Part shown: in pieces, positions 1 to 64,000 of the stretch
Numbering within the stretch: position 1 is the first letter of the stretch
How the letters are laid out: each line of letters starts with the position of its first letter
From: Candidatus Poseidoniaceae archaeon
GTDB lineage: Archaea > Thermoplasmatota > Poseidoniia > Poseidoniales > Poseidoniaceae
Assembly: GCA_049598575.1 (NCBI GenBank)
Contig: JBMYNT010000003.1
Coordinates: 1,155-65,154, forward strand
Direction of reading: 5' to 3'
DNA: 64,000 nucleotides
Translations under genes and position numbers: made by a program
Notes under the pieces: generated by a model
Databases searched by the model: none
What the model was told of the DNA's origin: nothing
What the model saw: the letters and a program-made list of their open reading frames with translations, nothing else

Positions 1-451
1 TCTCATGATCTATTTCTCTGACAACATAACCACGGTGGAATTTGAGGACATCGTCCGAAAATTCTCGGAAGCAAAGGAAGCCCCTGGTTGTCTGTTGTTG
101 GCTCGTGAAGAGGAGCATCCAGAAGCATTCGGTGTTGCAGTTCTTGATGATGATGGCAACATCATCGATGTCGTTGAGAAGCCTGAAAATCCTCCATCGA
201 ATCTTGCAATCGGCGGAATTTATCTGTTCGATGAAACCTTCTGGGACAAACTCGATGATGCTGTTGAAGAGAAGGGTAAGTCCTTCTCAATTTCGGACAT
301 CAATCGCGCTTACATCGCTGAAGGAAAAGCAACCTTCGTTTCTGTAGGCGCAGACACGTGGGTCGACTGTGGTACGCCAGAAACCCTTCTCCAAGCCAGC
401 CTGATGGCAAAAGAAGGGAAGCTCAATCCTCGTCCATATCGGGAGAGATGA
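1..451 (+). CDS. Sugar-1-phosphate nucleotidyltransferase C-terminal part (RmlA / glucose-1-phosphate thymidylyltransferase-like), 5'-truncated by window edge
   Basis: ORF 5..451 in frame with window start; C-terminal region of NDP-sugar pyrophosphorylases (…GGIYLFD…, …[10 protein letters not shown]…). Adjacent to sugar dehydrogenase and GtrA genes. Confidence 0.55.
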
Positions 452-455
452 TTCT

Positions 456-1280
456 ATGAAAATCGGAATAATTGGAGCGGGAATGGTCGGTGGAGCGATT
501 GAGTACTGCTTTGGAGATGCACACGAGTTGTTTGTCCACGATCCTGCTCGTGGAACGGAGTTATCCGTTGTTACGGACAACGTCGATTTTGCGTACATCG
601 CTGTACCGACTCCGCCTCATCCAGAAACTGGAGCATGCGATACTCGCATCGTTGAGGCAACGCTTGATGCCTTACCAGATGGCTTCACTGCCGTCATCAA
701 AAGCACCGTTGTACCGGGGACAACACAACGCTATCACGAACAATACCCTCATCTCAAAATCGCTTATTCTCCAGAATTTTTGGTTGAACGTCAACGGTTA
801 GAGGATTTTGCAAATCAAGACATCTTGGTCTGTGGGACGCATCACGCTGATGTTGCAGAACGCGTGTTTGAACAACATCGCCAAGCAGGCGTTCTACGTC
901 GTGACCAAACCTTCCAAGTCACTCCAACACAAGCTGAATTGGTCAAATACACCAAGAACACATTCTATGCGATGAAAGTGACGTTTGCAAATCAATTGTA
1001 CGATATTTGCGAAGGACTTGGAGAAGATTGGTACAAAATTCGTGAAATCATCACTGCTGAACAAGCACAACCAATTGGTCCATCTCACCTCGATCCCATC
1101 TTCGGGTTGAACCGTGGATTTGGAGGCAAATGTTTGCCAAAAGATTCCTTGGCATTGGGCGTCCTCGCAGAACAACTTGGCGTGAAGTATGAATGGATGG
1201 ATGCGATGCAAAACGACAACAGTCGTTTGCGAACCATCCTGACAGGAAAGCCAAGCGATGTGGTGACCAATGACGACTGA
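456..1280 (+). CDS. UDP-glucose/GDP-mannose dehydrogenase family protein, short form lacking the C-terminal UDP-sugar-binding domain
   Basis: N-terminal Rossmann motif [13 protein letters not shown]; catalytic-Cys motif [10 protein letters not shown] near residue 235. The ORF stops about 40 aa after this motif at 274 aa, where typical family members are about 400-450 aa. Confidence 0.75.
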
Positions 1281-1725
1281 TCTGAGTCATGTCCACAACC
1301 GGTTAGCGCCTCGTGGGTCGCTGTGGCGATTTGGCCTCGCTGGTGGCTTCAACAGCGCTGTATTTTTCAGCGCATGGACCGTTTCGATGTTTCTCTTTCC
1401 AGAGGTTGATGTTCGTATTCTATGGGGAACATTCTGGGGCTTGACTGGGATTATGGCCCATTTTGTTCATCGATGGTACACCTTTGACAATCACAAATCG
1501 TTGCGATGGACCTTGCCCACAGCGATACCTGTTTACTTGGCAAGTATGTACGGCTCAAGTGTGACAATCGGATGGCTTGAAGGTGAATTTCCAGAACAGA
1601 TTGTTTGGCTAGGTATCCCAAATCTGTTGTTTTGGGGCGTCATTATCTGGCTAACCATGAGAATATTCGTCTTCCAATTTTCTCCATCTAGACCGCATGC
1701 GTCTCAAGAAGATCAAATGGAATAA
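1270..1725 (+). CDS. GtrA-family polysaccharide-synthesis membrane protein
   Basis: 151 aa with about 4 predicted TM helices and W/F-rich hydrophobic segments typical of GtrA-like proteins. Sits in a sugar-nucleotide gene context. Overlaps the previous gene by 11 nt. Confidence 0.55.
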
Positions 1726-2083
1726 TGCTCAATGCTTCTTCATGGGTTGCTTCCAAATCAACCGGGCAGGCTGAACCTGCGTGAACCGCAGCGAGCCACG
1801 TTCGTGCACAAACGCACCATGAATCGCCGGGCTTTAACCCAGGAAATGAAAAGTGAGGAGCAGGTGTCATCAAATCATTTCCTTGAGCTTTTGCAAATTC
1901 AAGAAAGTCCTGTGTCACCACACAACAAACCGTATGCGAGCCTCGGTCGTTGTCATCGGTGTTGCAGCAACCATCGCGATACCAACCAGTAAGAGGGTCT
2001 GTAGAACACGACTTGAGCTCAGTTCCAAGGACGTTCACGGATGGGTGCATGGTGAAGGCTTGAAACACCTCCCTATCAATCAT
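1688..2083 (-). CDS. DUF2237-family conserved hypothetical protein
   Basis: Motifs CSTDPLTGWYRDGCCNTDDNDRGSHTVC … RGNDLMTP…FPGLKPGDSWCVCARTW…LEATHEEAL match the characteristic DUF2237 signature. Confidence 0.55.
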   Translation of the reverse strand: MIDREVFQAFTMHPSVNVLGTELKSCSTDPLTGWYRDGCCNTDDNDRGSHTVCCVVTQDFLEFAKAQGNDLMTPAPHFSFPGLKPGDSWCVCARTWLAAVHAGSACPVDLEATHEEALSIIPFDLLETHAV

Positions 2084-2174
2084 CGTGTGGGTCCAAGCAT
2101 TGTTGCATCAAATGTCGATTTGTCCTGCCTTGGAGGCGAGAGGTTCATCATGGAGAAGCACAAGAGTGGTTCAG

Positions 2175-2606
2175 ATGCTACCAGATACTCTCCAGAATTT
2201 GCCCCGTGATGAACGATACGCATATGCTCGTTTGCTTGCATACATGGCCCGTGTCGATGAAGAAATTACCGTGGATGAACTTGCTATGTTTGAACAACAA
2301 CTTGGCAAAGCTCTCCTTTCTCCGAACCAACGAGAAGTCCTCCGAAGAGCGCTCAAGAGTCCTCCAACACTTGAGGAATGCTTGGATGGACTTGGTCCTG
2401 AAGCAGGACGCCTCGCTCTTCGAGATGCTGTCCTCATGGCAGCCTCAGATGGTTCGGTCGACGATGATGAACTCGAAGTTCTAGAAGAAATCGCTGAACA
2501 CCTCGGACTTGTCCCAGACGCTGTTGAACAACTCATCGAATGGACAAAGGTCGGATACACTTGGATGCAAGACGGATACGATCTGTTGAATTCTCTTCAA
2601 GGTTGA
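2175..2606 (+). CDS. TerB-like (tellurite-resistance TerB / DjlA-N-like) domain protein
   Basis: Pattern YAYARLLAYMARVDEEITVDELAMFEQ … DAVLMAASDGSVDDDELEVLEEIAEHLGL is a typical TerB-like helix pair with acidic residues. Start chosen at the internal ATG (2175) to avoid a divergent overlap with the DUF2237 gene. The ORF as computed starts at 2085. Confidence 0.5.
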   Translation: MLPDTLQNLPRDERYAYARLLAYMARVDEEITVDELAMFEQQLGKALLSPNQREVLRRALKSPPTLEECLDGLGPEAGRLALRDAVLMAASDGSVDDDELEVLEEIAEHLGLVPDAVEQLIEWTKVGYTWMQDGYDLLNSLQG

Positions 2607-2612
2607 AGCCCT

Positions 2613-3062
2613 ATGTTTTGCGACGGCGTCGCTGATTTGGACGCTGCTGAGCGAGCGCGTTACGCCGATTTGCTCGTCCTCATTGCTGCAGCGGATGGTG
2701 AGCTTGTTCGAGAAGAAATTCAAGTTCTCGAGGGTTTCATGGGACGAGCCATGGTTCACCCAGAAGCAAGAACATCCATCCGCAAAGGATTGTACGATAC
2801 AAATCGACTTTCAAATCTGTTGAAGAATGCTGAATTGGAAACCCTTCGATATGTCCTTCGGGACGGTGCTTTACTCGCTGCTGCTGATGGTGAATACGAC
2901 CGTAGAGAATTACGCATTCTCAAGAAAATCGCTTCCACTGCAGACGTTGATGAAACCGAATTGAAAGCACTCTTCGATTGGGTTGCAAAAGGTTGGGAGT
3001 GGCATGCTAATGGCGTGGTACTCGCAAAGTTGTCCGCGCGAAACGATTCACCTTCAGAATGA
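2613..3062 (+). CDS. TerB-like domain protein (paralog of the preceding gene)
   Basis: Pattern LLVLIAAADGELVREEIQVLEGFM … DGALLAAADGEYDRRELRILKKIAS is the same TerB-like repeat architecture. It lies 7 nt downstream of the previous TerB-like gene. Confidence 0.5.
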   Translation: MFCDGVADLDAAERARYADLLVLIAAADGELVREEIQVLEGFMGRAMVHPEARTSIRKGLYDTNRLSNLLKNAELETLRYVLRDGALLAAADGEYDRRELRILKKIASTADVDETELKALFDWVAKGWEWHANGVVLAKLSARNDSPSE

Positions 3063-3100
3063 ATCATTTCATGATTTCAACAGGCACATTCAAACCATGA

Positions 3101-5122
3101 TTGAATACCCACTGGTTGGGGCGGACTATGCAAAACGGAGTTAGCGGCTGGTATGCAAGATTAGATCGATGCTTGGACAACAGACAAACACAAATCGAAA
3201 TGTGGCTCGATGCATGGGAAAACTCCCTCCGAACCCACCAACCTATCGCTGCTCTTCTCCCAGAAGATTGGCCAACACTTCCAGCAAATCTTCTGACCGA
3301 TCCAGGTCATGTTCTCGACCATCTCCTCGCACGTCACGATGCAGAATCCGATGGTCGCTCCCCGCGTGGAGCACACCCTACTCCTCCTCGTCTCGCTGAT
3401 TCGATCATCTCATCGGAAATGCTCGAGGCGACCATCCAACCGAAGGTCAAGAAACAAACGACCAATATGCACCTAGCAGACCTTCCTCCTGGCTTCCAAA
3501 AGCACATCAAGAAGCTGAACTTCCCGCCCAGCGAAGAAGAGGTAACCCTCGATGAGGACTCGCTTGAAGCCGTCAAGCGCAGCGAACGCACGAGCAGCGG
3601 TATTCCGCTCCCGTTTTCAGACATGTCTTGTGGAGGAGGCATTTTCCATGCACGTATGCTTCGAAAGCACAGTGAGTTGTTTGAAGGACAGAGTACTGAT
3701 CTACGCAAAGAAGACACGGAACGACTGTTCCGAGGATTCCAACTTGTTGACGTCGATGAGCTTGTCGTCCGTTCCACTCGAAAGCGATTGTTGCTTGAAG
3801 CGATTCGCCTGGGTCTTGTCTCCCTCGAAGGCGAGCAAGAAGGTAAACTCGCTCGGAACCTCGTTGAAACCATCCTCGAGCAAAACATCGTTTGCTCCGA
3901 TACGCTCCAAGAAGACTGGCCATGGGACCAAGCACCTCGTTTGATCATCGCTAACCCTCCTTGGCTGCGCATCAAAGATCGATTCCGTGGCATGGAAGAT
4001 GGTTCACAACGCCGCAAGGACTTGAGCGAAAAACTACGAAGCCTCTCTAATGAGGATGGCCCTCGTTTCTCGACCATGCGTGGAAACGTCAACCTCTACC
4101 GGCTGTTCATCGAGCGCGGTATGCAAGTTCTCTCAACCGATGGAAAAATGCGAATCGTTGCTCCTGACAGCCTTCTACGAGAACAATCCTCTCACCCATT
4201 GCGAAAACTCCTGGTTGAGAAGCACTCGTGGAACGAAGTTTGGGCTATTGAAGAAGCCAATCTCTTGTTCCCTGGCATGACCCAGGGCGTTGCCATTCTT
4301 GGCATCTCATCGACGCCAAATGGAACGGAATCTCTCAACATCATCGGCCCAGTAACTCGTTCAGATCTACGACGTGTTGGCTCTGGAATCTCATCACGCG
4401 TCCCATCGTTCTCACTTACACAGGAACAATGGGTGCAATGGGCAAGAAACACATGGGCGGTGCCTCGTTTACCTCGTGACCAAATTGAGCGAAAGAGCAT
4501 CCTCAAGATTCTTGACAGTATGTCCCAACTTCCACGACTTGGCGATCATGACCACTGGCTTGCAACGCAAGAACAAACGGTCAAGGTCCGTGTTGGAGAA
4601 ATCGATCAAACAGCCCATTCGAACAACATTTCCAGCTGGGATAAGGCAAAGTCATCTCGTCCATTCATCCGAGGTGTTCATTTCACAGAGGACGAAACCG
4701 GTAGTGTCTACATCCGACACCCAGCTTTCCGAAAGGACATCCCATCGCGTGCGAACGAACGACAACTGGCTATGTGGTCTGGAAAAGCTGAAGTCCAAAC
4801 ATACGGTCCTCGCCTCGCTTGCCAAGCCATCGTGAATGCCCACCAAGAGCGTCGACTACGTTGGGCTGTGATTCCGAAAGGATGCATCCTCGGAAACAGT
4901 GTGAACCATATCGAAATGAACCAAGCCATCCTCAACAGATTGAGTGCAGCCAAAGGCGATCTTCAGAAAGCATTGGAGTGGATGTGCGACCAACTCAACC
5001 AACGCGACTTAGACGATTGGGCAAAGGCCTGGTCCGCCAACAACAACGTCAACAATTACGAATTGGAAATGCTCCCTCTTCAACTAGGGCTTGAAACCGG
5101 TGTTGAAGAAGTCGCACAATGA
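3101..5122 (+). CDS. Gamma-class N6-adenine DNA methyltransferase (Eco57I/TaqI-like), stand-alone
   Basis: Motif X-like GAHPTPPRLADSII, motif I-like DMSCGGGIF, and motif IV IIANPPWLRIKDRF (NPPW), in gamma-class order X-I-IV. An NLYRLFIERG…MRIVAPDSLL segment follows NPPW as in the Eco57I family. About 380 aa follow as a candidate target-recognition domain. No endonuclease or HsdS/HsdR gene is adjacent. Confidence 0.75.
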   Translation: MNTHWLGRTMQNGVSGWYARLDRCLDNRQTQIEMWLDAWENSLRTHQPIAALLPEDWPTLPANLLTDPGHVLDHLLARHDAESDGRSPRGAHPTPPRLADSIISSEMLEATIQPKVKKQTTNMHLADLPPGFQKHIKKLNFPPSEEEVTLDEDSLEAVKRSERTSSGIPLPFSDMSCGGGIFHARMLRKHSELFEGQSTDLRKEDTERLFRGFQLVDVDELVVRSTRKRLLLEAIRLGLVSLEGEQEGKLARNLVETILEQNIVCSDTLQEDWPWDQAPRLIIANPPWLRIKDRFRGMEDGSQRRKDLSEKLRSLSNEDGPRFSTMRGNVNLYRLFIERGMQVLSTDGKMRIVAPDSLLREQSSHPLRKLLVEKHSWNEVWAIEEANLLFPGMTQGVAILGISSTPNGTESLNIIGPVTRSDLRRVGSGISSRVPSFSLTQEQWVQWARNTWAVPRLPRDQIERKSILKILDSMSQLPRLGDHDHWLATQEQTVKVRVGEIDQTAHSNNISSWDKAKSSRPFIRGVHFTEDETGSVYIRHPAFRKDIPSRANERQLAMWSGKAEVQTYGPRLACQAIVNAHQERRLRWAVIPKGCILGNSVNHIEMNQAILNRLSAAKGDLQKALEWMCDQLNQRDLDDWAKAWSANNNVNNYELEMLPLQLGLETGVEEVAQ

Positions 5123-5157
5123 TGGAAGAACGTTGCATCTTTGATAGTTTGAATACG

Positions 5158-5219
5158 ATGTTTTATATCCAGACCCTTGTTAGTTTTGATTGGTATTTGT
5201 CAGTTGGAGGATTCTAAGA
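5158..5219 (+). promoter_or_regulatory. Putative archaeal promoter (TATA-like TTTTATAT) and Shine-Dalgarno GGAGG upstream of the NTPase gene
   Basis: TTTTATAT at 5161-5168, GGAGG at 5206-5210, ATG at 5220. The spacing is consistent with an archaeal BRE/TATA promoter followed by a short leader. Confidence 0.4.
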
Positions 5220-5798
5220 ATGGGCATTCATCCAAAAATTGGCATTACGGGGCTCCCCCGTAGTGGGAAATCCGCAGTTATGGAGAAAGTCCTCTCCATG
5301 CTCAAAGAAGAACGTGAGCGTGAGTTGTCTGCTCGAAATTTGAGCGATACAGAAATCATCGGTGGAATTTGTACGGAACCAATCCTCGAAAATGGAGAGC
5401 GCCTCGGATACAAGGTCAGGGACTTGGTTACTGGAGACGAAGGTGAAATCGCTCACAAGAGCATCGATTCCAGATTGCGCGTCCTTGGATATGGTCTCAA
5501 CACAGCTGAACTTGAACGTGTAGCCATCCCTGCGATTCAACATGCTATTGACAACTGCGAAGTCATCGTCATCGATGAAATTGGAAAATTCGCCGTTGAA
5601 TCGGAAGCCTTTGTCAATGCTGTTCGCAACGCTCTCGAAATCGACAAGCCGACGCTCCTTACACTACACAAAAAGAGCCGACACCCATTGTTGCAAGACA
5701 TTCGACGGAGAGACGATGGTCGTATTCTGGAAGTCACTCCAGTCAACCGCGCCCTTCTGCCCTACAAGATTCACAAATTGATGCGAGAAACCTACTGA
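5220..5798 (+). CDS. Nucleoside-triphosphatase THEP1 family (archaeal NTPase)
   Basis: Walker A motif IGITGLPRSGKS and a Walker B-like VIVIDEIGKF. Size of about 190 aa is typical of MJ1559-like THEP1 proteins. Confidence 0.7.
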   Translation: MGIHPKIGITGLPRSGKSAVMEKVLSMLKEERERELSARNLSDTEIIGGICTEPILENGERLGYKVRDLVTGDEGEIAHKSIDSRLRVLGYGLNTAELERVAIPAIQHAIDNCEVIVIDEIGKFAVESEAFVNAVRNALEIDKPTLLTLHKKSRHPLLQDIRRRDDGRILEVTPVNRALLPYKIHKLMRETY

Positions 5799-5808
5799 TA
5801 ACGTTGGT

Positions 5809-6162
5809 TTGATACATTGCGTCATCCTCGAGGGTTCAATGACTCCAGCGGACCGAGCGCGAAAAATCCTCTTGGGAACGGGGATGTGTCTCGTTTTCGT
5901 TTCCGCTGTTGGCCTCCATTCAGGACGTTATTCAACAACTCCTGAGATCGGCTGGCTCTTCCCAATCATTGCCGCAGTTCTCATCGGAGTAGGGCTCAGA
6001 AAGGGAAACCTTGGTCAACAATTCCCTGATGAATCGGATGATGAAATGACGCAACGTGTTCAAGACGATGTTCAACAGACAGAGAAAGAGAAGAATGTTG
6101 GTCAAGCATGGGCTTCTTTGGAACAACACGTCTTGAAGTCAGAAATTGATGAAGCCGAATGA
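5809..6162 (+). CDS. Hypothetical small membrane protein (2 TM) with acidic C-terminal tail
   Basis: Two hydrophobic segments (LLGTGMCLVFVSAVGL, WLFPIIAAVLIGVGL) followed by a D/E-rich tail. No recognisable family. Confidence 0.3.
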   Translation: MIHCVILEGSMTPADRARKILLGTGMCLVFVSAVGLHSGRYSTTPEIGWLFPIIAAVLIGVGLRKGNLGQQFPDESDDEMTQRVQDDVQQTEKEKNVGQAWASLEQHVLKSEIDEAE

Positions 6163-6221
6163 GATATGTCGGAAGCGGTTGATTCATACCCTTCATTTAC
6201 TTCCGTCAATGTGGTGAGAGC

Positions 6222-6605
6222 ATGAGTGAAATACCTGCTGAATTGTTTTACACGAAAGAACACGAATGGATTCGAATGGATGGAGATATTGCAACCATTG
6301 GCATTACAGACCATGCCCAAGATGCACTTACAGACATCGTCTACATTGAACTGCCAGAAGGTGGAGAAATGCTGGAAGATATGGGTGAGTTTGCAATCGT
6401 CGAATCGGTAAAGTCCGCATCCCCTATCTTTGCTCCTCTTGCTGGAGAAATCACAGAGGTCAACTTCGATCTCGAAGACACACCTGAATTGATGAATTCA
6501 AGCCCATATGGCGATGGGTGGATTGTCAAAATGAAGTTGTCGAATCCAGATGATGTTTCAACACTCATGTCTGCAGATGCTTATCGAAGCATGTTAGGCG
6601 AGTGA
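6222..6605 (+). CDS. gcvH: Glycine cleavage system H protein
   Basis: 127 aa with lipoyl-lysine motif …IVESVKSASPIFAPLAGEI… and the conserved EHEWIR/GITDHAQ N-terminus. Confidence 0.85.
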   Translation: MSEIPAELFYTKEHEWIRMDGDIATIGITDHAQDALTDIVYIELPEGGEMLEDMGEFAIVESVKSASPIFAPLAGEITEVNFDLEDTPELMNSSPYGDGWIVKMKLSNPDDVSTLMSADAYRSMLGE

Positions 6606-7150
6606 ACATATTGAGCGAACCAACGCGACTCACGTTGTACGTTGATGGTTCGTGCGATGGGAATCAGAACGTTAACGCGACCACACCTGCGGGCTGGGGC
6701 GTAGTAGTTGTCGAAGGAGATTCAGGCCTTGGACGTGGTAGTGGAGAAATCCTGACAGAATTGTCAGGACCCGTTTCAACCTCGCCCGAAGATGAGGAAT
6801 TCATCGGAGCAGAAGTTGGTTCGAACAATACTGCTGAGCTCTCTGGACTCTTTGCAGCATTACGATGGCTATTAACCGAAGAGAATGAAGATCCTGTTTG
6901 CATTCGTCTCGATAGTCAATATGCGGGAAACATTGCAACTGGAGCGTGGAGGGCAAAAGCGAACAGAGAGTTAGCGGCACGAGTTCAATCGGTTTGGAAC
7001 GAAGTAGCCTCTCAACGAGAACTCTCTTGGAATCACGTTCGTGCACATCGTGGCCATCGGTGGAACGAGCGTGCTGACCATCTTGCAAAACGAGCAATGC
7101 GTCGAGAACGTCCCTTACCTCTCACGTTTTGGAAGCCTGGACAAGATTAA
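6602..7150 (+). CDS. rnhA: Ribonuclease HI
   Basis: Motifs LYVDGSC (Asp), NNTAELSGL (Glu), RLDSQYA (Asp) and HVRAHRGHRWNERADHLA (His/Asp) match the RNase H type 1 catalytic residues. Confidence 0.8.
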   Translation: MNILSEPTRLTLYVDGSCDGNQNVNATTPAGWGVVVVEGDSGLGRGSGEILTELSGPVSTSPEDEEFIGAEVGSNNTAELSGLFAALRWLLTEENEDPVCIRLDSQYAGNIATGAWRAKANRELAARVQSVWNEVASQRELSWNHVRAHRGHRWNERADHLAKRAMRRERPLPLTFWKPGQD

Positions 7151-8007
7151 GCAAGTCGTTCGTTCAACCACGCTTGCAAATCTTCTGCATACTCAGGCCG
7201 ACGTAATGCATGATCGATTTGCGACTTCAGCCATTCGAACGGTAAACCGGAATCATACCACGAAACAGAATCGGACAAGACGTGCGCATGAAGACGATCA
7301 GAATTCATCCAGTGTTTCATCAATGCAATCGATTGAAGTTCCCCGTATTCTTCCACGGAATAATGGTCGAGAAGTTCAAACGTATCCCCTGCAAACACAT
7401 ACCGACCACATAGGGCGTATGTGGAGGGAGCCTCTTCTTGGCCCGGTTTTTCTACAATGGAAACAATTCTTTCTTCGTCCATCGATACGATGCCATAGTT
7501 GCTCACGCGGTCTTTACCCACATTGTAGACTGATGCGCTTGGTTGGCCATGTTTCTCAAACAACTGGACAAGTTCCTTTGAAACGTTCGAAGGTTGAAAT
7601 TCAGTTAACGATGCGTGATTGGAAGTCAAGATGTTGTCTCCAAGCAACACCAGGAATGGTCCTGCAATGGCTTCCTTCGCCATCATGATGGCGTGACCAA
7701 GACCTTTCTGCTCATGTTGAGTGTGGAAGAAGACTTCGACCCCATCAAGCGGATTGAGATGAGCGTTGCCTTTTGCAAACATCGCATATGTTGCATTGAG
7801 ATTTTCTTGGAGAGGGGTGAAATCTTTTGCTGGCGAAGTGATGATGTGAATTCGGTCACACCCTGCATGTTTGGCTTCAAGAATGAGATGATGCATCACA
7901 GGAAGATCAACCAAGGGCAACAATTCCTTTGGAACATACGCGCTTGTTGGAAGCATTCGGGTACCCAAACCTGCGGCGACAATGACAGCATCACGAACCG
8001 TGCCCAT
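7147..8007 (-). CDS. UTP-glucose-1-phosphate uridylyltransferase-like sugar nucleotidyltransferase (GalU family)
   Basis: Motifs VIVAAGLGTRMLP…PKELLP, GLGHAIMMA, VVEKP and LLGDNI. Start set at the internal Met (MGTVRD) because the upstream 56 codons are non-conserved and overlap a divergent gene. Confidence 0.7.
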   Translation of the reverse strand: MGTVRDAVIVAAGLGTRMLPTSAYVPKELLPLVDLPVMHHLILEAKHAGCDRIHIITSPAKDFTPLQENLNATYAMFAKGNAHLNPLDGVEVFFHTQHEQKGLGHAIMMAKEAIAGPFLVLLGDNILTSNHASLTEFQPSNVSKELVQLFEKHGQPSASVYNVGKDRVSNYGIVSMDEERIVSIVEKPGQEEAPSTYALCGRYVFAGDTFELLDHYSVEEYGELQSIALMKHWMNSDRLHAHVLSDSVSWYDSGLPFEWLKSQIDHALRRPEYAEDLQAWLNERLA

Positions 8008-8059
8008 GCTGTTGCTTGCAAGCGACAGGCTATCAAGCGTACACCCACTCGTAGGATTA

Positions 8060-8473
8060 ATGGAGTCAAATCGTAAGGTGGTTCTTCTCGCCAGTGGCGT
8101 GATACTCCTTTCGTTTTCATTCTTTGAATTCCTTCCTGCTGGACCTTGGCTCGATGCTTCCTTCTCGAGAGGCATGAGCGGATTGCTCGGACTGTCGCTT
8201 CTCTATCTCAGTTGGTTTGAGTATGTGTTCAAGGAGGCTGGAGTTGTTCCAACCATCGCAAAATGGAAGCATCCTGAGTCCACTTGGAAGACCGTTGTGG
8301 CTGTAGGATTTTTCGTCCTTGGCTTATCCTGGGTTTCTGGGAACACAGGAGTTGGTGATGTTCTTCCTGAGCCTTCTGCAATGCTCCTCATGTTGATTGG
8401 TTTGCTCATCACCTACACTGGTTTCTACGCCTACTTGGTAACAAATGGACCGCTCAGGAATGAAGAGGAATGA
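8060..8473 (+). CDS. Hypothetical membrane protein
   Basis: Four to five hydrophobic helices. The start is uncertain: the ORF begins at 7982, and internal starts exist at 8060 and 8174. Confidence 0.3.
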   Translation: MESNRKVVLLASGVILLSFSFFEFLPAGPWLDASFSRGMSGLLGLSLLYLSWFEYVFKEAGVVPTIAKWKHPESTWKTVVAVGFFVLGLSWVSGNTGVGDVLPEPSAMLLMLIGLLITYTGFYAYLVTNGPLRNEEE

Positions 8474-8474
8474 G

Positions 8475-10484
8475 TTATTCTTCTTCTGTTGTGAAGACGT
8501 TCTCTTCGTTCCCTTTCATCGATACGATGATGAGAATGTAGGCTGCAATAACGCCCACAATCAGCAACAATGGGAGAGAGATAGAGTCCTCCGATGAGCC
8601 TTCTTTGTCATCAACAAGTTGCGAATCACTCGTATTGTTGGTTTGTTTGATTTCTTCTTCCGGCCAGTCAATTCCGATACGAACAATATGGATATCACCA
8701 TTCACATTTGTTGATTCGATATGAATGAGATTGACAGGTTCCTCGATCTTAATTGAAAACTCATCATCGGACATGGAGGCTGAAGACCAGAATGGATTTG
8801 TGTTCAGAGCATCGGTCCATCGAATGGTTGAATTTGTCTGAGAATGTGTAAACTGAAGCGTGAAAGTGTCGTTCGTTTGTGATTGAAGAGTTACCCAATC
8901 CCCATTCCTCAGTGATCGATTTTCATCTGTTAAATGAAGCATGAATTCGGGTAAATCAACACGCTCGATTGCACTCGAATCGTTGGTTGTTGCAGGATTA
9001 TTGGATTGTTCTTCGGGTGCAAAGAAGACAGCATTCTGTCCAAGAAGAATACGATCATCACGATGGGATCCTGGTGATGCACCCCAAGTGCCTTCCAACG
9101 TCAAGGCGTACCAAGCCTCGCCCAGTTCCCCAAAGGTCATGTGATGCTCAAGCGTTTTCGGGTTCAATCGCGTAAGTTCTTCCCAAGCAGGTGTCATATC
9201 TGGGTTGGGAGAAGTTGACGTCCAGAGAATTGCATCTCCACTGATGAAGCGTGCATCGAGTTCCCACTCAAAGTGAAGTGTAGCATTATCTTGTTCAATA
9301 AGTAATTCAGAAATTGAAATGGGTACATTCCTCTCGAGGATTGGTCCGACCTTCCCCGAAACATCGAACTGATCAATCTGAGCATTGCCTCGAGTGTCAA
9401 CGAGTCCGATGGCATAGTGGGATGTTAACATCCAATCATCGGACAGCTGGTGAATAAACTCTACACTCGTTGTGTCCAATTCAGCGAGAACTTGAACGCC
9501 ACTCTGCTCGAATGATACGATTGGGCTCGTGGCATGGTAAACTCGAATCTTAGCGATGTCCGATTGCGTCACTTCGCTCCATTGCAAAACTGTTTGAGAT
9601 TCACTTGAATTGAATTGTGCGATCAACGAACCACCGTATCTTGGAGCTTGGTTGTCTTCAATAATTGGTGCAGTGAGGCTGTTCGCACTGTGCAAGCGCG
9701 TATCTTCACGTGCAGGATAACATCCAAAGTCATCGCAATATGGAGGATAGAAACATGTCAATGTGTAGTAGACTTCACGATCGATGGATTGGTTTGTCCA
9801 ATCGAGCGTAAATTGCGATGATGTCGCAGGTATGAAATTTGTAACAAGCGTTTTGTCCATACCATCCCATGATGATTTTGTCGCAGGCACGGAATGTTCG
9901 TACAACGAGTGATAGAAATTATTGCCAGCACACGCTGGTCTCCATGTGAATACAGTAGATTGATTGGTTACGTCGTACTGCGCTGCGAATAGTTCGGGCG
10001 CAACTGAGTCAGGGACCACCTCCCGGTGACCTCCTGGAATCTGAGACAATCCGACATTCACTGCCTCAGTTCGCGTCCCATCACGGAGAACAGTTACAAC
10101 TGCGTAGGAAACTTCTCGTGACGTTCCCGGTGCAGGCTCATAGACGAACGTATGCCCTTTTCCTGAACAATCCTCATTCAAGTCGTTCATGTAGCAAGCA
10201 GGAATGTCTTCTGCGACCATGGTTTCAGGCGTAATGGCATTGGCAAAGAACCGCCCGTTTTCGATGCGGTGTACTTCATACGTTGCCATCTTCAACTGAT
10301 CAAGAAGCAACCCATCGGTCGTCTCAATGTTTCTCCATTGTAAAATGGTTGATTCCGAATCTGGGAAGAACTCTGCCCATGTTTCACGCGCTTCCAAAGT
10401 CTCATCCTCTTCTTCAGCGGCGACTGATTGCAAAGGAAATGCGAGTAGAAGGACAAGAACGAGGGCAAAGACTTGCGTTCTCAT
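8475..10484 (-). CDS. Secreted, C-terminally anchored cell-surface glycoprotein with fibronectin-III-like repeats (S-layer/surface protein candidate)
   Basis: Signal peptide MRTQVFALVLVLLLAFPLQSVAA. Recurring roughly 100-aa modules are marked by TILQW/TVFTW/TVLQW/LHFEW/FTLQF. There are many N-x-S/T sequons, and a C-terminal TM helix LPLLLIVGVIAAYILIIV with a short tail. The protein is very acidic. Confidence 0.55.
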   Translation of the reverse strand: MRTQVFALVLVLLLAFPLQSVAAEEEDETLEARETWAEFFPDSESTILQWRNIETTDGLLLDQLKMATYEVHRIENGRFFANAITPETMVAEDIPACYMNDLNEDCSGKGHTFVYEPAPGTSREVSYAVVTVLRDGTRTEAVNVGLSQIPGGHREVVPDSVAPELFAAQYDVTNQSTVFTWRPACAGNNFYHSLYEHSVPATKSSWDGMDKTLVTNFIPATSSQFTLDWTNQSIDREVYYTLTCFYPPYCDDFGCYPAREDTRLHSANSLTAPIIEDNQAPRYGGSLIAQFNSSESQTVLQWSEVTQSDIAKIRVYHATSPIVSFEQSGVQVLAELDTTSVEFIHQLSDDWMLTSHYAIGLVDTRGNAQIDQFDVSGKVGPILERNVPISISELLIEQDNATLHFEWELDARFISGDAILWTSTSPNPDMTPAWEELTRLNPKTLEHHMTFGELGEAWYALTLEGTWGASPGSHRDDRILLGQNAVFFAPEEQSNNPATTNDSSAIERVDLPEFMLHLTDENRSLRNGDWVTLQSQTNDTFTLQFTHSQTNSTIRWTDALNTNPFWSSASMSDDEFSIKIEEPVNLIHIESTNVNGDIHIVRIGIDWPEEEIKQTNNTSDSQLVDDKEGSSEDSISLPLLLIVGVIAAYILIIVSMKGNEENVFTTEEE

Positions 10485-10538
10485 AACAACGAGTTACACA
10501 GCACCCATTATCAGCGTGTCGCATTGTTGATGATACAT

Positions 10539-12038
10539 CTAATCGATGAAGCCCAGCGTATCATCCAACATGTTGAGTGCATCATCAAGATCAGGCAATT
10601 CCTCAGGAGCCTCACCAGTGCTCTGGTGAACATCCTGAACTGGAGCAATGGATTCAGGAAGTGGCCCGTCGTTGGACAACCAGTCTTTCCACAATTGGCT
10701 TCGTCCTTGGCGACGAGCATCCATGGTCATCCACAGGGCTTCAAGGCGCTCTGGTTTGAGTAGTGGAAGATGTTTTGCAAAACGTTGTGGATGGATTTCA
10801 TCCATACGCATGAGTAATTCTCGCAGACGGATTTGGACGACTTCATCACCATCGTTCCATAAAGATGGGATGATTTCTCGAACATCGTCTGGATAGGCCT
10901 CAACGTAATCGCGTAGACTGAGTACGATGTTTCTTCGGACGATAGGAACTTCATGTTCAAGCAAAGAGGCGAGACGGTCTGCCCAAACGTCTTCATCGAG
11001 GAATTTCAAATCACCAACCGTTGCAGAGGCTGCTGCGAGAACGCTTTCATCCTCGTCCTTCAACATCTCATCAAGGAATGGTACGGCTTCCCAACCGGTT
11101 CGTCGGAACATTCGTGTCAAAACATCTGCCATGCCACGTCGAAGGAGCAATTCTTCACGCTCATGTAGGATTTTTGCAACGTGAAGTCCTTGTTCCTGAT
11201 CGTACTCAAGGAGTCGGGCGAGACAGAGAATGACCTTGGAGGCAACTTCTTGGTGTTCATCTTCAGCTCTTCGGACTAGTATGTTCACCAATCCGAGTGG
11301 TTCGATCAACGCGGGCCGCTCCAAGAGAAGTTTGACCCACTCCATCAGCAACAGCCGCCGGTCCAAATCATCGTTTTCCAAACAATTCAGTAGCCACGTA
11401 GCAGCCTCGACACCCGCATCATGCGCAACGACAGATGTCGTTCTTGGGACAACAGCATTCGGATTCCATCCCAAGTTCTGTGGCCCATCCTCGGGTTGTG
11501 TGTGCCAGGTACCAGGGCGTTCAGCTAGCGCAATGGATTCGACCAAATGATAGCCTTGGTGAACGGGTTGGCCGTATGGAGTCGAAGCAAGTCCATTGAC
11601 GAGGGCAACGGCAAGCCACCATCGATCGGTATTCGGAGCGCTCGGGTCAAAGGCTTGAGCCAACCAATCGGTTGCGATGCAGAACAGCATGCGTTGTGCC
11701 ACATCATCGGTACGACGTCCCAACCATTTTTGGTGGACTTCGAACGGATCATCGCTCAGATTCATTCGATGAGGCACGATGAGATCGACAATCGTCGAAA
11801 GGTGTCGATCGAACATACCAACATCAGCATGCAACATGGAGAGACCTTGTGAAATCAAATCTTGATCACGTTCTGGACTTCGAGGAGGGAAGTCTGGGTC
11901 CGTGATAGGGGGAGATGGAAGAGGCCATACTTTGGTCCCATCCTCGAGGGCTTGAACCAACTTCGTAGCAACAACCTCAAACGTTGCTTTCGCAATCGTA
12001 TCACGGCTCTTACTCATGAAGAACCCTCCTTTCCTCAA
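10539..12038 (-). CDS. HEAT/ARM-repeat protein, hypothetical
   Basis: Repeated about 35-40-aa helical units (…[12 protein letters not shown]…, …[15 protein letters not shown]…, …[13 protein letters not shown]…). Its start codon overlaps the tfb stop by 4 nt (ATGA). Confidence 0.5.
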
Positions 12039-12961
12039 ATGTCCAATTCAATGTTGAGGTTTTGAATCAGTTCCTTGTACCGGTTTCGGATGGTAACTTC
12101 GGTGACACCAGCGACTTCAGCAACTTCTCGTTGTGTACGACGCTTTCCGCAAAGAACGGATGCGATGTAAATAATCGAAGCAGCGATACCGGTTGGTCCA
12201 CGACCGCTGGTCAATTCCTTTTCTTGAGCAGCCTTGATCAATTCGTAGGCCTTTGCTTCGACTTCAGAATCCAATCCTAGGCCAGAGCAGAATCGAGAGA
12301 TGTAGTCCTCAGGTCCGGTTGGCATGATTTTCATTTTTAATTCGCGGACCATGAAACGGTATGTACGTCCAATTTCCTTTCGTCCGGTTCGGGACGCTTG
12401 GCCAATTTCATCGAGTGTTCGAGGCACACCACATTGACGGCATGCAGCATAGAGTGATGCTGCAGCTACACCTTCAATCGATCGTCCGCGAATGAGACGC
12501 TTGTCGACGGCTTTCTTGTAATTGACAGCGGCTGCTTCACGGACCGTCTTGGGTAATTCAAGGCGGCTTGCCATTCGGTCAAGCTCAGCCAATGCCATAG
12601 CAAGGTTGCGCTCGGTCGCATTGCTGACACGACTACGCTTCTGCCACTTTCGCATTCGGTAGAATTGAGAACGGTAACGGGAATTAATGGTTTTTCCAGA
12701 GTAATCCTTGTTTTGCCAATCGATATCGGTCGAGAGACCCTTGTCGTGAAGCATGACCGTCATTGGGGCACCAGTACGAGCCCTTTGATCGCCTTGTTCA
12801 GGAGAGAATACTCGCCATTCTGCACCTTGATCGATAACGTTGTCTTCCAAAACAAGTCCGCAGTCGTCACAGGTGACTTCTCCACGGGTCTCGTCTCTCG
12901 TTAGGCTTCGTCCGCCACATTCTTGGCACTTTACAATATCTTCAACTTGCTGATCATCCAT
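12035..12961 (-). CDS. tfb: Transcription initiation factor IIB
   Basis: N-terminal Zn ribbon CQECGG…CDDCG, followed by two cyclin-fold repeats (…[14 protein letters not shown]…, …[16 protein letters not shown]…). 308 aa. Confidence 0.9.
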
Positions 12962-13069
12962 AACATCTCACCTCATGAATATTGAGAAATAGATATATCA
13001 ACGATTGGTATGGTATTTTTAAACCTTATCGTTCGTTATTTTTGTGGAGTATGAGAGTAGGGCAGCGAA
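12962..13069. promoter_or_regulatory. AT-rich divergent intergenic region between tfb (-) and aconitase-family gene (+); likely promoters
   Basis: TATA-like elements are present on both strands (TTTAAAAATA and GATATATC on the minus-strand reading; AGATATATCA on the plus strand). Confidence 0.35.
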
Positions 13070-15097
13070 TTGGTTAAACCTCAATGGCTTGTGAGTAGAT
13101 TGGGGATGAATATGCAGGGAATGCCAGATTCGATTTCGCTCACACCCGGCAAGCGGGTTCTCTTCCTCACCAAAGACCTCGATTTGATTCGTCAGCAGTT
13201 GTACGAAGGCCTCGATTTGCGAATGGAGGACCTGCGTGTGGAGGACCTCCTCGATGACATCAATACCGATGTTATGACACCAGCATGGGTTTGTTTTGAT
13301 CACGAACCAGCCATGATTGCAAAAAACGCATACGCTGGATTGATGCAAAACGGACTTCGCGTGTTCAACGAGAATGCTCTGATCAATGGAAATTTCGAAG
13401 TCATCGTCTCCGGTCAGAGAAAGGGCACTGGATCTAGTCGTGAGACGGCAGCACAGTGCGAGCGATGGGCAGGTATCCGAATCGTTATCGCAGCTTCCTT
13501 CGCTCCGATTCATGAACGGAACAACATCAATCTCGGTCAACTTATGGGCGATCACGCAATGTTGGAACGTTTGCAAAACGGTGAATCCTTGCCATTAAGC
13601 GAGTTCACGTCACAATACGATGATGTTACGGCACTCATCCTCGAGTCAGGAGGTCTGTTCGAATTTTCCAAGCGTCTCAGCAATGGTGAAATCGAACTAC
13701 CTAAACTGTCGACGGAACAACACCCAATGACAATGGCTGAGAAAATCATCGCGCGTAATCTCGTTGGCCAACCAGAAGGCGCATGTGTCAAGCCTGATGA
13801 TCCGGTGATTGCTCAGGTCCAAGGCGGCTATTCTCACGAATTTACAACGGCACAAGTCCACACGTTCCTTCAGGAAACGTATGGAGAGGATTACCAATTG
13901 GCAAATCCGCAAAAATTTGGCGTTTTTGAGGACCACTTGTTGTATGCACATCACAATCCAAAATTTGTACCGTTCATGCACAAAGTCGAGACCCTACGTG
14001 AATTGCAGAAGGTCTTCCAAGATCACACTGGGGTGCGTGATTACTCGGCAGTCGACGGAGTATCGCCCGGCATCTGCCATCAAGTAGCACGCGAGGAGTT
14101 CATCGAAGTCTCCGATTTCATTCAAGCAACAGACTCGCACACCTGCATGGGCGGTGCATCAAATGCACTCACTTGGGGCGTTGGGGCCACCGAATACGCC
14201 AACCTTGTTTCTGCAGGATTCACCTTTGTCAAGGTTCCAGAATCAATTCGATTCGAATTATCAGGATCGCTCAATGAAGGATGTACGGCAAAGGACGTTA
14301 TTCTGCACATTCTCGCAGACCATGCTCGAAAAGAACTGACGTTGAATCGTTCCATGGAATTCGGCGGCCCTGGTCTTCAGTCACTGTCCGCTGACGAGCG
14401 TGCAACATTGTGCAACATGGCAACAGAGTGTTCGGCTCGAACCGGCATCTGTGAAGCAGATGACATTCTCTACGATTGGATGGAGGCACAAATGCCTCAC
14501 TTGAACATGGACGAGCAGCGCCAAAGAGCCGTCGCTCCAGACGAAGGTGCACACTATCACGGAGGCGTTCATCACATCGATTTGTCTTCCATTCGACCAA
14601 TGGTTGCACATCCTGGAAATCCTGACGAGGGTATCCCGAGCGACCCGACCAATGGCGCATACATCGATGAAATCGGTGATGTAGCCATCGATATTGCATA
14701 CGGAGGATCGTGCACTGCAGGGAAGATCGATGACATTGCATACTATGCCAAAGTCTGCCAAGCTGCAAAGGATCAGGGCCTATCGGTCAAGGAAGGTGTT
14801 GATTTTTACATTCAATACGGATCCGGGATTGTCAAGGATGTTGCCGTTTCGAAGGGTTGGCACCAGTTGTTCCTCGATGTTGGCGTGAAACTCATCGATC
14901 CTGGTTGCGGCGCTTGCATCGGAGCAGGCCCTGGCGTGTCTATGACGCCAGACCAAGTCACCGTTTCTGCCATCAACAGAAATTTTCAAGGCCGCTCTGG
15001 CCCTGGAAAACTGTACCTTGCTAGCCCTCTCACCGTAGCGATGAGTGCGTTCAGTGGAACAATTCGATCCTGGAAAACAGAAAGCATCGGACATTGA
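13070..15097 (+). CDS. Aconitase / 3-isopropylmalate dehydratase superfamily hydro-lyase with N-terminal swivel (LeuD-like) domain
   Basis: N-terminal swivel signature VIVSGQRKGTGSSRETAAQCERWAGIRIVIAASFAPIHERNNINLGQL. Catalytic motifs DSHTCMGGASNALTWGVGATE, GGSCTAG and DPGCGACIG conserve the three Cys that ligate the 4Fe-4S cluster. Confidence 0.75.
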   Translation: MVKPQWLVSRLGMNMQGMPDSISLTPGKRVLFLTKDLDLIRQQLYEGLDLRMEDLRVEDLLDDINTDVMTPAWVCFDHEPAMIAKNAYAGLMQNGLRVFNENALINGNFEVIVSGQRKGTGSSRETAAQCERWAGIRIVIAASFAPIHERNNINLGQLMGDHAMLERLQNGESLPLSEFTSQYDDVTALILESGGLFEFSKRLSNGEIELPKLSTEQHPMTMAEKIIARNLVGQPEGACVKPDDPVIAQVQGGYSHEFTTAQVHTFLQETYGEDYQLANPQKFGVFEDHLLYAHHNPKFVPFMHKVETLRELQKVFQDHTGVRDYSAVDGVSPGICHQVAREEFIEVSDFIQATDSHTCMGGASNALTWGVGATEYANLVSAGFTFVKVPESIRFELSGSLNEGCTAKDVILHILADHARKELTLNRSMEFGGPGLQSLSADERATLCNMATECSARTGICEADDILYDWMEAQMPHLNMDEQRQRAVAPDEGAHYHGGVHHIDLSSIRPMVAHPGNPDEGIPSDPTNGAYIDEIGDVAIDIAYGGSCTAGKIDDIAYYAKVCQAAKDQGLSVKEGVDFYIQYGSGIVKDVAVSKGWHQLFLDVGVKLIDPGCGACIGAGPGVSMTPDQVTVSAINRNFQGRSGPGKLYLASPLTVAMSAFSGTIRSWKTESIGH

Positions 15098-15234
15098 GGA
15101 TTTTTGCCTCAACGTTTCAATTTCGTCCGAAATATGAAGTAGCCTCGCCAATCGACTGCTGTTACCTGCTGGCCCGAAGTCTTGGACGGAGGAGGACCTG
15201 GGGTGGATGTGTCGAATTGAGTATTGCAGAAAAG

Positions 15235-17280
15235 ATGGCAGCGAACCAAAAGCAAGTCGCAATTTCAGAATTTTTTGAAAAGAACAAGCATTTCCTTGGG
15301 TTTGATACGCTCAATCGGGCCCTCATCACAGCCGTTAAGGAGGCGGTGGACAACGCACTCGACGCCTGTGAGGAAGCCCGGATTTTGCCCGATATTGTCG
15401 TCAAAATTACCAAACTGGACAACAAGAAAGACATTCTTCAACTCGAAGTTGAAGACAATGGCCCAGGCATTCCTAGAGCCAGCATTGAGAAAGTGTTTGG
15501 GCAACTTCTGTTCGGTTCCCGATTCCATGCCATCCGCCAATCAAGAGGTCAACAGGGTATCGGAATTACCGGTGTTGTGATGTATTCGCAACTGACCACT
15601 GGCGATCCAACGCACGTTGAATCAAAGATTGCCAAAGAAGCGACTGCAGTTTCGGTTGATATTGGCCTTGATACCAGAAAGAACAAGGCCATCAAATCCA
15701 ATCAAGATCGAATTGATTGGGGGGACAAAGCCCACGGCCTAAAGGTCAAAACCAAGATGAAAGCAAAATATCAACGCGGTCGACAATCGGTTTGGCAGTA
15801 CCTTCGAATGACGAGCATCGTCAACCCTCATGCAGACATTCTCTTCATCGACCCTGATGGTGAAAAACATCACTGGCAACGCGTTACAGAACGTCTTCCA
15901 GGGCGTGTTGAAGCCATCAAACCGCATCCAAATGGAATTGAATTGGGTCAACTCCAACGCCTTTGTTCGGAATCCTCGGAATCGAGAATGACAACGTTTC
16001 TTCGACGCACATTTTCCGGAGTTTCTGGCCGTGCCGCAAAAGAACTGTGCGAAGTCTCCGAATTGGAAGAGAAATTGAAACCGAAATCGCTCAATCCTGA
16101 GCAAGTCCGTGCACTTCTCGAAGCTTTCCAAGGCGAGCGATTGTTGAAAGGGAAACCCGTAAAATTGCTCAATCCCCCAACATCGTGTTTGTCACCAATT
16201 GAGGAATTGCTCATCAAGAAAGGGCTCTCCAAAACCATCGATTCGAAATTCGTCACAACAATGACTCGCGCTCCAAGCGTAACCCAAGGGAATCCATTCC
16301 AAGTCGAAGTCGGTTTGATCTTTGGAGAAGGCATGGCAGCAGACAAACCTGTTGAGATTTTACGGTTCGCTAATCGCGTTCCTTTGATGTACCAGCAAGG
16401 AGGTTGTTTGCTGACCAAGGCCATTGAAAGCGTCGACTGGCGACAATACGGGTTGGATCAAGCAGGAGGGCGAGGCGTTCCAAAAGGTCCTGCAGCCATT
16501 CTTGTTCACCTTGCGAGCACCAACGTTCAATTCACATCGGAAGCAAAGGAAGCATTATCGGACAACGAAACGGTCATGGAAGAGGCACGAAAGGCCATGC
16601 TCGAAATGGGACGTGGTCTTCGTAAGCACTTGGAGAAGCAGAAAAAGATGGGTAAGACAAAAGAAAAATTCGAACTCATCAACGATATTATTCCTGCTAT
16701 TGCTGAGAAATCAGCTTCATTGCTCGAATTACCTGTTCCCGACCTTGCTGGATCGATTACCAAAATTATGTCCGCAGTTATTGCAGAGACAACGACAACA
16801 TGGAACAAAGAAACCAAGCAAACCGATGTCCACATCACCCTCTACAACTACACCTCTCGAGCGCGTTCGTACACGATGCTTGTCAATTGGCCAGAACGTC
16901 AAGGTGCGACCATGATCGGTAACGAACTCGGCGGCCGAAAAGAAGCCATGGGCGTGTGGGCATGGAAACTTGAAACACTGCAACCAGGCTCCCGCACCGT
17001 GATTACCTACAGTCTTGATGGGCTCGAAAAGGGAGATTGGAATGAAACCGACGTGTTCTATCGAGGTTCACAAGAAGTGATTGGTGCAACAAAGATGGAC
17101 GAGAAACTCCTAGAAGAAATTCGACGCCAAGAAGAAGCCCTCAATGCTCCACCGTCTGAAGACGAGGCGGAAGAAGAGGAAAGTGCAGAAGAGACTCTCG
17201 AAACAGAGACAGTGGAAGCCGAACCAGCTGCTCCCACCGGTGATACGAAACAGACAACCCTTTTCGGAGGTGATTACTGA
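15235..17280 (+). CDS. top6B: DNA topoisomerase VI subunit B
   Basis: GHKL ATPase motifs EAVDNALDA, VEDNGPGIP and GQQGIGITGV, plus a transducer domain. Start set at MAANQ (15235); the ORF computed from 15094 has a non-conserved leader. Confidence 0.9.
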   Translation: MAANQKQVAISEFFEKNKHFLGFDTLNRALITAVKEAVDNALDACEEARILPDIVVKITKLDNKKDILQLEVEDNGPGIPRASIEKVFGQLLFGSRFHAIRQSRGQQGIGITGVVMYSQLTTGDPTHVESKIAKEATAVSVDIGLDTRKNKAIKSNQDRIDWGDKAHGLKVKTKMKAKYQRGRQSVWQYLRMTSIVNPHADILFIDPDGEKHHWQRVTERLPGRVEAIKPHPNGIELGQLQRLCSESSESRMTTFLRRTFSGVSGRAAKELCEVSELEEKLKPKSLNPEQVRALLEAFQGERLLKGKPVKLLNPPTSCLSPIEELLIKKGLSKTIDSKFVTTMTRAPSVTQGNPFQVEVGLIFGEGMAADKPVEILRFANRVPLMYQQGGCLLTKAIESVDWRQYGLDQAGGRGVPKGPAAILVHLASTNVQFTSEAKEALSDNETVMEEARKAMLEMGRGLRKHLEKQKKMGKTKEKFELINDIIPAIAEKSASLLELPVPDLAGSITKIMSAVIAETTTTWNKETKQTDVHITLYNYTSRARSYTMLVNWPERQGATMIGNELGGRKEAMGVWAWKLETLQPGSRTVITYSLDGLEKGDWNETDVFYRGSQEVIGATKMDEKLLEEIRRQEEALNAPPSEDEAEEEESAEETLETETVEAEPAAPTGDTKQTTLFGGDY

Positions 17281-18374
17281 TGGCTGAACGCAAATCCATT
17301 GAAGAGACAAAGACGGCATTGCATGATGTTGTTCGCGAGATGTACGATCGTATCGTGAAAGGTGACCCGCCGACAATGACACTTCCTGTCCGTACCAAGA
17401 ACAACATCGGTTTTGATCCAAAATTAGGCGTTTACAAATACGGAAAGAAACAGACGATTCGTGATGCTACAAGCCTTGGTTCTGCAAAGCAACTCCTGCG
17501 AGCACTCCACGTTATCGAATTCATCGAGAGTATGATTGATGATGGGAAATCATCAACGCTTCGTGAAATGTACTATATTTCCGAAGGCTGGGGCCTTGGA
17601 AAATTCCAATCCCAAAACGAAAGCAACAACCTTGCCGAGGATCTTGAGATTGTTACCCGATGTCTTCGTGAAGACTTCAAACTTCGACCTGAAGAAGACG
17701 GTGCCAGAATGATTGGAAATCTTACGCTTCGAGAGCGAAACCGCCGTGGAGAGTGGATGCGAATCAATGCTCGTGACGATGTTGGCGATAGTGGTTATGG
17801 GGTCCCTTACAACGTTGAAGCCGAGAAGATTGAATTCCTCGAACACGATATCAATTTCATCATGGCCATCGAGACGGGTGGTATGTTTGACCGACTTGTC
17901 GAGAATGGTTTCGATGAGGATTTCAACTGTGCCTTGTTGCACCTGAAGGGACAACCTGCACGTTCAACTCGGCGAATTATGAAGAGGATGAGTGAGGAGT
18001 GGGATCTCCCTGTTGTCGTCTTCCTCGACGGTGACCCCTGGTCGTTCCGTATCTTTGCTTCAATTGCTTATGGTGCAATCAAAACTGCGCACATTTCTGA
18101 ATACTTGGCAACGCCGACTTCAACGTACCTCGGAATTACCGCAGATGATATCCTCGCTTACGATCTACCAAGCGATGACCTCTCCAAGAAGGATATCGAA
18201 GCGCTGAACGCTGAATTGAGTGACCCGCGATTCGCTGATGGTTGGTGGCAAGAACAGATCAACATGATGTTGGAAGTTGGCAAGAAGGCTGAACAGCAAT
18301 CCTTAGCAAAATACGGTCTTGATTTCGTTACAGAGACCTATTTGCCTGAGAAACTTCAACAGCTTGGATTGTGA
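17280..18374 (+). CDS. top6A: DNA topoisomerase VI subunit A (Spo11-like)
   Basis: Winged-helix region with catalytic Tyr context REMYYISEGW, followed by a Toprim domain (…IMAIETGGMFDRL…, …VFLDGDPWSFRI…). Its ATG overlaps the top6B stop (TGATGG). Confidence 0.9.
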   Translation: MAERKSIEETKTALHDVVREMYDRIVKGDPPTMTLPVRTKNNIGFDPKLGVYKYGKKQTIRDATSLGSAKQLLRALHVIEFIESMIDDGKSSTLREMYYISEGWGLGKFQSQNESNNLAEDLEIVTRCLREDFKLRPEEDGARMIGNLTLRERNRRGEWMRINARDDVGDSGYGVPYNVEAEKIEFLEHDINFIMAIETGGMFDRLVENGFDEDFNCALLHLKGQPARSTRRIMKRMSEEWDLPVVVFLDGDPWSFRIFASIAYGAIKTAHISEYLATPTSTYLGITADDILAYDLPSDDLSKKDIEALNAELSDPRFADGWWQEQINMMLEVGKKAEQQSLAKYGLDFVTETYLPEKLQQLGL

Positions 18375-18401
18375 AAGGAAAAAGCGAGGCTTCTTTGAGG
18401 A

Positions 18402-19406
18402 GTGGCGAATCGAATGAACATGGAGAGCGGCAAAAAGAACCCGTGGCCGCTTCGTATTCTCATCGCTTCGATGGTGTGTTTTGTCATCGGGAGCATCACC
18501 ATTATTGGACAGATGGATACGCTTGGAGATGCTCTCGATCCACAGCGCAACAACATCGGCTCACTTGATGCTAGTTCTGAAGACCAGAAACTGATGAATG
18601 TCGAAGAGTCCGGTTGCTACCGAGCATACGGCGTTGAGTTCGAAGGAACTGTTACACTGTCTGAAGTCAATGGTTCGGATGTTCAAGATGAAGTTGAAGA
18701 ATCGAAATGCAAGCTCGATTGGGGTGCTATGTCTGCGGATGGAAGTGTTGAGTACACCATCCTTGGTTCGTGGGAACTGACTCAAGGAGATTATCTCATG
18801 CGCATCGATTGCGACGGAGCATGTGCAAACGAAACCGTTTGGCTTACTTCGATTGATGCAATGGAAGGCGATATTATGAACTCGCCAATGGTATACATCG
18901 GAGGATCTCTGTGTTGTCTAGGCATCTTCCTATTGCCATTAGCTGGCGTTCTGCAAGCATTTTCTCAAAACCGAAAACAGAATCTCATGATGGTCGTTGG
19001 CCCTGATGGTCAAGTCATGCCACTAACAGATCTCACATCAGATGTTGTACAAGAACAAATCAACAAAATGAATCAAGGTGCAACCGAAGGGGTTGGGTTT
19101 GACGTTCGTACGGGCGAATACATGAATTCGGACAAGAACATTTCAAACCAACAGATGGATGGTGCGCGAGATGTACAGGCAGGAAGTATGTTGACAACTG
19201 AACAGGTCTATGCACTAATGCGAGGTGATGTTGAATCGGCAACTCCACAAGAAGAGCAACATGAACAAGTTGCAGATCCATTCCCTACACCTGCAATTCG
19301 ACAGACATCAACGTCCCCGATTGTTGAGCGAACGACTGTGAACCAATCCGATCGAAAGATTCCAGTCGCGAACAACGAAGATTGGCAGTCATGGGATGAA
19401 GATTGA
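18402..19406 (+). CDS. Hypothetical membrane protein (2 TM, large acidic extracellular region)
   Basis: TM segments LRILIASMVCFVIGSITII and YIGGSLCCLGIFLLPLAGVL. No family recognised. Confidence 0.4.
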   Translation: MANRMNMESGKKNPWPLRILIASMVCFVIGSITIIGQMDTLGDALDPQRNNIGSLDASSEDQKLMNVEESGCYRAYGVEFEGTVTLSEVNGSDVQDEVEESKCKLDWGAMSADGSVEYTILGSWELTQGDYLMRIDCDGACANETVWLTSIDAMEGDIMNSPMVYIGGSLCCLGIFLLPLAGVLQAFSQNRKQNLMMVVGPDGQVMPLTDLTSDVVQEQINKMNQGATEGVGFDVRTGEYMNSDKNISNQQMDGARDVQAGSMLTTEQVYALMRGDVESATPQEEQHEQVADPFPTPAIRQTSTSPIVERTTVNQSDRKIPVANNEDWQSWDED

Positions 19407-19474
19407 ATCCCGGGGTTCTGAACCTCCGACGAGTTCAAATGAGTCCGTCTCTACCTAACTACAGGTTGAGTAGT

Positions 19475-20209
19475 ATGGACGAACTTGAGCGCTCGTTAAT
19501 GTTGCTTCAAAATAAGACACGTCGATCGATTCTTGAACGACTGGTTCGAGAACCGCATTACCCAATGCAGCTGGCTGATTTGATCGGGGTTAGCCAACAG
19601 GCGATTGTCAAACATCTCAAGGAGTTGGAGCGAGGTAATCTTGTTGAAAAAATGAAAGTTCCGAGTGAGAAAGGTGGCCCACCACGAACCATCTTCAGGG
19701 TGTGTGAAGCATTCTCACTTCGAGTCGATCTAGGCCCTGATCTTTTCAAAATTGAACGAAGAAAACTCCCTTCTGGAGGACCTTTACGACTTAGTTCCCG
19801 ATTACCAGGAGGAGCCCAAACCATTGCTGAAATGGTAAGTGGACGAAAGAAGATCAGCGTCACAGAAGGCGTCGTTCATCTTGAACAATTGAATGAACAA
19901 CTCGAACAATTGGATCGGCAACGGGACGCTCTCATTGCCTTACATCAGCAAATACGGGGACGTGTCTCTGCCGCAGTCGATACCGACTTCGAAGACTACT
20001 CACAGCGAACCATGGTTCACGCATTGATCGAAACTCCTCGCGTCAAACCGGACCTCGGATTGATGGCGAAAGAACTCAACCTTAGTGAGAGCGATATCTC
20101 TGCAGTCATGTCACGCGTGCGCGAACTTGTTGAACAACAGCGCTCAGACCGTTCAGGCGAAGTTGTCGCCGTTGACGACAATCCTGGTCTTCGCTGGTGG
20201 CTTGGCTGA
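19475..20209 (+). CDS. Winged-helix (ArsR/TrmB-like) transcriptional regulator with C-terminal coiled-coil
   Basis: HTH region RRSILERLVREPHYPMQLADLIGVSQQAIVKHLKELERGNLV, then a coiled-coil segment (LEQLNEQLEQLDRQRDALIALHQQ). Start set at MDELERS; the ORF computed from 19403 overlaps the previous gene. Confidence 0.5.
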   Translation: MDELERSLMLLQNKTRRSILERLVREPHYPMQLADLIGVSQQAIVKHLKELERGNLVEKMKVPSEKGGPPRTIFRVCEAFSLRVDLGPDLFKIERRKLPSGGPLRLSSRLPGGAQTIAEMVSGRKKISVTEGVVHLEQLNEQLEQLDRQRDALIALHQQIRGRVSAAVDTDFEDYSQRTMVHALIETPRVKPDLGLMAKELNLSESDISAVMSRVRELVEQQRSDRSGEVVAVDDNPGLRWWLG

Positions 20210-20214
20210 TTTGA

Positions 20215-23200
20215 TCAGTTGTCTGCTTCATCACCAAGGACAGACATCAAGGACGATTGCTCAGCAATACGGTCCTTGACGGCTGCACGTCGGCCTCGTC
20301 CTACAAGGTAGAGGACGCCGAAGAGTGAGAAGGTCAAGAGAACGATCAAACTCGGAAGTGCGACCTTTCCTGCGACTTCACCAGCAACATCCAAGAATGG
20401 GTTTGAGGAGCCGAGTTCTTGGGAGATTCGAACAACGTTGTCACCTTCATTTGCTTCAACAATCGTGTTGCCTGGGTCAACAACAACGTAGACGTTCTTA
20501 CTACCTGCAGTAACTGGGTAAAGCATGTACAGCTCGATAACACGCTCATCTTGTGAATCGTCTGGCTTGTCCAATGCACCAATGATTTGGCGCATAACGA
20601 TGCTGTCCTCGTCGCACATGTTGTCGTTCTTACGAATCTCGGTCATCATGTCGTCATCGTCGTATTCACAGAGAATCACTTCAATATCTGAAGCATGGAC
20701 GTTACCAGTGTTGGCAATCTCGATACGAATCGGGATGGATTCACCAACGTCGGCCGATGTAGAATCGACAGAGGCTGATCGCACAACAAGGTCTGGTGCG
20801 CGTAGATTGATGGTTACAATCTTCTCGTTGGAATCCAACAAGTCTCCAACCCACGATGATGAATCATCATGGTCTCCACCTTGCTCAGCGTTACCCATCA
20901 TTGAGACAACTTTCAGACCAAGACTTCGGGTCGTGAGTTGTGCACCTGGGTCGATGGCTACGATAGCGACCATCGTGTAGGTTTCGTATGGAGCCATTTC
21001 TGGGAGGCGCCACGAATCAATATCCGTGAGATAGACACAACTGTCCTCTGGGAAGGATGCCGCGGTCGAGGTGGTCGCAACACAGTCTTCCTCGCTTTCA
21101 AGATCGAGTCCTACTTGTCGGATGATCTTCCACGAAACATCCCATCCGTCGAGCGTACCCATGCCTGGGAACTCTTGGACGGTGATATCGGTACCAGAGC
21201 GGTCGGAAGTGTGGTTGTCGAGCGTTGGTACGTCAGGGACGTTTCCAGCGTTCGTGACATTGACAATAAATCGTACAACACGACCAGGAGCAGAGGTCTT
21301 GACATCGTTCTCAACGGTTGGATCCATTGAAATTTGCATGTCGTAGAACTCACGTACAGTGACAGTGAGCGTTGTAACATCTCGCAAACGTGTCATACGA
21401 CCTGCTGCGTCCTCGTCCTTCTGTTCGGACTTTGTGTGGAAGACAACGGTGTAGTCTCCAGCAGGTACTTGCTGAGGGATGTTCATGAGAACGTCGAAAG
21501 ATTGCGATGAGCCCGCATCGAGTTCTTCCAATGTGCTGCGTGGAACAGTGATGTCCCAGATAACGTCGACACCTGCCTCGTCGGTAACACGGGCAAGGGT
21601 GTAGTCAAAACGATCTGGTCCGTTACCGTTGTTGTTCACGGTTGTCGGGAGGATAATCGAGTCGCCTGGATTGACGGTGAGTGCCTCGTTATCAACAAGG
21701 GAAACATCGGTTGACAAACGGTAGACGTGGTCGACATCGACTTGCAGAATCTTCGCTGCTGAAATCTTCGGGTATCCTTTCAGATGAGCCTTGATGGTCA
21801 CTGCCTTTCCGAGTCCAGCTGGAGCGTCGTCAGGAGCACAGATTTTCACCTTAACCACGTGCATGCGGAAGTCATCACCAGACATGAGGACCCACGGATA
21901 GGAGACACCGTCTGGGTTCAACGTCAGTCCGTTCGGGAAGATGACTTCTGTTGTCCAATTGTCATCGTTTTCAGTGGTTCCAGGGGTTGTGAAGACAAGA
22001 TCACCTGTATCGAAGTATTTCTCAACCTCGATTTCAAAGACGTGGCAATTCGGGTCCAAGGCATTCGGCGCATAAGGAGCCGGCGTTACGATGGCTTCCT
22101 GATCGGTGATGTTGAACACGATGTTGTTCGAGGAACGAATCGAAACGAAGACACCGAGTTCTAGGATGTCGTAGGTTCCCTTCTCAACGGACTTGACAGG
22201 CTCGCCTGCTGACCATCCCTTGAGCAGAATGACGAACGCACCAGGGTCTTCGGACGTAGGTACGCTAATTTCGAGGTTCTTGGTGACCGTCTGCTTTGGA
22301 TCGAGTTGGACACTCAGTGGGAAGTTCACGTCCCACGCAAACGGAAGCAACCATTCTTGACGCCCCTCAAGGGTTTGAGGATCCCAGAACAGGAACGTAT
22401 CTGCTACGTTGCCTGTGTTGGTAATCGTGATCGAGAAGATGGCCGTTTGGCCCTGTTCCACATCAGCGACGCTGTGCGATGCATCCAAATCAATTCCGTG
22501 AACTACGTCCATGAGGGTGAGCGTTGTGATTTCTGAGCGGATAGCCGGATCCTTGTAGGACTTGGCATCGACGCGAATCTCTGCGAGTTCGTCGGCGTTT
22601 GCCTGGTAAATCGATGGCGCTCGGACACGGAGATAGAACCGAATCGATTCTCCACCTTCGAGGAAAATTTCAGTGTCAGGGAAGATAGCAGTGTGATTAT
22701 CGGCGAAGAACAACGTTGCCGTCCAGTTTGTTGGAACACCGGTAATGTTGAGTCCGTAGGAGTCAGCTACCAGATCTTTCGGCCCTGGCGTGGAGTTGTT
22801 CATGGTGAGATTGTAGATGGTTTGTTCACCAGGTTCAATCACATGGTAGAACGTCTCTCCATCGTCAAATTCAACATCAACTTGTCCGGTTAAGACGTGT
22901 GAGTAACAAATCGTAAACCGGTTGTTGTTGGTTTCATCGTTGCACTTGTTGGTATCCGACCATGCCACGTGCGCACCGCTTCCTAGATCATTCGAGAACG
23001 CTGGAGGCATACCGATGCTCGGTTTGTAACCAGAGTTTGGCCCAAGTTTGTTCGAAGACCATGAAGTGATAGCAACGGTTTCCCAAGGATCGAGTGCTGT
23101 GAGTCCATCGCCTTCGAGAGAGGTATGGTTCAATCGCACGTACAGAAGTTCTTCTCCAGCAGACGTGTTTCCAGAGTCAACCCATGCGATGTGGACTTGA

Positions 23201-25224
23201 TTCTGGTCATCCGTGAGGAGAGATGGGAAGACGGAATTACCGCCCCATGGTGCATTCTGCGGCAGTCCAGCGTTGGTTTCAACGTTGGAAATCGGTGTAT
23301 CGTTGATCTTCTTGATGGCGTATGTGGAGAGACCATCATCGCGACCGTCAAATTCTCCAGCACCCTGAAGTCGGAGTTTGGTGTAGTAAATCTCGTAGTT
23401 GACGTCCTTTTCGAAACCGTAGTCACGTCCATCCATCCATGCAATGTGCGTGTTGCCTTCCATGTCAACACCAATCGATGGGTGGAACGAGTAAGCGTCA
23501 TCAATCGTGACACGCGTGTCATTGACAACAACGAGGTGGCCCTCGGAGCCTTTTCCGGTGTCTTCTCTGTAACCGCCGTTCTGAGCAACAGTTCCGGAGA
23601 CACCAGGCGTCCAGCTTGGGTCGTTGTTCATCTTGCCATATGGGTCGAGAACGGACATGTAGATCTCACGTGAGTTGTTGGTGGAGATGTAAACCATTGC
23701 TTCCACAAGGAGCGACATTTGGCTTGCGCCGCCGCTTCCGGATGGGAATTCGTAGACTTGTCCACCTGCGTCTGTTGAGCGGATGGTATTACCTGGGCAG
23801 TTTCGAGCAGCTGTGCTTTGGACACCGTTTGGGCACTGGGCCAAGTCCTTGAAGTGAGATTGAACACTTGTAGCACCGCCGTAGGTTTGTCCGTACATTC
23901 CGACTGGAACGACACCAGCGTTGACACAGTTGTCGTGCGCTTCCTCAATGGAGGTCGTGTCGTCCGCTTGCTGTGCAGGGTCACCGTCCTTTGGCCCCTC
24001 ATCGGAAATTGGGATGGCGATCTTGGTTGCGTTCGGGTTCCACTTGTGATCGTCTTGTGTCGGGGGGTTTCCTGGAACGTTGCCCTGTGCATCCTTCCAA
24101 GAGAGACATGCCCAGTTGGTTCCTGGGCCCCAGTCCTCACCAGAGTATCCAGAGTACGTGTTACCGTTGTAAACGGTTCCTGGGAGCTTACGGATACCAC
24201 CAGAGTCGTCTCCTGGAGTGATACCGAGGGCTGTTGAACGAGGTCCGGCGTTCTTGTTGTGTGTTGCACAGTTACCACTGCTTGCAGCACCTGGGAGTGT
24301 GTTTCCAAGACCATAAATGGTCTCGTAAACCGTCATGTTTCCTTCTTGGAGCATTGGCTTGAGACCTTGGAAGTAGCCACCTGCAGCGAAGTTTCCGCCG
24401 TAAATGACCGTACAAACGTCGGCCCACTCAGAGTACATCGATCCAGATGTGTCGACGAGGAAGACGAGCTCGACCTTTCCACCACGAGTGTCGTCCCAAG
24501 CGATTTGGACGAGGTCATTTGAATCGACAACAATGTCTGGGTGACCCTTGTGCCCGATGATTGGTGTCAAGAGTGTATCTTCGAAGAGTGTGAGGACGGT
24601 TCCACCACTGAACTCAGGTTGAATCATGGAGTAATAGATTTGAGGTTGGTTGAAGAATTGCTGCAACTCATCGTAGGAATCTTGCCAAGCGATGTGGAGG
24701 TTGCCTTGGCTGTCAACATCAATGGATGGCCAGTCACGGTCTTGTGCGCGCATGGAGATGATGGTATCATCGATAACGGAGATTGCAGTATCCTCTGCAG
24801 CCATTCCATCGAGTGGTGCAAGGTACGGGTTGATCGAGGTGTACATGATCTTGTGTTGACCGGACTTGTCCGCCCAAACCAAGTGGATTCTGTCGTTGTC
24901 GTCGATAACCATGTCTGGGTGCCAGACCTTGTGGAGTCCTGGATTGGTGATTTGCGTCGCATCAATCAGGGTCTCACCACGTGGAGAAAGCATGGAATAG
25001 TACAGGTGTTGTGTGTTCCTTGCCCAGACGATGTGAACGTTTCCTTCACTATCTGATGCAACTGCGGCTTGGTTGTCGGATGCTGTTCCACCGTCAACAA
25101 TTCGAACGGCTTCAGTAATGACGACTTGAGAGGCTTCGGCTTGCTCAGTTCCAATCACCATTCCAGAGAACAGAGACAGAAGAAAAAGGCTAACGAGGGT
25201 AATCGATTTGGTTGTTTGACGCAT
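20215..25224 (-). CDS. Giant secreted/anchored adhesin-like protein: beta-propeller-like repeats + VWA (MIDAS) domain + CARDB-like domains + C-terminal TM anchor
   Basis: Signal peptide (start at MRQTTKSITLVSLFLLSLFSGMVIG). Seven or more copies of a roughly 40-aa blade motif '…D..GN.HIaW.D…….iYYs' (e.g. NVHIVWARNTQHLYYSM, RIHLVWADKSGQHKIMYTSI, NLHIAWQDSYD…QIYYSMI, NTHIAWMDGRD…EIYYTKL). VWA domain with MIDAS LVFLVDTSGSMYSEW. Several N[VIA]TN[AT]GN (CARDB-like) motifs: VNVTNAGNVPD, ITNTGNVADT, IANTGNVHASD. C-terminal TM LPSLIVLLTFSLFGVLYLV followed by a basic tail. Confidence 0.7.
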   Translation of the reverse strand: MRQTTKSITLVSLFLLSLFSGMVIGTEQAEASQVVITEAVRIVDGGTASDNQAAVASDSEGNVHIVWARNTQHLYYSMLSPRGETLIDATQITNPGLHKVWHPDMVIDDNDRIHLVWADKSGQHKIMYTSINPYLAPLDGMAAEDTAISVIDDTIISMRAQDRDWPSIDVDSQGNLHIAWQDSYDELQQFFNQPQIYYSMIQPEFSGGTVLTLFEDTLLTPIIGHKGHPDIVVDSNDLVQIAWDDTRGGKVELVFLVDTSGSMYSEWADVCTVIYGGNFAAGGYFQGLKPMLQEGNMTVYETIYGLGNTLPGAASSGNCATHNKNAGPRSTALGITPGDDSGGIRKLPGTVYNGNTYSGYSGEDWGPGTNWACLSWKDAQGNVPGNPPTQDDHKWNPNATKIAIPISDEGPKDGDPAQQADDTTSIEEAHDNCVNAGVVPVGMYGQTYGGATSVQSHFKDLAQCPNGVQSTAARNCPGNTIRSTDAGGQVYEFPSGSGGASQMSLLVEAMVYISTNNSREIYMSVLDPYGKMNNDPSWTPGVSGTVAQNGGYREDTGKGSEGHLVVVNDTRVTIDDAYSFHPSIGVDMEGNTHIAWMDGRDYGFEKDVNYEIYYTKLRLQGAGEFDGRDDGLSTYAIKKINDTPISNVETNAGLPQNAPWGGNSVFPSLLTDDQNQVHIAWVDSGNTSAGEELLYVRLNHTSLEGDGLTALDPWETVAITSWSSNKLGPNSGYKPSIGMPPAFSNDLGSGAHVAWSDTNKCNDETNNNRFTICYSHVLTGQVDVEFDDGETFYHVIEPGEQTIYNLTMNNSTPGPKDLVADSYGLNITGVPTNWTATLFFADNHTAIFPDTEIFLEGGESIRFYLRVRAPSIYQANADELAEIRVDAKSYKDPAIRSEITTLTLMDVVHGIDLDASHSVADVEQGQTAIFSITITNTGNVADTFLFWDPQTLEGRQEWLLPFAWDVNFPLSVQLDPKQTVTKNLEISVPTSEDPGAFVILLKGWSAGEPVKSVEKGTYDILELGVFVSIRSSNNIVFNITDQEAIVTPAPYAPNALDPNCHVFEIEVEKYFDTGDLVFTTPGTTENDDNWTTEVIFPNGLTLNPDGVSYPWVLMSGDDFRMHVVKVKICAPDDAPAGLGKAVTIKAHLKGYPKISAAKILQVDVDHVYRLSTDVSLVDNEALTVNPGDSIILPTTVNNNGNGPDRFDYTLARVTDEAGVDVIWDITVPRSTLEELDAGSSQSFDVLMNIPQQVPAGDYTVVFHTKSEQKDEDAAGRMTRLRDVTTLTVTVREFYDMQISMDPTVENDVKTSAPGRVVRFIVNVTNAGNVPDVPTLDNHTSDRSGTDITVQEFPGMGTLDGWDVSWKIIRQVGLDLESEEDCVATTSTAASFPEDSCVYLTDIDSWRLPEMAPYETYTMVAIVAIDPGAQLTTRSLGLKVVSMMGNAEQGGDHDDSSSWVGDLLDSNEKIVTINLRAPDLVVRSASVDSTSADVGESIPIRIEIANTGNVHASDIEVILCEYDDDDMMTEIRKNDNMCDEDSIVMRQIIGALDKPDDSQDERVIELYMLYPVTAGSKNVYVVVDPGNTIVEANEGDNVVRISQELGSSNPFLDVAGEVAGKVALPSLIVLLTFSLFGVLYLVGRGRRAAVKDRIAEQSSLMSVLGDEADN

Positions 25225-25313
25225 AGGAACACCTGTGTGTCTATAAGCAACCTTCACCACTACTTAACCGCGACCCTTACGCGTCAGAAATCAAAGGGGG
25301 CGAAATGTGTTAT

Positions 25314-25940
25314 TCAAGCCCATTCATCCGGATCCAATCCAGTGCCGAAAGGCATCATATCGTTGTACTCGATTTGAGCAGGTTCTGGTGCACTTTCTTC
25401 GGGTTGCTTACGCTTCTTTTGTTCTGTCCAATCGTCAACAGGACCCGGCTCTCCTTTCCCTGGACCATATGCGAATTTGATCTCATGAATCATGCTTAAT
25501 TTGGCAAGCCAAAGACGGCGCAGGCTATGCATGAGAGCATTTTTGTTGAGGCCATCATGCCATATTGGCAAACTCACATTGAATGCTTGAAGAGGTCCCG
25601 GTTTTTCTTTGCCTACGTGACCCATGTGGATGCCCCAGTCGAGGTCTGCACGCATAAGCGAGAGGCGGCACTCGTGCACCCACTCTGACCAGACCTCTGG
25701 CTCTTCGTTCATGTGCTCCTTCATCTGTTCTTGTTGACCCAAATCTACTCGCGTCATGCTCGAAACGAAAACGAGGTCTCTTCCTTTTGGTAGGACGACG
25801 GCGAACATGTGGCCTTGAGGGCCTGGAGGGTAACGAACGAGAAAGTGTGCATCCGCCCGGGGGTCGTTCTTATCTCGAATTTCGAGACGTTCGCTTGCAA
25901 GCCACTGACGGATTTGCTGGACGTGTCCGGAATCGACCAT
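25314..25940 (-). CDS. Conserved hypothetical cytoplasmic protein, immediately upstream of the giant adhesin gene
   Basis: 208 aa with an acidic C-terminal tail and no TM. Lies 53 nt upstream of the 20215..25224 gene on the same strand. No motif I can name with confidence. Confidence 0.4.
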   Translation of the reverse strand: MVDSGHVQQIRQWLASERLEIRDKNDPRADAHFLVRYPPGPQGHMFAVVLPKGRDLVFVSSMTRVDLGQQEQMKEHMNEEPEVWSEWVHECRLSLMRADLDWGIHMGHVGKEKPGPLQAFNVSLPIWHDGLNKNALMHSLRRLWLAKLSMIHEIKFAYGPGKGEPGPVDDWTEQKKRKQPEESAPEPAQIEYNDMMPFGTGLDPDEWA

Positions 25941-25970
25941 GATGAACCGGAGTGTTTGGGTGTTTTGAAC

Positions 25971-27596
25971 TCAACGCTCGTGGGAGCTTTGGAGTTCTCC
26001 TTTCAAATTCTTCAACTTCTCTTCGAGCGTCTGTTTGTATGTACTGCTCACAAAGATTCGTGCGAACGCTCTTCGGGCATCGACGTATCCGTCCCACCAA
26101 AATCCAAACATCCTACCTGATGCCCAAAAGAGCGGAATCATGGAAACATAAAGAAGGACGAATGCTCCGACGTAATGCATCGATTCATCCCCAAACAATG
26201 TTCGAACATCGAGCGATGTGAGTGCACTGATATCACCCGAGTTTAACCACAGTATCCCAGCGCCAACGAAGGCCATGAATGGCCAAAGGATGACGGAACC
26301 AAACATGGCTGCAAGGAATTGGTAGGTCGTTCGAGCATCGACGCCTTCATCGGTTCGATCGCCTAAAAATCGACCAAGAGCCAACTGAGGCGAGAGCGAG
26401 AGAAGGAATGCTGGCAGCAGCACCGCCATGAGTGCCGTTTTGACCCCAAACCCAATTCCGCGTAGTGGGTTGCCAGTCCGCAATCGTTCACCCTTTGCAT
26501 CCAAATCCCGGCCATCAAGCCCGCGTTCTTCAAGTTGCAAATGTACGTCCTTGGCCATATCGACAATTGGATGATGAACGGGGGCAGGGTCTCCATCTTC
26601 GCCTTCAGGTTCAGTTTGGTACCTGTCACGTACTTGGCGTGCGGCAAGAACTTCTTTTCGCCATGTATCGAGGGGTTGTTTCTTCATCCGAGATTCAAGT
26701 TGTGCTACGAGGTGGTATGCTCCATGTTCGTCCCAACTCGAAACGTTTGGTGTGATTGGTGAGAGGTGTGGCCGCAGTCCATCTCGAAGAGAGCGGACAA
26801 GATCACCCGGCGGCTCAACCCATTCCCTCTTCTGAACTGCTTCGATGAGATCCTCGGGGATGTCATCCTCTGGGAGATAATGCGGTTCCCCAAATTCAAC
26901 CCACATGTCGGTGCGATAGTGATGACGGACCCGGAAGTGCAAACCTACGGGCTGCATGACAGGACATTTCTTCCCTGAGCCTTTTGCAATGGCAGCTGCA
27001 GCAAGGACAGTGCGCATCGGCCCGGTTCGAAAGCGCATCATATGTGCTAAGTCGTGGCTCGTTCCTTCAGGGAACAAGACGCATCCAAAGCCACTTGCAA
27101 TACCGGTTGCGAGTGTAAGCAGGGAGCGGCCGTTGAGATTCGTAGCTTCTTCTTCGCTGCAACCACCACGGAGCAACTCTGCTTTGCGGACCACTGGCTG
27201 TACCGCCAATCGTCGAGTCCAAAACGAAAGTACGGGACGCGTGACCAAATCATGACGTCCACCCATGACGAACTCTTTTGGATGTGCCAGCATAATACCA
27301 AGAGGATCGATGAGCCCGTTTGTGTGCCACGCTGCACAAAGTGAGCCTCGGTCTGTTGGTATGTTTTCCATGCCCGAATATTCAATCGTTCGAAATTGAT
27401 TCGCAGCAGTGCGTCGGCAAAGGAAGAAAGCAAATTTGGTCCAAAAAGGGCTTCCTGGAGTTTCTTTATCGAACGAGGGCATCGGCGTGTTGAGGAGTTT
27501 TTCCATCTTCATGTTCGCCGAGGACTTCGACAGAACGGGAAGCGCTTCTCCTCGATGATCAACAACGCCATCAAATGGTGCAACGCCTTTGGCCAC
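25971..27596 (-). CDS. Lysophospholipid/glycerol-phosphate acyltransferase (LPLAT/PlsC-like) superfamily membrane protein
   Basis: Acyltransferase block I-like AAWHTNGLIDP and block III FPEGTSHD (FPEGTR-like). Hydrophobic C-terminal half with several TM segments. Alternative start at MKMEKLL (27512). Confidence 0.55.
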   Translation of the reverse strand: MAKGVAPFDGVVDHRGEALPVLSKSSANMKMEKLLNTPMPSFDKETPGSPFWTKFAFFLCRRTAANQFRTIEYSGMENIPTDRGSLCAAWHTNGLIDPLGIMLAHPKEFVMGGRHDLVTRPVLSFWTRRLAVQPVVRKAELLRGGCSEEEATNLNGRSLLTLATGIASGFGCVLFPEGTSHDLAHMMRFRTGPMRTVLAAAAIAKGSGKKCPVMQPVGLHFRVRHHYRTDMWVEFGEPHYLPEDDIPEDLIEAVQKREWVEPPGDLVRSLRDGLRPHLSPITPNVSSWDEHGAYHLVAQLESRMKKQPLDTWRKEVLAARQVRDRYQTEPEGEDGDPAPVHHPIVDMAKDVHLQLEERGLDGRDLDAKGERLRTGNPLRGIGFGVKTALMAVLLPAFLLSLSPQLALGRFLGDRTDEGVDARTTYQFLAAMFGSVILWPFMAFVGAGILWLNSGDISALTSLDVRTLFGDESMHYVGAFVLLYVSMIPLFWASGRMFGFWWDGYVDARRAFARIFVSSTYKQTLEEKLKNLKGELQSSHER

Positions 27597-27598
27597 AT

Positions 27599-28030
27599 TC
27601 AGGCCCCCATCGTAATGTCAGTGGCAAGCGAAGCCAACGCTTGGTGGTCTGGATCATGAGGCGGATTGGACGGCCACATCGCAGCGAGTGTTGACCCACT
27701 ATCGCCTTCCGTCCTTGGAAGAACGTGTACGTGGACATGTGGAACTTCTTGTCCGGCAAGAGGGCCATCGTGGATAAGGATGGTGAAATCCGTTGTTCCA
27801 AAGTAGTTAGAGAGTCGAGTTTGAACCTCAACAACGCCTGACATCAATTGTGACCGCTCACGCTCATCAAGTTGAGCAAGTCGTTGGACTGGTGTTGTTG
27901 GAATGACCAGTGTGTGGCCTTCTCTTCTTGGAAAGATATCGAGGAAAGCGTACCACCCTTCACCTTCTCCAATCTTGTGCGAGGGAATCTCTCCTGACAG
28001 AATGCGTTCAAACAACGTTGGTTCTGCCAT
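27599..28030 (-). CDS. HIT-family (histidine triad) nucleotide hydrolase
   Basis: Histidine triad HVHVHVLPR preceded by TLVIPT…; about 140 aa from the internal start MAEPTLFERIL. The N-terminal 48 codons of the ORF are not conserved. Confidence 0.8.
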   Translation of the reverse strand: MAEPTLFERILSGEIPSHKIGEGEGWYAFLDIFPRREGHTLVIPTTPVQRLAQLDERERSQLMSGVVEVQTRLSNYFGTTDFTILIHDGPLAGQEVPHVHVHVLPRTEGDSGSTLAAMWPSNPPHDPDHQALASLATDITMGA

Positions 28031-28058
28031 GGTTGGGCGAAGCAGCCCGAACAAATAA

Positions 28059-29693
28059 TCAAACCGCAGCGGAAGGAGGAAGAATCCAATTTCCAGATGG
28101 TCCTTTTCGCAACGCAAGTGTTGTGTTTGTCCCATCTGCAAAGACGAGATTGTGGTGAAGTTGCTCATTGTCAATATCTGGGAAATCTGAGCGTTGGTGC
28201 AGGCCTCGCGATTCGGTTCGCATCGAAGCAGATTGAACGTAGGCTTGTGCCATGCGGATTGCAGCCTGTGTTCGAAGGATTTCTAGAAGATTTTGATTCG
28301 CAATAAGCGATGATTGATCGCAATAGAGTTGCTCTGCCTTAAGAGAGAGTGCTTCAAGCATTTCACCGGCGTTGTCGTAGTCAGAAGCAACACTTGCAGG
28401 TGTTTGCAGTGAGTTGAGCGTCTCTTTCAGCCCGGTCACGACTGGGTTCAATCGCTGAACTGGTCCTTCGGATTCACCACCAAGCATGCTCAGTTCTGCT
28501 TCAGCAAGACCATGCGCTTCTTCGAGTGATGATGCGCCAGTGAATTTTCTCTTTTCAATCCACTCGGATGCATTTGCGCCCGCTGCTTCCCCTACTGCGA
28601 TGGCATCGAGGAGGCGATTTCCTTCGAGAACATCTGCTCCATGTAGGCCACTCGAGGCTGCTGATCCTGCAGCATAAAGTCCTGTGAACCATCGTGCCCA
28701 TGATTGTAAAACGACACGGCCGTGTTCATCGGTTGGCAACCCTCCCAGTGTGTGCGCAGCGACAGGCGCAACTTCGACGGTTTGTCTGTGCATGTCAATG
28801 CCCGTGCGCTGCTTGATGGTGTCAAAGAGAACAGTCCACCAGTCTGCATTTTCTCCGAGGTTCCGTGCATCGAGAACCGTTGTTCCAGCTTCGTGCATTT
28901 TCGAGCAAATTTCAGAGGTAGGTGTGGTCGAAGTTGTCTCGAGAGTAGTGCCTGAGGGCGTATGCAACGTTGCACCATCCGAAAGAATTGATTGAGGTAC
29001 GACCAAGTTGGTTCCAACGACCCCGAGTGGGGCTTCGGCAACGAATTCCATGTTGCGCAATGGTGCACCAGCACGATACGCGAGGTCCATTCCAAGTGAG
29101 GTTGATCCATTGGTATATGCGCCCTCAAACCCTCCATCTGCGATGATGAGTGCCTTGCATTGTATGGAGAGGATGCGCCCGTTCAACATGTCAATGGCAA
29201 TCAAACCGTTGACAGAATAGTCGGTGTGAATCAATTCCAAAGGAACCTGATCGCCTCGACGAGTTACACCATGCTTCATGCATTGTTCTTCAAGAACTTG
29301 TTGAATTTCACGAGTTGTTGCATCTCCAGCATTGATGAGGCGAGGTTTGGAATGGCCAGAAGCGTAATGTCCTTTGACAATCCCTTTTGCGTCACGTCGG
29401 AAATTGACACCTCTTCGCTCGAGAAGATCAACAATCCGCAAAGCCTTGGTCGTTTGTTCAGCGACAATGTCTTGGTCGCAAAGGAACGAACCCATCTTGA
29501 TTGTATCTTCTCGATGACCGCGATTGCTTTCCTCTTGGATGTGGCATGCGATGCCATTCATGGCATCCAAACCGGCATCGCCGAGACCGGTAGAACTCAT
29601 CATGAGGACGCTTGCTCCATCCTTCGATGCTTGTGCAGCAGCAGACAATGCTGCAGGACCGTCTCCCAGAATCACGACATCCCATGCTTCCAT
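28059..29693 (-). CDS. FAD-dependent flavoprotein of the succinate dehydrogenase/fumarate reductase/L-aspartate oxidase family
   Basis: N-terminal dinucleotide fold DVVILGDGPAALSAAAQA, and the C-terminal FAD-binding signature GLYAAGSAASSGLHGADVLEGNRLLDAIAVGEAAG. Central 'TNGST…YRAGAPL' region resembles SdhA/FrdA/NadB. Confidence 0.7.
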   Translation of the reverse strand: MEAWDVVILGDGPAALSAAAQASKDGASVLMMSSTGLGDAGLDAMNGIACHIQEESNRGHREDTIKMGSFLCDQDIVAEQTTKALRIVDLLERRGVNFRRDAKGIVKGHYASGHSKPRLINAGDATTREIQQVLEEQCMKHGVTRRGDQVPLELIHTDYSVNGLIAIDMLNGRILSIQCKALIIADGGFEGAYTNGSTSLGMDLAYRAGAPLRNMEFVAEAPLGVVGTNLVVPQSILSDGATLHTPSGTTLETTSTTPTSEICSKMHEAGTTVLDARNLGENADWWTVLFDTIKQRTGIDMHRQTVEVAPVAAHTLGGLPTDEHGRVVLQSWARWFTGLYAAGSAASSGLHGADVLEGNRLLDAIAVGEAAGANASEWIEKRKFTGASSLEEAHGLAEAELSMLGGESEGPVQRLNPVVTGLKETLNSLQTPASVASDYDNAGEMLEALSLKAEQLYCDQSSLIANQNLLEILRTQAAIRMAQAYVQSASMRTESRGLHQRSDFPDIDNEQLHHNLVFADGTNTTLALRKGPSGNWILPPSAAV

Positions 29694-29762
29694 TCCACTA
29701 CCCCGGTGTTCGTTGCGAGGTAAACCCCCGCCATAAGCAAAGCGCTTGTTCCCCTAGGTAAA

Positions 29763-31334
29763 TCAACTCGTTAAGGTCGGTACATCAAGCTCAGAGAATC
29801 GACGGACGCGTAGCAATTGACGAATTCGCTCAATGCGTTGCCGGCTTTCTTTTGGCAATACATTTGTTCGAACAATTCTGGAACCAAGAACGACCCCCTC
29901 ATCGTCACGAAGCGTCACTTGAACTTGCGCTGCACCCTTGAAACTACGATTCCAAGCAACATTGATCCAGAGAACGACTGTACGCTCGAGATATCGCGGT
30001 AGCCAACTCAAAACATCGTCATCAGAAGCATGCGTAAGTTCGATGGCTTTCGTTGGAGGGGGGCAGGGAGCCAATTCAAACCGGTGGTCAATGGACTGCG
30101 GCTCCCCTCCGGGAACTTGAACTTCGACACGAACGTGGGTAGCATCAAACGTCTGATTGTTGAGTGCAATAAAGAGGCTGCCTGACCCATCGTAACATGT
30201 CGAATCAAGTGAGATATCCATCCTCCACGGAGAGAGCAAAATCTCAGGCGCTCCAGAAAGGAAATCGTTCTGCAATCGTTCAAACAATCGGAAAGCTCCA
30301 GGCTGCCAAGCCCTTGCATGTTCAAGGGCGCGTTGGAGTGTTCGCCAATTGAAAAATTGAGTTTCAGAGAGAAGCGTTCGTTCGATAGCATCCGGCGGCA
30401 TGAAGTCACGTAATGAGTCAAGAACAACCTCATCGCTAATGATGGAATGAGCATTAAGATGCAAAAGGAAGAGAAGACGTTCTCTTGCCTGTATCGGGTC
30501 AGTCCCGGGAAGAATAGCATCATGAAACCGAGCCTCCCACTCAGCCCATTCGATTTGCGAATCCGGATCGAGATGCGATTGAAGCAATTGACCCAATGGA
30601 GAGCCTAATTGTGTTGGATGGTGCGTTGGTGCATAATGTATCAGCAATGGCATCGTATCTGCCTGAAGTCGGATGTAATAAGTCGTCAAAATAGAGTGAA
30701 TGCTCAAGCCAATTCCCGCAGTCATCGATGCCAGTAAGAGCAAATTCCATGCGACTGAACGAGGCGTAATGAGCATTGAAAGACACAACAACGTCAGAGA
30801 CGTGGTCGCAAGGAAGGCACTGATGTTGTTTTGTCGGCGTCCATCTCGAAGGCCTTCAAGGACTCGGTCCATCCCTGGTTGCGCTCTGAGCGTGTGTCGC
30901 TTTCCATCCCCAAATCCTCCCTGCTCACGAAGAGAAATCTTTGCTTCTACTGCAGACCATGTCGCTTCGCTTCCTGCGATAGGGGGGACGAATGCTGCAA
31001 GAGCCGGAATCAACCAAATAGCGAGGATGAACAACGGAGAAGTGTATGGCAAGATGGAAGGATCGATAACGAGCAAAACTGCAGTTATGGCGATACCAAA
31101 ACCGACGACGTTTCGAAACGCAAGGAAGAACGAGTTGTTGGCAATTTGTCCGCTTTTCATGCGGAAACGTTCGCTCTTGACCCAGGCTTCACGTGTACGT
31201 TCGAGAGGATCTTCGTTTCGAGCAAAGCCATGGCCGTAAGGATCTGGCAAGGACTTGATGGTTCGCCGGGTACGAGCAACGATGGATTCTTCCTCTGGCT
31301 CCATCTGACTCAGTCCTCTGTACGAACAGCCCAC
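29763..31334 (-). CDS. Hypothetical polytopic membrane protein
   Basis: Six or more hydrophobic helices in the N-terminal half and a soluble C-terminal domain. No family recognised. Confidence 0.4.
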   Translation of the reverse strand: MGCSYRGLSQMEPEEESIVARTRRTIKSLPDPYGHGFARNEDPLERTREAWVKSERFRMKSGQIANNSFFLAFRNVVGFGIAITAVLLVIDPSILPYTSPLFILAIWLIPALAAFVPPIAGSEATWSAVEAKISLREQGGFGDGKRHTLRAQPGMDRVLEGLRDGRRQNNISAFLATTSLTLLCLSMLITPRSVAWNLLLLASMTAGIGLSIHSILTTYYIRLQADTMPLLIHYAPTHHPTQLGSPLGQLLQSHLDPDSQIEWAEWEARFHDAILPGTDPIQARERLLFLLHLNAHSIISDEVVLDSLRDFMPPDAIERTLLSETQFFNWRTLQRALEHARAWQPGAFRLFERLQNDFLSGAPEILLSPWRMDISLDSTCYDGSGSLFIALNNQTFDATHVRVEVQVPGGEPQSIDHRFELAPCPPPTKAIELTHASDDDVLSWLPRYLERTVVLWINVAWNRSFKGAAQVQVTLRDDEGVVLGSRIVRTNVLPKESRQRIERIRQLLRVRRFSELDVPTLTS

Positions 31335-31375
31335 ATATCTCTTCTTCGCTGCATCTTCGGTGAATCAATCCGGTT

Positions 31376-31452
31376 TGGCGGGCGTGGCAGGATTCGAACC
31401 CGCGATCTTCGGCTTAGGAGGCCGACGCATTATCCAGCTGTGCTACACGCCC
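31376..31452 (-). tRNA. tRNA-Arg (anticodon CCU), CCA encoded
   Basis: Reverse complement GGGCGTGTAGCACAGCTGGATAATGCGTCGGCCTCCTAAGCCGAAGATCGCGGGTTCGAATCCTGCCACGCCCGCCA. The 7-bp acceptor stem GGGCGTG/CACGCCC pairs. Anticodon stem TCGGC/GCCGA with loop CTCCTAA gives anticodon CCT. T-arm GCGGG-TTCGAATC-CTGCC. Confidence 0.85.
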
Positions 31453-31483
31453 AGCGTTGCCAAAACGCCCCCTATGATGGAGG

Positions 31484-32617
31484 TTACTGTTGCTGAATTG
31501 CAGCAAAGTCATGCAACATCTGCTCGATTTGAATACGTCCTTGCGACGAGCGCCGAAGCCGTACATCGCAGTCTGATAATGCACTAAGAGCGAGCGTCAA
31601 TTGATCCTCTGGAAGATTGAGGCGCCCTCCAGTGAGAACCTGATGCGCTTGTTCAACAACATCCTCGGCTTCCAAACTCTGTTGTGTAATGATCTCATCA
31701 TAGATTCCCAAGGCGCCCTTGAGTTTTCTCGTGTTCTTGTAACCGTCTTTCTCCCAACGCCATTCGACAACTTGGCCTCGCAATGCAGATTCTATCATAC
31801 GTTGGACCTCATTGGTCGATATCATTGTAAGAAGACGGTGAAGATTACCTCGTTCACCAAGAAGACCTCGAAGTGCTAGAACTTCAGTTGTGAAGATGGC
31901 TTTTCGAAGATTCCCGTTCGAAATGTGAGCAATGTCTCCAAGAATGCCTCGAACCGGTTCAACGCCTGCAGAAGTGCACAACTCTGAGAGTTTGGACTCG
32001 ATTTGCTTGCGTGGGACGCCCGTAAGTCGGATGTGTTGTGTCCGACTACGAAGCGCATCGATCAATCGAGAAGGGGTTTGGGCTGTGAAAATGAATCGCG
32101 ATGTTTGGCTTGTTGCCTCCATCATACGGCGCAAGAGTGGTTGACGTTTGTGCCCGAGATAGTCAGCATCTTCAATAACGATGATGCGAGAAATATGGAC
32201 GTCGGTTTGACTCCCACGTTGGGATTCATGGCCTGCTGGCGCAACGTCGTCCGTAGCTACCTGCGAAAATGTTGAGTCAAACGCATCGAGAGATGTTCTG
32301 CTTGCGAGTGTGTCGCTTGAATCCTTTCCTCCAGGTCGCAAGAACGACTCAAAGGCAGCCATCGCACCAGCAGACTTCGCAAGATCCTTGGCTTGCAGAA
32401 CGTGGGTGGTTGAGCGCCACGAAGGGCCGAGAACCTGTCGGACAATGAGGCGCCATGCAGCGGTTTTTCCAGATCCAGGAGGGCCAGAAAGAAGAAGATG
32501 GGGTGGGTTGGCTTGGAGCGCTACGCGTTCGATGGTCTCGATGGTTGATCCCTCAAGCGCAAGGTCCGAAAAGCGACGAGGGGGGTGGGTCTCAAGCCAA
32601 CTCGCCATGCGTATCAA
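31484..32617 (-). CDS. Replication factor C small subunit-like AAA+ clamp-loader ATPase
   Basis: SWLETHPPRRFSD (PWVEKYRP-like), Walker A HLLLSGPPGSGKTA, DEAD-like IIVIEDADYL, and sensor 'ALRSRTQHIRL' (SRC-like). Carries an inserted roughly 70-aa acidic/Ser-rich segment. Confidence 0.7.
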   Translation of the reverse strand: MIRMASWLETHPPRRFSDLALEGSTIETIERVALQANPPHLLLSGPPGSGKTAAWRLIVRQVLGPSWRSTTHVLQAKDLAKSAGAMAAFESFLRPGGKDSSDTLASRTSLDAFDSTFSQVATDDVAPAGHESQRGSQTDVHISRIIVIEDADYLGHKRQPLLRRMMEATSQTSRFIFTAQTPSRLIDALRSRTQHIRLTGVPRKQIESKLSELCTSAGVEPVRGILGDIAHISNGNLRKAIFTTEVLALRGLLGERGNLHRLLTMISTNEVQRMIESALRGQVVEWRWEKDGYKNTRKLKGALGIYDEIITQQSLEAEDVVEQAHQVLTGGRLNLPEDQLTLALSALSDCDVRLRRSSQGRIQIEQMLHDFAAIQQQ

Positions 32618-32651
32618 TCAACGACAAAGGTCTTTGACCATTTGTGTGAAT

Positions 32652-32813
32652 TCACTCTGCCTTGAGTGTCTTCTTCTTTCGGTCTCCGCTGCTTCTACGG
32701 AGCTTCATGAAGATCTTGCAACCGCAATGGCTGCAGTGAATTCCGTTTCGCTCACGGTCAAAGCTTTCGATGGTGCCGCAAAGCGCACACTTGTAGTCTA
32801 CAAGTTCCGACAT
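32652..32813 (-). CDS. rpoP: DNA-directed RNA polymerase subunit P (Rpb12/RpoP-like zinc ribbon)
   Basis: YKCALCGTIESF…GIHCSHCGCKIFMKLRR matches the C-x2-C…C-x2-C…KI(I)F(M) pattern of RpoP. Start set at the internal Met, since the 23 upstream codons of the ORF are unlikely to be coding. Confidence 0.5.
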   Translation of the reverse strand: MSELVDYKCALCGTIESFDRERNGIHCSHCGCKIFMKLRRSSGDRKKKTLKAE

Positions 32814-32865
32814 AGCCCAACCGACCTGCCCATTGGTTTTGAACCTGTCCGTCGAGAAATCGATC

Positions 32866-33486
32866 TCAGAGACCGCCAACAAGCGGTCGCGTCATGCGAA
32901 TCTCAGTTGCCTGGGAAAGGTCTGTGTCTGCAATAGCGCTTGCAGCAACCATCTGGCCGTCGACAAACACCCAGTTGTTGGCTTCCTTTGCGCTAGAAGC
33001 GATTTCTTCCTTTGTCATTTCACAGACCGAATGGCCTGTCGCATCTGTAATTTGAACCGTGAACGTTTCGGATCCGCCAACAATGGACGGTACCAATCGC
33101 AAGACGTTGTCTTGGTTGAGTTCGGTGTTTGCAATGGTGGCAGCATCAACCATTTGGCCGTCAACGAAGAGCCAGTTGCCTTGGTTGGTTGTCAACTCAT
33201 TCGTAAGTTCCTGCTTCGTCATAGTCATGGCTTGGTCGCCTGCTTCGCTTGCGACAAGAACGGTGAAGGTCTCTGCTCCACCGACCATACCAGGGTTGAT
33301 TCGAATCTCGGTAGAATCGTTCAACTCGATGTTTTCGAGTTCTTCGACACTGACCATTTGTGAATCGACAAAGACCCATGTGTTTTCGTTTGCGGAGACC
33401 ATCTCAACGATGTCCTCTCGGGTCATGAGTTCTTGCTCGTGACCACTCTCTCGTGCTACGTGAACTGTGAATTTCTTATCCAACAT
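32866..33486 (-). CDS. Tandem triple beta-grasp (MoaD/ThiS/SAMP-like) protein; each unit ends in Gly-Gly (polyubiquitin-like arrangement)
   Basis: Three 67-68-aa units: …NTWVFVDSQMV…IRINPGMVGG | AETFTV…GNWLFVDGQMV…RLVPSIVGG | SETFTV…NNWVFVDGQMV…RMTRPLVGG-L-stop. The consensus 'xVxVdgqmV….….r..P..vGG' is typical of MoaD/ThiS/SAMP sulfur-carrier or ubiquitin-like modifiers. Confidence 0.6.
   Translation of the reverse strand: MLDKKFTVHVARESGHEQELMTREDIVEMVSANENTWVFVDSQMVSVEELENIELNDSTEIRINPGMVGGAETFTVLVASEAGDQAMTMTKQELTNELTTNQGNWLFVDGQMVDAATIANTELNQDNVLRLVPSIVGGSETFTVQITDATGHSVCEMTKEEIASSAKEANNWVFVDGQMVAASAIADTDLSQATEIRMTRPLVGGL
32872..33477 (-). repeat. Three head-to-tail about 201-204-nt coding repeats (beta-grasp units), diverged at DNA level
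   Basis: The protein-level triplication described above. Units are about 35-45% identical to each other, indicating an old duplication. Confidence 0.6.
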
Positions 33487-33574
33487 TTTTGTTCCTCGCA
33501 AACTGTGAATCTCTAGAGTATATGAACGCGCGGAATTCGGCATGTTCAAGGATGTTCTCGGAACAAGGAACATC

Positions 33575-34168
33575 ATGGGCGAAGATACACCTCTTGTCAT
33601 CGATGTTGTAGACAACGGTGGTCAATGGACACATCGTGAATGGAGGATGTTGAAGTATCTTAAAGTCGACACTCAAATTATTCCAAACGATACACCTATT
33701 GATCAACTCCGAGAATTGGATGGACTCATCCTCTCCGGAGGTGCTGCAAGGATAGGGCTGTCCGGTGAGTTGGGAAACTGTGCTGAATTCTTGAAACTCG
33801 AAATTCCAATCCTTGGCATATGCGCAGGCCACCAATTTATGGCTCGATTCTATGGCGGCGATGCCCGTGAATCACCAATCCCCGAATTTGGCGCTATGGA
33901 AATTCAACTTCACGATGGTGGGGGCAAAATCTTCGCCGGAACATCAGAAACCCAGACCGTATGGGAATCTCATAATGATGAAGTTCATGTCGTACCTGAA
34001 GGATTCTTTGTTACCGCAAGCAGTCCATCTTGTGAAGTACAAGGCATGGAGAACGATGCAGGAGATCGTTTCGGTTTGCAATTTCATCCTGAAGTCAACG
34101 ATTCAGAGTTCGGCAAAGTGATGTTCGAAAACTTTGTCGAAGTTTGTCGAAAAGCACGGGATGCCTAA
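33575..34168 (+). CDS. guaAA: GMP synthase [glutamine-hydrolysing] subunit A (class I glutamine amidotransferase)
   Basis: Motifs VIDVVDNGGQW, GLILSGG, and GICAGHQ (catalytic Cys), with a C-terminal H…E region. About 190 aa is typical of the archaeal split GuaA. The ORF as computed starts at 33542. Confidence 0.8.
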   Translation: MGEDTPLVIDVVDNGGQWTHREWRMLKYLKVDTQIIPNDTPIDQLRELDGLILSGGAARIGLSGELGNCAEFLKLEIPILGICAGHQFMARFYGGDARESPIPEFGAMEIQLHDGGGKIFAGTSETQTVWESHNDEVHVVPEGFFVTASSPSCEVQGMENDAGDRFGLQFHPEVNDSEFGKVMFENFVEVCRKARDA

Positions 34169-35541
34169 ATCTTGAGATTGGCTTGTCGAGCAAGTAGAAG
34201 CACTTGCATGGAATGCTCAAGCATGGCTGCATTCGCCATGGCTTGGTCAAGATTGGCTCCAACCGCGTAGGCTCCATGACCTCGAACTACAACACAGCGC
34301 ATGCCACCTTGTTGCAATGCTTCTGCGACTTGACGAAGGAATTCATCTGGAGCATCATCGTCAGGGTCGACAATGACGACCTTGCCAATGTGTTCTTTAC
34401 CAAGGACATCGATTGGTTGGACAAGAATGAGGTCCTTCTCACAACTTGCCGCTGTTGTGTATGGCCCTTGCATATGGATGCATGCTGCCGGACCACCTGT
34501 GGCAAGTGCTGCAACGGAAGCAAGGAGAACTTCGTGGACCTTCCATTCACCAATGGCGCCACGAGGAGGGTTTCCTCCAAGGGGACCTCCGACAATGCCT
34601 CGTTCGTCAAGACGAGCAAGCATGGTTGAATGGCGAGTGCTGATCATCAAGCCTGGCTCATCTGGATGGAGCATGGAAATAGCACCCATTGTTCCTTTGA
34701 CCAGTCCTTCACGACTGAGTTGGCGCCCCATTCGAGCGAAGTCGGCCACGATGTGTGGGGGAACGACAATGTTGTCGAGGACAACCGGCGGCATCGGTGT
34801 TTCTTCGATTTCTTCAATCACTTCGACTGCGCCGGTAAGGCTTCCACGTAGACGTTCGATTTCTGCTGTAAGTCGAGCGATTTCCATTTCTCGATCTGCG
34901 TCAACAGGGGGTTCTTCTTCGTGCTCTTCTTCAGAAACAGGTTCCTCAACCGGCGTTTCTTCTGAAGGATTGTCTTCCTGTGTAGGCTCAGCTGCAGTTG
35001 GTTCTGGAACCTCTTCTTCGATGACTGGAGGGGTTTCTGTTGCGGCCGCCTCTGAAGCAACTTCTTCAGTAGGAGGTACTGCTTCAGACGGCTCTTCCAC
35101 CACCTCAGGCTCTTCACTTGCCGGTTCATCTTGAACGGATTCTGATTCTTCTTGTACAGGTTCTGGGGACGTTTCTGAGACTTCCTCAATAACATGTTCT
35201 GCCTCTTCGATTGGTTCCTCCTCAACAGCAGGATGAGCGGATGGAGGTCCTTGAGGCGGACCTTTTGGAGGGCCAGAAGGAGGGCCGGTTGGAGGACCCG
35301 ATGGAGGACCTGTCGGCCCATCGCTTGGAGGACCTTGGGGCGGGCCTGACGGAGGATCTGTCGGAGGACCTGTCGGTCCTGATGGTGGACCTGAGGGTCC
35401 AGGTGGACCAGATGGCCCCGGTGATGGAGTCGTGTTTTCAATTCCTTCCATGGCACCAAATGCGCCATCAAGCATGGAGCCTAGAGCGGCTTCCTCTGCT
35501 TGTTCTCGTGCTTCTTCCGCCGAGGTTTTCTTTGCTGCCAT
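34165..35541 (-). CDS. Class II aldolase/adducin-domain protein with long disordered N-terminal extension (Gly-Pro-Pro repeats + acidic region)
   Basis: The C-terminal roughly 200 aa carry class II aldolase motifs (…MISTRHS…, EWKVHEVLL, ACIHMQGPY, VVVRGHGAYAVGANLDQAMANAAMLEHSMQVLLLA). The N-terminal roughly 250 aa are (PSGPP/GPPxGP)n followed by an E/P/V-rich acidic stretch. Confidence 0.6.
   Translation of the reverse strand: MAAKKTSAEEAREQAEEAALGSMLDGAFGAMEGIENTTPSPGPSGPPGPSGPPSGPTGPPTDPPSGPPQGPPSDGPTGPPSGPPTGPPSGPPKGPPQGPPSAHPAVEEEPIEEAEHVIEEVSETSPEPVQEESESVQDEPASEEPEVVEEPSEAVPPTEEVASEAAATETPPVIEEEVPEPTAAEPTQEDNPSEETPVEEPVSEEEHEEEPPVDADREMEIARLTAEIERLRGSLTGAVEVIEEIEETPMPPVVLDNIVVPPHIVADFARMGRQLSREGLVKGTMGAISMLHPDEPGLMISTRHSTMLARLDERGIVGGPLGGNPPRGAIGEWKVHEVLLASVAALATGGPAACIHMQGPYTTAASCEKDLILVQPIDVLGKEHIGKVVIVDPDDDAPDEFLRQVAEALQQGGMRCVVVRGHGAYAVGANLDQAMANAAMLEHSMQVLLLARQANLKI
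35242..35430 (-). repeat. Low-complexity coding repeat (GPPSGPPGPS…, degenerate 9-nt GGAGGACCT-like units)
   Basis: Visible directly in the DNA as reiterated ggaggacc(t/c)g… units. Encodes a collagen-like Gly-Pro-Pro stretch. Confidence 0.55.
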
Positions 35542-35607
35542 GGTCGTCCCTGACTATGCCATACCTCGCGGCTTAAATAGCGGTTCCGTTACGGATGGAT
35601 GCCTACG

Positions 35608-35679
35608 GCCCGCTTGGTGTAGAGGTTATCATGCAGGATTGTCATTCCTGCGACCCGGGTTCAATTCCCGGAGCGGGCG
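35608..35679 (+). tRNA. tRNA-Asp (anticodon GUC), no encoded CCA
   Basis: GCCCGCTTGGTGTAGAGGTTATCATGCAGGATTGTCATTCCTGCGACCCGGGTTCAATTCCCGGAGCGGGCG. Acceptor stem GCCCGCT/AGCGGGC. Anticodon stem CAGGA/TCCTG with loop TTGTCAT gives anticodon GTC. T-arm CCGGG-TTCAATT-CCCGG. Confidence 0.85.
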
Positions 35680-35840
35680 CCTCACTCATCTCTCTGATGT
35701 ACTGTCACCGTACCGCACACTCGGCACCAAACCTTGATGCCGTCAATTCGTGGGGTTGCCCCTGCGATATCGATGCTTGCTCCACATTGGCATTGGACAA
35801 CATTGCGCATGGTCGTGCCAACGCTTCGACGTTCATGAAT

Positions 35841-36761
35841 TCAGCGCTTGTTTTGGTTTGACAAGACCAGTTCGTAGCGAAACATGGCTTTTGCAGTTGA
35901 GAATCCTTTGATCTCTTCAACATGAATCCTGATAATCGTCCAATCTCTCTCTTCGATAACTGCACGCAGTTGATGTTCGATATCGGCTTGCTTTTCCTGA
36001 ATCGACCAGCCGCAAACCATCGATTCATCGTCTAATAGCAGAGGGAGAAGATCTGGTAAATGATCGACGCTCTCATGGGGCAGGTTTACCAAAAGAACGT
36101 CAACAGTACCAATCATCTCTGGCCTTGATTTCACGAGTTTGCGTGCGTCCATACAATCCACAACGTAAGTGCCATCTTGCTTGCGCTTGGAATGAAAATA
36201 TTCCATATTCTGCTTCAGAAGAGGAGTTGCGTCCGGATTCATATCGTTGACGTACGCTTTGGAAACAAGGTTTGCATCTGTATACAACAGTGCCATCGAT
36301 GGGCCAACGCCTGCATATGGATCGGCGACGACAAGTGGTCGGCCTTTCGACTGCGACACCGAAGTGACTGCATCAAGAGTTCGCATTCGTTGGGTTCCTA
36401 GGCGACCTGAAAAGTATGCAACAGCAGGATTGATGTTGAATTCATGGCCGTGTTCTCGGTATCGTGTTAGCGTCGAGTCGTCGTCGTTTCGAGCCTTGAG
36501 TACTCGTAAGTTACGAACTCTAAATTCACCTACAACACCGTCGTCATGACACACGACGCGAACCGATGGAAATTGTTCCAACATCGCTCGTGCAATTTCG
36601 TGTTCAACCTCAATCATCCCGTCTGGGATCTTGACGAGTAAAACATCTCCTTGTATCTCAAACGCTTGTGGGAACTCATCACCAAACTCAGTCCGTATCT
36701 CATCCGAAATGTGTTCCCAATAATGCCGAGCTTTCTTATCCGTTACATCTAGCTCAATCAT
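35841..36761 (-). CDS. trm5: tRNA (guanine37-N1)-methyltransferase Trm5 / Taw2-like class I SAM methyltransferase
   Basis: SAM-binding region GRPLVVADPYAGVGPSMALL, with NLP-containing motif VDVLLVNLPHES. Start uncertain: MIELD at 36761 or an upstream Met. The ORF as computed runs to 37034 and overlaps the dph5 start. Confidence 0.55.
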   Translation of the reverse strand: MIELDVTDKKARHYWEHISDEIRTEFGDEFPQAFEIQGDVLLVKIPDGMIEVEHEIARAMLEQFPSVRVVCHDDGVVGEFRVRNLRVLKARNDDDSTLTRYREHGHEFNINPAVAYFSGRLGTQRMRTLDAVTSVSQSKGRPLVVADPYAGVGPSMALLYTDANLVSKAYVNDMNPDATPLLKQNMEYFHSKRKQDGTYVVDCMDARKLVKSRPEMIGTVDVLLVNLPHESVDHLPDLLPLLLDDESMVCGWSIQEKQADIEHQLRAVIEERDWTIIRIHVEEIKGFSTAKAMFRYELVLSNQNKR

Positions 36762-36984
36762 TATGTTATCTCCCCAAACAGAGTCGTCTGCTTGAGGTGC
36801 ATTCGAATTGAGTGGAATGGCCGTGTCGTGACCAACTCGTTGCACTCGATACCCGGTTTCATACCAGCCATTCGTTTTGCAAAGGTCAATCCAATGCGAC
36901 GTCTGAGCACTCGGCACCCTCAAATGACGCATAGTTCTCGGAGAACCATCGCAAGTATGAGGTTTGAGGATGGAAAATGGCAGC

Positions 36985-37788
36985 ATGACTGGCTTTGCGC
37001 TGATTGGAATGGGGCCCGGAAAGGTCGAATCCATGACGCTTGAGGCTGTTGAAGTTGCAAAAAAGGCTGATGTCCGTCTCTACGAAGCCTATACAGCATT
37101 GTGGCCTGAAGATGAATTGTCCAAATTGGAAGCGTTGATTGGCCCAATTGAACGCATCATGCGGCCTGCTGTTGAGCGGCCTGAAGAGCTGTTCGAACGA
37201 GCGAAAACGCAATCCATCGCCATCTTGGTTGTTGGTGATCCAATGCAGGCAACGACCCACATCGACTTTCAACTGCGTGCTCAGAAAGCTGGTCATTCTG
37301 TTCGAGTGATTCATGGCATCTCTGTGACAACGCTTGTTCCAGGTTCAACAGGTCTTTCGGATTACAAATTTGGACGGTCAACAACGTTGACGTATCCGTA
37401 CGGTGACTGGATTGTTACATCGCCACTCGAGGTGATGTTGAGAAATCAGATGCAAGGCCTCCACACCTTGGTGTTGTTTGACCTCGATCCTACTGGCGCA
37501 GGAACCGGTGACCAGCGCCCCATGCAGCCAGTGGATGCATTCGCAAGCATCGAAAAAATGGCTCAGAAACTCAGTGAATCAGATGTTGATGGGGCTTTGA
37601 AGGAACAAGCTGCATCCTTGTTTGAATCCATGTGCGTCCTTTGTTGTGACTTGGGTACAAACGATGCATCCATGCAAACGACTTCCATCAACAATCTCAA
37701 GACCCAATCAGGCGGGAGATTGAATTGCATGGTCTTCTTAGCCAACTTGTCGGAGATGGAACAAGAGGCCATCAACCGCTGGATGTGA
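36985..37788 (+). CDS. dph5: Diphthine synthase
   Basis: Tetrapyrrole-methylase fold: MTGFALIGMGPG…VRLYEAYTALW…ILVVGDPM…HGIS, typical of Dph5. Confidence 0.8.
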   Translation: MTGFALIGMGPGKVESMTLEAVEVAKKADVRLYEAYTALWPEDELSKLEALIGPIERIMRPAVERPEELFERAKTQSIAILVVGDPMQATTHIDFQLRAQKAGHSVRVIHGISVTTLVPGSTGLSDYKFGRSTTLTYPYGDWIVTSPLEVMLRNQMQGLHTLVLFDLDPTGAGTGDQRPMQPVDAFASIEKMAQKLSESDVDGALKEQAASLFESMCVLCCDLGTNDASMQTTSINNLKTQSGGRLNCMVFLANLSEMEQEAINRWM

Positions 37789-37792
37789 TACG

Positions 37793-39856
37793 ATGGATGT
37801 TGGAATTCTTCTTTCCTTCTTGCTGTTTCTCGGATTCTTTGCAGGTGTTGGACTTGCAAGCATGCGCGTCAAACAAGACACAACCGATGACTACCTCGTA
37901 GCAGGGCGCGGAATGCATCCTGCTCTCGCAGCGCTCTCAGCGGTCAGTACGTGGAACTCTGGTTACATGTTCATCGGTTTCATTGGATTCATCTACCTAA
38001 TGGGTTACTCTGCCATCTGGATCGGTTTGATTTCCACTGTTGGCCAATTGGTTGCATGGGCTTGGCTGTACAAATTCATCCAAAAAGAAGGAAATGAACG
38101 TGGATTACGCTCGCTTTCTTCCCTTGTCTCTGAGAAAGCTGGGGCTCCGGAAGCAAAATTGGCAGCGGTACTCTCCGTGTTCTTCTTGTCAATCTATGCT
38201 GCAGCACAACTTACTGCAGGAGGAAAGGCGCTCTATGTTATGCTCGGCTGGCCTGAATTGGTTGGTATTCTCATCGGATTCGTTCTCGTCGTTGCGTACT
38301 GTTACGCAGGAGGTATTCGAGCATCAATTTGGACCGATGCTGCTCAATCCTGCGTGATGATCGTTGGATCGGTTATCTTGTGTTGGGTTGCTCTTGGTGA
38401 TGTTGGAGGGTTCTCTGGAATGCACAGCGAACTGGAATCGCAAAGTGCGACCCTTGTCAATTTCCTACCGACGGATATCTCATTGGGCATCTCACTTTAC
38501 CTACTCGCATTCTTCCTTGGTGGATTGGGTGTTGCAGGTCAACCACAAGTTGTATCCAGAGTCATGACGCTCAAATCCGATGAGGATCGAAAGCAGGCCA
38601 TGATTTGGTTTTTCGTCTGGCAAACGCCGTTCATCGCTTTGATGTTCATCGTTGGACTTGCCAGTCGAGTCTTGTTTACAGATGGTGATTTCGATGCAGA
38701 ACTTGGTCTACCTGCACTCGCTATGGACACACTACCTGCACTTGGCGTTGGAATGATTCTTGCATCAATTTTCGCTGCAACAATGTCAACTGCTGACAGT
38801 CAAGTCCTTGCTTGTACCGCCGCCATTACCGACGACATCAAACCAGAATGGCGAGAAAATCACAAGACGACCAAGAAAGTCACCTTGTACGTCGCTGCTG
38901 CTGCTACTATGATTTCGATCGGAGGACTTTACGTGCCCGGTGGCGATTCCGTCTTTGCGCTCGTCGTTCTTGCAGTCTACGGCCTCGGTGGCATCTTCGT
39001 TCCTCTTCTCATCGTTCGCTGGACAGGTTACAAGCCCGACACATTTCACTCGATTGTCATGATGATATCGGCCTTCACAGGCGTCATCGTTTGGACATTC
39101 CTCGGTCTTGGAGAGGACGTCTTCCCATCTGTTCCAGGCGTTGGATCTGCATTCATTGCACACTTCATCATGTGCGCAGTTCGTGAAGATTCTGCTTCCA
39201 ATCCGTTTGGTCGATTCGAAATTTCACAAGAGCGGCGGCGGCAATTTGCAACAGTTGGAATCATCGCACTGTGTTTTGTTGGCGTTGCAGAAGGTGCCTA
39301 TGCAGTCTACGGACCGGAGGGCGATGGAGAATCGGATGCAAACAGAGTCGCTATGTATCAAATCGATGGAAATTTTTCTCTTATTGAAATTGGATCCGGG
39401 ACTGAAGTGATTTCAGATAGCGCTCAAGTTTCAGCTTCAAGCGATGCTGTAGATTGGAATGGGTTGAACGTCGTAGGGTTCCACATGATGACGAGCCATA
39501 CGGACAATGAACAGGGTTGCAATTTCCTCGCAAATACGGAAGATGACGAAGTTGGGTATGATGGAGGCATCGATGGTTCAACTGTAGCGAATTCAGGATT
39601 GCAACAAACACTCGAATCTGAATTCTATTGGATAGATTCTACTCTTGTCGGGAGCACAACGACCAACTCAACCTCCTCAATCGCTTCGATGCTCGATGGC
39701 GGTGATGTTGGAATGGGAATGTACGAATTTACAATCAACGTCGTTGTCAACAGCGGAGGTTCTCCAGTCTGTCAAAACGATGATTCAAACGAATCAATTG
39801 ATTGGACAATCTCTCTGATTACGCTTGACTATACGTTAACAGAAGTCAAAGAGTGA
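37793..39856 (+). CDS. Sodium:solute symporter (SSS family) with about 200-aa acidic C-terminal extension
   Basis: N-terminal DYLVAGRGMHPALAALSAVSTWNSGYMFIG is typical of PutP/SSS transporters, and there are about 13 TM helices. The final roughly 200 aa are hydrophilic, D/E/N/S-rich and contain sequons. Confidence 0.7.
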   Translation: MDVGILLSFLLFLGFFAGVGLASMRVKQDTTDDYLVAGRGMHPALAALSAVSTWNSGYMFIGFIGFIYLMGYSAIWIGLISTVGQLVAWAWLYKFIQKEGNERGLRSLSSLVSEKAGAPEAKLAAVLSVFFLSIYAAAQLTAGGKALYVMLGWPELVGILIGFVLVVAYCYAGGIRASIWTDAAQSCVMIVGSVILCWVALGDVGGFSGMHSELESQSATLVNFLPTDISLGISLYLLAFFLGGLGVAGQPQVVSRVMTLKSDEDRKQAMIWFFVWQTPFIALMFIVGLASRVLFTDGDFDAELGLPALAMDTLPALGVGMILASIFAATMSTADSQVLACTAAITDDIKPEWRENHKTTKKVTLYVAAAATMISIGGLYVPGGDSVFALVVLAVYGLGGIFVPLLIVRWTGYKPDTFHSIVMMISAFTGVIVWTFLGLGEDVFPSVPGVGSAFIAHFIMCAVREDSASNPFGRFEISQERRRQFATVGIIALCFVGVAEGAYAVYGPEGDGESDANRVAMYQIDGNFSLIEIGSGTEVISDSAQVSASSDAVDWNGLNVVGFHMMTSHTDNEQGCNFLANTEDDEVGYDGGIDGSTVANSGLQQTLESEFYWIDSTLVGSTTTNSTSSIASMLDGGDVGMGMYEFTINVVVNSGGSPVCQNDDSNESIDWTISLITLDYTLTEVKE

Positions 39857-40685
39857 ATCGTTGAGCCTCGTATCCAATTGACCAGCCTGATGCTTCAAGT
39901 TGTCTAAATGCATCCGAATGTGGGTTATACAACAGGTTTGTATGATTGAGATGAATAAAATAGATGTCTGGATCATCCTCGCGTCGTAGTCCCAATCGGT
40001 AAAGTGATTCTTCGACCGTCGGATGTGGAACGACGCCCATGTCACGGCCTTGCAGTTCACCACCAGACCAAAACGTTCCATCGAGGAGTGCGACATCGAT
40101 GTTGAATTTCCGAAGGAACGCTCGAATTGATTCACAACCGTGTAGTTCCAGAGTTTGATCCCAAGAATCGTGATCGGGTAAGAACAGCAAGGACTTCTCT
40201 TCGCCTCTGATGATTGTAGCATGCATGTCCGAAAGTTCAGCTCGATGAGGTACTGGAATGAATTCGACAATCACATCATCGATCTCAACCTGCGGAAACG
40301 TACTAGGCTCAAGCACATTTTGTTGCAACAATTGATTCCAAGCCGGTGTTGCTTCAATGAGTGCTTGCATCGATGGACTGCAATGGAGTTTGATGTTTCG
40401 TGCTGACATCGTTTCTCGGCCAAACAAACCCAGTCCATCCACGTGGCCAAGGTGTGCATGGGTGATGAAGAGATGATCGATGCTCGGATTGCCAATCATC
40501 CGCAATTGACGCCCAAGGTCTCGGGTTGCTTCGACAAGGAGTGTTGTCCCACCGCTTGTTTGAATTCCAAGAGCAACTGGACTCCTGTAATCATCTTCTG
40601 TCAATCCTTGACAGCACGAACGAGTGCAGCCAGGTTGGGGGCGCCCTCCGTCTTGGGCGATTCCAAGCAGTGTAACGACCGCCAT
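39846..40685 (-). CDS. Metallo-beta-lactamase-fold hydrolase, PqqB-like
   Basis: N-terminal LLGIAQDGGRPQPGCTRSCC resembles PqqB 'LGSAAGGGFPQWNC…C'. HxHxDH-type motif FITHAHLGHVDG. Later HR/D/H ligand residues are present. Confidence 0.55.
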   Translation of the reverse strand: MAVVTLLGIAQDGGRPQPGCTRSCCQGLTEDDYRSPVALGIQTSGGTTLLVEATRDLGRQLRMIGNPSIDHLFITHAHLGHVDGLGLFGRETMSARNIKLHCSPSMQALIEATPAWNQLLQQNVLEPSTFPQVEIDDVIVEFIPVPHRAELSDMHATIIRGEEKSLLFLPDHDSWDQTLELHGCESIRAFLRKFNIDVALLDGTFWSGGELQGRDMGVVPHPTVEESLYRLGLRREDDPDIYFIHLNHTNLLYNPHSDAFRQLEASGWSIGYEAQRFTL

Positions 40686-40771
40686 GATGACAGCACACAC
40701 TCCTGCAACATAGACATATTCAGGGGGAAGACCTCAAGCGAGACGCCTGTCTGGAATGGGATGACGGGCTT

Positions 40772-42526
40772 ATGGCACGACCAGCGCAGGTATCCTTCCC
40801 TGGCCAAAAACAACGGATGCGGATGCGTGGAACAAAGCATGCAAACGATGCTACGGCGAAGCGGCTCAGTCGGCAATTGCGACAGCTCCTCGATGACCCG
40901 GACAAGTATCTCCCAACCATGACATGGAAAGGCCGCTTGAGTTGGGGTCGGAAAGATCCGGTAACGAAGACCTTGCAAGAACTCCGAAAGATTGTTGCCA
41001 AAAAAGACGATATGAAATGGCTCTCAAAGAGAATGCTTGCAAAACGTGGCGATCCAGTCGGGAAAGCCCTTGCTGGCTCATTGCATGCTGCTCATGATGA
41101 GGAGATTTCACTGGTTGGAAATTTCAAATCCCCGAATTTTGGGTCGGGCTCGTTTATTCGACGTGGCGACGGGAAGCAAGGATATCTTGCTGGATTACAA
41201 AATCATCAGAATCTCACATTACGGATGTTGCCATGGGAAGAACATGCACGGAAAGGGATGTACTTCTTTTCCTGGGAAGATGGATTCGTATGCACTGGAC
41301 CAAATCCAAACCCTCCAAAGGGATGGCTGGAAGATGTTCTCGAACGATCTCGTTTTGATTTCAAACACGAAGAATTGGAGGGTGTCGATGTTTACGTGGC
41401 CGGAGAGATAACTGGACAAGATGTTCTCAACGGAACGCCTTCCTCACAAGGATGGGTTCGTCTCACATTCAAACACGGACCGATTGTTGGCATCGATTTG
41501 CAATCTCTGAAGGCTACCAAAGAAAAACAGAGTGCATTTGTTCACCATCTTGCACTTTCGATGCTTCCTCCATTGCTGACTTCAATTGTTGACATTGATG
41601 CGATGTGGGTTCCAAATGGATGGGATCTGAAGGACAGTCTTCCAACTGGTGCGCAAGAAGGTCTTGAGAAGTTGATGGCTGGTTGGCATGGTTTGACTGT
41701 TCCAGAAGGCAACCTTACACGGGCTTGTGAACGTGCAGTTCTTGATTCACTGGATTTCGGTTTGCTCATTGGCTCTTCATGGAGCAAAGGAGATTCCATT
41801 GAACAAATCCTAGCATCTTTGGAGGACATGCAAGGCTCACAGGATGAGAAACTGCTTGCAGCTGGTGTGTTCCTTGAGGCCATGGGACTGACAAAAGAAG
41901 GAATTCGAATCGATGCAAGAGGTGGACGACAGGAACGTGAAGGAAGCATCGTCGAAGTCATGGAAGGTGCAAGCCTTACCGATGCAGTGCAAGCCTTGTG
42001 GGAAGATTTCGGCCTCGCAGGACTCACATCCATTGGAATTGAAGGCGATGAAGCCGAAATCATTTGGGAGCAGCAGTTGAAGAAACCAAAGCCCCTCAAA
42101 ACCTTCCTCAAAGGATTGGACTCGTCGAGGAAGAAAGCACAACAAAAAGCAAAATTCCCTTACCGCATTGGCGATCTTCCAGGACCTGTTGGTGCGATTC
42201 ATGATTTGATTCTCACTGGCCTATTGGAAGGTCCAGGAATTGCTGAACGAAAAGCCACATCACGACATGACGATATCGATGGCGCCGCTGCGGGGTGGGC
42301 ATGGTTGCGTGCTGCTGAACGCTCAACAGGACAAGAATGGCATTTTGAATCGCTTGCTCGAGACCGTGGTGGGGCTTGGATGGAAGCAACGAAAGCATTG
42401 CTCGAAGCAGGAAAAGGGCTCCTCAATTCAGAAGAAAGTACGGCTGCAGATTTCATTGAGGCCTTGAACGTCCTACATACATCGACAGGACAGCAAGAGC
42501 CTCTTCCAAATCAGCCTAATGCTTGA
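40772..42526 (+). CDS. Hypothetical protein (584 aa), no recognisable domain
   Basis: Long ORF with good coding character: acidic, with no low-complexity artefacts. No motifs I can assign. Start uncertain. Confidence 0.4.
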   Translation: MARPAQVSFPGQKQRMRMRGTKHANDATAKRLSRQLRQLLDDPDKYLPTMTWKGRLSWGRKDPVTKTLQELRKIVAKKDDMKWLSKRMLAKRGDPVGKALAGSLHAAHDEEISLVGNFKSPNFGSGSFIRRGDGKQGYLAGLQNHQNLTLRMLPWEEHARKGMYFFSWEDGFVCTGPNPNPPKGWLEDVLERSRFDFKHEELEGVDVYVAGEITGQDVLNGTPSSQGWVRLTFKHGPIVGIDLQSLKATKEKQSAFVHHLALSMLPPLLTSIVDIDAMWVPNGWDLKDSLPTGAQEGLEKLMAGWHGLTVPEGNLTRACERAVLDSLDFGLLIGSSWSKGDSIEQILASLEDMQGSQDEKLLAAGVFLEAMGLTKEGIRIDARGGRQEREGSIVEVMEGASLTDAVQALWEDFGLAGLTSIGIEGDEAEIIWEQQLKKPKPLKTFLKGLDSSRKKAQQKAKFPYRIGDLPGPVGAIHDLILTGLLEGPGIAERKATSRHDDIDGAAAGWAWLRAAERSTGQEWHFESLARDRGGAWMEATKALLEAGKGLLNSEESTAADFIEALNVLHTSTGQQEPLPNQPNA

Positions 42527-43680
42527 TTCAAATCTTCCCAAAGATCCTCAACATCTTCGATTCCAACGCTGATTCGGACATATCCTGGCTCAATTCCTGC
42601 AGCGATACGAACATCGACTGGCATGGCCATGTGACTCGAGGTAGCAGGCACTTCAATGAGCGATTCAACACCACCAAGCGAGGTTGCTTCATAGAACAAC
42701 TTCAGCTTGGACATGAATTCCATAGCACCCTCGTCGCCACCAGCGACAACAATTCCAAGCATTCCGCAACCTTTCGGTACAACCCGCTGTGCAATTTCAT
42801 ATTCGGAATGTGAAGGAAGTGTAACATGCTGAACACGGACCACGTTCGGGTGATCTTGGAGTCGACGTGCAAGTTCTGCAGAATTTGATGTGAGGATCGG
42901 CATACGTGCGTGGAGGGTGCGCATACCTCGTTCGAGGAGGTAGCAATTGTGAGGATCTGGAGCGCCTCCAAAGTGAACACGACCCATGAAAATCTTCGAA
43001 ATCAGCTCCTTTGACCCAACGACTGCTCCTCCAAGGAGGTCAGAGTGGCCACCGAGGTATTTCGTTGTGGAATGGATGACCAAATCTGCGCCCATGCTCA
43101 AAGGCTGGCAGCCCCAAGGTGATGCGAATGTGTTGTCGACGATGACCAACAAATTGTGTCGCTTTGCAACCTCAACCATCGCTGGAATGTCGCAAACTTT
43201 GAGGTTTGGATTTGTGATGGTTTCGATGTACATGATTTTCGTATTGTCTTGGATGGCTGCTTCGTACGAAGAAGGATCACGAATATCGGCCATGGTTGTC
43301 TCAATACCAAGTCTTGGCAATTCTTCCGTCATCAGACCATAGGTTCCCCCATAAACATCGGCAGATGCGACGATGTGGTCGCCTTGGTTGAGGAGCATCA
43401 GCATGGTTGTCGAGATAGCGGCCATACCGCTTGCAAACGTTTCAGCATCTTCTCCGCCCTCCATCGCACAAATTTTCTGGGCGACTGCATCTGAATTAAC
43501 AGAGGAAAGGCGCGAGTAAAGAAGTGTATGCTGAGCACCAGCAGCCCAACCAGCATAGCGTTCTTCCGTGAGTTTGTAGGTCGATGAAAGGAAGATTGGC
43601 GTGTTCACAGAATCGCCAACATGATTGGTTCCTGCGTGCACGTTTTTGGTCGCATCGCGGTGATTGTTGTGTTCTGCCAT
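42511..43680 (-). CDS. Cystathionine gamma-synthase/beta-lyase / O-acetylhomoserine sulfhydrylase family PLP enzyme
   Basis: PLP-lysine motif STTKYLGGHSDLLGGAVV. N-terminal HAG…TPIFLSSTY, ESLGGVESL, and …RISVGIEDVEDL at the C-terminus are the Cys/Met-metabolism PLP-enzyme signatures. Confidence 0.8.
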   Translation of the reverse strand: MAEHNNHRDATKNVHAGTNHVGDSVNTPIFLSSTYKLTEERYAGWAAGAQHTLLYSRLSSVNSDAVAQKICAMEGGEDAETFASGMAAISTTMLMLLNQGDHIVASADVYGGTYGLMTEELPRLGIETTMADIRDPSSYEAAIQDNTKIMYIETITNPNLKVCDIPAMVEVAKRHNLLVIVDNTFASPWGCQPLSMGADLVIHSTTKYLGGHSDLLGGAVVGSKELISKIFMGRVHFGGAPDPHNCYLLERGMRTLHARMPILTSNSAELARRLQDHPNVVRVQHVTLPSHSEYEIAQRVVPKGCGMLGIVVAGGDEGAMEFMSKLKLFYEATSLGGVESLIEVPATSSHMAMPVDVRIAAGIEPGYVRISVGIEDVEDLWEDLNQALG

Positions 43681-43743
43681 GGTCTCGCCCGATTTTTTCC
43701 TCATGGCAGACAGGACTTGAACGATGTGCTACTTTTCGATGGC

Positions 43744-44706
43744 TTATTCTTCCTCAGGTTCGAAGATAACAACTGATATTGGAGCTTGTTTGTTTGGATT
43801 CTCGCGTAGCTCAACCATGAGATTACCAATGAGTAAGGCGCCACCGCCAACCGCAATCCAGCCTGTCCAACTGGTCATGCCCAAGCCTAAGGCAAAGATG
43901 GTCGCCCAGACCGGTTCAAGGGCATAGATGATGGCTGCTTGGACAGGGTGGAGGAAGCGTTGAAGCAGATTCAACAACAACAGAGCAAACAGCGATCCAA
44001 TCAGGCCCAAACAAAACAGTGGAATAATGACTCCGTCGTTCGTGAGAACCGATAATGCATCGGTTGTTGACGTCCCTGCTGTGAGGATCGCCACCACAAG
44101 GCTTCCTATAGCAACGATGAGAAAGGAAGTACTCGTTACGCCAATTGGACTCATTTCTTCGGTTATCTTCTGTGTATAGAGGATATGTAGAGCGAAGAAA
44201 AAGGCGCAAAAGACCGTAAGAACTTCCCCTGCACCCCATGACAGATGAGGCGGTCCTTCGATGAAACCTGCTCCAAATGTTGCAAGGGCAACACCGAGAA
44301 TCATGGTCCGAGTCACTTTTTGTCCGGTTAGTGTCGTCGTGATCAACGCCGTAAACACGACGTAGAGTGAGGTCAAGAACGCTGATGTCGATGGTGTGAT
44401 TGAATCAAGACCAATCATCTGGGTGATGAAACCAACAAGCAAGATACCTCCAAGAATTGCTCCTCCTTTCCACAATTGTTGATCTCCTAATGCTGAACGG
44501 GCCTCTCTTGAAATCAAAAAGAGAGCAATAAAGGCGATGAAAAATCGTCCACCAACGAGCGTTGCAACAACGGGTGTTCGGCCATATGCCTCGATTTCTG
44601 GCTGGATGGCATTCATGGCTTGTTTCATCCAAATGAAGGTTGCACCCCAGGCGAACGTCACGGCGAGGAGGCCCCATGCCGCCTTTCGACGCATCAATGC
44701 CTCCAT
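43744..44706 (-). CDS. EamA/DMT-superfamily transporter
   Basis: Ten predicted TM helices in a duplicated 5+5 arrangement, which is typical of EamA-like proteins. Start set at MEALMRRK. Confidence 0.6.
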   Translation of the reverse strand: MEALMRRKAAWGLLAVTFAWGATFIWMKQAMNAIQPEIEAYGRTPVVATLVGGRFFIAFIALFLISREARSALGDQQLWKGGAILGGILLVGFITQMIGLDSITPSTSAFLTSLYVVFTALITTTLTGQKVTRTMILGVALATFGAGFIEGPPHLSWGAGEVLTVFCAFFFALHILYTQKITEEMSPIGVTSTSFLIVAIGSLVVAILTAGTSTTDALSVLTNDGVIIPLFCLGLIGSLFALLLLNLLQRFLHPVQAAIIYALEPVWATIFALGLGMTSWTGWIAVGGGALLIGNLMVELRENPNKQAPISVVIFEPEEE

Positions 44707-44786
44707 GATTCCCCTCTTCCATTCATAGTGCATAGTGATGATGGTCGGTCAAGAAGGCTCAAAGAGCGTCGATAAGTGGTCAAACC

Positions 44787-46133
44787 ATGTCGTCTTGGGA
44801 GGAGCCCATTGAAACCGGCGAAGTGCCTGAATCCGGGTCTACATTTGATGCCATTGTTGTTGGCGGTGGACCGGGCGGTTGTTCTGCTGCAGGCTATCTC
44901 GCTATGGCTGACAAGAAAGTGCTCCTTATCGAAAAAGGCGTTTGGCCTCGGGACAAAATATGCGGTGATGCCGTGGGCGGAAAATCACTGTCGCATGTCA
45001 AAGCCCTTGGTGTCAAAAAAACGCTTGAGTCTACGCCTCATTTCAGAGTGAATGGAATTCTGTTCTCCAGTCCAAATGGGAACGAGGTGCGCGTTCCACT
45101 ACCAGAGGAAGACGTTGCTCGGCTTGAAGCTGGGTATGCATTGCCTCGGCAACAGTTCGATCATTTGCTCTTTGATCGGGTCCAAGAATTGGTTCGCGAG
45201 AAAGGCGGGTCTGTCATTCAAGGAGGCTCTGTCAAGGAAGTCTTGTACAACGATGGAAACGACCCCGGAAAAGGAACTGGTTCGAAGCGAAAGGCCACCG
45301 GCATTCAATTAACGGTGGGTGGAAGAAAAGGTACTGTCATGGAATTTCATGCTCCGGCCATCGTCGGGGCAGGCGGTTACCTTTGCCCAGTTGCCACCTC
45401 ACTCGTTGTCGATACGTACCAAGAGACGATGGTTGATCGGAAGCATTACTGTGGCGGATACCGCGAATATTGGGATGGCGTAACAGGCTGTGAAGGAAAC
45501 ATCGGAGACATTGAAATTCACTTTGTTGACACCATCATTCCAGGATATTTCTGGATCTTCCCAATCGGAGAAGGTCGAGTCAATGTTGGCTGTGGTATGG
45601 TCATGCATTTGATGGACAAGCAGTCGAAGAAGCTGAAGTCCTTACAGAAGGAGATCATCACCAACCATCCACAATTTAAGGAACGTTTTGCAAATGCGAC
45701 CATGGTGGAAGGGAGTGCAAAAGGGTGGCAACTTCCATTCGGTTCTCCGAGGAAGAAACAGAAGAACCAGCCACGAAGAATGGCCATGAACGGTGCGTGG
45801 CTCGTCGGTGATGCTGCAAGCCTCATCGATCCATTCTCTGGAGAAGGCGTTGGTAATGCACTCGTTACTGGTGAAATCGCTGCACGCCACATCGTTGAGG
45901 GACGCTCTCCTGAAGAATACCAAACCGAAGTTTGGGCGACACTTGGTGCTGAACTCAAAAACAGTTACCGAATGCAGTCACTAAGCCGGAAGTCTTGGTT
46001 GCTCAATTGGTTTGTTGGGAAAGCAAGTCGCAAACCAGAGTTGCAAGAAATGATGACCGAGATGATTGCAAGCAAAGAAGCGCAAGAAAACTTGCACTCG
46101 CCATGGTTCATGTTCAAGACCTTGATGTTCTAA
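44787..46133 (+). CDS. Geranylgeranyl reductase family FAD-dependent oxidoreductase (digeranylgeranylglycerophospholipid reductase-like)
   Basis: FAD motif DAIVVGGGPGGCSAAGYLA…LLIEKG, ICGDAV, and the C-terminal WLVGDAASLIDPFSGEGVGNALVTG motif of the GGR/ChlP family. Confidence 0.8.
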   Translation: MSSWEEPIETGEVPESGSTFDAIVVGGGPGGCSAAGYLAMADKKVLLIEKGVWPRDKICGDAVGGKSLSHVKALGVKKTLESTPHFRVNGILFSSPNGNEVRVPLPEEDVARLEAGYALPRQQFDHLLFDRVQELVREKGGSVIQGGSVKEVLYNDGNDPGKGTGSKRKATGIQLTVGGRKGTVMEFHAPAIVGAGGYLCPVATSLVVDTYQETMVDRKHYCGGYREYWDGVTGCEGNIGDIEIHFVDTIIPGYFWIFPIGEGRVNVGCGMVMHLMDKQSKKLKSLQKEIITNHPQFKERFANATMVEGSAKGWQLPFGSPRKKQKNQPRRMAMNGAWLVGDAASLIDPFSGEGVGNALVTGEIAARHIVEGRSPEEYQTEVWATLGAELKNSYRMQSLSRKSWLLNWFVGKASRKPELQEMMTEMIASKEAQENLHSPWFMFKTLMF

Positions 46134-46142
46134 GGTGACATC

Positions 46143-46931
46143 ATGGGGACTGCACTTGAAGGCATCAAAGCGGTTTTTCTCGATTTAGATGGAACGATCT
46201 ACCTCGGTGGAGAATTGATTGATGGCGCCTTGGATTTTCTTCAGCGTTGCGATGATCAAGGTGTGATGCGCTTCTTCCTTTCCAACAATTCTTCTCGGAG
46301 CGTTGATCAATACGTCAAGAAGCTGGAGAAAATGGGGATTCCTGCAACATCGGATGATGTCTTGCTCTCCACTCATGATTGCATTGCGTGGTTGAAGCGG
46401 AACAACATCACAGAAACCTACTGTGTTGGAACGCAGGGAATGTGTGAAATGCTCGAAGCTGAAGGGATTTCAACGCGTTCCGCAGACCCTCAGTACGTTG
46501 TCCTAGGATACGACACTGAGACGACCTATGAGCGTCTCGAAACAGCAAGTCTCTATCTTCATGCAGGCGTGCCTTTGATGGCATCACACCCGGACATGGT
46601 TTGTCCATCACCAGCCGGTGGACTTCCAGATGTTGGAGCCTTCCTCGCACTTTTCAAGGCAACAACAGGCGTTGAGCCGACCCATATTTCTGGTAAGCCA
46701 AATCCTGGGATGATTCTGCACAAAATCGATGAACTTGGATTGAAACCTGAGGAGTGCGCTATGGTTGGCGATCGACTTTACACGGATATTGCCATGGCCA
46801 ATCGTGCCAGTTGCATGGGCATCTTGGTTCTTTCAGGAGAGGCTACGGAAGCGGATGTTGCTGCCTTACCCGAAGGTGCTGAACAACAACCCTCGCTCAT
46901 TGTCCCATCTGTTGATGCATTACTCAGGTGA
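46143..46931 (+). CDS. HAD-superfamily hydrolase, subfamily IIA (NagD-like sugar phosphatase)
   Basis: Motif I FLDLDGTIY, SNNSS (motif II), and the C-terminal MVGDRLYTDI (motif IV). 262 aa. Confidence 0.75.
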   Translation: MGTALEGIKAVFLDLDGTIYLGGELIDGALDFLQRCDDQGVMRFFLSNNSSRSVDQYVKKLEKMGIPATSDDVLLSTHDCIAWLKRNNITETYCVGTQGMCEMLEAEGISTRSADPQYVVLGYDTETTYERLETASLYLHAGVPLMASHPDMVCPSPAGGLPDVGAFLALFKATTGVEPTHISGKPNPGMILHKIDELGLKPEECAMVGDRLYTDIAMANRASCMGILVLSGEATEADVAALPEGAEQQPSLIVPSVDALLR

Positions 46932-47832
46932 TGAATTGGGTCTCAAGCAGCGTTGGCAACTGTGGCGGAAACGACGTGTTGTCTTCCCTCCAGATGAAAT
47001 TCATCAGGCTGGAGAAAATGCAGAATTGAGATTGGAGAAACTCTGCAGAGCTGCTGGGAAAACAAAGCGATGGTCCGTCTATCCATCCGTACGGATTCCT
47101 GATCCGGATGGTGGCCGTCGTGAAATCGATTTGATTCTTGTTTCAGGTACGACCGTTCTTGTCGTTGAACAGAAACACTGGTCTGGTCGATTCGAAGTGT
47201 TTGAAGATGGAGAATTTCTTCAACACAGAAACAAAGGCGGTGAGCACAGTCATGCGACCGTCGCTCATCGAATTGCTCGTAAAGCGAGATTGCTGGAAGA
47301 AATTCATCGTCAACGATATCCTGACAACGAAATGTCATTTCATGTTCTTGTTGCAATGACACATCCGAGACTGGAGTGGCCGGATAAGATTCCTGACATT
47401 CCAGCTGAAATGGTCAACGAGCGACAATTACTCGATCGAATTCAGTCGATTGGAGGTGAAGAAATCAACTCAGACTTTTTCGAAACGATGGATGGGTTTG
47501 GCACATGGGATGAGATTCACATGCATGGTGGGTTGAAACTCAAGGGCGACCTCCTCGATATCGGCCTTGGAACAGGAGTGGAAGAATGGGATGTTCATCG
47601 AAATGGTGAATTGAAAGCAACAGTTAACCATCCGCGTGGATTCTTTTCCATTTTCAAGGACACAACAAGTCAAATTACACTGAGCGATTCAGGCGGTAGG
47701 CATATCGACATCAAATGCAAAGAAGGCCCGATGTTGAAAATGCATGTCGTTGGACGAACAAGTTCTGAAGAGGTTGATTGGATGCAAATCGATGGCATCC
47801 TCGCTTCAAAGAAACCTGCGGAGTGGGGCTAA
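46915..47832 (+). CDS. NERD (nuclease-related) domain protein
   Basis: REIDLILVSGTTVLVVEQKHWSG matches the NERD core (EIDLvlv…gvfviEvK.w.G). Start at ATG 46915 (MHYSGDE), which overlaps the end of the HAD gene by 17 nt. Confidence 0.55.
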   Translation: MHYSGDELGLKQRWQLWRKRRVVFPPDEIHQAGENAELRLEKLCRAAGKTKRWSVYPSVRIPDPDGGRREIDLILVSGTTVLVVEQKHWSGRFEVFEDGEFLQHRNKGGEHSHATVAHRIARKARLLEEIHRQRYPDNEMSFHVLVAMTHPRLEWPDKIPDIPAEMVNERQLLDRIQSIGGEEINSDFFETMDGFGTWDEIHMHGGLKLKGDLLDIGLGTGVEEWDVHRNGELKATVNHPRGFFSIFKDTTSQITLSDSGGRHIDIKCKEGPMLKMHVVGRTSSEEVDWMQIDGILASKKPAEWG

Positions 47833-48140
47833 TGGCAGCACTTTGGGTCGAGTCGATCGGTCTTGTTGCCGGATTCATTGGTATCGTTGCTTGGATTCCT
47901 CAAATTCGACGTGTCTGGGTCGATGAAAAGGAGGAGGGGATCTCTCTCCCAACCTTCATTGCCGTGACGGCTTCACTTTCGCTATGGCTTGTTTATGGAA
48001 TCATTGTCAATTCCATTGCCATGATCGTATCGAACATACTGACGCTTGCGTTCATCATTGCGATAACGCTTGGCGTCTATCGAATACGCAACAAACGATC
48101 CGAAGAGGAACTTAGCAAACCGACTTCGTCGTCTCAATGA
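47833..48140 (+). CDS. SemiSWEET / PQ-loop family small sugar transporter (3 TM)
   Basis: About 100 aa with three TM helices. PQ motif in TM1 (VAWIPQIRRVW); conserved …LWLVYG… in TM2 and N-containing TM3 (VSNILTLAF). Confidence 0.55.
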
Positions 48141-49170
48141 TAACGGCACCAATCTTGTATGGGTCGCCATTGGAAGCAGGTCGTCGATCTTCAAGACGTC
48201 CGACCCAACCATCGGTTGGAACAGATGCAGGAACTCGAATCGATGCTCCACGGTCGGAGACGCCGTATGAGAACTGGTCAATCGCTTGTGTCTCGTGCAA
48301 TCCGGTCAAGCGCTCTTCGTTGTGTGCACCGTAGACAGACATGTGCTTCTCGATGTTGCGGCCGAATGCTTCACAAATGCTGTCAAACAATTCCTTGCCA
48401 CCCTTGTCACGCATGGCTCCATTGGAGAAGTTCGCGTGCATTCCTGAACCATTCCAGTCGCCCTTGATTGGTTTTGGATGGTATTCGATGTAGTAGCCGT
48501 AGCTTTCTGTAAGTCGATCGAGCATGTAGCGAGCAACCCAAAGTTCGTCACCAGCTTGCTTTGCACCCTTAGCGAAGATTTGGAATTCCCACTGACCGCA
48601 TGCAACTTCTTGGTTGATTCCTTCAAAGTTGAGGCCAGCCTCGAGGCATAGATCTGCGTGCTCTTCAACGAGTGATCGGCCGTGTGTGTTCTTACCACCG
48701 ACGGAACAGTAGTAGAGTCCTTGTGGACCTGGGTAACCGCCAACTGGGAAACCAAGTGGCAGTTGTGTGTCAACATCCATGATGAAGTATTCCTGCTCAA
48801 ATCCAAACCAGAAATCATCGTCGTCATCATCGATTGTTGCTCGGCCGTTGCTTGGGTGAGGAGTGCCATCTGGGTTGAGAACTTCGCACATGACGAGGTA
48901 GCCGTTGACACGTTGTGGATCGGGGAAGATGTTCACAGGCTTGAGAAGGCAGTCGGATGAACTGCCATCTGCTTGCTTGGTTGAGGAACCGTCAAACATC
49001 CAAATTGGACATTCTTCCAGTGTTCCAGTAAAGTTCGAACGAACCATTGTTTTGCTACGCATGTTTTGCGTTGGTTCATATCCATCTAGCCAAATATACT
49101 CAAGTTTTGCTTTATCACTCATGGTATCAGACGCCCCGCTGTGAGGGCGGTATATGAACCATTTGCCCAT
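48112..49170 (-). CDS. glnII: Glutamine synthetase type II (eukaryote/GSII-like)
   Basis: About 340-350 aa (GSII size rather than the 450+ aa of GSI). Motifs EYIWLDG…MRSKT, FGFEQEY, and NGSGMHANFS with an ATP-binding region. Alternative start at MSDKAK (49122). Confidence 0.8.
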   Translation of the reverse strand: MGKWFIYRPHSGASDTMSDKAKLEYIWLDGYEPTQNMRSKTMVRSNFTGTLEECPIWMFDGSSTKQADGSSSDCLLKPVNIFPDPQRVNGYLVMCEVLNPDGTPHPSNGRATIDDDDDDFWFGFEQEYFIMDVDTQLPLGFPVGGYPGPQGLYYCSVGGKNTHGRSLVEEHADLCLEAGLNFEGINQEVACGQWEFQIFAKGAKQAGDELWVARYMLDRLTESYGYYIEYHPKPIKGDWNGSGMHANFSNGAMRDKGGKELFDSICEAFGRNIEKHMSVYGAHNEERLTGLHETQAIDQFSYGVSDRGASIRVPASVPTDGWVGRLEDRRPASNGDPYKIGAVIIETTKSVC

Positions 49171-49331
49171 TATTCTTGAGAAAAAATGTCATTATTGAGC
49201 AATAAATTTGTATTTTTCTTATCAAACGAGGATTTTGAGCAGATTATGATAGTCCTCATTTAACCAATTGCGCGAAAAAGTAACTTGAAATTTAGCAAAC
49301 GCCCAAATTATCACATCCCATATGAGAAGCG

Positions 49332-51149
49332 TCACTGATTGTTCGCCGCTTCGTCTGATTGTGGGGTGATGAGAACATCGTCCGAGGAGCGTTCAATGAC
49401 CGGTAGTTCTGCAACCGATAGTGAAGGTAGTACGTGGACCGTGCAGGTATTACCGCATGCAGGTGCTAGGTAATCCTCTCCTTGATCGCTCAGAACGAAT
49501 CGTATACCGTGCCCTGCTGGCAAGAGTGCGTCAATCGCTTGAAACTCCATTAGCATGGTAATTTCTTGGCCGGGTACAACGGTTTGCGCCTCATATCCGC
49601 CAGCATGGTAGCGTACATCCATCGTTGCATGACCGAGTCGCAGTCCAGTCTCAGCGTCTTGCATCTCAACAAAGATTTGCCCACCATCAAAGGTCGGAAC
49701 TGCTGACAGATGGATTGTTGCTAAACCGGCGATGTGGAGATCATCGGTTTCGCTTAATGCCGAACATTCCACAGTCAACGATTGTCCTCCTCCAACAACG
49801 GGAGCGCCTCCACCAACGAATGCTCCATCGTTGGTGCAATCGCTCAAATCGAGTTGTAAACGCTCGACATCAGCAGGTGGCCAAGTCTCTTCAATTCTCC
49901 ATTGGCCATCGTTTCGCTGAACTTGGGCATGCAATGCTGGCTTCTCACCGACACCTTTCAGATAGTACTCCATCCATTCAAACAAGTCTTGGCCCCAGTC
50001 CCAGCGTGTCATGTTCTGAATTGCTTCGCCGCCGTAACCAGAATCCTGAGCGTTGTGTTTGGTCCATTGGTCAGGATAATTGTGCTCCCATTGACCGATC
50101 ATTCCAGCAACGTCGTATCCATTGTCAATGTACTCCTGATACCAGTTGACACCAGGTGGTCCACCAAAGACCATGTGAGGATCAACGTTCCAATCCTGAA
50201 GACCCTGAACCCAGTAGATGCTTCCATTGTACTTGCCCAATGCCTTGTCGATGTGGCTTCGTTCATCGTAGTAATTATCCATGTAAGGGTCGAGTTCGCC
50301 AAGCCCATAACGCGTTGGCCCTGCGAGGAATCCTTCAACGACGTCACTGCACAGGTTGTCTAGATCGTCACCATCGTAATCGAGAATCGACCCTCCGTAA
50401 TTCGAGTGCATCACCTGGCTTCGTGCTTCTGCGCTACCATTCTTGTAGAGAAGTGGTCCAAGAGCAGTTGTACCCGATATTGGAACGATGGTTTTCAGAT
50501 ACTGGCTGCCTTGTGCAGCAGCTTCCCATGCAGTTGCACCTTCGTAGGATTTTCCATAAATAGCGACATGGCCATTGCTCCAATTCTGAGTTCCTAGCCA
50601 TTCGACGGCCATGTGGATGCCAAGTCCTTCACCATCGCCACGATAGTCGAAACATCCTGTGCTCTCTTCGGTTGCGAACACGGCCACCTGTGCAAGAGCA
50701 TAGCCATGCGGTACGAAATTGTCGTAAATGAATTCGCCGCGACCAGCGCTAACTACGTTGGTTGGTGATGATTGGCTTCCCGGAGACCCGTAATCGAAAT
50801 ATGGGCTCACGACTGCTATGACTGGGACTTGTTCGCCTCCTTGCGTGTTTGATGGCAACCAGTACGAAAGGTGCACTTCAGCGGTATTCGGACCGCCTTC
50901 CCAAGTACCAGATGTATCAACCTCGATGTTCACTTCTTGAACGGGAAGTGGTTCGTATGGTCCATCCTCAAGCACCCGAGAATAGGAACCTGTCCAATTC
51001 CATTCGAGCGTATGGCGTTCGTAGATGTCTGGGTATGTTTCAACGACCTTCTCTTCCGAGGATGGGGTTGAATTTCCAAAGCATCCTGAGAGCGTCATGC
51101 TGAGCATCATTGTTACGAGAAGAACGGTCAGTCCACTCCTTCTCGCCAT
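49332..51149 (-). CDS. Secreted CocE/NonD (peptidase S15 / X-Pro dipeptidyl-peptidase-like) alpha/beta hydrolase, probable lipoprotein
   Basis: Signal peptide plus lipobox-like LTVLLVTMMLSMTLSGC. Nucleophile elbow VAIYGKSYEGA (GxSYxG) after a roughly 140-aa N-terminal region, with a large C-terminal beta-sandwich-like domain. Start set at MARRSG. Confidence 0.55.
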   Translation of the reverse strand: MARRSGLTVLLVTMMLSMTLSGCFGNSTPSSEEKVVETYPDIYERHTLEWNWTGSYSRVLEDGPYEPLPVQEVNIEVDTSGTWEGGPNTAEVHLSYWLPSNTQGGEQVPVIAVVSPYFDYGSPGSQSSPTNVVSAGRGEFIYDNFVPHGYALAQVAVFATEESTGCFDYRGDGEGLGIHMAVEWLGTQNWSNGHVAIYGKSYEGATAWEAAAQGSQYLKTIVPISGTTALGPLLYKNGSAEARSQVMHSNYGGSILDYDGDDLDNLCSDVVEGFLAGPTRYGLGELDPYMDNYYDERSHIDKALGKYNGSIYWVQGLQDWNVDPHMVFGGPPGVNWYQEYIDNGYDVAGMIGQWEHNYPDQWTKHNAQDSGYGGEAIQNMTRWDWGQDLFEWMEYYLKGVGEKPALHAQVQRNDGQWRIEETWPPADVERLQLDLSDCTNDGAFVGGGAPVVGGGQSLTVECSALSETDDLHIAGLATIHLSAVPTFDGGQIFVEMQDAETGLRLGHATMDVRYHAGGYEAQTVVPGQEITMLMEFQAIDALLPAGHGIRFVLSDQGEDYLAPACGNTCTVHVLPSLSVAELPVIERSSDDVLITPQSDEAANNQ

Positions 51150-51280
51150 GTTCGACCCTCGATGAGGTGACATAAACGGTTTGCGTCTTTTCCGCAAACT
51201 ATGATTGGTGGCAATGCTTGGGGTAAAGCATGGAGGTAAGTGATGCATGGGGTGTTCGTTGGGATGACTCAACCTTGCCC

Positions 51281-52024
51281 ATGGCAAAAACGTTCATGGA
51301 AGTCGCTTGGCGAAAACAGAGCTTGGTTTGCCTCGCCGCTGATCGATACACAATGGCTGAGTTGTTCGAGTTGCTCGAATCCGTAGGCGCTTCCATTGCA
51401 GCATTGAAAACGCACGTCGACCTCATCGATGATTGGAATATGGAAGAATGGAAGCGTTTCTGTGAACGTGCCCAAGCATTGGACCTCCTTATCTTTGAAG
51501 ACAGAAAATTTGCAGACATCGGGAAAATTTCCCGGAAGCAAATGGGTGGAATCTACAACATCAAAGAGTGGAGTGACCTTGTGACAGCCCACCTCATTAG
51601 TGGACCAGATATTGTCGACGGGTTGCAAGCAGCATGGAGTGAGGCATCAAGAGAAGGTGGTGTTCTATTGCTCGCACAAATGTCCAGTCGTGGCAATCTT
51701 CTCAATCCCGAGTACACTTCAACGGTTGTCGAAGCAGGACGAGTCCATCCAGGAGTGTTTGGCTTTATTGGAAACGGATCCAATCCTAATTCTGTACGTG
51801 AATTGCGTTCGAAGGTTGGCGAAGGCAAGATGATCTGGACGCCCGGAGTCAACCTTGCGACTGGTGATGGAGAAATGGGTCAACGATACGGCGATCCATA
51901 CGAAGCGGTCATGGCTGGTTCGGATTGCATCATCGTTGGGTCCGGAATTCATGGGTCGAGTGACCCCGCTGCTGCAGCAGCAGCATATGCAAAAGCTTCC
52001 TGGAAAGCATTACTGGAGCGGTGA
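51281..52024 (+). CDS. pyrF: Orotidine 5'-phosphate decarboxylase (eukaryote-like URA3-type)
   Basis: LVCLAADRYTMAELFELLE…IAALKTHVDLIDDW and the hallmark FEDRKFADIG. About 250 aa. Start set at MAKTF; the ORF as computed begins at 51230. Confidence 0.8.
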   Translation: MAKTFMEVAWRKQSLVCLAADRYTMAELFELLESVGASIAALKTHVDLIDDWNMEEWKRFCERAQALDLLIFEDRKFADIGKISRKQMGGIYNIKEWSDLVTAHLISGPDIVDGLQAAWSEASREGGVLLLAQMSSRGNLLNPEYTSTVVEAGRVHPGVFGFIGNGSNPNSVRELRSKVGEGKMIWTPGVNLATGDGEMGQRYGDPYEAVMAGSDCIIVGSGIHGSSDPAAAAAAYAKASWKALLER

Positions 52025-52287
52025 ACGTGGAGGCCTTTCTGTTTCTGGTAGGCCTTTTCCTGTTTGTAGGTTTGCTCGCACTGTTGTACTGGGGCTATTG
52101 GAATGCCCGTAAATTGGACCGTCAAATCATGCAGGGCGATCCTTCACTTCTTACAACAAGCACCTACCAGCGTGAGCAAGTCATCCAAGCGCCTCATGGC
52201 TCAACCATCATGGAAGGACAAATCGTTCAGTTGCCTGGCCAGTACGTTCAGCCGATTCAGGTTCATCACAATCAATTACAACAGTGA
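52021..52287 (+). CDS. Hypothetical small membrane protein (1 TM)
   Basis: N-terminal TM FLFLVGLFLFVGLLALLYW followed by a Q-rich tail. Weak call. Confidence 0.3.
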   Translation: MNVEAFLFLVGLFLFVGLLALLYWGYWNARKLDRQIMQGDPSLLTTSTYQREQVIQAPHGSTIMEGQIVQLPGQYVQPIQVHHNQLQQ

Positions 52288-52941
52288 ATCAAGGTATCCT
52301 TGCTGGTAAGCAATACCAGCACCAAGACCAATGAGAACGAGCAACAACAGAAGTTTTCTGCCACGTTTTTTCGGACGAGCAACATCGACAACTTCTGGTT
52401 CGATTGCGGGTAATTCTGCAATTGGAGGAAGAACTTCGAGTGGGGGGAGTTCGGCAAGAGGGGGAAGTTGAATTTCGTCCGGTTGTGGCTTGATACGATC
52501 CTCGGGATACAATTCATCAAGGTCTTCAAGACCTGGAGCTTCGGGAATCGGCCCGAGAACTTGGTCCCAGATTTCATCCAATTGTGCTTGACTAACTGGT
52601 TTGGCAAGCCAGCCTACGGCTCCGGCTGAGTATGTCGCATGAACGGCTAATTCCTGAAGGCGATTTGGAGCGATAAAGAGAATACGTGAGTCACCTCCAT
52701 GCTCGCGCATTTCCAAGGCTGCAAGATGGCCATCCAATGAGGGAATGTCCAGGGACATAACCACGAGCTCCGGATCGATCTTGATGTATTCGTCAACAGC
52801 AAGGTCTCCATCTTCGCAGACTTGTGTCGCAAATCCTCGTTTCTTGAACACTTCACGCAAGCGCATAATCGACATCTGATTGTTGTCAACAATCAACACA
52901 GTCGGTGCTTCATCCGAGGAGACTTCACTGACGTAAGACAT
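52276..52941 (-). CDS. Stand-alone response-regulator receiver (REC) domain protein with Pro-rich repeat linker and C-terminal TM anchor
   Basis: REC motifs VLIVDNN, phospho-acceptor context VVMSLDIPSLDG, and AxK-like LAKP. LPP(L/I)AELP repeats follow. C-terminal KKRGRKLLLLLVLIGLGAGIAY TM segment. Confidence 0.6.
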   Translation of the reverse strand: MSYVSEVSSDEAPTVLIVDNNQMSIMRLREVFKKRGFATQVCEDGDLAVDEYIKIDPELVVMSLDIPSLDGHLAALEMREHGGDSRILFIAPNRLQELAVHATYSAGAVGWLAKPVSQAQLDEIWDQVLGPIPEAPGLEDLDELYPEDRIKPQPDEIQLPPLAELPPLEVLPPIAELPAIEPEVVDVARPKKRGRKLLLLLVLIGLGAGIAYQQGYLDSLL

Positions 52942-53005
52942 TGCGACCAAATCCACTGAAACAATCCTTGCTCATCAATCAACCGATGAAATGAATGGAA
53001 TTCGG

Positions 53006-53362
53006 TCATTCTTCGCTTGAAACATCTTCAACCGGGCCTTCTCGAGGATTTTCAAAGGTTTGGCGGACGTTTTCCATGTTCGCCTCTTCCTCTTCCATAC
53101 GCTTCTTGCGTTTTGGTGCTTGCATGAATTGCATCTGTAGTTCGCTGATGACGCCTTTCAACATCGCGTCGGCAGATGCATCAAGATTTCCTTTGGTTTT
53201 GTTTTGCAGCATCCGAAGAATATCGATGATGTCCTTGGCCTCCGAGAAATTGAATTGGAGGCCACCGGCAGGATGTTCCAAGAGTCCGAGATTGGCCATA
53301 GCAGAGCGTTGAAACATGTGAACGACGGTAAAGAACGTCTCAGTTTCTTTGTCCTCGAACAT
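53006..53362 (-). CDS. Conserved hypothetical small acidic protein
   Basis: 118 aa, helical and acidic. No confident family assignment. Confidence 0.3.
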   Translation of the reverse strand: MFEDKETETFFTVVHMFQRSAMANLGLLEHPAGGLQFNFSEAKDIIDILRMLQNKTKGNLDASADAMLKGVISELQMQFMQAPKRKKRMEEEEANMENVRQTFENPREGPVEDVSSEE

Positions 53363-53371
53363 GATTCACCC

Positions 53372-54736
53372 TCACGAAAACATCTCATCCAACAACCAAT
53401 CGGGATTGAACTGTAGGAGATCGTCGTACCCCTGACCTACGCCGGCGAAGACGATTGGTCGTCCGGTTGCAAAAGCGATTGAGAGGCCTGCGCCGCCCTT
53501 CGCATCCGTATCCATTTTGGAAAGAACTGCTCCATCAAAACGCATCATCTCTTGAAACATCTTTGCTTGATCGACTGCATCGTTGCCTGCAAGGGCATCG
53601 CCTACAAAGAGAACAAGGTGTGGATTGGCAACTCTTCGGACCTTTTCAAGTTCCTTCATGAGGTTGGTCTTGTTCTGCATTCTTCCTGCTGTATCGACCA
53701 AAACAACGTCGATGTTCTTGGCCTTTGCCGATTCAATCGCATCGCGAGCAATGGCTGCGGCATCGCCCCCACGCTGACTCGAAATGCATCGAATTCCCAA
53801 GTTCTCGCAATGCGATTCAAGTTGTTGAATCGCTCCGGCTCGGAATGTATCGCCTGCTGCTGCAATAACGGAGTGGCCATTCGACTGCAATCTGTTTGCA
53901 ATTTTCGCAGCGGTGGTTGTTTTACCAGTCCCATTGACACCTACGAGCATGACAACAACTGGCGCGTCACCCTGGTCCAAGTAAGATTGAACGGAAGCAT
54001 CGAAATCCCAATATCCTGCTGAAAGGAGATTACGAAGTGCACGCTTGAGAGCAGCTTCGAGAACTTTGGCAAGTTCCGCCCCACGTCGCAATCGTGCCCC
54101 AACGAGACTTTTACGCAATGCAGCGAGAACTGATGTAACTGCTTCACTCGAGATATCCGACTCGAGGAGCATCCATTCAAGTTCTTCAAGGAGGTCGTCG
54201 AGAACTTTTCCCGCCTTGATGACTCGGCCACCTTGCTCAACAATTCCTCCACCGAGGTCGATGGAGACTGAGCCGGCTTCCGTTTCAATGTCTGTGCTCT
54301 TTGATGAGCCTCGAGGAGCGGCTTTCACTTCCACGAGTTGTCGACCTGTTGTCGTCCGCATCATCGAAAGGTCGACTTTCGAACCCTTCGGTTTTGCAAT
54401 GGTTGTCGCTTTTCGCCGCTTCAATTCCTTTGCTCGCTGCTTTTCCATCTTCTCAAGCCGCTTGCGCTCTTTCTTTGTAAGTGTTACAGGTAGAGCGATG
54501 TCATCGTCTTCATCGTCCCAATCATCCCAGTCGTCATCCGAGGATTCAGCAACTGGTTCTTCGAATTGTTTCTCTTCGATTTCAGGTACATCCTCTTCCC
54601 AATCTTCCTCAACATGTTTGGACGATTCGAGGGCTGCTGCGCCTTCTTCTGAATCTTCCATGGCAGTGAGCGCGTCAGAGTCGACATCTTCGGCGACCTC
54701 TTTGACGCGCTTCTTGAATCGATCGAAGAGGCCCAT
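53372..54736 (-). CDS. ftsY: Signal recognition particle receptor FtsY
   Basis: NG domain motifs: G1 LVGVNGTGKTTT, G3 DTAGR, G4 SKMD, and a closing GxGQ motif. Acidic N-terminal A-domain. Confidence 0.9.
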   Translation of the reverse strand: MGLFDRFKKRVKEVAEDVDSDALTAMEDSEEGAAALESSKHVEEDWEEDVPEIEEKQFEEPVAESSDDDWDDWDDEDDDIALPVTLTKKERKRLEKMEKQRAKELKRRKATTIAKPKGSKVDLSMMRTTTGRQLVEVKAAPRGSSKSTDIETEAGSVSIDLGGGIVEQGGRVIKAGKVLDDLLEELEWMLLESDISSEAVTSVLAALRKSLVGARLRRGAELAKVLEAALKRALRNLLSAGYWDFDASVQSYLDQGDAPVVVMLVGVNGTGKTTTAAKIANRLQSNGHSVIAAAGDTFRAGAIQQLESHCENLGIRCISSQRGGDAAAIARDAIESAKAKNIDVVLVDTAGRMQNKTNLMKELEKVRRVANPHLVLFVGDALAGNDAVDQAKMFQEMMRFDGAVLSKMDTDAKGGAGLSIAFATGRPIVFAGVGQGYDDLLQFNPDWLLDEMFS

Positions 54737-54744
54737 GTTCTCAC

Positions 54745-55293
54745 CTAATCATCCAAGGTTAGTTCGTTACCAAACATACCGCCTCTGCGACGCTTGGGCT
54801 TCGAGACTGGTGTCTCTGCTGCTTCTGGCTGCGTTTCGGTTTCGATGACAGTTGTGGATGGCTCAGGTTGAGTTTGTACTTCTGCTGCTGCAGTAAAGGT
54901 TTGAGCCAATGTAGCAATGGTTGATTCAAGTTGCTGGCTTTGCGATTGAAGGCTTTCGAGGAGTGTTCCCAATTCTTCCATTCGTTCTCGAGTAAGTGAT
55001 GCCGCATCCGACCAAGTTCGTTCACCGAAGATACCGCTTCCGAGATCGACGATGGTGGTTCCTTCTCCGCCACCAGGATGTTGACAAGTGAGCGTTACAC
55101 CGGCTCCAATGGAGACGTGCATTTTCATCTCTGAATCATGATCTTTTTTCGACAATGTTTCGAGGATTGTTGCGGTTACGTCGTGTTCGCCGAGAACATT
55201 GATCACCTGTTCGATTCGCTCTTGAACTTCATGAAACCGTTCACGATTCATTTCAACGAGTCGTGCTGTTCGTTGAAGTTCAGATTGTTCCAC
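54745..55293 (-). CDS. pfdA: Prefoldin alpha subunit
   Basis: Coiled-coil / beta-hairpin / coiled-coil layout with HVSIGAGVTLTC and VDLGSGIFGERTW hairpins. Sits in the conserved rplX-pfdA-ftsY neighbourhood. Confidence 0.7.
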   Translation of the reverse strand: MEQSELQRTARLVEMNRERFHEVQERIEQVINVLGEHDVTATILETLSKKDHDSEMKMHVSIGAGVTLTCQHPGGGEGTTIVDLGSGIFGERTWSDAASLTRERMEELGTLLESLQSQSQQLESTIATLAQTFTAAAEVQTQPEPSTTVIETETQPEAAETPVSKPKRRRGGMFGNELTLDD

Positions 55294-55349
55294 AAGACCG
55301 CCTCAACAACGCCTGTGGTGCGACCTTCATGAATGCGGCGATGCTACAA

Positions 55350-55622
55350 TCACTCTTCTTCGGCCACTGGGGCAATGGTGCCGCCAGCAGCTGCGATTTC
55401 TTCACGGAAGTGATGAAGAACGCTTGGCTCGGATGAGGTTCGTGGATCGATTTCGTTGACGGAAGCGATGTTGATTGAACGGCGATTGGCCTTGTGACGC
55501 GAGCCGATAATCGAGTATACACGGTGCTCAGCATCGGCTTTGGAGGATGCTACAACATCGAGCGAGAATTTCTGTCGGAGACGACCGAACGGGGCTTGTC
55601 CATCAACACGGAAGGCCTTCAT
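55350..55622 (-). CDS. rplX: Ribosomal protein L18Ae/LX
   Basis: MKAFRVDGQ…EHRVYSIIGSRHKANRRSINIASVNEIDP closely matches the archaeal LX consensus (KVFRVKG … YSELGSKHRV.RS.V.I..IEEIDP). The ORF as computed has a 32-codon N-terminal extension. Confidence 0.7.
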   Translation of the reverse strand: MKAFRVDGQAPFGRLRQKFSLDVVASSKADAEHRVYSIIGSRHKANRRSINIASVNEIDPRTSSEPSVLHHFREEIAAAGGTIAPVAEEE

Positions 55623-55718
55623 GAATCCAAGGCGACTCGTTTCTTGATTTAAACGCGATGGTTGAGAGTTGGCGGGTGCATCGCGTGTTTCATCAACGTG
55701 GAAGAATAGCACAAACAC

Positions 55719-58568
55719 GTGCGAAGTCTTCTCTTAGCAGTGCTCCTCCTCGTTGCGCCTCTTCCTCTCGGAGATGTGGATGATGAGACGTTCTACTCTG
55801 GCGAAGAAGCCATTCTACGCCTTCCAGAAGGTCAAGTATGGGAGCAATCCGACTGGGATATGTTGAGCAATTTTGGTTTCACGCCGCTACGTTCGATTTC
55901 TCCATCTGAACTGCTCGTTTGGAAGTCGGAAGGGGGGGCGTATCATCCAACTGCCAGTGAATTAAATGCTGAAAGGGCAGTATGGAAATCGCCTCCACTT
56001 GATGGTCAAACGGTTCGAGTTGTTCTTGAACCTGGACTTCCGTCTAGCGTTGTCAATGATATTCATGGTCAAATTCAACTCTTCGGGAACAGCCTTGTAG
56101 GCTCAGTTGATGATGGCTATTTGCCATTCATCGAGATAACATGGGCTTCCAACTTGGATATGAGTTGGTTCGCCAACATTGACGGCGTCCTTTGGCTGGA
56201 GTCGGTTTTACCAACAAGTGGGCGAAATCTCGATTCTGGATCGATTCTCTCAGGATCCGCTACGGAAACGTACCCTGCTGCTTGGACATTTGGGCTCAAC
56301 GGGTCCGGTGTTGTCATCGGTGTTGCAGATACGGGGATTGATTCCGACCATTCCTGTTTCCGTAATGTGTCCAATGCGTCGATCGGTCTCGACCATCGGA
56401 AGCTGTTGCACGTGAACACAACCATTGACGAATGGGACAGTTCAGGTCACGCAGATTATCGTCATGGCACACACACCGCAGGAATTCTTGGTTGCCATCC
56501 TATCGCAACGGCGGTTGAAGATACCATTCCGTCCTCAATCATGTCCCTCGGTTATGGATCTCAATTGGTCGTTCAAGACATTGTCTCCGAACAAGGCTGG
56601 CAACCGCCAGACGTCGATCTGTTGCTTGCTGAATCAGCCTTGTATGGCGGATATCTCCATTCCAATTCATGGGGCGATGATACCACGGATTACACCCTAA
56701 GGTCTGGCGATTTTGATGCTTTCACACGCGAGTTTCCGTGGACGTTACCGCTGATTGCGCCAGGCAACAACGGTGGCTTGGTTCTCGAGCCGGCCAATGC
56801 AAGGAACGTCATTGCCATCGGGGCCGCTACGAAGGACCTCGATACCGAACGTTGGATGTCATCGGTCCATGGACCAACCGATGCCGAAACCCGTGGTATC
56901 TTCGCTCTCGCCCCAGGCGTATCAATTGTCTCCGCACGATCGGACGGCTCTCCAGATACGTACAACTCAGGGCAGCATACATTGAGTGGAACCAGCATGT
57001 CTACCCCAATGGCTGCGGCGTACGCAAGCGTGATTCAACAAATGGTTGAGGAGGGTTGGCTAACAGGGCACAACGAGACGCTGGCTGAGCATTCATTGGC
57101 GGATCGAGCACCTTGGTTTGAGGCTGATGCATCGCAGCATGATATCTTACTTGGAAGCGGATTTACGCCATCTGCGCCAATGATGAAGGCTCTCCTTTCG
57201 CTCTCTGCAACACCACTCAGTGAAGCACATCGAAATGGGGGAGACGGGGGGTCCCATGCTCCAAATGCATACGATGGATGGGGCATACTCAACCTGAGCG
57301 AAATCATTGATTTCGAACTGCTAACTTCACCCTCCTCTGATGGCGAACGACCGATTTCCGATGTCTGGATTCATGACTCCTATCGGTTAGTGGAGGGTGG
57401 CCCTTCCGAACATTTCGAAGGACGAGTCGGATCAAAGCAACCAATCGAGTACCTCATGGAGAACAGTTGGGGCGGTGCAGGTGCGGTCGGGCCGTTCCTT
57501 GCAACAAACGACGTCTTTCAACAACGTTTCATCCTGAATGGTGAAGCGCTTGATGTGCGGTTATCCATACAAGCAAAGCCAGAGCCGCATCTCGTCGACG
57601 ATGTTCAACTCATGGTTCGCTTACCCGACGGTCGGTTTGCTATTGGTGAAAGCTATCGAAGCGACGGTCGTTCAATGCTGTATTATGATTTTGCTGACCA
57701 CCTCAATACCACAGCCTTCCCTCCATCCAACGAAACCACCGTCGGCATTCACCTCGATGAAGAAACGCTCAACGGGATTGAGTTTGTTGATATCATCGTG
57801 ACGGGACGTTATGTGACGCCTGGAAATTTGCCCGGTACATTGGGTATAGAGGGCGATCGACTTGGATTTGGTCTTGCTGTCCGTGGTGTTGAACTCGACC
57901 CATTGAATCACTCTGATGCTGATGGGGATGGTGTGCCGTACGAAGGCGATGTCTGTCCGTTCGTCAGTGCACTTGGCTGGGATACCGACAGAGATGGCTG
58001 TATCGATGATCTCGATAAAGACGGAGTCGAAGACAACTTCGATGATTGCTTGCTGACGCCCCTGGATGTTCCTGTAACCCAACAAGGCTGTGCGCAACAA
58101 AACGACGCCCCTCGGGTGTTTTTGGACGAGGTTTCATTGCAGCAGCATGATAATGAAACCATATCAATTCTCTTTTCAATTCTCGATGAGGATGCTGTTA
58201 ACGTTACGATTGTTCTGGAACGCTTGAGCTCACATGCAGGTACTGTACACGTCTGCACCATGCTTCTCTTGGATGATGCTTGGAATACGTGTTCGGTGAA
58301 TGTGAGTCAAGATTTCTTTCCGTTGAGTGCAGCAGGGAATTGGACGATTGAAATTGATGCTACCGATTTGAATTCCAGCTCATGGACCGCTCCTGCATCG
58401 ACAAGTTACACTTCAGAACAGATCACAATTCATGTTTCACAGCCAATTCAAGAAGAAAAGAACCGTGCTAGCTCATGGACGAATGCTGCACTGTGGTCTT
58501 CTATCACTGCCGCAATTGTCATCTCTCTCATCGCACAATTTATTCTCCGAAAATCTCGAAATGTATGA
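55719..58568 (+). CDS. Subtilisin-like serine protease (peptidase S8) with thrombospondin-type-3-like Ca-binding repeats and C-terminal TM anchor
   Basis: Signal peptide MRSLLLAVLLLVAPLPLG. Catalytic triad in VVIGVADTGID (Asp), HGTHTAGIL (His) and GTSMSTPMAAAYAS (Ser). TSP3-like repeats DADGDGVPYEGDVCP…DTDRDGCIDDLDKDGVEDNFDDC. C-terminal TM ITAAIVISLIAQFIL. Confidence 0.8.
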   Translation: MRSLLLAVLLLVAPLPLGDVDDETFYSGEEAILRLPEGQVWEQSDWDMLSNFGFTPLRSISPSELLVWKSEGGAYHPTASELNAERAVWKSPPLDGQTVRVVLEPGLPSSVVNDIHGQIQLFGNSLVGSVDDGYLPFIEITWASNLDMSWFANIDGVLWLESVLPTSGRNLDSGSILSGSATETYPAAWTFGLNGSGVVIGVADTGIDSDHSCFRNVSNASIGLDHRKLLHVNTTIDEWDSSGHADYRHGTHTAGILGCHPIATAVEDTIPSSIMSLGYGSQLVVQDIVSEQGWQPPDVDLLLAESALYGGYLHSNSWGDDTTDYTLRSGDFDAFTREFPWTLPLIAPGNNGGLVLEPANARNVIAIGAATKDLDTERWMSSVHGPTDAETRGIFALAPGVSIVSARSDGSPDTYNSGQHTLSGTSMSTPMAAAYASVIQQMVEEGWLTGHNETLAEHSLADRAPWFEADASQHDILLGSGFTPSAPMMKALLSLSATPLSEAHRNGGDGGSHAPNAYDGWGILNLSEIIDFELLTSPSSDGERPISDVWIHDSYRLVEGGPSEHFEGRVGSKQPIEYLMENSWGGAGAVGPFLATNDVFQQRFILNGEALDVRLSIQAKPEPHLVDDVQLMVRLPDGRFAIGESYRSDGRSMLYYDFADHLNTTAFPPSNETTVGIHLDEETLNGIEFVDIIVTGRYVTPGNLPGTLGIEGDRLGFGLAVRGVELDPLNHSDADGDGVPYEGDVCPFVSALGWDTDRDGCIDDLDKDGVEDNFDDCLLTPLDVPVTQQGCAQQNDAPRVFLDEVSLQQHDNETISILFSILDEDAVNVTIVLERLSSHAGTVHVCTMLLLDDAWNTCSVNVSQDFFPLSAAGNWTIEIDATDLNSSSWTAPASTSYTSEQITIHVSQPIQEEKNRASSWTNAALWSSITAAIVISLIAQFILRKSRNV

Positions 58569-58655
58569 AAATTGAGCAAAAATTCTTCATGGTTATGAAG
58601 GGCTATCTTCAAACCTTATGGCATCCACGGTGGTTTATCCGAGAAGGTGTTCAAG

Positions 58656-59660
58656 ATGAGCGGACGATTATATGTTGGAATTGACCTAGGAACGTTTCAG
58701 TCAACCATTGCTTCAAGCGCAGGTGCCATGCACTCTGTTGAAACTGTGGTTGGGCGACCAAAGGACCCTGTAGCACGTAACTTCCTCAAGCGTGATGTCC
58801 TCTTTGGTGCTGATGCACTCAAGAACAAACTCGCTTGCAACCTCTACCGCCCAATGGCAGCCGGTGTTGCCCAGGATGATGAAGCCAATCTTGCTGCTGC
58901 AAAGGCCTTCGTATCTCACCTCATCGAAACCGTTGACCCAGAAGAGTTCGACGAAGTATTTGGCGTCATTTGCTCCCCAAGTCACGTTTCATTTACCGAC
59001 AAAAGCAACCTCGTAGCAACCCTCCGTGGCCAAGTCAATGCAATCATGGTCGTTACTGAACCGTTTGCAACAGCCTTTGCAATCGGTGAAATCGGTGGCT
59101 CCATTGTCGTCGATATCGGCGCTGGTACGACCGACATTGCTCGAATCCACGGAACATTCCCAACCGATGAGGATCAAGTCACCATCCAGGAAGCAGGTGA
59201 TTGGCTCGATCTTGAACTAAAAAACCTCATCGCAAAGAAGTTCACTGGAGCGCAAATTACCAAGGACATGGTCCGAAAGTGGAAGGAAGAATCCTCATAC
59301 GTCGGCGGCGACGTTCGAACCGTTGAGGTTTCACTTTCCGTTGATGGTAAGAGCCAGAATGTCGACATTGGTGACCTCATTCAAGAGGCATGTGAACTCT
59401 TGATTCCTAAGGTCGGTAACGCCATCAAGCGCATCGTCGCTGAGGCAGACCCTGAGTACCAACCAGTTCTGCGAAACAACATCATTCTCTCCGGTGGAGG
59501 TTCCCTCATCGAAGGACTTGCAGAGCGGGTCGCTCGAGAAATCTCTGATATTGGTGATGTCAACGTCTGGTGCGTTGAAAACCCATTGGAAAAGGTCGCT
59601 GAAGGTGCACTCATGCTCGCAGGTGAAATGCCTGATGACATGTACACCTCCATCAACTGA
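58656..59660 (+). CDS. Actin-fold (ASKHA) ATPase, archaeal actin/MreB/ParM-like filament protein candidate
   Basis: Phosphate-1 motif VGIDLGT, phosphate-2 motif IVVDIGAGTTDIA, an adenosine-motif-like IILSGGGSLIEGL, and a connect-region GxP (ENPLEKVAEGA). About 335 aa. Confidence 0.65.
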   Translation: MSGRLYVGIDLGTFQSTIASSAGAMHSVETVVGRPKDPVARNFLKRDVLFGADALKNKLACNLYRPMAAGVAQDDEANLAAAKAFVSHLIETVDPEEFDEVFGVICSPSHVSFTDKSNLVATLRGQVNAIMVVTEPFATAFAIGEIGGSIVVDIGAGTTDIARIHGTFPTDEDQVTIQEAGDWLDLELKNLIAKKFTGAQITKDMVRKWKEESSYVGGDVRTVEVSLSVDGKSQNVDIGDLIQEACELLIPKVGNAIKRIVAEADPEYQPVLRNNIILSGGGSLIEGLAERVAREISDIGDVNVWCVENPLEKVAEGALMLAGEMPDDMYTSIN

Positions 59661-59752
59661 TTTGGTTTCTTCAAGCAACACCAAAATCAAGCGCCTAATG
59701 CCCTGATTCACAGGGAAGGTTCAAGAGTGGTTGAGGTTCGATAGTTCCCTGT

Positions 59753-61033
59753 ATGACGCTTGGCGCTCCGAACCCAGATGCCTCACGAGGTTCAACAACC
59801 AGCTCTGGAAACGATAGAGCTGCTCTTGAAGGGATGCTGAAAAGTTACCCCGTTGATCAACTCGTTGAAGAGGTTTTGATCGCTTGGGATGAACTCGGTC
59901 GTCGCAACGATGAAGTTGTCACAATCAAGCAACGGTTACGAGTCTTGGAACTCGATCTCGCTGAGCGCGAAGACGAGGTTGCTCCTGAAATTCAACGCCT
60001 TCACGAATCCGAAGAGCAGTTGAAAGAGGCGGAAGCTCGTATTGTTCACCTTGATCGATTGTTAAACGATACTCGACAAGAGCTCGATGCCCAGGCATCC
60101 TCCTTGTCCAAGGAACAACAAGACGCGCTCCATGAAGAACTCGAACAATTGAGGGCGCTGAGTGTTTCACAGGATGAAGTCATTGCAGAAATGGAAGGTC
60201 GAATGGGGCTCATGGTTGAGGCTTTAGAAAAGGCCGCCGATGCAGGACTTACCTCGGTTACTGCGGATGAAGTTCGTTCTTTGAAACATCAGCTTGAAGA
60301 AAAATCTGCTCAATACGATGCAGAAGTTGCCGCCAACAATGCTTTGGAAGAAGAGCGACAACGTCTGCGTGATATCGCTGACCGGATGCGTGGACTCCTC
60401 GATGCTCGCGACAAGCGTCTTGCAGACCTTGAAGAGCAACTTGAACGCGTCATGCAGGGTCCACGCTCTGTTTCCGCTGAGCACGACTACTTGGTGGAGC
60501 AAATCGAAGAAATGAAGCGAAGGCTCCTCGAGCGAAATCGAGAATATGAGTCGTTGCGTCGACGTGAGCGACGTCTTCACACCGATGTATTCGAGCGCGA
60601 TGAGCGCATCCAACAGATGTCGCTCACCATTACCGATCTCGAGGCGGCTCTTACAGACCGTGTTGCTGAAATCCGTGAATTGGAATCCCAGAACGCTGTT
60701 GCTATGCAGGAGGTAACCAGTGTCCGTCGCGGTGAGCGAACGCGTGAAGTTGTCGGACGTGTCTTTGCTGATTCCCTCTCCTTGGTACGTGGTCATGATG
60801 CACGAGAGGCCAAGCGAGAGGCGTATGCGAACAGCCCTGATGTTGAACGTACACTTTCAACACCTGATGCCGATGATATGCGTAACCTTGCAGATGGTGG
60901 AACCATTGATTTGGGTGTTGAGGAATCTGAACTACCTCAAGGAATGGATGTGGATGATGTTCGCCCACCTTCACCTGGTGGTAGTGGAGATCCTGTTCTC
61001 TTTGAAGATGAATCAGAGAACGCTGATGAGTGA
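59753..61033 (+). CDS. Acidic coiled-coil protein (426 aa), hypothetical
   Basis: Long heptad-like E/R/L/Q-rich helices (…LRVLELDLAEREDEVAPEIQRLHESEEQLKEAEARIVHLDRLL…). Acidic C-terminal tail. Lies 90 nt downstream of the actin-like gene on the same strand. Confidence 0.45.
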   Translation: MTLGAPNPDASRGSTTSSGNDRAALEGMLKSYPVDQLVEEVLIAWDELGRRNDEVVTIKQRLRVLELDLAEREDEVAPEIQRLHESEEQLKEAEARIVHLDRLLNDTRQELDAQASSLSKEQQDALHEELEQLRALSVSQDEVIAEMEGRMGLMVEALEKAADAGLTSVTADEVRSLKHQLEEKSAQYDAEVAANNALEEERQRLRDIADRMRGLLDARDKRLADLEEQLERVMQGPRSVSAEHDYLVEQIEEMKRRLLERNREYESLRRRERRLHTDVFERDERIQQMSLTITDLEAALTDRVAEIRELESQNAVAMQEVTSVRRGERTREVVGRVFADSLSLVRGHDAREAKREAYANSPDVERTLSTPDADDMRNLADGGTIDLGVEESELPQGMDVDDVRPPSPGGSGDPVLFEDESENADE

Positions 61034-61819
61034 TTGTAGTCGCTCTTTCAGTACTTGTAGGTCATCGAATTCTTCAGTAATTGTTCCAGTAACAATGTAG
61101 TCGGCTCCTGCATCTGCAGCAGCCTTCATTTGTTCTGGAGTACGTATTCCCCCACCGACAAGAAGGGTACACTGCATGGATGATTTTGCTGTCTTGATCA
61201 GATCGAGTGAAACTGGTGAAGATGCGCCGGAGCCTGCTTCAAGATACACGGTTGAGAAACCGTACATTTCGGCTGTTTGGCAGTATGCTGAAACGAGTTT
61301 TGAGTCGTCTGGGTGAATCAAGTCCGCTTGTCCGACTTCACCAACTGCACCTCCTGGAGCACAAACAATGTATCCTGTTGGAATGGTTTGAAGGCCTGCT
61401 TGAGCAATGTACGGGGCGCCAGTAAGCTGTTCTTCTATCAAAAAGCGGCGAGAAGTACTGTTCATCAACATCATGAACAAAATTCCATCTGCCTTTGCTG
61501 ACATAGCATGTGCCCCACCGGGGAATAAAATCACTGGAATGTTCCACATCTCTTCGTCAGCATCTGGATGTTGGCTGGCTGCAAACATAGCAAGTTCAAG
61601 CGCTTCCTGAATGGATGCGCAGGTTGCATCAACGATGTTGCTACCAGTATCTGTTGACCCGCCCACAAAAATAGCAGATGTGCCGCACTCGACAGCTACA
61701 AGCGCACGTTGTGCTGCAACTTCTGGAGATTGTTTGTCTGGATCGATGAGCGTAATGTGCTTGGTTCGAGACCCGTCTCGAGGGAGCATTGGCTCGTCAT
61801 GCATCCACATTCCATTCAC
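61013..61819 (-). CDS. Geranylgeranylglyceryl phosphate synthase (PcrB/GGGPS family)
   Basis: TIM-barrel motifs HITLIDPDK, ILFPGG, YLEAGSGA and LLVGGGIRTPEQ. Confidence 0.8.
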   Translation of the reverse strand: MNGMWMHDEPMLPRDGSRTKHITLIDPDKQSPEVAAQRALVAVECGTSAIFVGGSTDTGSNIVDATCASIQEALELAMFAASQHPDADEEMWNIPVILFPGGAHAMSAKADGILFMMLMNSTSRRFLIEEQLTGAPYIAQAGLQTIPTGYIVCAPGGAVGEVGQADLIHPDDSKLVSAYCQTAEMYGFSTVYLEAGSGASSPVSLDLIKTAKSSMQCTLLVGGGIRTPEQMKAAADAGADYIVTGTITEEFDDLQVLKERLQSLISVL

Positions 61820-61861
61820 CCGTTGATGGGAGTGTGTAGCAGAGAGTTGTTAAGGAATTTC

Positions 61862-63691
61862 ATGATTCATGAGCAAGAATTCACATACCGTATCGAAGAA
61901 GCCTCAATCATGGTTGATGTTGAGAGGCCCTTACGAACCATCCTCTCGCGTTCCGACGCTCCAAAAGGAAAGATTCGTCTTGCCATACTTTGTTCCATTC
62001 TCAACAAAATATGGGATTTGGCCCCCCCTCTCCTCATCGGTGTTGCAGTTGACGTGGTCGTCCAGAAAGAAGATTCTTTGTTAGCCCAATGGGGTATCAT
62101 CGACCCATGGAATCAACTCATTGTCCTAGCGGTAGCAACATTTGTCATATGGGGTCTCGAATCGTTGTTCGAATACTTCTATGCAGTTTTGTGGCGAAAT
62201 CTCGCTCAGACAGTACAGCACAATCTCCGGATTACAACCTTTGATCACGTCCAGAACCAATCCATGACATGGTTTGATGAACATCAGAAAGGCGATCTTC
62301 TTGCAATCATGAACGATGACGTCAACCAACTTGAACGGTTCCTCGACAAAGGTGCAAACGATCTCTTGCAGGTGACAACGACCGTGATTGTTGTTGGTGC
62401 CGTGTTCTTGTATCTCTCATGGGAAATTGCGCTCTTTGCAGTACTTCCAATTCCTATTATCCTTTGGGGCTCCTTCCTGTACCAAAAGAAACTCGAGGTT
62501 CGATATCGCGATGTTCGAGCAACTGCAGGACAGTTGAATGCACTGCTTGAAAACGACTTAACAGGAATGGCGACAATTCAATCGTTCACAAATGAGACGC
62601 TGGAACTGGAACGAGTTCGTTCCCTTTCTGAAGAGTATAGAAGTGCGAATCGATCTGCTATTCGCCTTTCAGCAGCATTCGTTCCACTCATCCGGATGGC
62701 GATTCTTGCAGGGTTCACAGCGACGCTTCTTCTCGGTGGACGCCTCGCATTGGATGGTGTATTGGCAGTCGGCGCATACTCCGTTCTCGTATTCATGACG
62801 CAACGATTGTTGTGGCCACTTACTCGCCTTGGCGAGACGTTTGACTTATACCAACGTGCTATGGCTTCCTCGGTTCGTATTCTTACACTCCTCAACGAAC
62901 CTCAAACGGTAACCGATGGGGAACATGTCCTGGATGAGGCAATAGCGAAGGAATCGCCAATACGCTTTGAAGATCTCAGTTTTGCATATCCAGATCGTTC
63001 TGCCCTATTCGATGGCTTTAGCGTTGAAATAGAAGCTGGATCAACCCTTGGAGTTGTTGGCTCGACCGGTTCTGGTAAAACAACACTTACTCGGTTTCTC
63101 TTACGTTTTGTTGAGCCGAGCAGTGGAGGTATCTCATGGGGAGGAAAGGACATCAGGGAGTACACTCTTGAGTCATTACGTCATTCGATCGCTCTTGTCT
63201 CGCAACACGTTACACTCTTTCCTACTTCGATCCTTGAAAACATTCGATACGGTCGAAACAATGCTACGGATGAAGAGGTCAAGCAAGCAGCACTCACCGC
63301 TGAAGCGTTTGATTTCATCGAAGAGCTCCCCAATCAATGGGATACGTTTGTTGGTGAAGGTGGATATCGACTCTCCGGTGGTCAACGTCAACGCATTGCC
63401 ATTGCTCGAGCAGTACTGAAAGATGCTCCATTACTCATTCTCGATGAGGCAACGTCTGCGGTCGACAATGAAACAGAAGCAGCACTGCAACGCAGTATTA
63501 CTCGAATCAGCAAAGATCGTACGACGATTATTGTCGCCCACAGACTCTCGACCGTTCGTCATTCAAATTCCATTCTGGTGTTAGAAAGTGGAGAAGTAAT
63601 TGAACATGGAAAACATGAGGATTTACTGGCCTTAAAGGGTAAGTATGCCTCTCTGTGGTCCGTTCAGATGGGTGAAAAAATCGACAAATAA
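61862..63691 (+). CDS. ABC transporter, fused permease/ATPase (MsbA-like exporter)
   Basis: Six-TM domain followed by an NBD with Walker A GSTGSGKTT, signature LSGGQRQR, Walker B LLILDEATSAVD, and H-loop VAHRL. Start set at MIHEQEF (61862) to avoid an antisense overlap with the GGGPS gene. Confidence 0.8.
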   Translation: MIHEQEFTYRIEEASIMVDVERPLRTILSRSDAPKGKIRLAILCSILNKIWDLAPPLLIGVAVDVVVQKEDSLLAQWGIIDPWNQLIVLAVATFVIWGLESLFEYFYAVLWRNLAQTVQHNLRITTFDHVQNQSMTWFDEHQKGDLLAIMNDDVNQLERFLDKGANDLLQVTTTVIVVGAVFLYLSWEIALFAVLPIPIILWGSFLYQKKLEVRYRDVRATAGQLNALLENDLTGMATIQSFTNETLELERVRSLSEEYRSANRSAIRLSAAFVPLIRMAILAGFTATLLLGGRLALDGVLAVGAYSVLVFMTQRLLWPLTRLGETFDLYQRAMASSVRILTLLNEPQTVTDGEHVLDEAIAKESPIRFEDLSFAYPDRSALFDGFSVEIEAGSTLGVVGSTGSGKTTLTRFLLRFVEPSSGGISWGGKDIREYTLESLRHSIALVSQHVTLFPTSILENIRYGRNNATDEEVKQAALTAEAFDFIEELPNQWDTFVGEGGYRLSGGQRQRIAIARAVLKDAPLLILDEATSAVDNETEAALQRSITRISKDRTTIIVAHRLSTVRHSNSILVLESGEVIEHGKHEDLLALKGKYASLWSVQMGEKIDK

Positions 63692-63743
63692 AGTTACACG
63701 CGAAAACGAAAGTATATATTCGCGACGAAATCATTACACCTTG

Positions 63744-64000
63744 ATGAACATGCAGTATGAAAACTCATCAAAACTACGAAGCCTGAAGTTGAACCGCCGA
63801 AACAGCGCTGTACTCGCTGTTATGCTGTTTGCACTTGCAGCCGTTGCTCTACCAGCGGCTGCTGCGACCACAAACCCTGCTACAGAATGTGTTGAAGTTG
63901 CAGGTACTGTTGTAAACCAAGCCGATTGTTGGTTGAATGACGGTGTCGATGACGGGCTACAACTCGTCACCTTCTTCCTGTTCTTCGTCGGATACATTTC
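63744..64000 (+). CDS. Secreted/membrane protein, 3'-truncated by window edge
   Basis: Open frame from ATG 63744/63750 to the window end. Signal-peptide-like LAVMLFALAAVALPAAAATT, followed by a second hydrophobic stretch. Confidence 0.35.
   Translation, partial: MNMQYENSSKLRSLKLNRRNSAVLAVMLFALAAVALPAAAATTNPATECVEVAGTVVNQADCWLNDGVDDGLQLVTFFLFFVGYI

Follow-up and report, generated by a model that had tools for sequence, protein, structure and literature searches.

MamK is encoded in the magnetosome gene cluster of magnetotactic bacteria, where it positions magnetosomes. The proteins that it works with are acidic or form coiled coils (PMC12748827). These partners are MamJ, McaA/McaB, or Mad28 together with the coiled-coil proteins Mad20/23/25/26. 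A second paralogue of the MamK type is often present (AMB-1 MamK-like; Mad28). In the Thermoproteales, Izore et al. reportedly found in 2016 (cited in PMC7613921) that the small partner arcadin-2 regulates the filament of the archaeal, eukaryote-like crenactin and that its C-terminal peptide inserts into the actin groove. BeeR, a three-stranded tubular actin of Verrucomicrobiota (PDB 8r2n) that is defined by a disordered N-terminal extension of 30-50 aa, is a non-magnetotactic member of the MamK-like clade (PMC11929497). The closest subfamily of salactin is also MamK (PMC10746226). Salactin and volactin are both euryarchaeal actin homologues.

Here, we analysed a locus in a 64-kb stretch of DNA (the window, meaning that whole stretch) from a planktonic Marine Group IIa archaeon (Ca. 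Poseidoniaceae), which is not a haloarchaeon. Few archaea are as abundant in surface ocean waters as those of Marine Group II. The locus holds two genes on the same strand, which the original prediction had described as an actin-fold ATPase ORF with phosphate-1, phosphate-2 and adenosine motifs, followed by a charged coiled coil of 426 aa:

58656..59660, + strand: MamK-like actin-family ATPase gene, 334 aa (profile, PDB, AF2, active-site conservation)
59753..61033, + strand: acidic coiled-coil protein gene, 426 aa (ORF, profile searches, AF2, homologue alignment)

Both descriptions were borne out, and the very strongly conserved, bacterial-type (MamK-like) actin together with a coiled-coil gene restricted to this lineage points to a filament system that is not haloarchaeal and is not carried on a plasmid.

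Family placement of the actin-like protein

The motifs VGIDLGT, VVDIGAGTTDIA and ILSGGGSLIEGL were all found in the actin-like ORF. Most database homologues of its product are 334-336 aa long, and an in-frame alternative GTG start at 58647 gives a protein of 337 aa (58647..59660). In an alignment that extended to relatives at 42-46% identity, the key ATP-binding Asp and Gly residues were intact, and D10/G12/T13, E135, D153/G155/G157/T158/T159/D160 and G280-S283 were invariant. E135 and D153 are the counterparts of the MamK ATPase residues E143 and D161. A proline was present where MamK has A278, the site of a polymerisation-contact mutant in 5ljw. In the AF2 model (pLDDT 81, pTM 0.81), only four residues precede strand 1, and no N-terminal amphipathic or membrane-targeting helix was present.

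NCBIfam MamK (NF040964) was the top-scoring family by a wide margin (residues 8-336 against profile positions 1-330, E 1.3e-99), although its score of 333.5 bits was under the cutoff of 400. The best PDB matches were crystal and cryo-EM chains of MamK, which aligned over the full length (E 6e-60), with BeeR at E 3e-37 and MreB at E 4e-13. The best fold match of the AF2 model was the MamK filament 5ljv_A (TM 0.85/0.87, E 1.6e-30), and among the 50 best fold matches listed, MamK, BeeR, MreB and actins stood on top, MreB ranking far below MamK and BeeR. The window actin is a member of the MamK/BeeR-like clade, and with such an E value to the MamK chains and hundreds of near-identical homologues in public data, the observation is far beyond chance. 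MamK is its best match by sequence, profile and structure; the two proteins share a similar size (about 335-347 aa), the conserved catalytic Glu and Asp and the lack of a membrane-binding helix, but they differ in that the window protein is 33.5% identical to AMB-1 MamK, has an archaeal host and falls under the NCBIfam cutoff. BeeR (32% identity) is the second-best solved relative, but its defining N-terminal extension is absent from the window actin, and the NCBIfam BeeR model (NF053558) gave 206 bits against a cutoff of 530.

The best homology was therefore to the filament families MamK, BeeR and MreB and not to Hsp70, sugar kinases or StbA-like ATPases, and together with the intact ATP-binding residues it leaves the original proposal of a filament-forming family standing. 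Faint matches to Hsp70, HscA and EutJ (E 2e-4 to 9e-3) could be taken as signs that the protein is an enzyme or chaperone with an actin fold that does not polymerise (resembling Hsp70, a sugar kinase, EutJ or StbA). However, all these matches lay below cutoffs (20.0 against 20.6 for the Hsp70 profile) and trailed MamK by 50-90 orders of magnitude, the top of the fold search consisted of MamK, BeeR, MreB and actins alone, and no Hsp70, sugar kinase or EutJ was among the 50 best fold matches listed. An enzyme or chaperone is thus extremely improbable, a reading that is effectively refuted.

In databases, the window actin is called 'rod shape-determining protein MreB'. Reviews tie MreB and actins to rod shape in archaea (PMC7613921). 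The window actin has the same superfamily fold as MreB and passed the broad Pfam model MreB_Mbl (PF06723; 78 bits against a gathering score of 27), as would be expected if it were an MreB-type protein that sets cell shape by directing envelope synthesis. By contrast, both NCBIfam MreB models (TIGR00904 and NF010539) remained far under their cutoffs (77 versus 293 and 66 versus 366), the identity to MreB was 26% versus 33.5% to MamK and 42-45% to MamK-like proteins of candidate division KSB1, and the structure search ranked MreB well below MamK and BeeR. No mreC, mreD or rodZ-like genes were found in the 12 kb examined around the locus, the amphipathic helix is missing, and, to our knowledge, archaea do not have the peptidoglycan machinery that MreB steers. 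An MreB-type determinant is accordingly improbable, and the database name is a mislabel for an actin of the MamK clade.

The original prediction had also assumed a halophilic host and a haloarchaeal actin homologue, which was not confirmed: the host belongs to Marine Group IIa, and the kinship to salactin and volactin was weak (NCBIfam salactin, 37 bits versus 400; Pfam salactin, borderline at 27.4 versus 27.1; Pfam Volactin, below cutoff at 23 versus 35). Host and gene context also differ from those of salactin and volactin. No crenactin chain was among the 60 best PDB matches listed.

A neighbour-joining tree with 100 bootstraps, corresponding to the phylogenetic check proposed with the original prediction, placed the window protein within the MamK/BeeR-like clade; sister-group support, on the other hand, was at most 47%, so that no source or direction was assigned to any transfer. 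The marine archaeal type-1 and type-2 actins formed a clade with 87% support. The type-2 actins are a second MamK-like lineage, 46% identical to the window actin and probably its paralogue in Poseidoniaceae, which would resemble the paralogues that are common with MamK. Beyond the marine archaeal clade, the closest relatives were MamK-like fusions of KSB1 (P0242-P0255, P0417-P0419), which were 42-45% identical to the window actin over the entire actin domain and grouped with the marine archaeal clade with weak support (47%). Since these nearest relatives are bacterial proteins, the question of inter-domain transfer is raised. The KSB1 fusions bear N-terminal extensions of 190-900 aa, comprising a helical head, an acidic linker and a basic patch, and in the KSB1 locus examined the fusion adjoins a second actin, Roadblock/LC7 proteins and a small GTPase. 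The extensions are unrelated to the window coiled-coil protein: a Rosetta-stone comparison using its single sequence and the family HMM gave no matches to them.

The coiled-coil protein and its conserved segments

The downstream gene encodes a strongly acidic protein (pI 4.55, D+E 24%) with an all-helical AF2 model that has no globular head and consists of four long helices (34-117, 120-163, 171-235 and 241-359) and disordered ends. Homologues across all related genome loci were 65-98% identical, and the family is seen only in the Poseidoniaceae lineage. No Pfam family reached its cutoff, the fold search of the model against the PDB returned just generic antiparallel coiled coils (PI3K p85 iSH2, E at least 0.036), and no similarity was found to any known actin partner; the protein thus differs from the MamK partners in having no recognisable family, and the arcadins of crenactin are also unrelated to it. 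Two candidate assignments were rejected. The Pfam crescentin/intermediate-filament model Rod_CreS requires 100 bits, but the window protein scored 13.6 and no homologue exceeded 24, and SMC/Rad50 matched in the coiled-coil region alone (33 bits versus 729), with no head domain in the model. The homologue alignment revealed four conserved segments:

59816..59998, + strand: conserved N-terminal segment, aa 22-82, RAALEGMLK..YP..QLVEEVLIAW..KQRLRVLELDLAERED.VAPE (homologue alignment)
60338..60622, + strand: nearly invariant central segment, aa 196-290, with helix break MQGPRSVSAEHD (homologue alignment)
60725..60790, + strand: invariant segment RGERTREVVGRVFADSLSLVR, aa 325-346 (homologue alignment)
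60962..61009, + strand: conserved short motif RPPSPGGSGDPVLFED in the disordered acidic C-terminal tail (alignment, AF2)

Mean column conservation in the central segment was 0.91-0.97. The tail motif had a pLDDT of about 40, but R404, P405, P408, G409, G410, G412, D413 and P414 were invariant. Surface positions of the coiled coil were invariant too, which suggested specific binding interfaces. The tail motif is a candidate filament-binding peptide, for whose conserved DPVLF sequence the crenactin/arcadin-2 pair offers a mechanistic model.

Linkage of the two genes

A coiled-coil homologue was present in 79 of 80 genome loci, and in the sole exception (L006) the sequence stops 67 nt past the actin gene. 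Where the coiled-coil gene could be reconstructed whole, it lay 80-95 nt downstream of the actin gene on the same strand in 68 of 70 loci, which supports the conserved neighbourhood that the original prediction had suggested. Synteny throughout Poseidoniaceae, however, extends over the whole stretch between prefoldin and the ABC transporter, so the adjacency of the pair alone is weak evidence. The actin might form filaments while the coiled-coil gene is no more than its syntenic neighbour and has an unrelated function, such as that of an intermediate-filament-like self-assembling scaffold or a chromosome or division factor. Several observations would fit such a function. The weak matches of the coiled-coil protein were only to the crescentin rod and SMC coiled coils, no coiled-coil partner gene was found beside the type-2 actin at the loci examined, and in locus L173 a different gene follows the actin and no coiled-coil gene is found there. 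The intergenic sequences bear on the same question:

58643..58655, + strand: conserved 5' element GAAGGTGTTCAAG, abutting the actin ATG (alignment, pattern count)
59661..59752, + strand: actin-to-coiled-coil spacer, 92 nt (alignment of reconstructed loci)

The GAAGGTG of GAAGGTGTTCAAG, which is Shine-Dalgarno-like and lies 6 nt before the actin ATG, is the portion kept across Poseidoniaceae. The spacer contains an invariant GAARGTTCAAG (59715-59725) and a conserved GATAG...CTGT ahead of the coiled-coil ATG, and the pattern GAARGT[GT]0-2TCAAG occurs in just two copies in the 64-kb window, one before each gene of the pair. A promoter or 5' UTR belonging to the coiled-coil gene itself probably lies in the spacer. 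Extra sequence parts the two genes in L009 and L051, and in L009, where this is a 2.2-kb insertion, the spacer remains joined to the coiled-coil gene. As the coiled-coil gene retains its own upstream region, the two genes probably do not form a strict operon, and this survival of the insertion again favours an independent neighbour. RNAalifold found essentially no conserved RNA structure in the spacer (-0.03 kcal/mol), and an Rfam search gave no match at E up to 1. A 5-codon upstream ORF after the Shine-Dalgarno-like spacer motif was dropped as a candidate, as its frame was not kept in L036-like lineages.

Evolutionary rates and divergent loci, by contrast, argue against an unrelated job. Synonymous sites were saturated, so dN/dS was set aside and dN ranks alone were used. 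Actin identity across Poseidoniaceae was 84-100%, and its dN (0.017-0.12) was the lowest of five syntenic genes compared; the coiled-coil gene ranked second (0.067-0.28), below GGGP synthase, an essential lipid enzyme. The pair is under strong purifying selection. The gap between the two genes is tightly kept, at 80-95 nt in 68-69 of the 70 reconstructed loci, and their adjacency persists in L174, where the coiled-coil gene follows an actin fragment of 67% identity and its N-terminal segment is still recognisable at 49% identity. We consider an unrelated neighbour rather unlikely.

The locus is chromosomal, as shown by synteny with the CM001443.1 chromosome, which settles the plasmid-or-chromosome question raised by the original prediction. 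It is flanked by the housekeeping genes for FtsY, prefoldin, ribosomal L18Ae and GGGP synthase, with an S8 protease and an ABC transporter as further neighbours. No mam or mad genes were seen among the neighbours examined, and in this the window actin differs from MamK. This setting weighs on the proposal of a ParM/ParR-like role, in which the pair would be a type II DNA segregation system, here chromosomal, and the coiled-coil protein would act as its centromere adaptor. ParMR loci are laid out in this way, with an adaptor gene downstream of the actin gene, and salactin, with MamK as its closest subfamily, affects haloarchaeal DNA partitioning (PMC10746226). However, the window actin had no ParM match in Pfam, NCBIfam or the listed PDB matches, the search for centromere-like repeats or iterons around the locus found none, and the downstream protein is strongly acidic, with no recognisable DNA-binding domain, rather than a small DNA-binding adaptor. 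A ParM/ParR-like system, and with it the suggested plasmid role, is therefore very unlikely.

A possible cytoskeletal module of Marine Group IIa

We find it somewhat probable that the two genes form a chromosomal cytoskeletal module of Marine Group IIa, in which a MamK-type, ATP-driven filament works with a lineage-specific coiled-coil binder, anchor or regulator. The sequence pattern shared by the regions upstream of both genes speaks for such a module, whereas the coiled-coil protein's lack of similarity to known actin partners and the actin's score under the NCBIfam MamK cutoff speak against it. Judging from all characterised clade members (MamK, BeeR), the actin very probably uses ATP to assemble cytoplasmic filaments, and hydrolysis by the Glu135/Asp153 pair would govern their turnover. 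The coiled-coil protein, presumably a dimer, most likely binds these filaments through candidate contacts in its invariant central segments and in the conserved DPVLF motif of its acidic tail. By analogy with MamJ, McaA/B and the Mad coiled-coil proteins of MamK and with arcadin-2 of crenactin, it could bundle or regulate the filaments, or link them to cargo or the envelope. In a cell that makes no peptidoglycan, the module may help to determine shape, organise the interior or position the DNA. A bolder and unlikely version is that the MamK-type actin, possibly of bacterial origin, the lineage's coiled-coil protein and the paralogue make up a dedicated machine for positioning or segregating the chromosome or an unseen intracellular structure; if true, one of the most abundant archaeal groups in the ocean would be using the MamK system for something other than magnetosomes.

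The window actin adds an archaeal, non-magnetotactic branch to the MamK/BeeR clade, and the coiled-coil family is a new candidate class of actin-associated protein. We found nothing relevant in the literature on the actin-like or coiled-coil gene of MGII/Poseidoniales. Marine Group II is globally abundant but uncultured, and the pair, both members of which can be expressed heterologously, provides a concrete, testable handle on its cell biology.

The actin gene and its chromosomal setting

Both genes named in the original prediction, an actin-fold ATPase ORF and a coiled-coil ORF, were confirmed in translation, together with the three actin-superfamily motifs quoted for the former:

58647/58656-59660, + strand, actin-fold ATPase (334 aa; GTG alternative start at 58647)
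59753-61033, + strand, coiled-coil protein

The actin motifs were invariant across an alignment reaching relatives only 42-46% identical. Pfam matched the actin to MreB_Mbl (7e-22) and Actin (2e-16), and the top NCBIfam family was MamK (1.3e-99), followed by BeeR (8e-61) and, far behind, by MreB (1e-21), salactin (2e-9) and Hsp70-type matches above 1e-4. Solved structures were ranked similarly, with MamK (6e-60, full length) ahead of BeeR (3e-37), MreB (4e-13) and the eukaryotic actins, and domain-wide identity was 33.5% to AMB-1 MamK, 32% to BeeR and 26% to MreB. The AF2 model (pLDDT 81, pTM 0.81) best matched the MamK filament subunit 5ljv_A (TM 0.85/0.87), then BeeR, MreB and actins. E135 and D153, the equivalents of MamK E143 and D161, are conserved; in MamK these two serve ATP hydrolysis, and mutating them is reported by Ozyamak et al. 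(2013) to leave the filaments static. The window actin thus has the family, fold and active site of the MamK type. A non-filament ATPase was weighed as a very unlikely rival. MamK leads the profile, PDB and fold rankings and the motifs, E135 and D153 are conserved, so neither outcome that was to refute the original prediction was seen: the best homology is not to Hsp70 or sugar kinases, and no Asp/Gly residues are missing.

The window has a G+C content of ~49%, and near-identical copies of both proteins (actin up to 100%) were found in MAGs labelled Candidatus Poseidoniaceae, Poseidoniales or Marine Group IIa. The MG-II chromosome CM001443.1 (2.06 Mb) carries the locus at about 178-191 kb (L056), and the gene block, with adjoining genes for prefoldin alpha, FtsY, ribosomal protein L18Ae, a membrane-anchored S8 subtilase, GGGP synthase (PcrB) and an ABC transporter, was syntenic in 80/80 genome loci fetched. 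These results show that the locus is chromosomal rather than plasmid-borne, and that it comes from a planktonic marine archaeon of the Thermoplasmatota, not from a haloarchaeon. The original prediction was partly right: the actin and coiled-coil feature is real, but its haloarchaeal setting is not. A ParMR-like role, in which such a pair would act in segregation, was also considered as an unlikely reading; no centromere-like repeats were found at positions 58300-61300.

In every related locus the actin is immediately preceded by the gene for the 949-aa S8 subtilase (55719-58568, + strand), whose product has a signal-peptide-like N-terminus, a weak thrombospondin type 3 repeat match and a C-terminal transmembrane anchor, and diverges fast (38-89% identity). 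The product of 52276-52956 (- strand) is an unusual receiver protein anchored in the membrane: its response-regulator receiver domain is fused to a linker of Pro/Glu-rich repeats (PPLAELPPLEVLPPIAELPAIEPE) and ends in a transmembrane helix. Two GTDB species-representative contigs (L005 and L010) carry the archaeal locus at 98-99% identity under the titles 'uncultured Rhodobiaceae bacterium' and 'Salipiger bermudensis' MAGs, probably because MGII contigs have contaminated these bacterial bins.

The coiled-coil partner and its linkage to the actin

The partner is a protein of 426 aa with a pI of 4.55 and 24% Asp+Glu. Its AF2 model, built from a 22-sequence alignment, contains four long helices (34-117, 120-163, 171-235 and 241-359), a small low-confidence element (364-393) and disordered ends (1-17 and 396-426). 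The protein hardly varies over residues 196-290 and 325-346 or in a C-terminal RPPSPGGSGDPV(L/V)F motif; a coiled coil with a purely structural job would not usually be so constrained, and specific interfaces are therefore suggested. Its matches to Pfam families all stayed below the cutoffs, the crescentin rod being rejected at 14-24 bits (cutoff 100); NCBIfam returned SMC or Rad50 coiled-coil arms only, and Foldseek generic helical hairpins only. The best 120 homologues were all 71-93% identical, and the source-named ones among them were labelled Poseidoniaceae, Poseidoniales or Euryarchaeota.

The less likely reading that the two genes are mere neighbours was weighed against their linkage. 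A coiled-coil homologue was detected by tblastn in 79/80 genome loci (65-98% identity), and the sequence of the remaining locus, L006, stops 67 nt past the actin gene. Full reconstruction of the coiled-coil gene succeeded for 70 loci, and in 68 of them it follows the actin stop codon by 80-95 nt on the same strand. The exceptions are L009, where a 2.2-kb insertion with two membrane-protein genes separates the pair, and L051, where the match starts some 0.7 kb beyond the actin gene and spans only the C-terminal three-quarters of the protein. On the short contig L174, an actin 67% identical to the window's is followed 109 nt downstream by a coiled-coil homologue (49% identity over aa 21-117); on the comparable contig L173, a small membrane protein takes its place. 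Non-synonymous divergence was lowest for actin (0.017-0.12), then for the coiled-coil gene (0.067-0.28), and higher for GGGP synthase (0.084-0.37), prefoldin and S8.

The L009 insert (7006-9282 of PAJM01000016.1, one MAG) codes for a polytopic membrane protein of 473 aa and a second protein of 228 aa. It is bordered by directly repeated copies of the actin 3' end (CATCAACTGAT), because of which the second inserted gene ends in AIN and a stop codon as actin does. The coiled-coil gene and the convergent PcrB gene share 21 nt at their 3' ends (61013-61033), an overlap that recurs in related loci (L167, 5358-5378).

A Shine-Dalgarno-like GAAGGTG precedes the actin ATG, and the 92-nt spacer contains GAARGTTCAAG, invariant across Poseidoniaceae, some 37 nt upstream of the coiled-coil start codon. 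The pattern GAARGT[GT]0-2TCAAG has two sites only in the 64-kb window, one before each gene (58643-58655 and 59715-59725); it may act as a promoter or initiator, or as a binding site for a protein or the ribosome. The spacer showed neither a conserved RNA fold nor an Rfam match, and in L009 it stays with the coiled-coil gene despite the insertion. The motif and this retention suggest that a promoter or 5' UTR of its own probably serves the coiled-coil gene, and that the two genes may share regulation without being strictly co-transcribed.

Type-2 actins and wider relatives

A metagenome scan revealed a second lineage of MamK-like actins in marine archaea, type 2, which is very abundant (1474 members in its 90% cluster) and 45-49% identical to the window actin (type 1):

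L083-L166, e.g. L088 6001-7026 and L163 10001-11026, type-2 actin loci

Unlike that of the window, the conserved type-2 context comprises EF-2, isopentenyl phosphate kinase and thiolase/DUF35, with a 338-aa double zinc-ribbon protein immediately upstream of the actin, and no coiled-coil homologue was found in these neighbourhoods. Because neighbouring genes are labelled 'Poseidonia sp.', and the adjoining EF-2 clusters at 90% with that of MAG TMED99, which also has a type-1 locus (L052), type 2 is probably a paralogue in the same genomes.

Among 1.84 billion cluster representatives at 50% identity, full-length Poseidoniaceae actins fell into one cluster, short fragments aside. The next full-length relatives (39-46% identity, 523-1232 aa, one labelled candidate division KSB1) carry the actin domain C-terminally, and more distant ones (36-37%) are labelled ANME-2/Methanosarcinales archaea and Nitrospira ('MamK family'). 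In an NJ tree, types 1 and 2 form a clade (87% bootstrap) within the MamK/BeeR-like group, far from MreB; its sister is poorly supported, the KSB1 clade reaching just 47%.

The nearest relatives beyond the marine archaeal clade lie in a KSB1 bacterium module (L081 8001-16281; GCA_020722815.1, DYKB01000023.1). It encodes a 1254-aa MamK-like fusion (N-terminal helical head, long acidic linker, basic patch and actin domain), a second, 346-aa actin 70% identical to that domain, three Roadblock/LC7 (MglB-like) proteins and an Arf/Ras-like small GTPase, and may be a polarity or cytoskeleton system.

A MamK/BeeR-like subfamily and its proposed filament

Public records call the actin 'rod shape-determining protein MreB' and its partner 'hypothetical', 'YoxC' or 'SbcCD ATPase'. 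An MreB-like role, an unlikely reading, would agree with the former name; a recent archaeal cell biology review mentions MreB only for rod-shaped and pseudomurein-walled methanogens (Methanobacter, M. smithii) (PMC7613921). Full-text searches turned up no paper on actin, MreB or MamK homologues of Marine Group II/Poseidoniales. The tests run set the window actin apart from BeeR, ParM, salactin, volactin and crenactin and, despite its match to the Pfam MreB_Mbl model, from MreB. It would work like MamK, but differs from MamK proper in falling below the curated cutoff (333.5 bits vs 400) and in having no magnetosome context. The description that fits best is a separate archaeal subfamily within the MamK/BeeR-like clade, paired with a novel partner.

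Actins working with a partner include MamK with MamJ or McaA/B and crenactin with arcadin-2. A coiled-coil network of Mad20/23/25/26 with MamK and Mad28 is a further precedent (PMC12748827). The characterised clade relatives MamK and BeeR both polymerise (PMC11929497), and by analogy with them the window actin would likewise form an ATP-dependent, MamK-type cytoplasmic filament; neither it nor the coiled-coil protein contains a membrane anchor. The conserved adjacency, joint strong constraint, invariant surfaces and precedent suggest that the lineage-specific coiled-coil protein binds, bundles, regulates or anchors this filament, which is the best-supported reading of the pair. Such a module may serve shape, organisation or DNA positioning.
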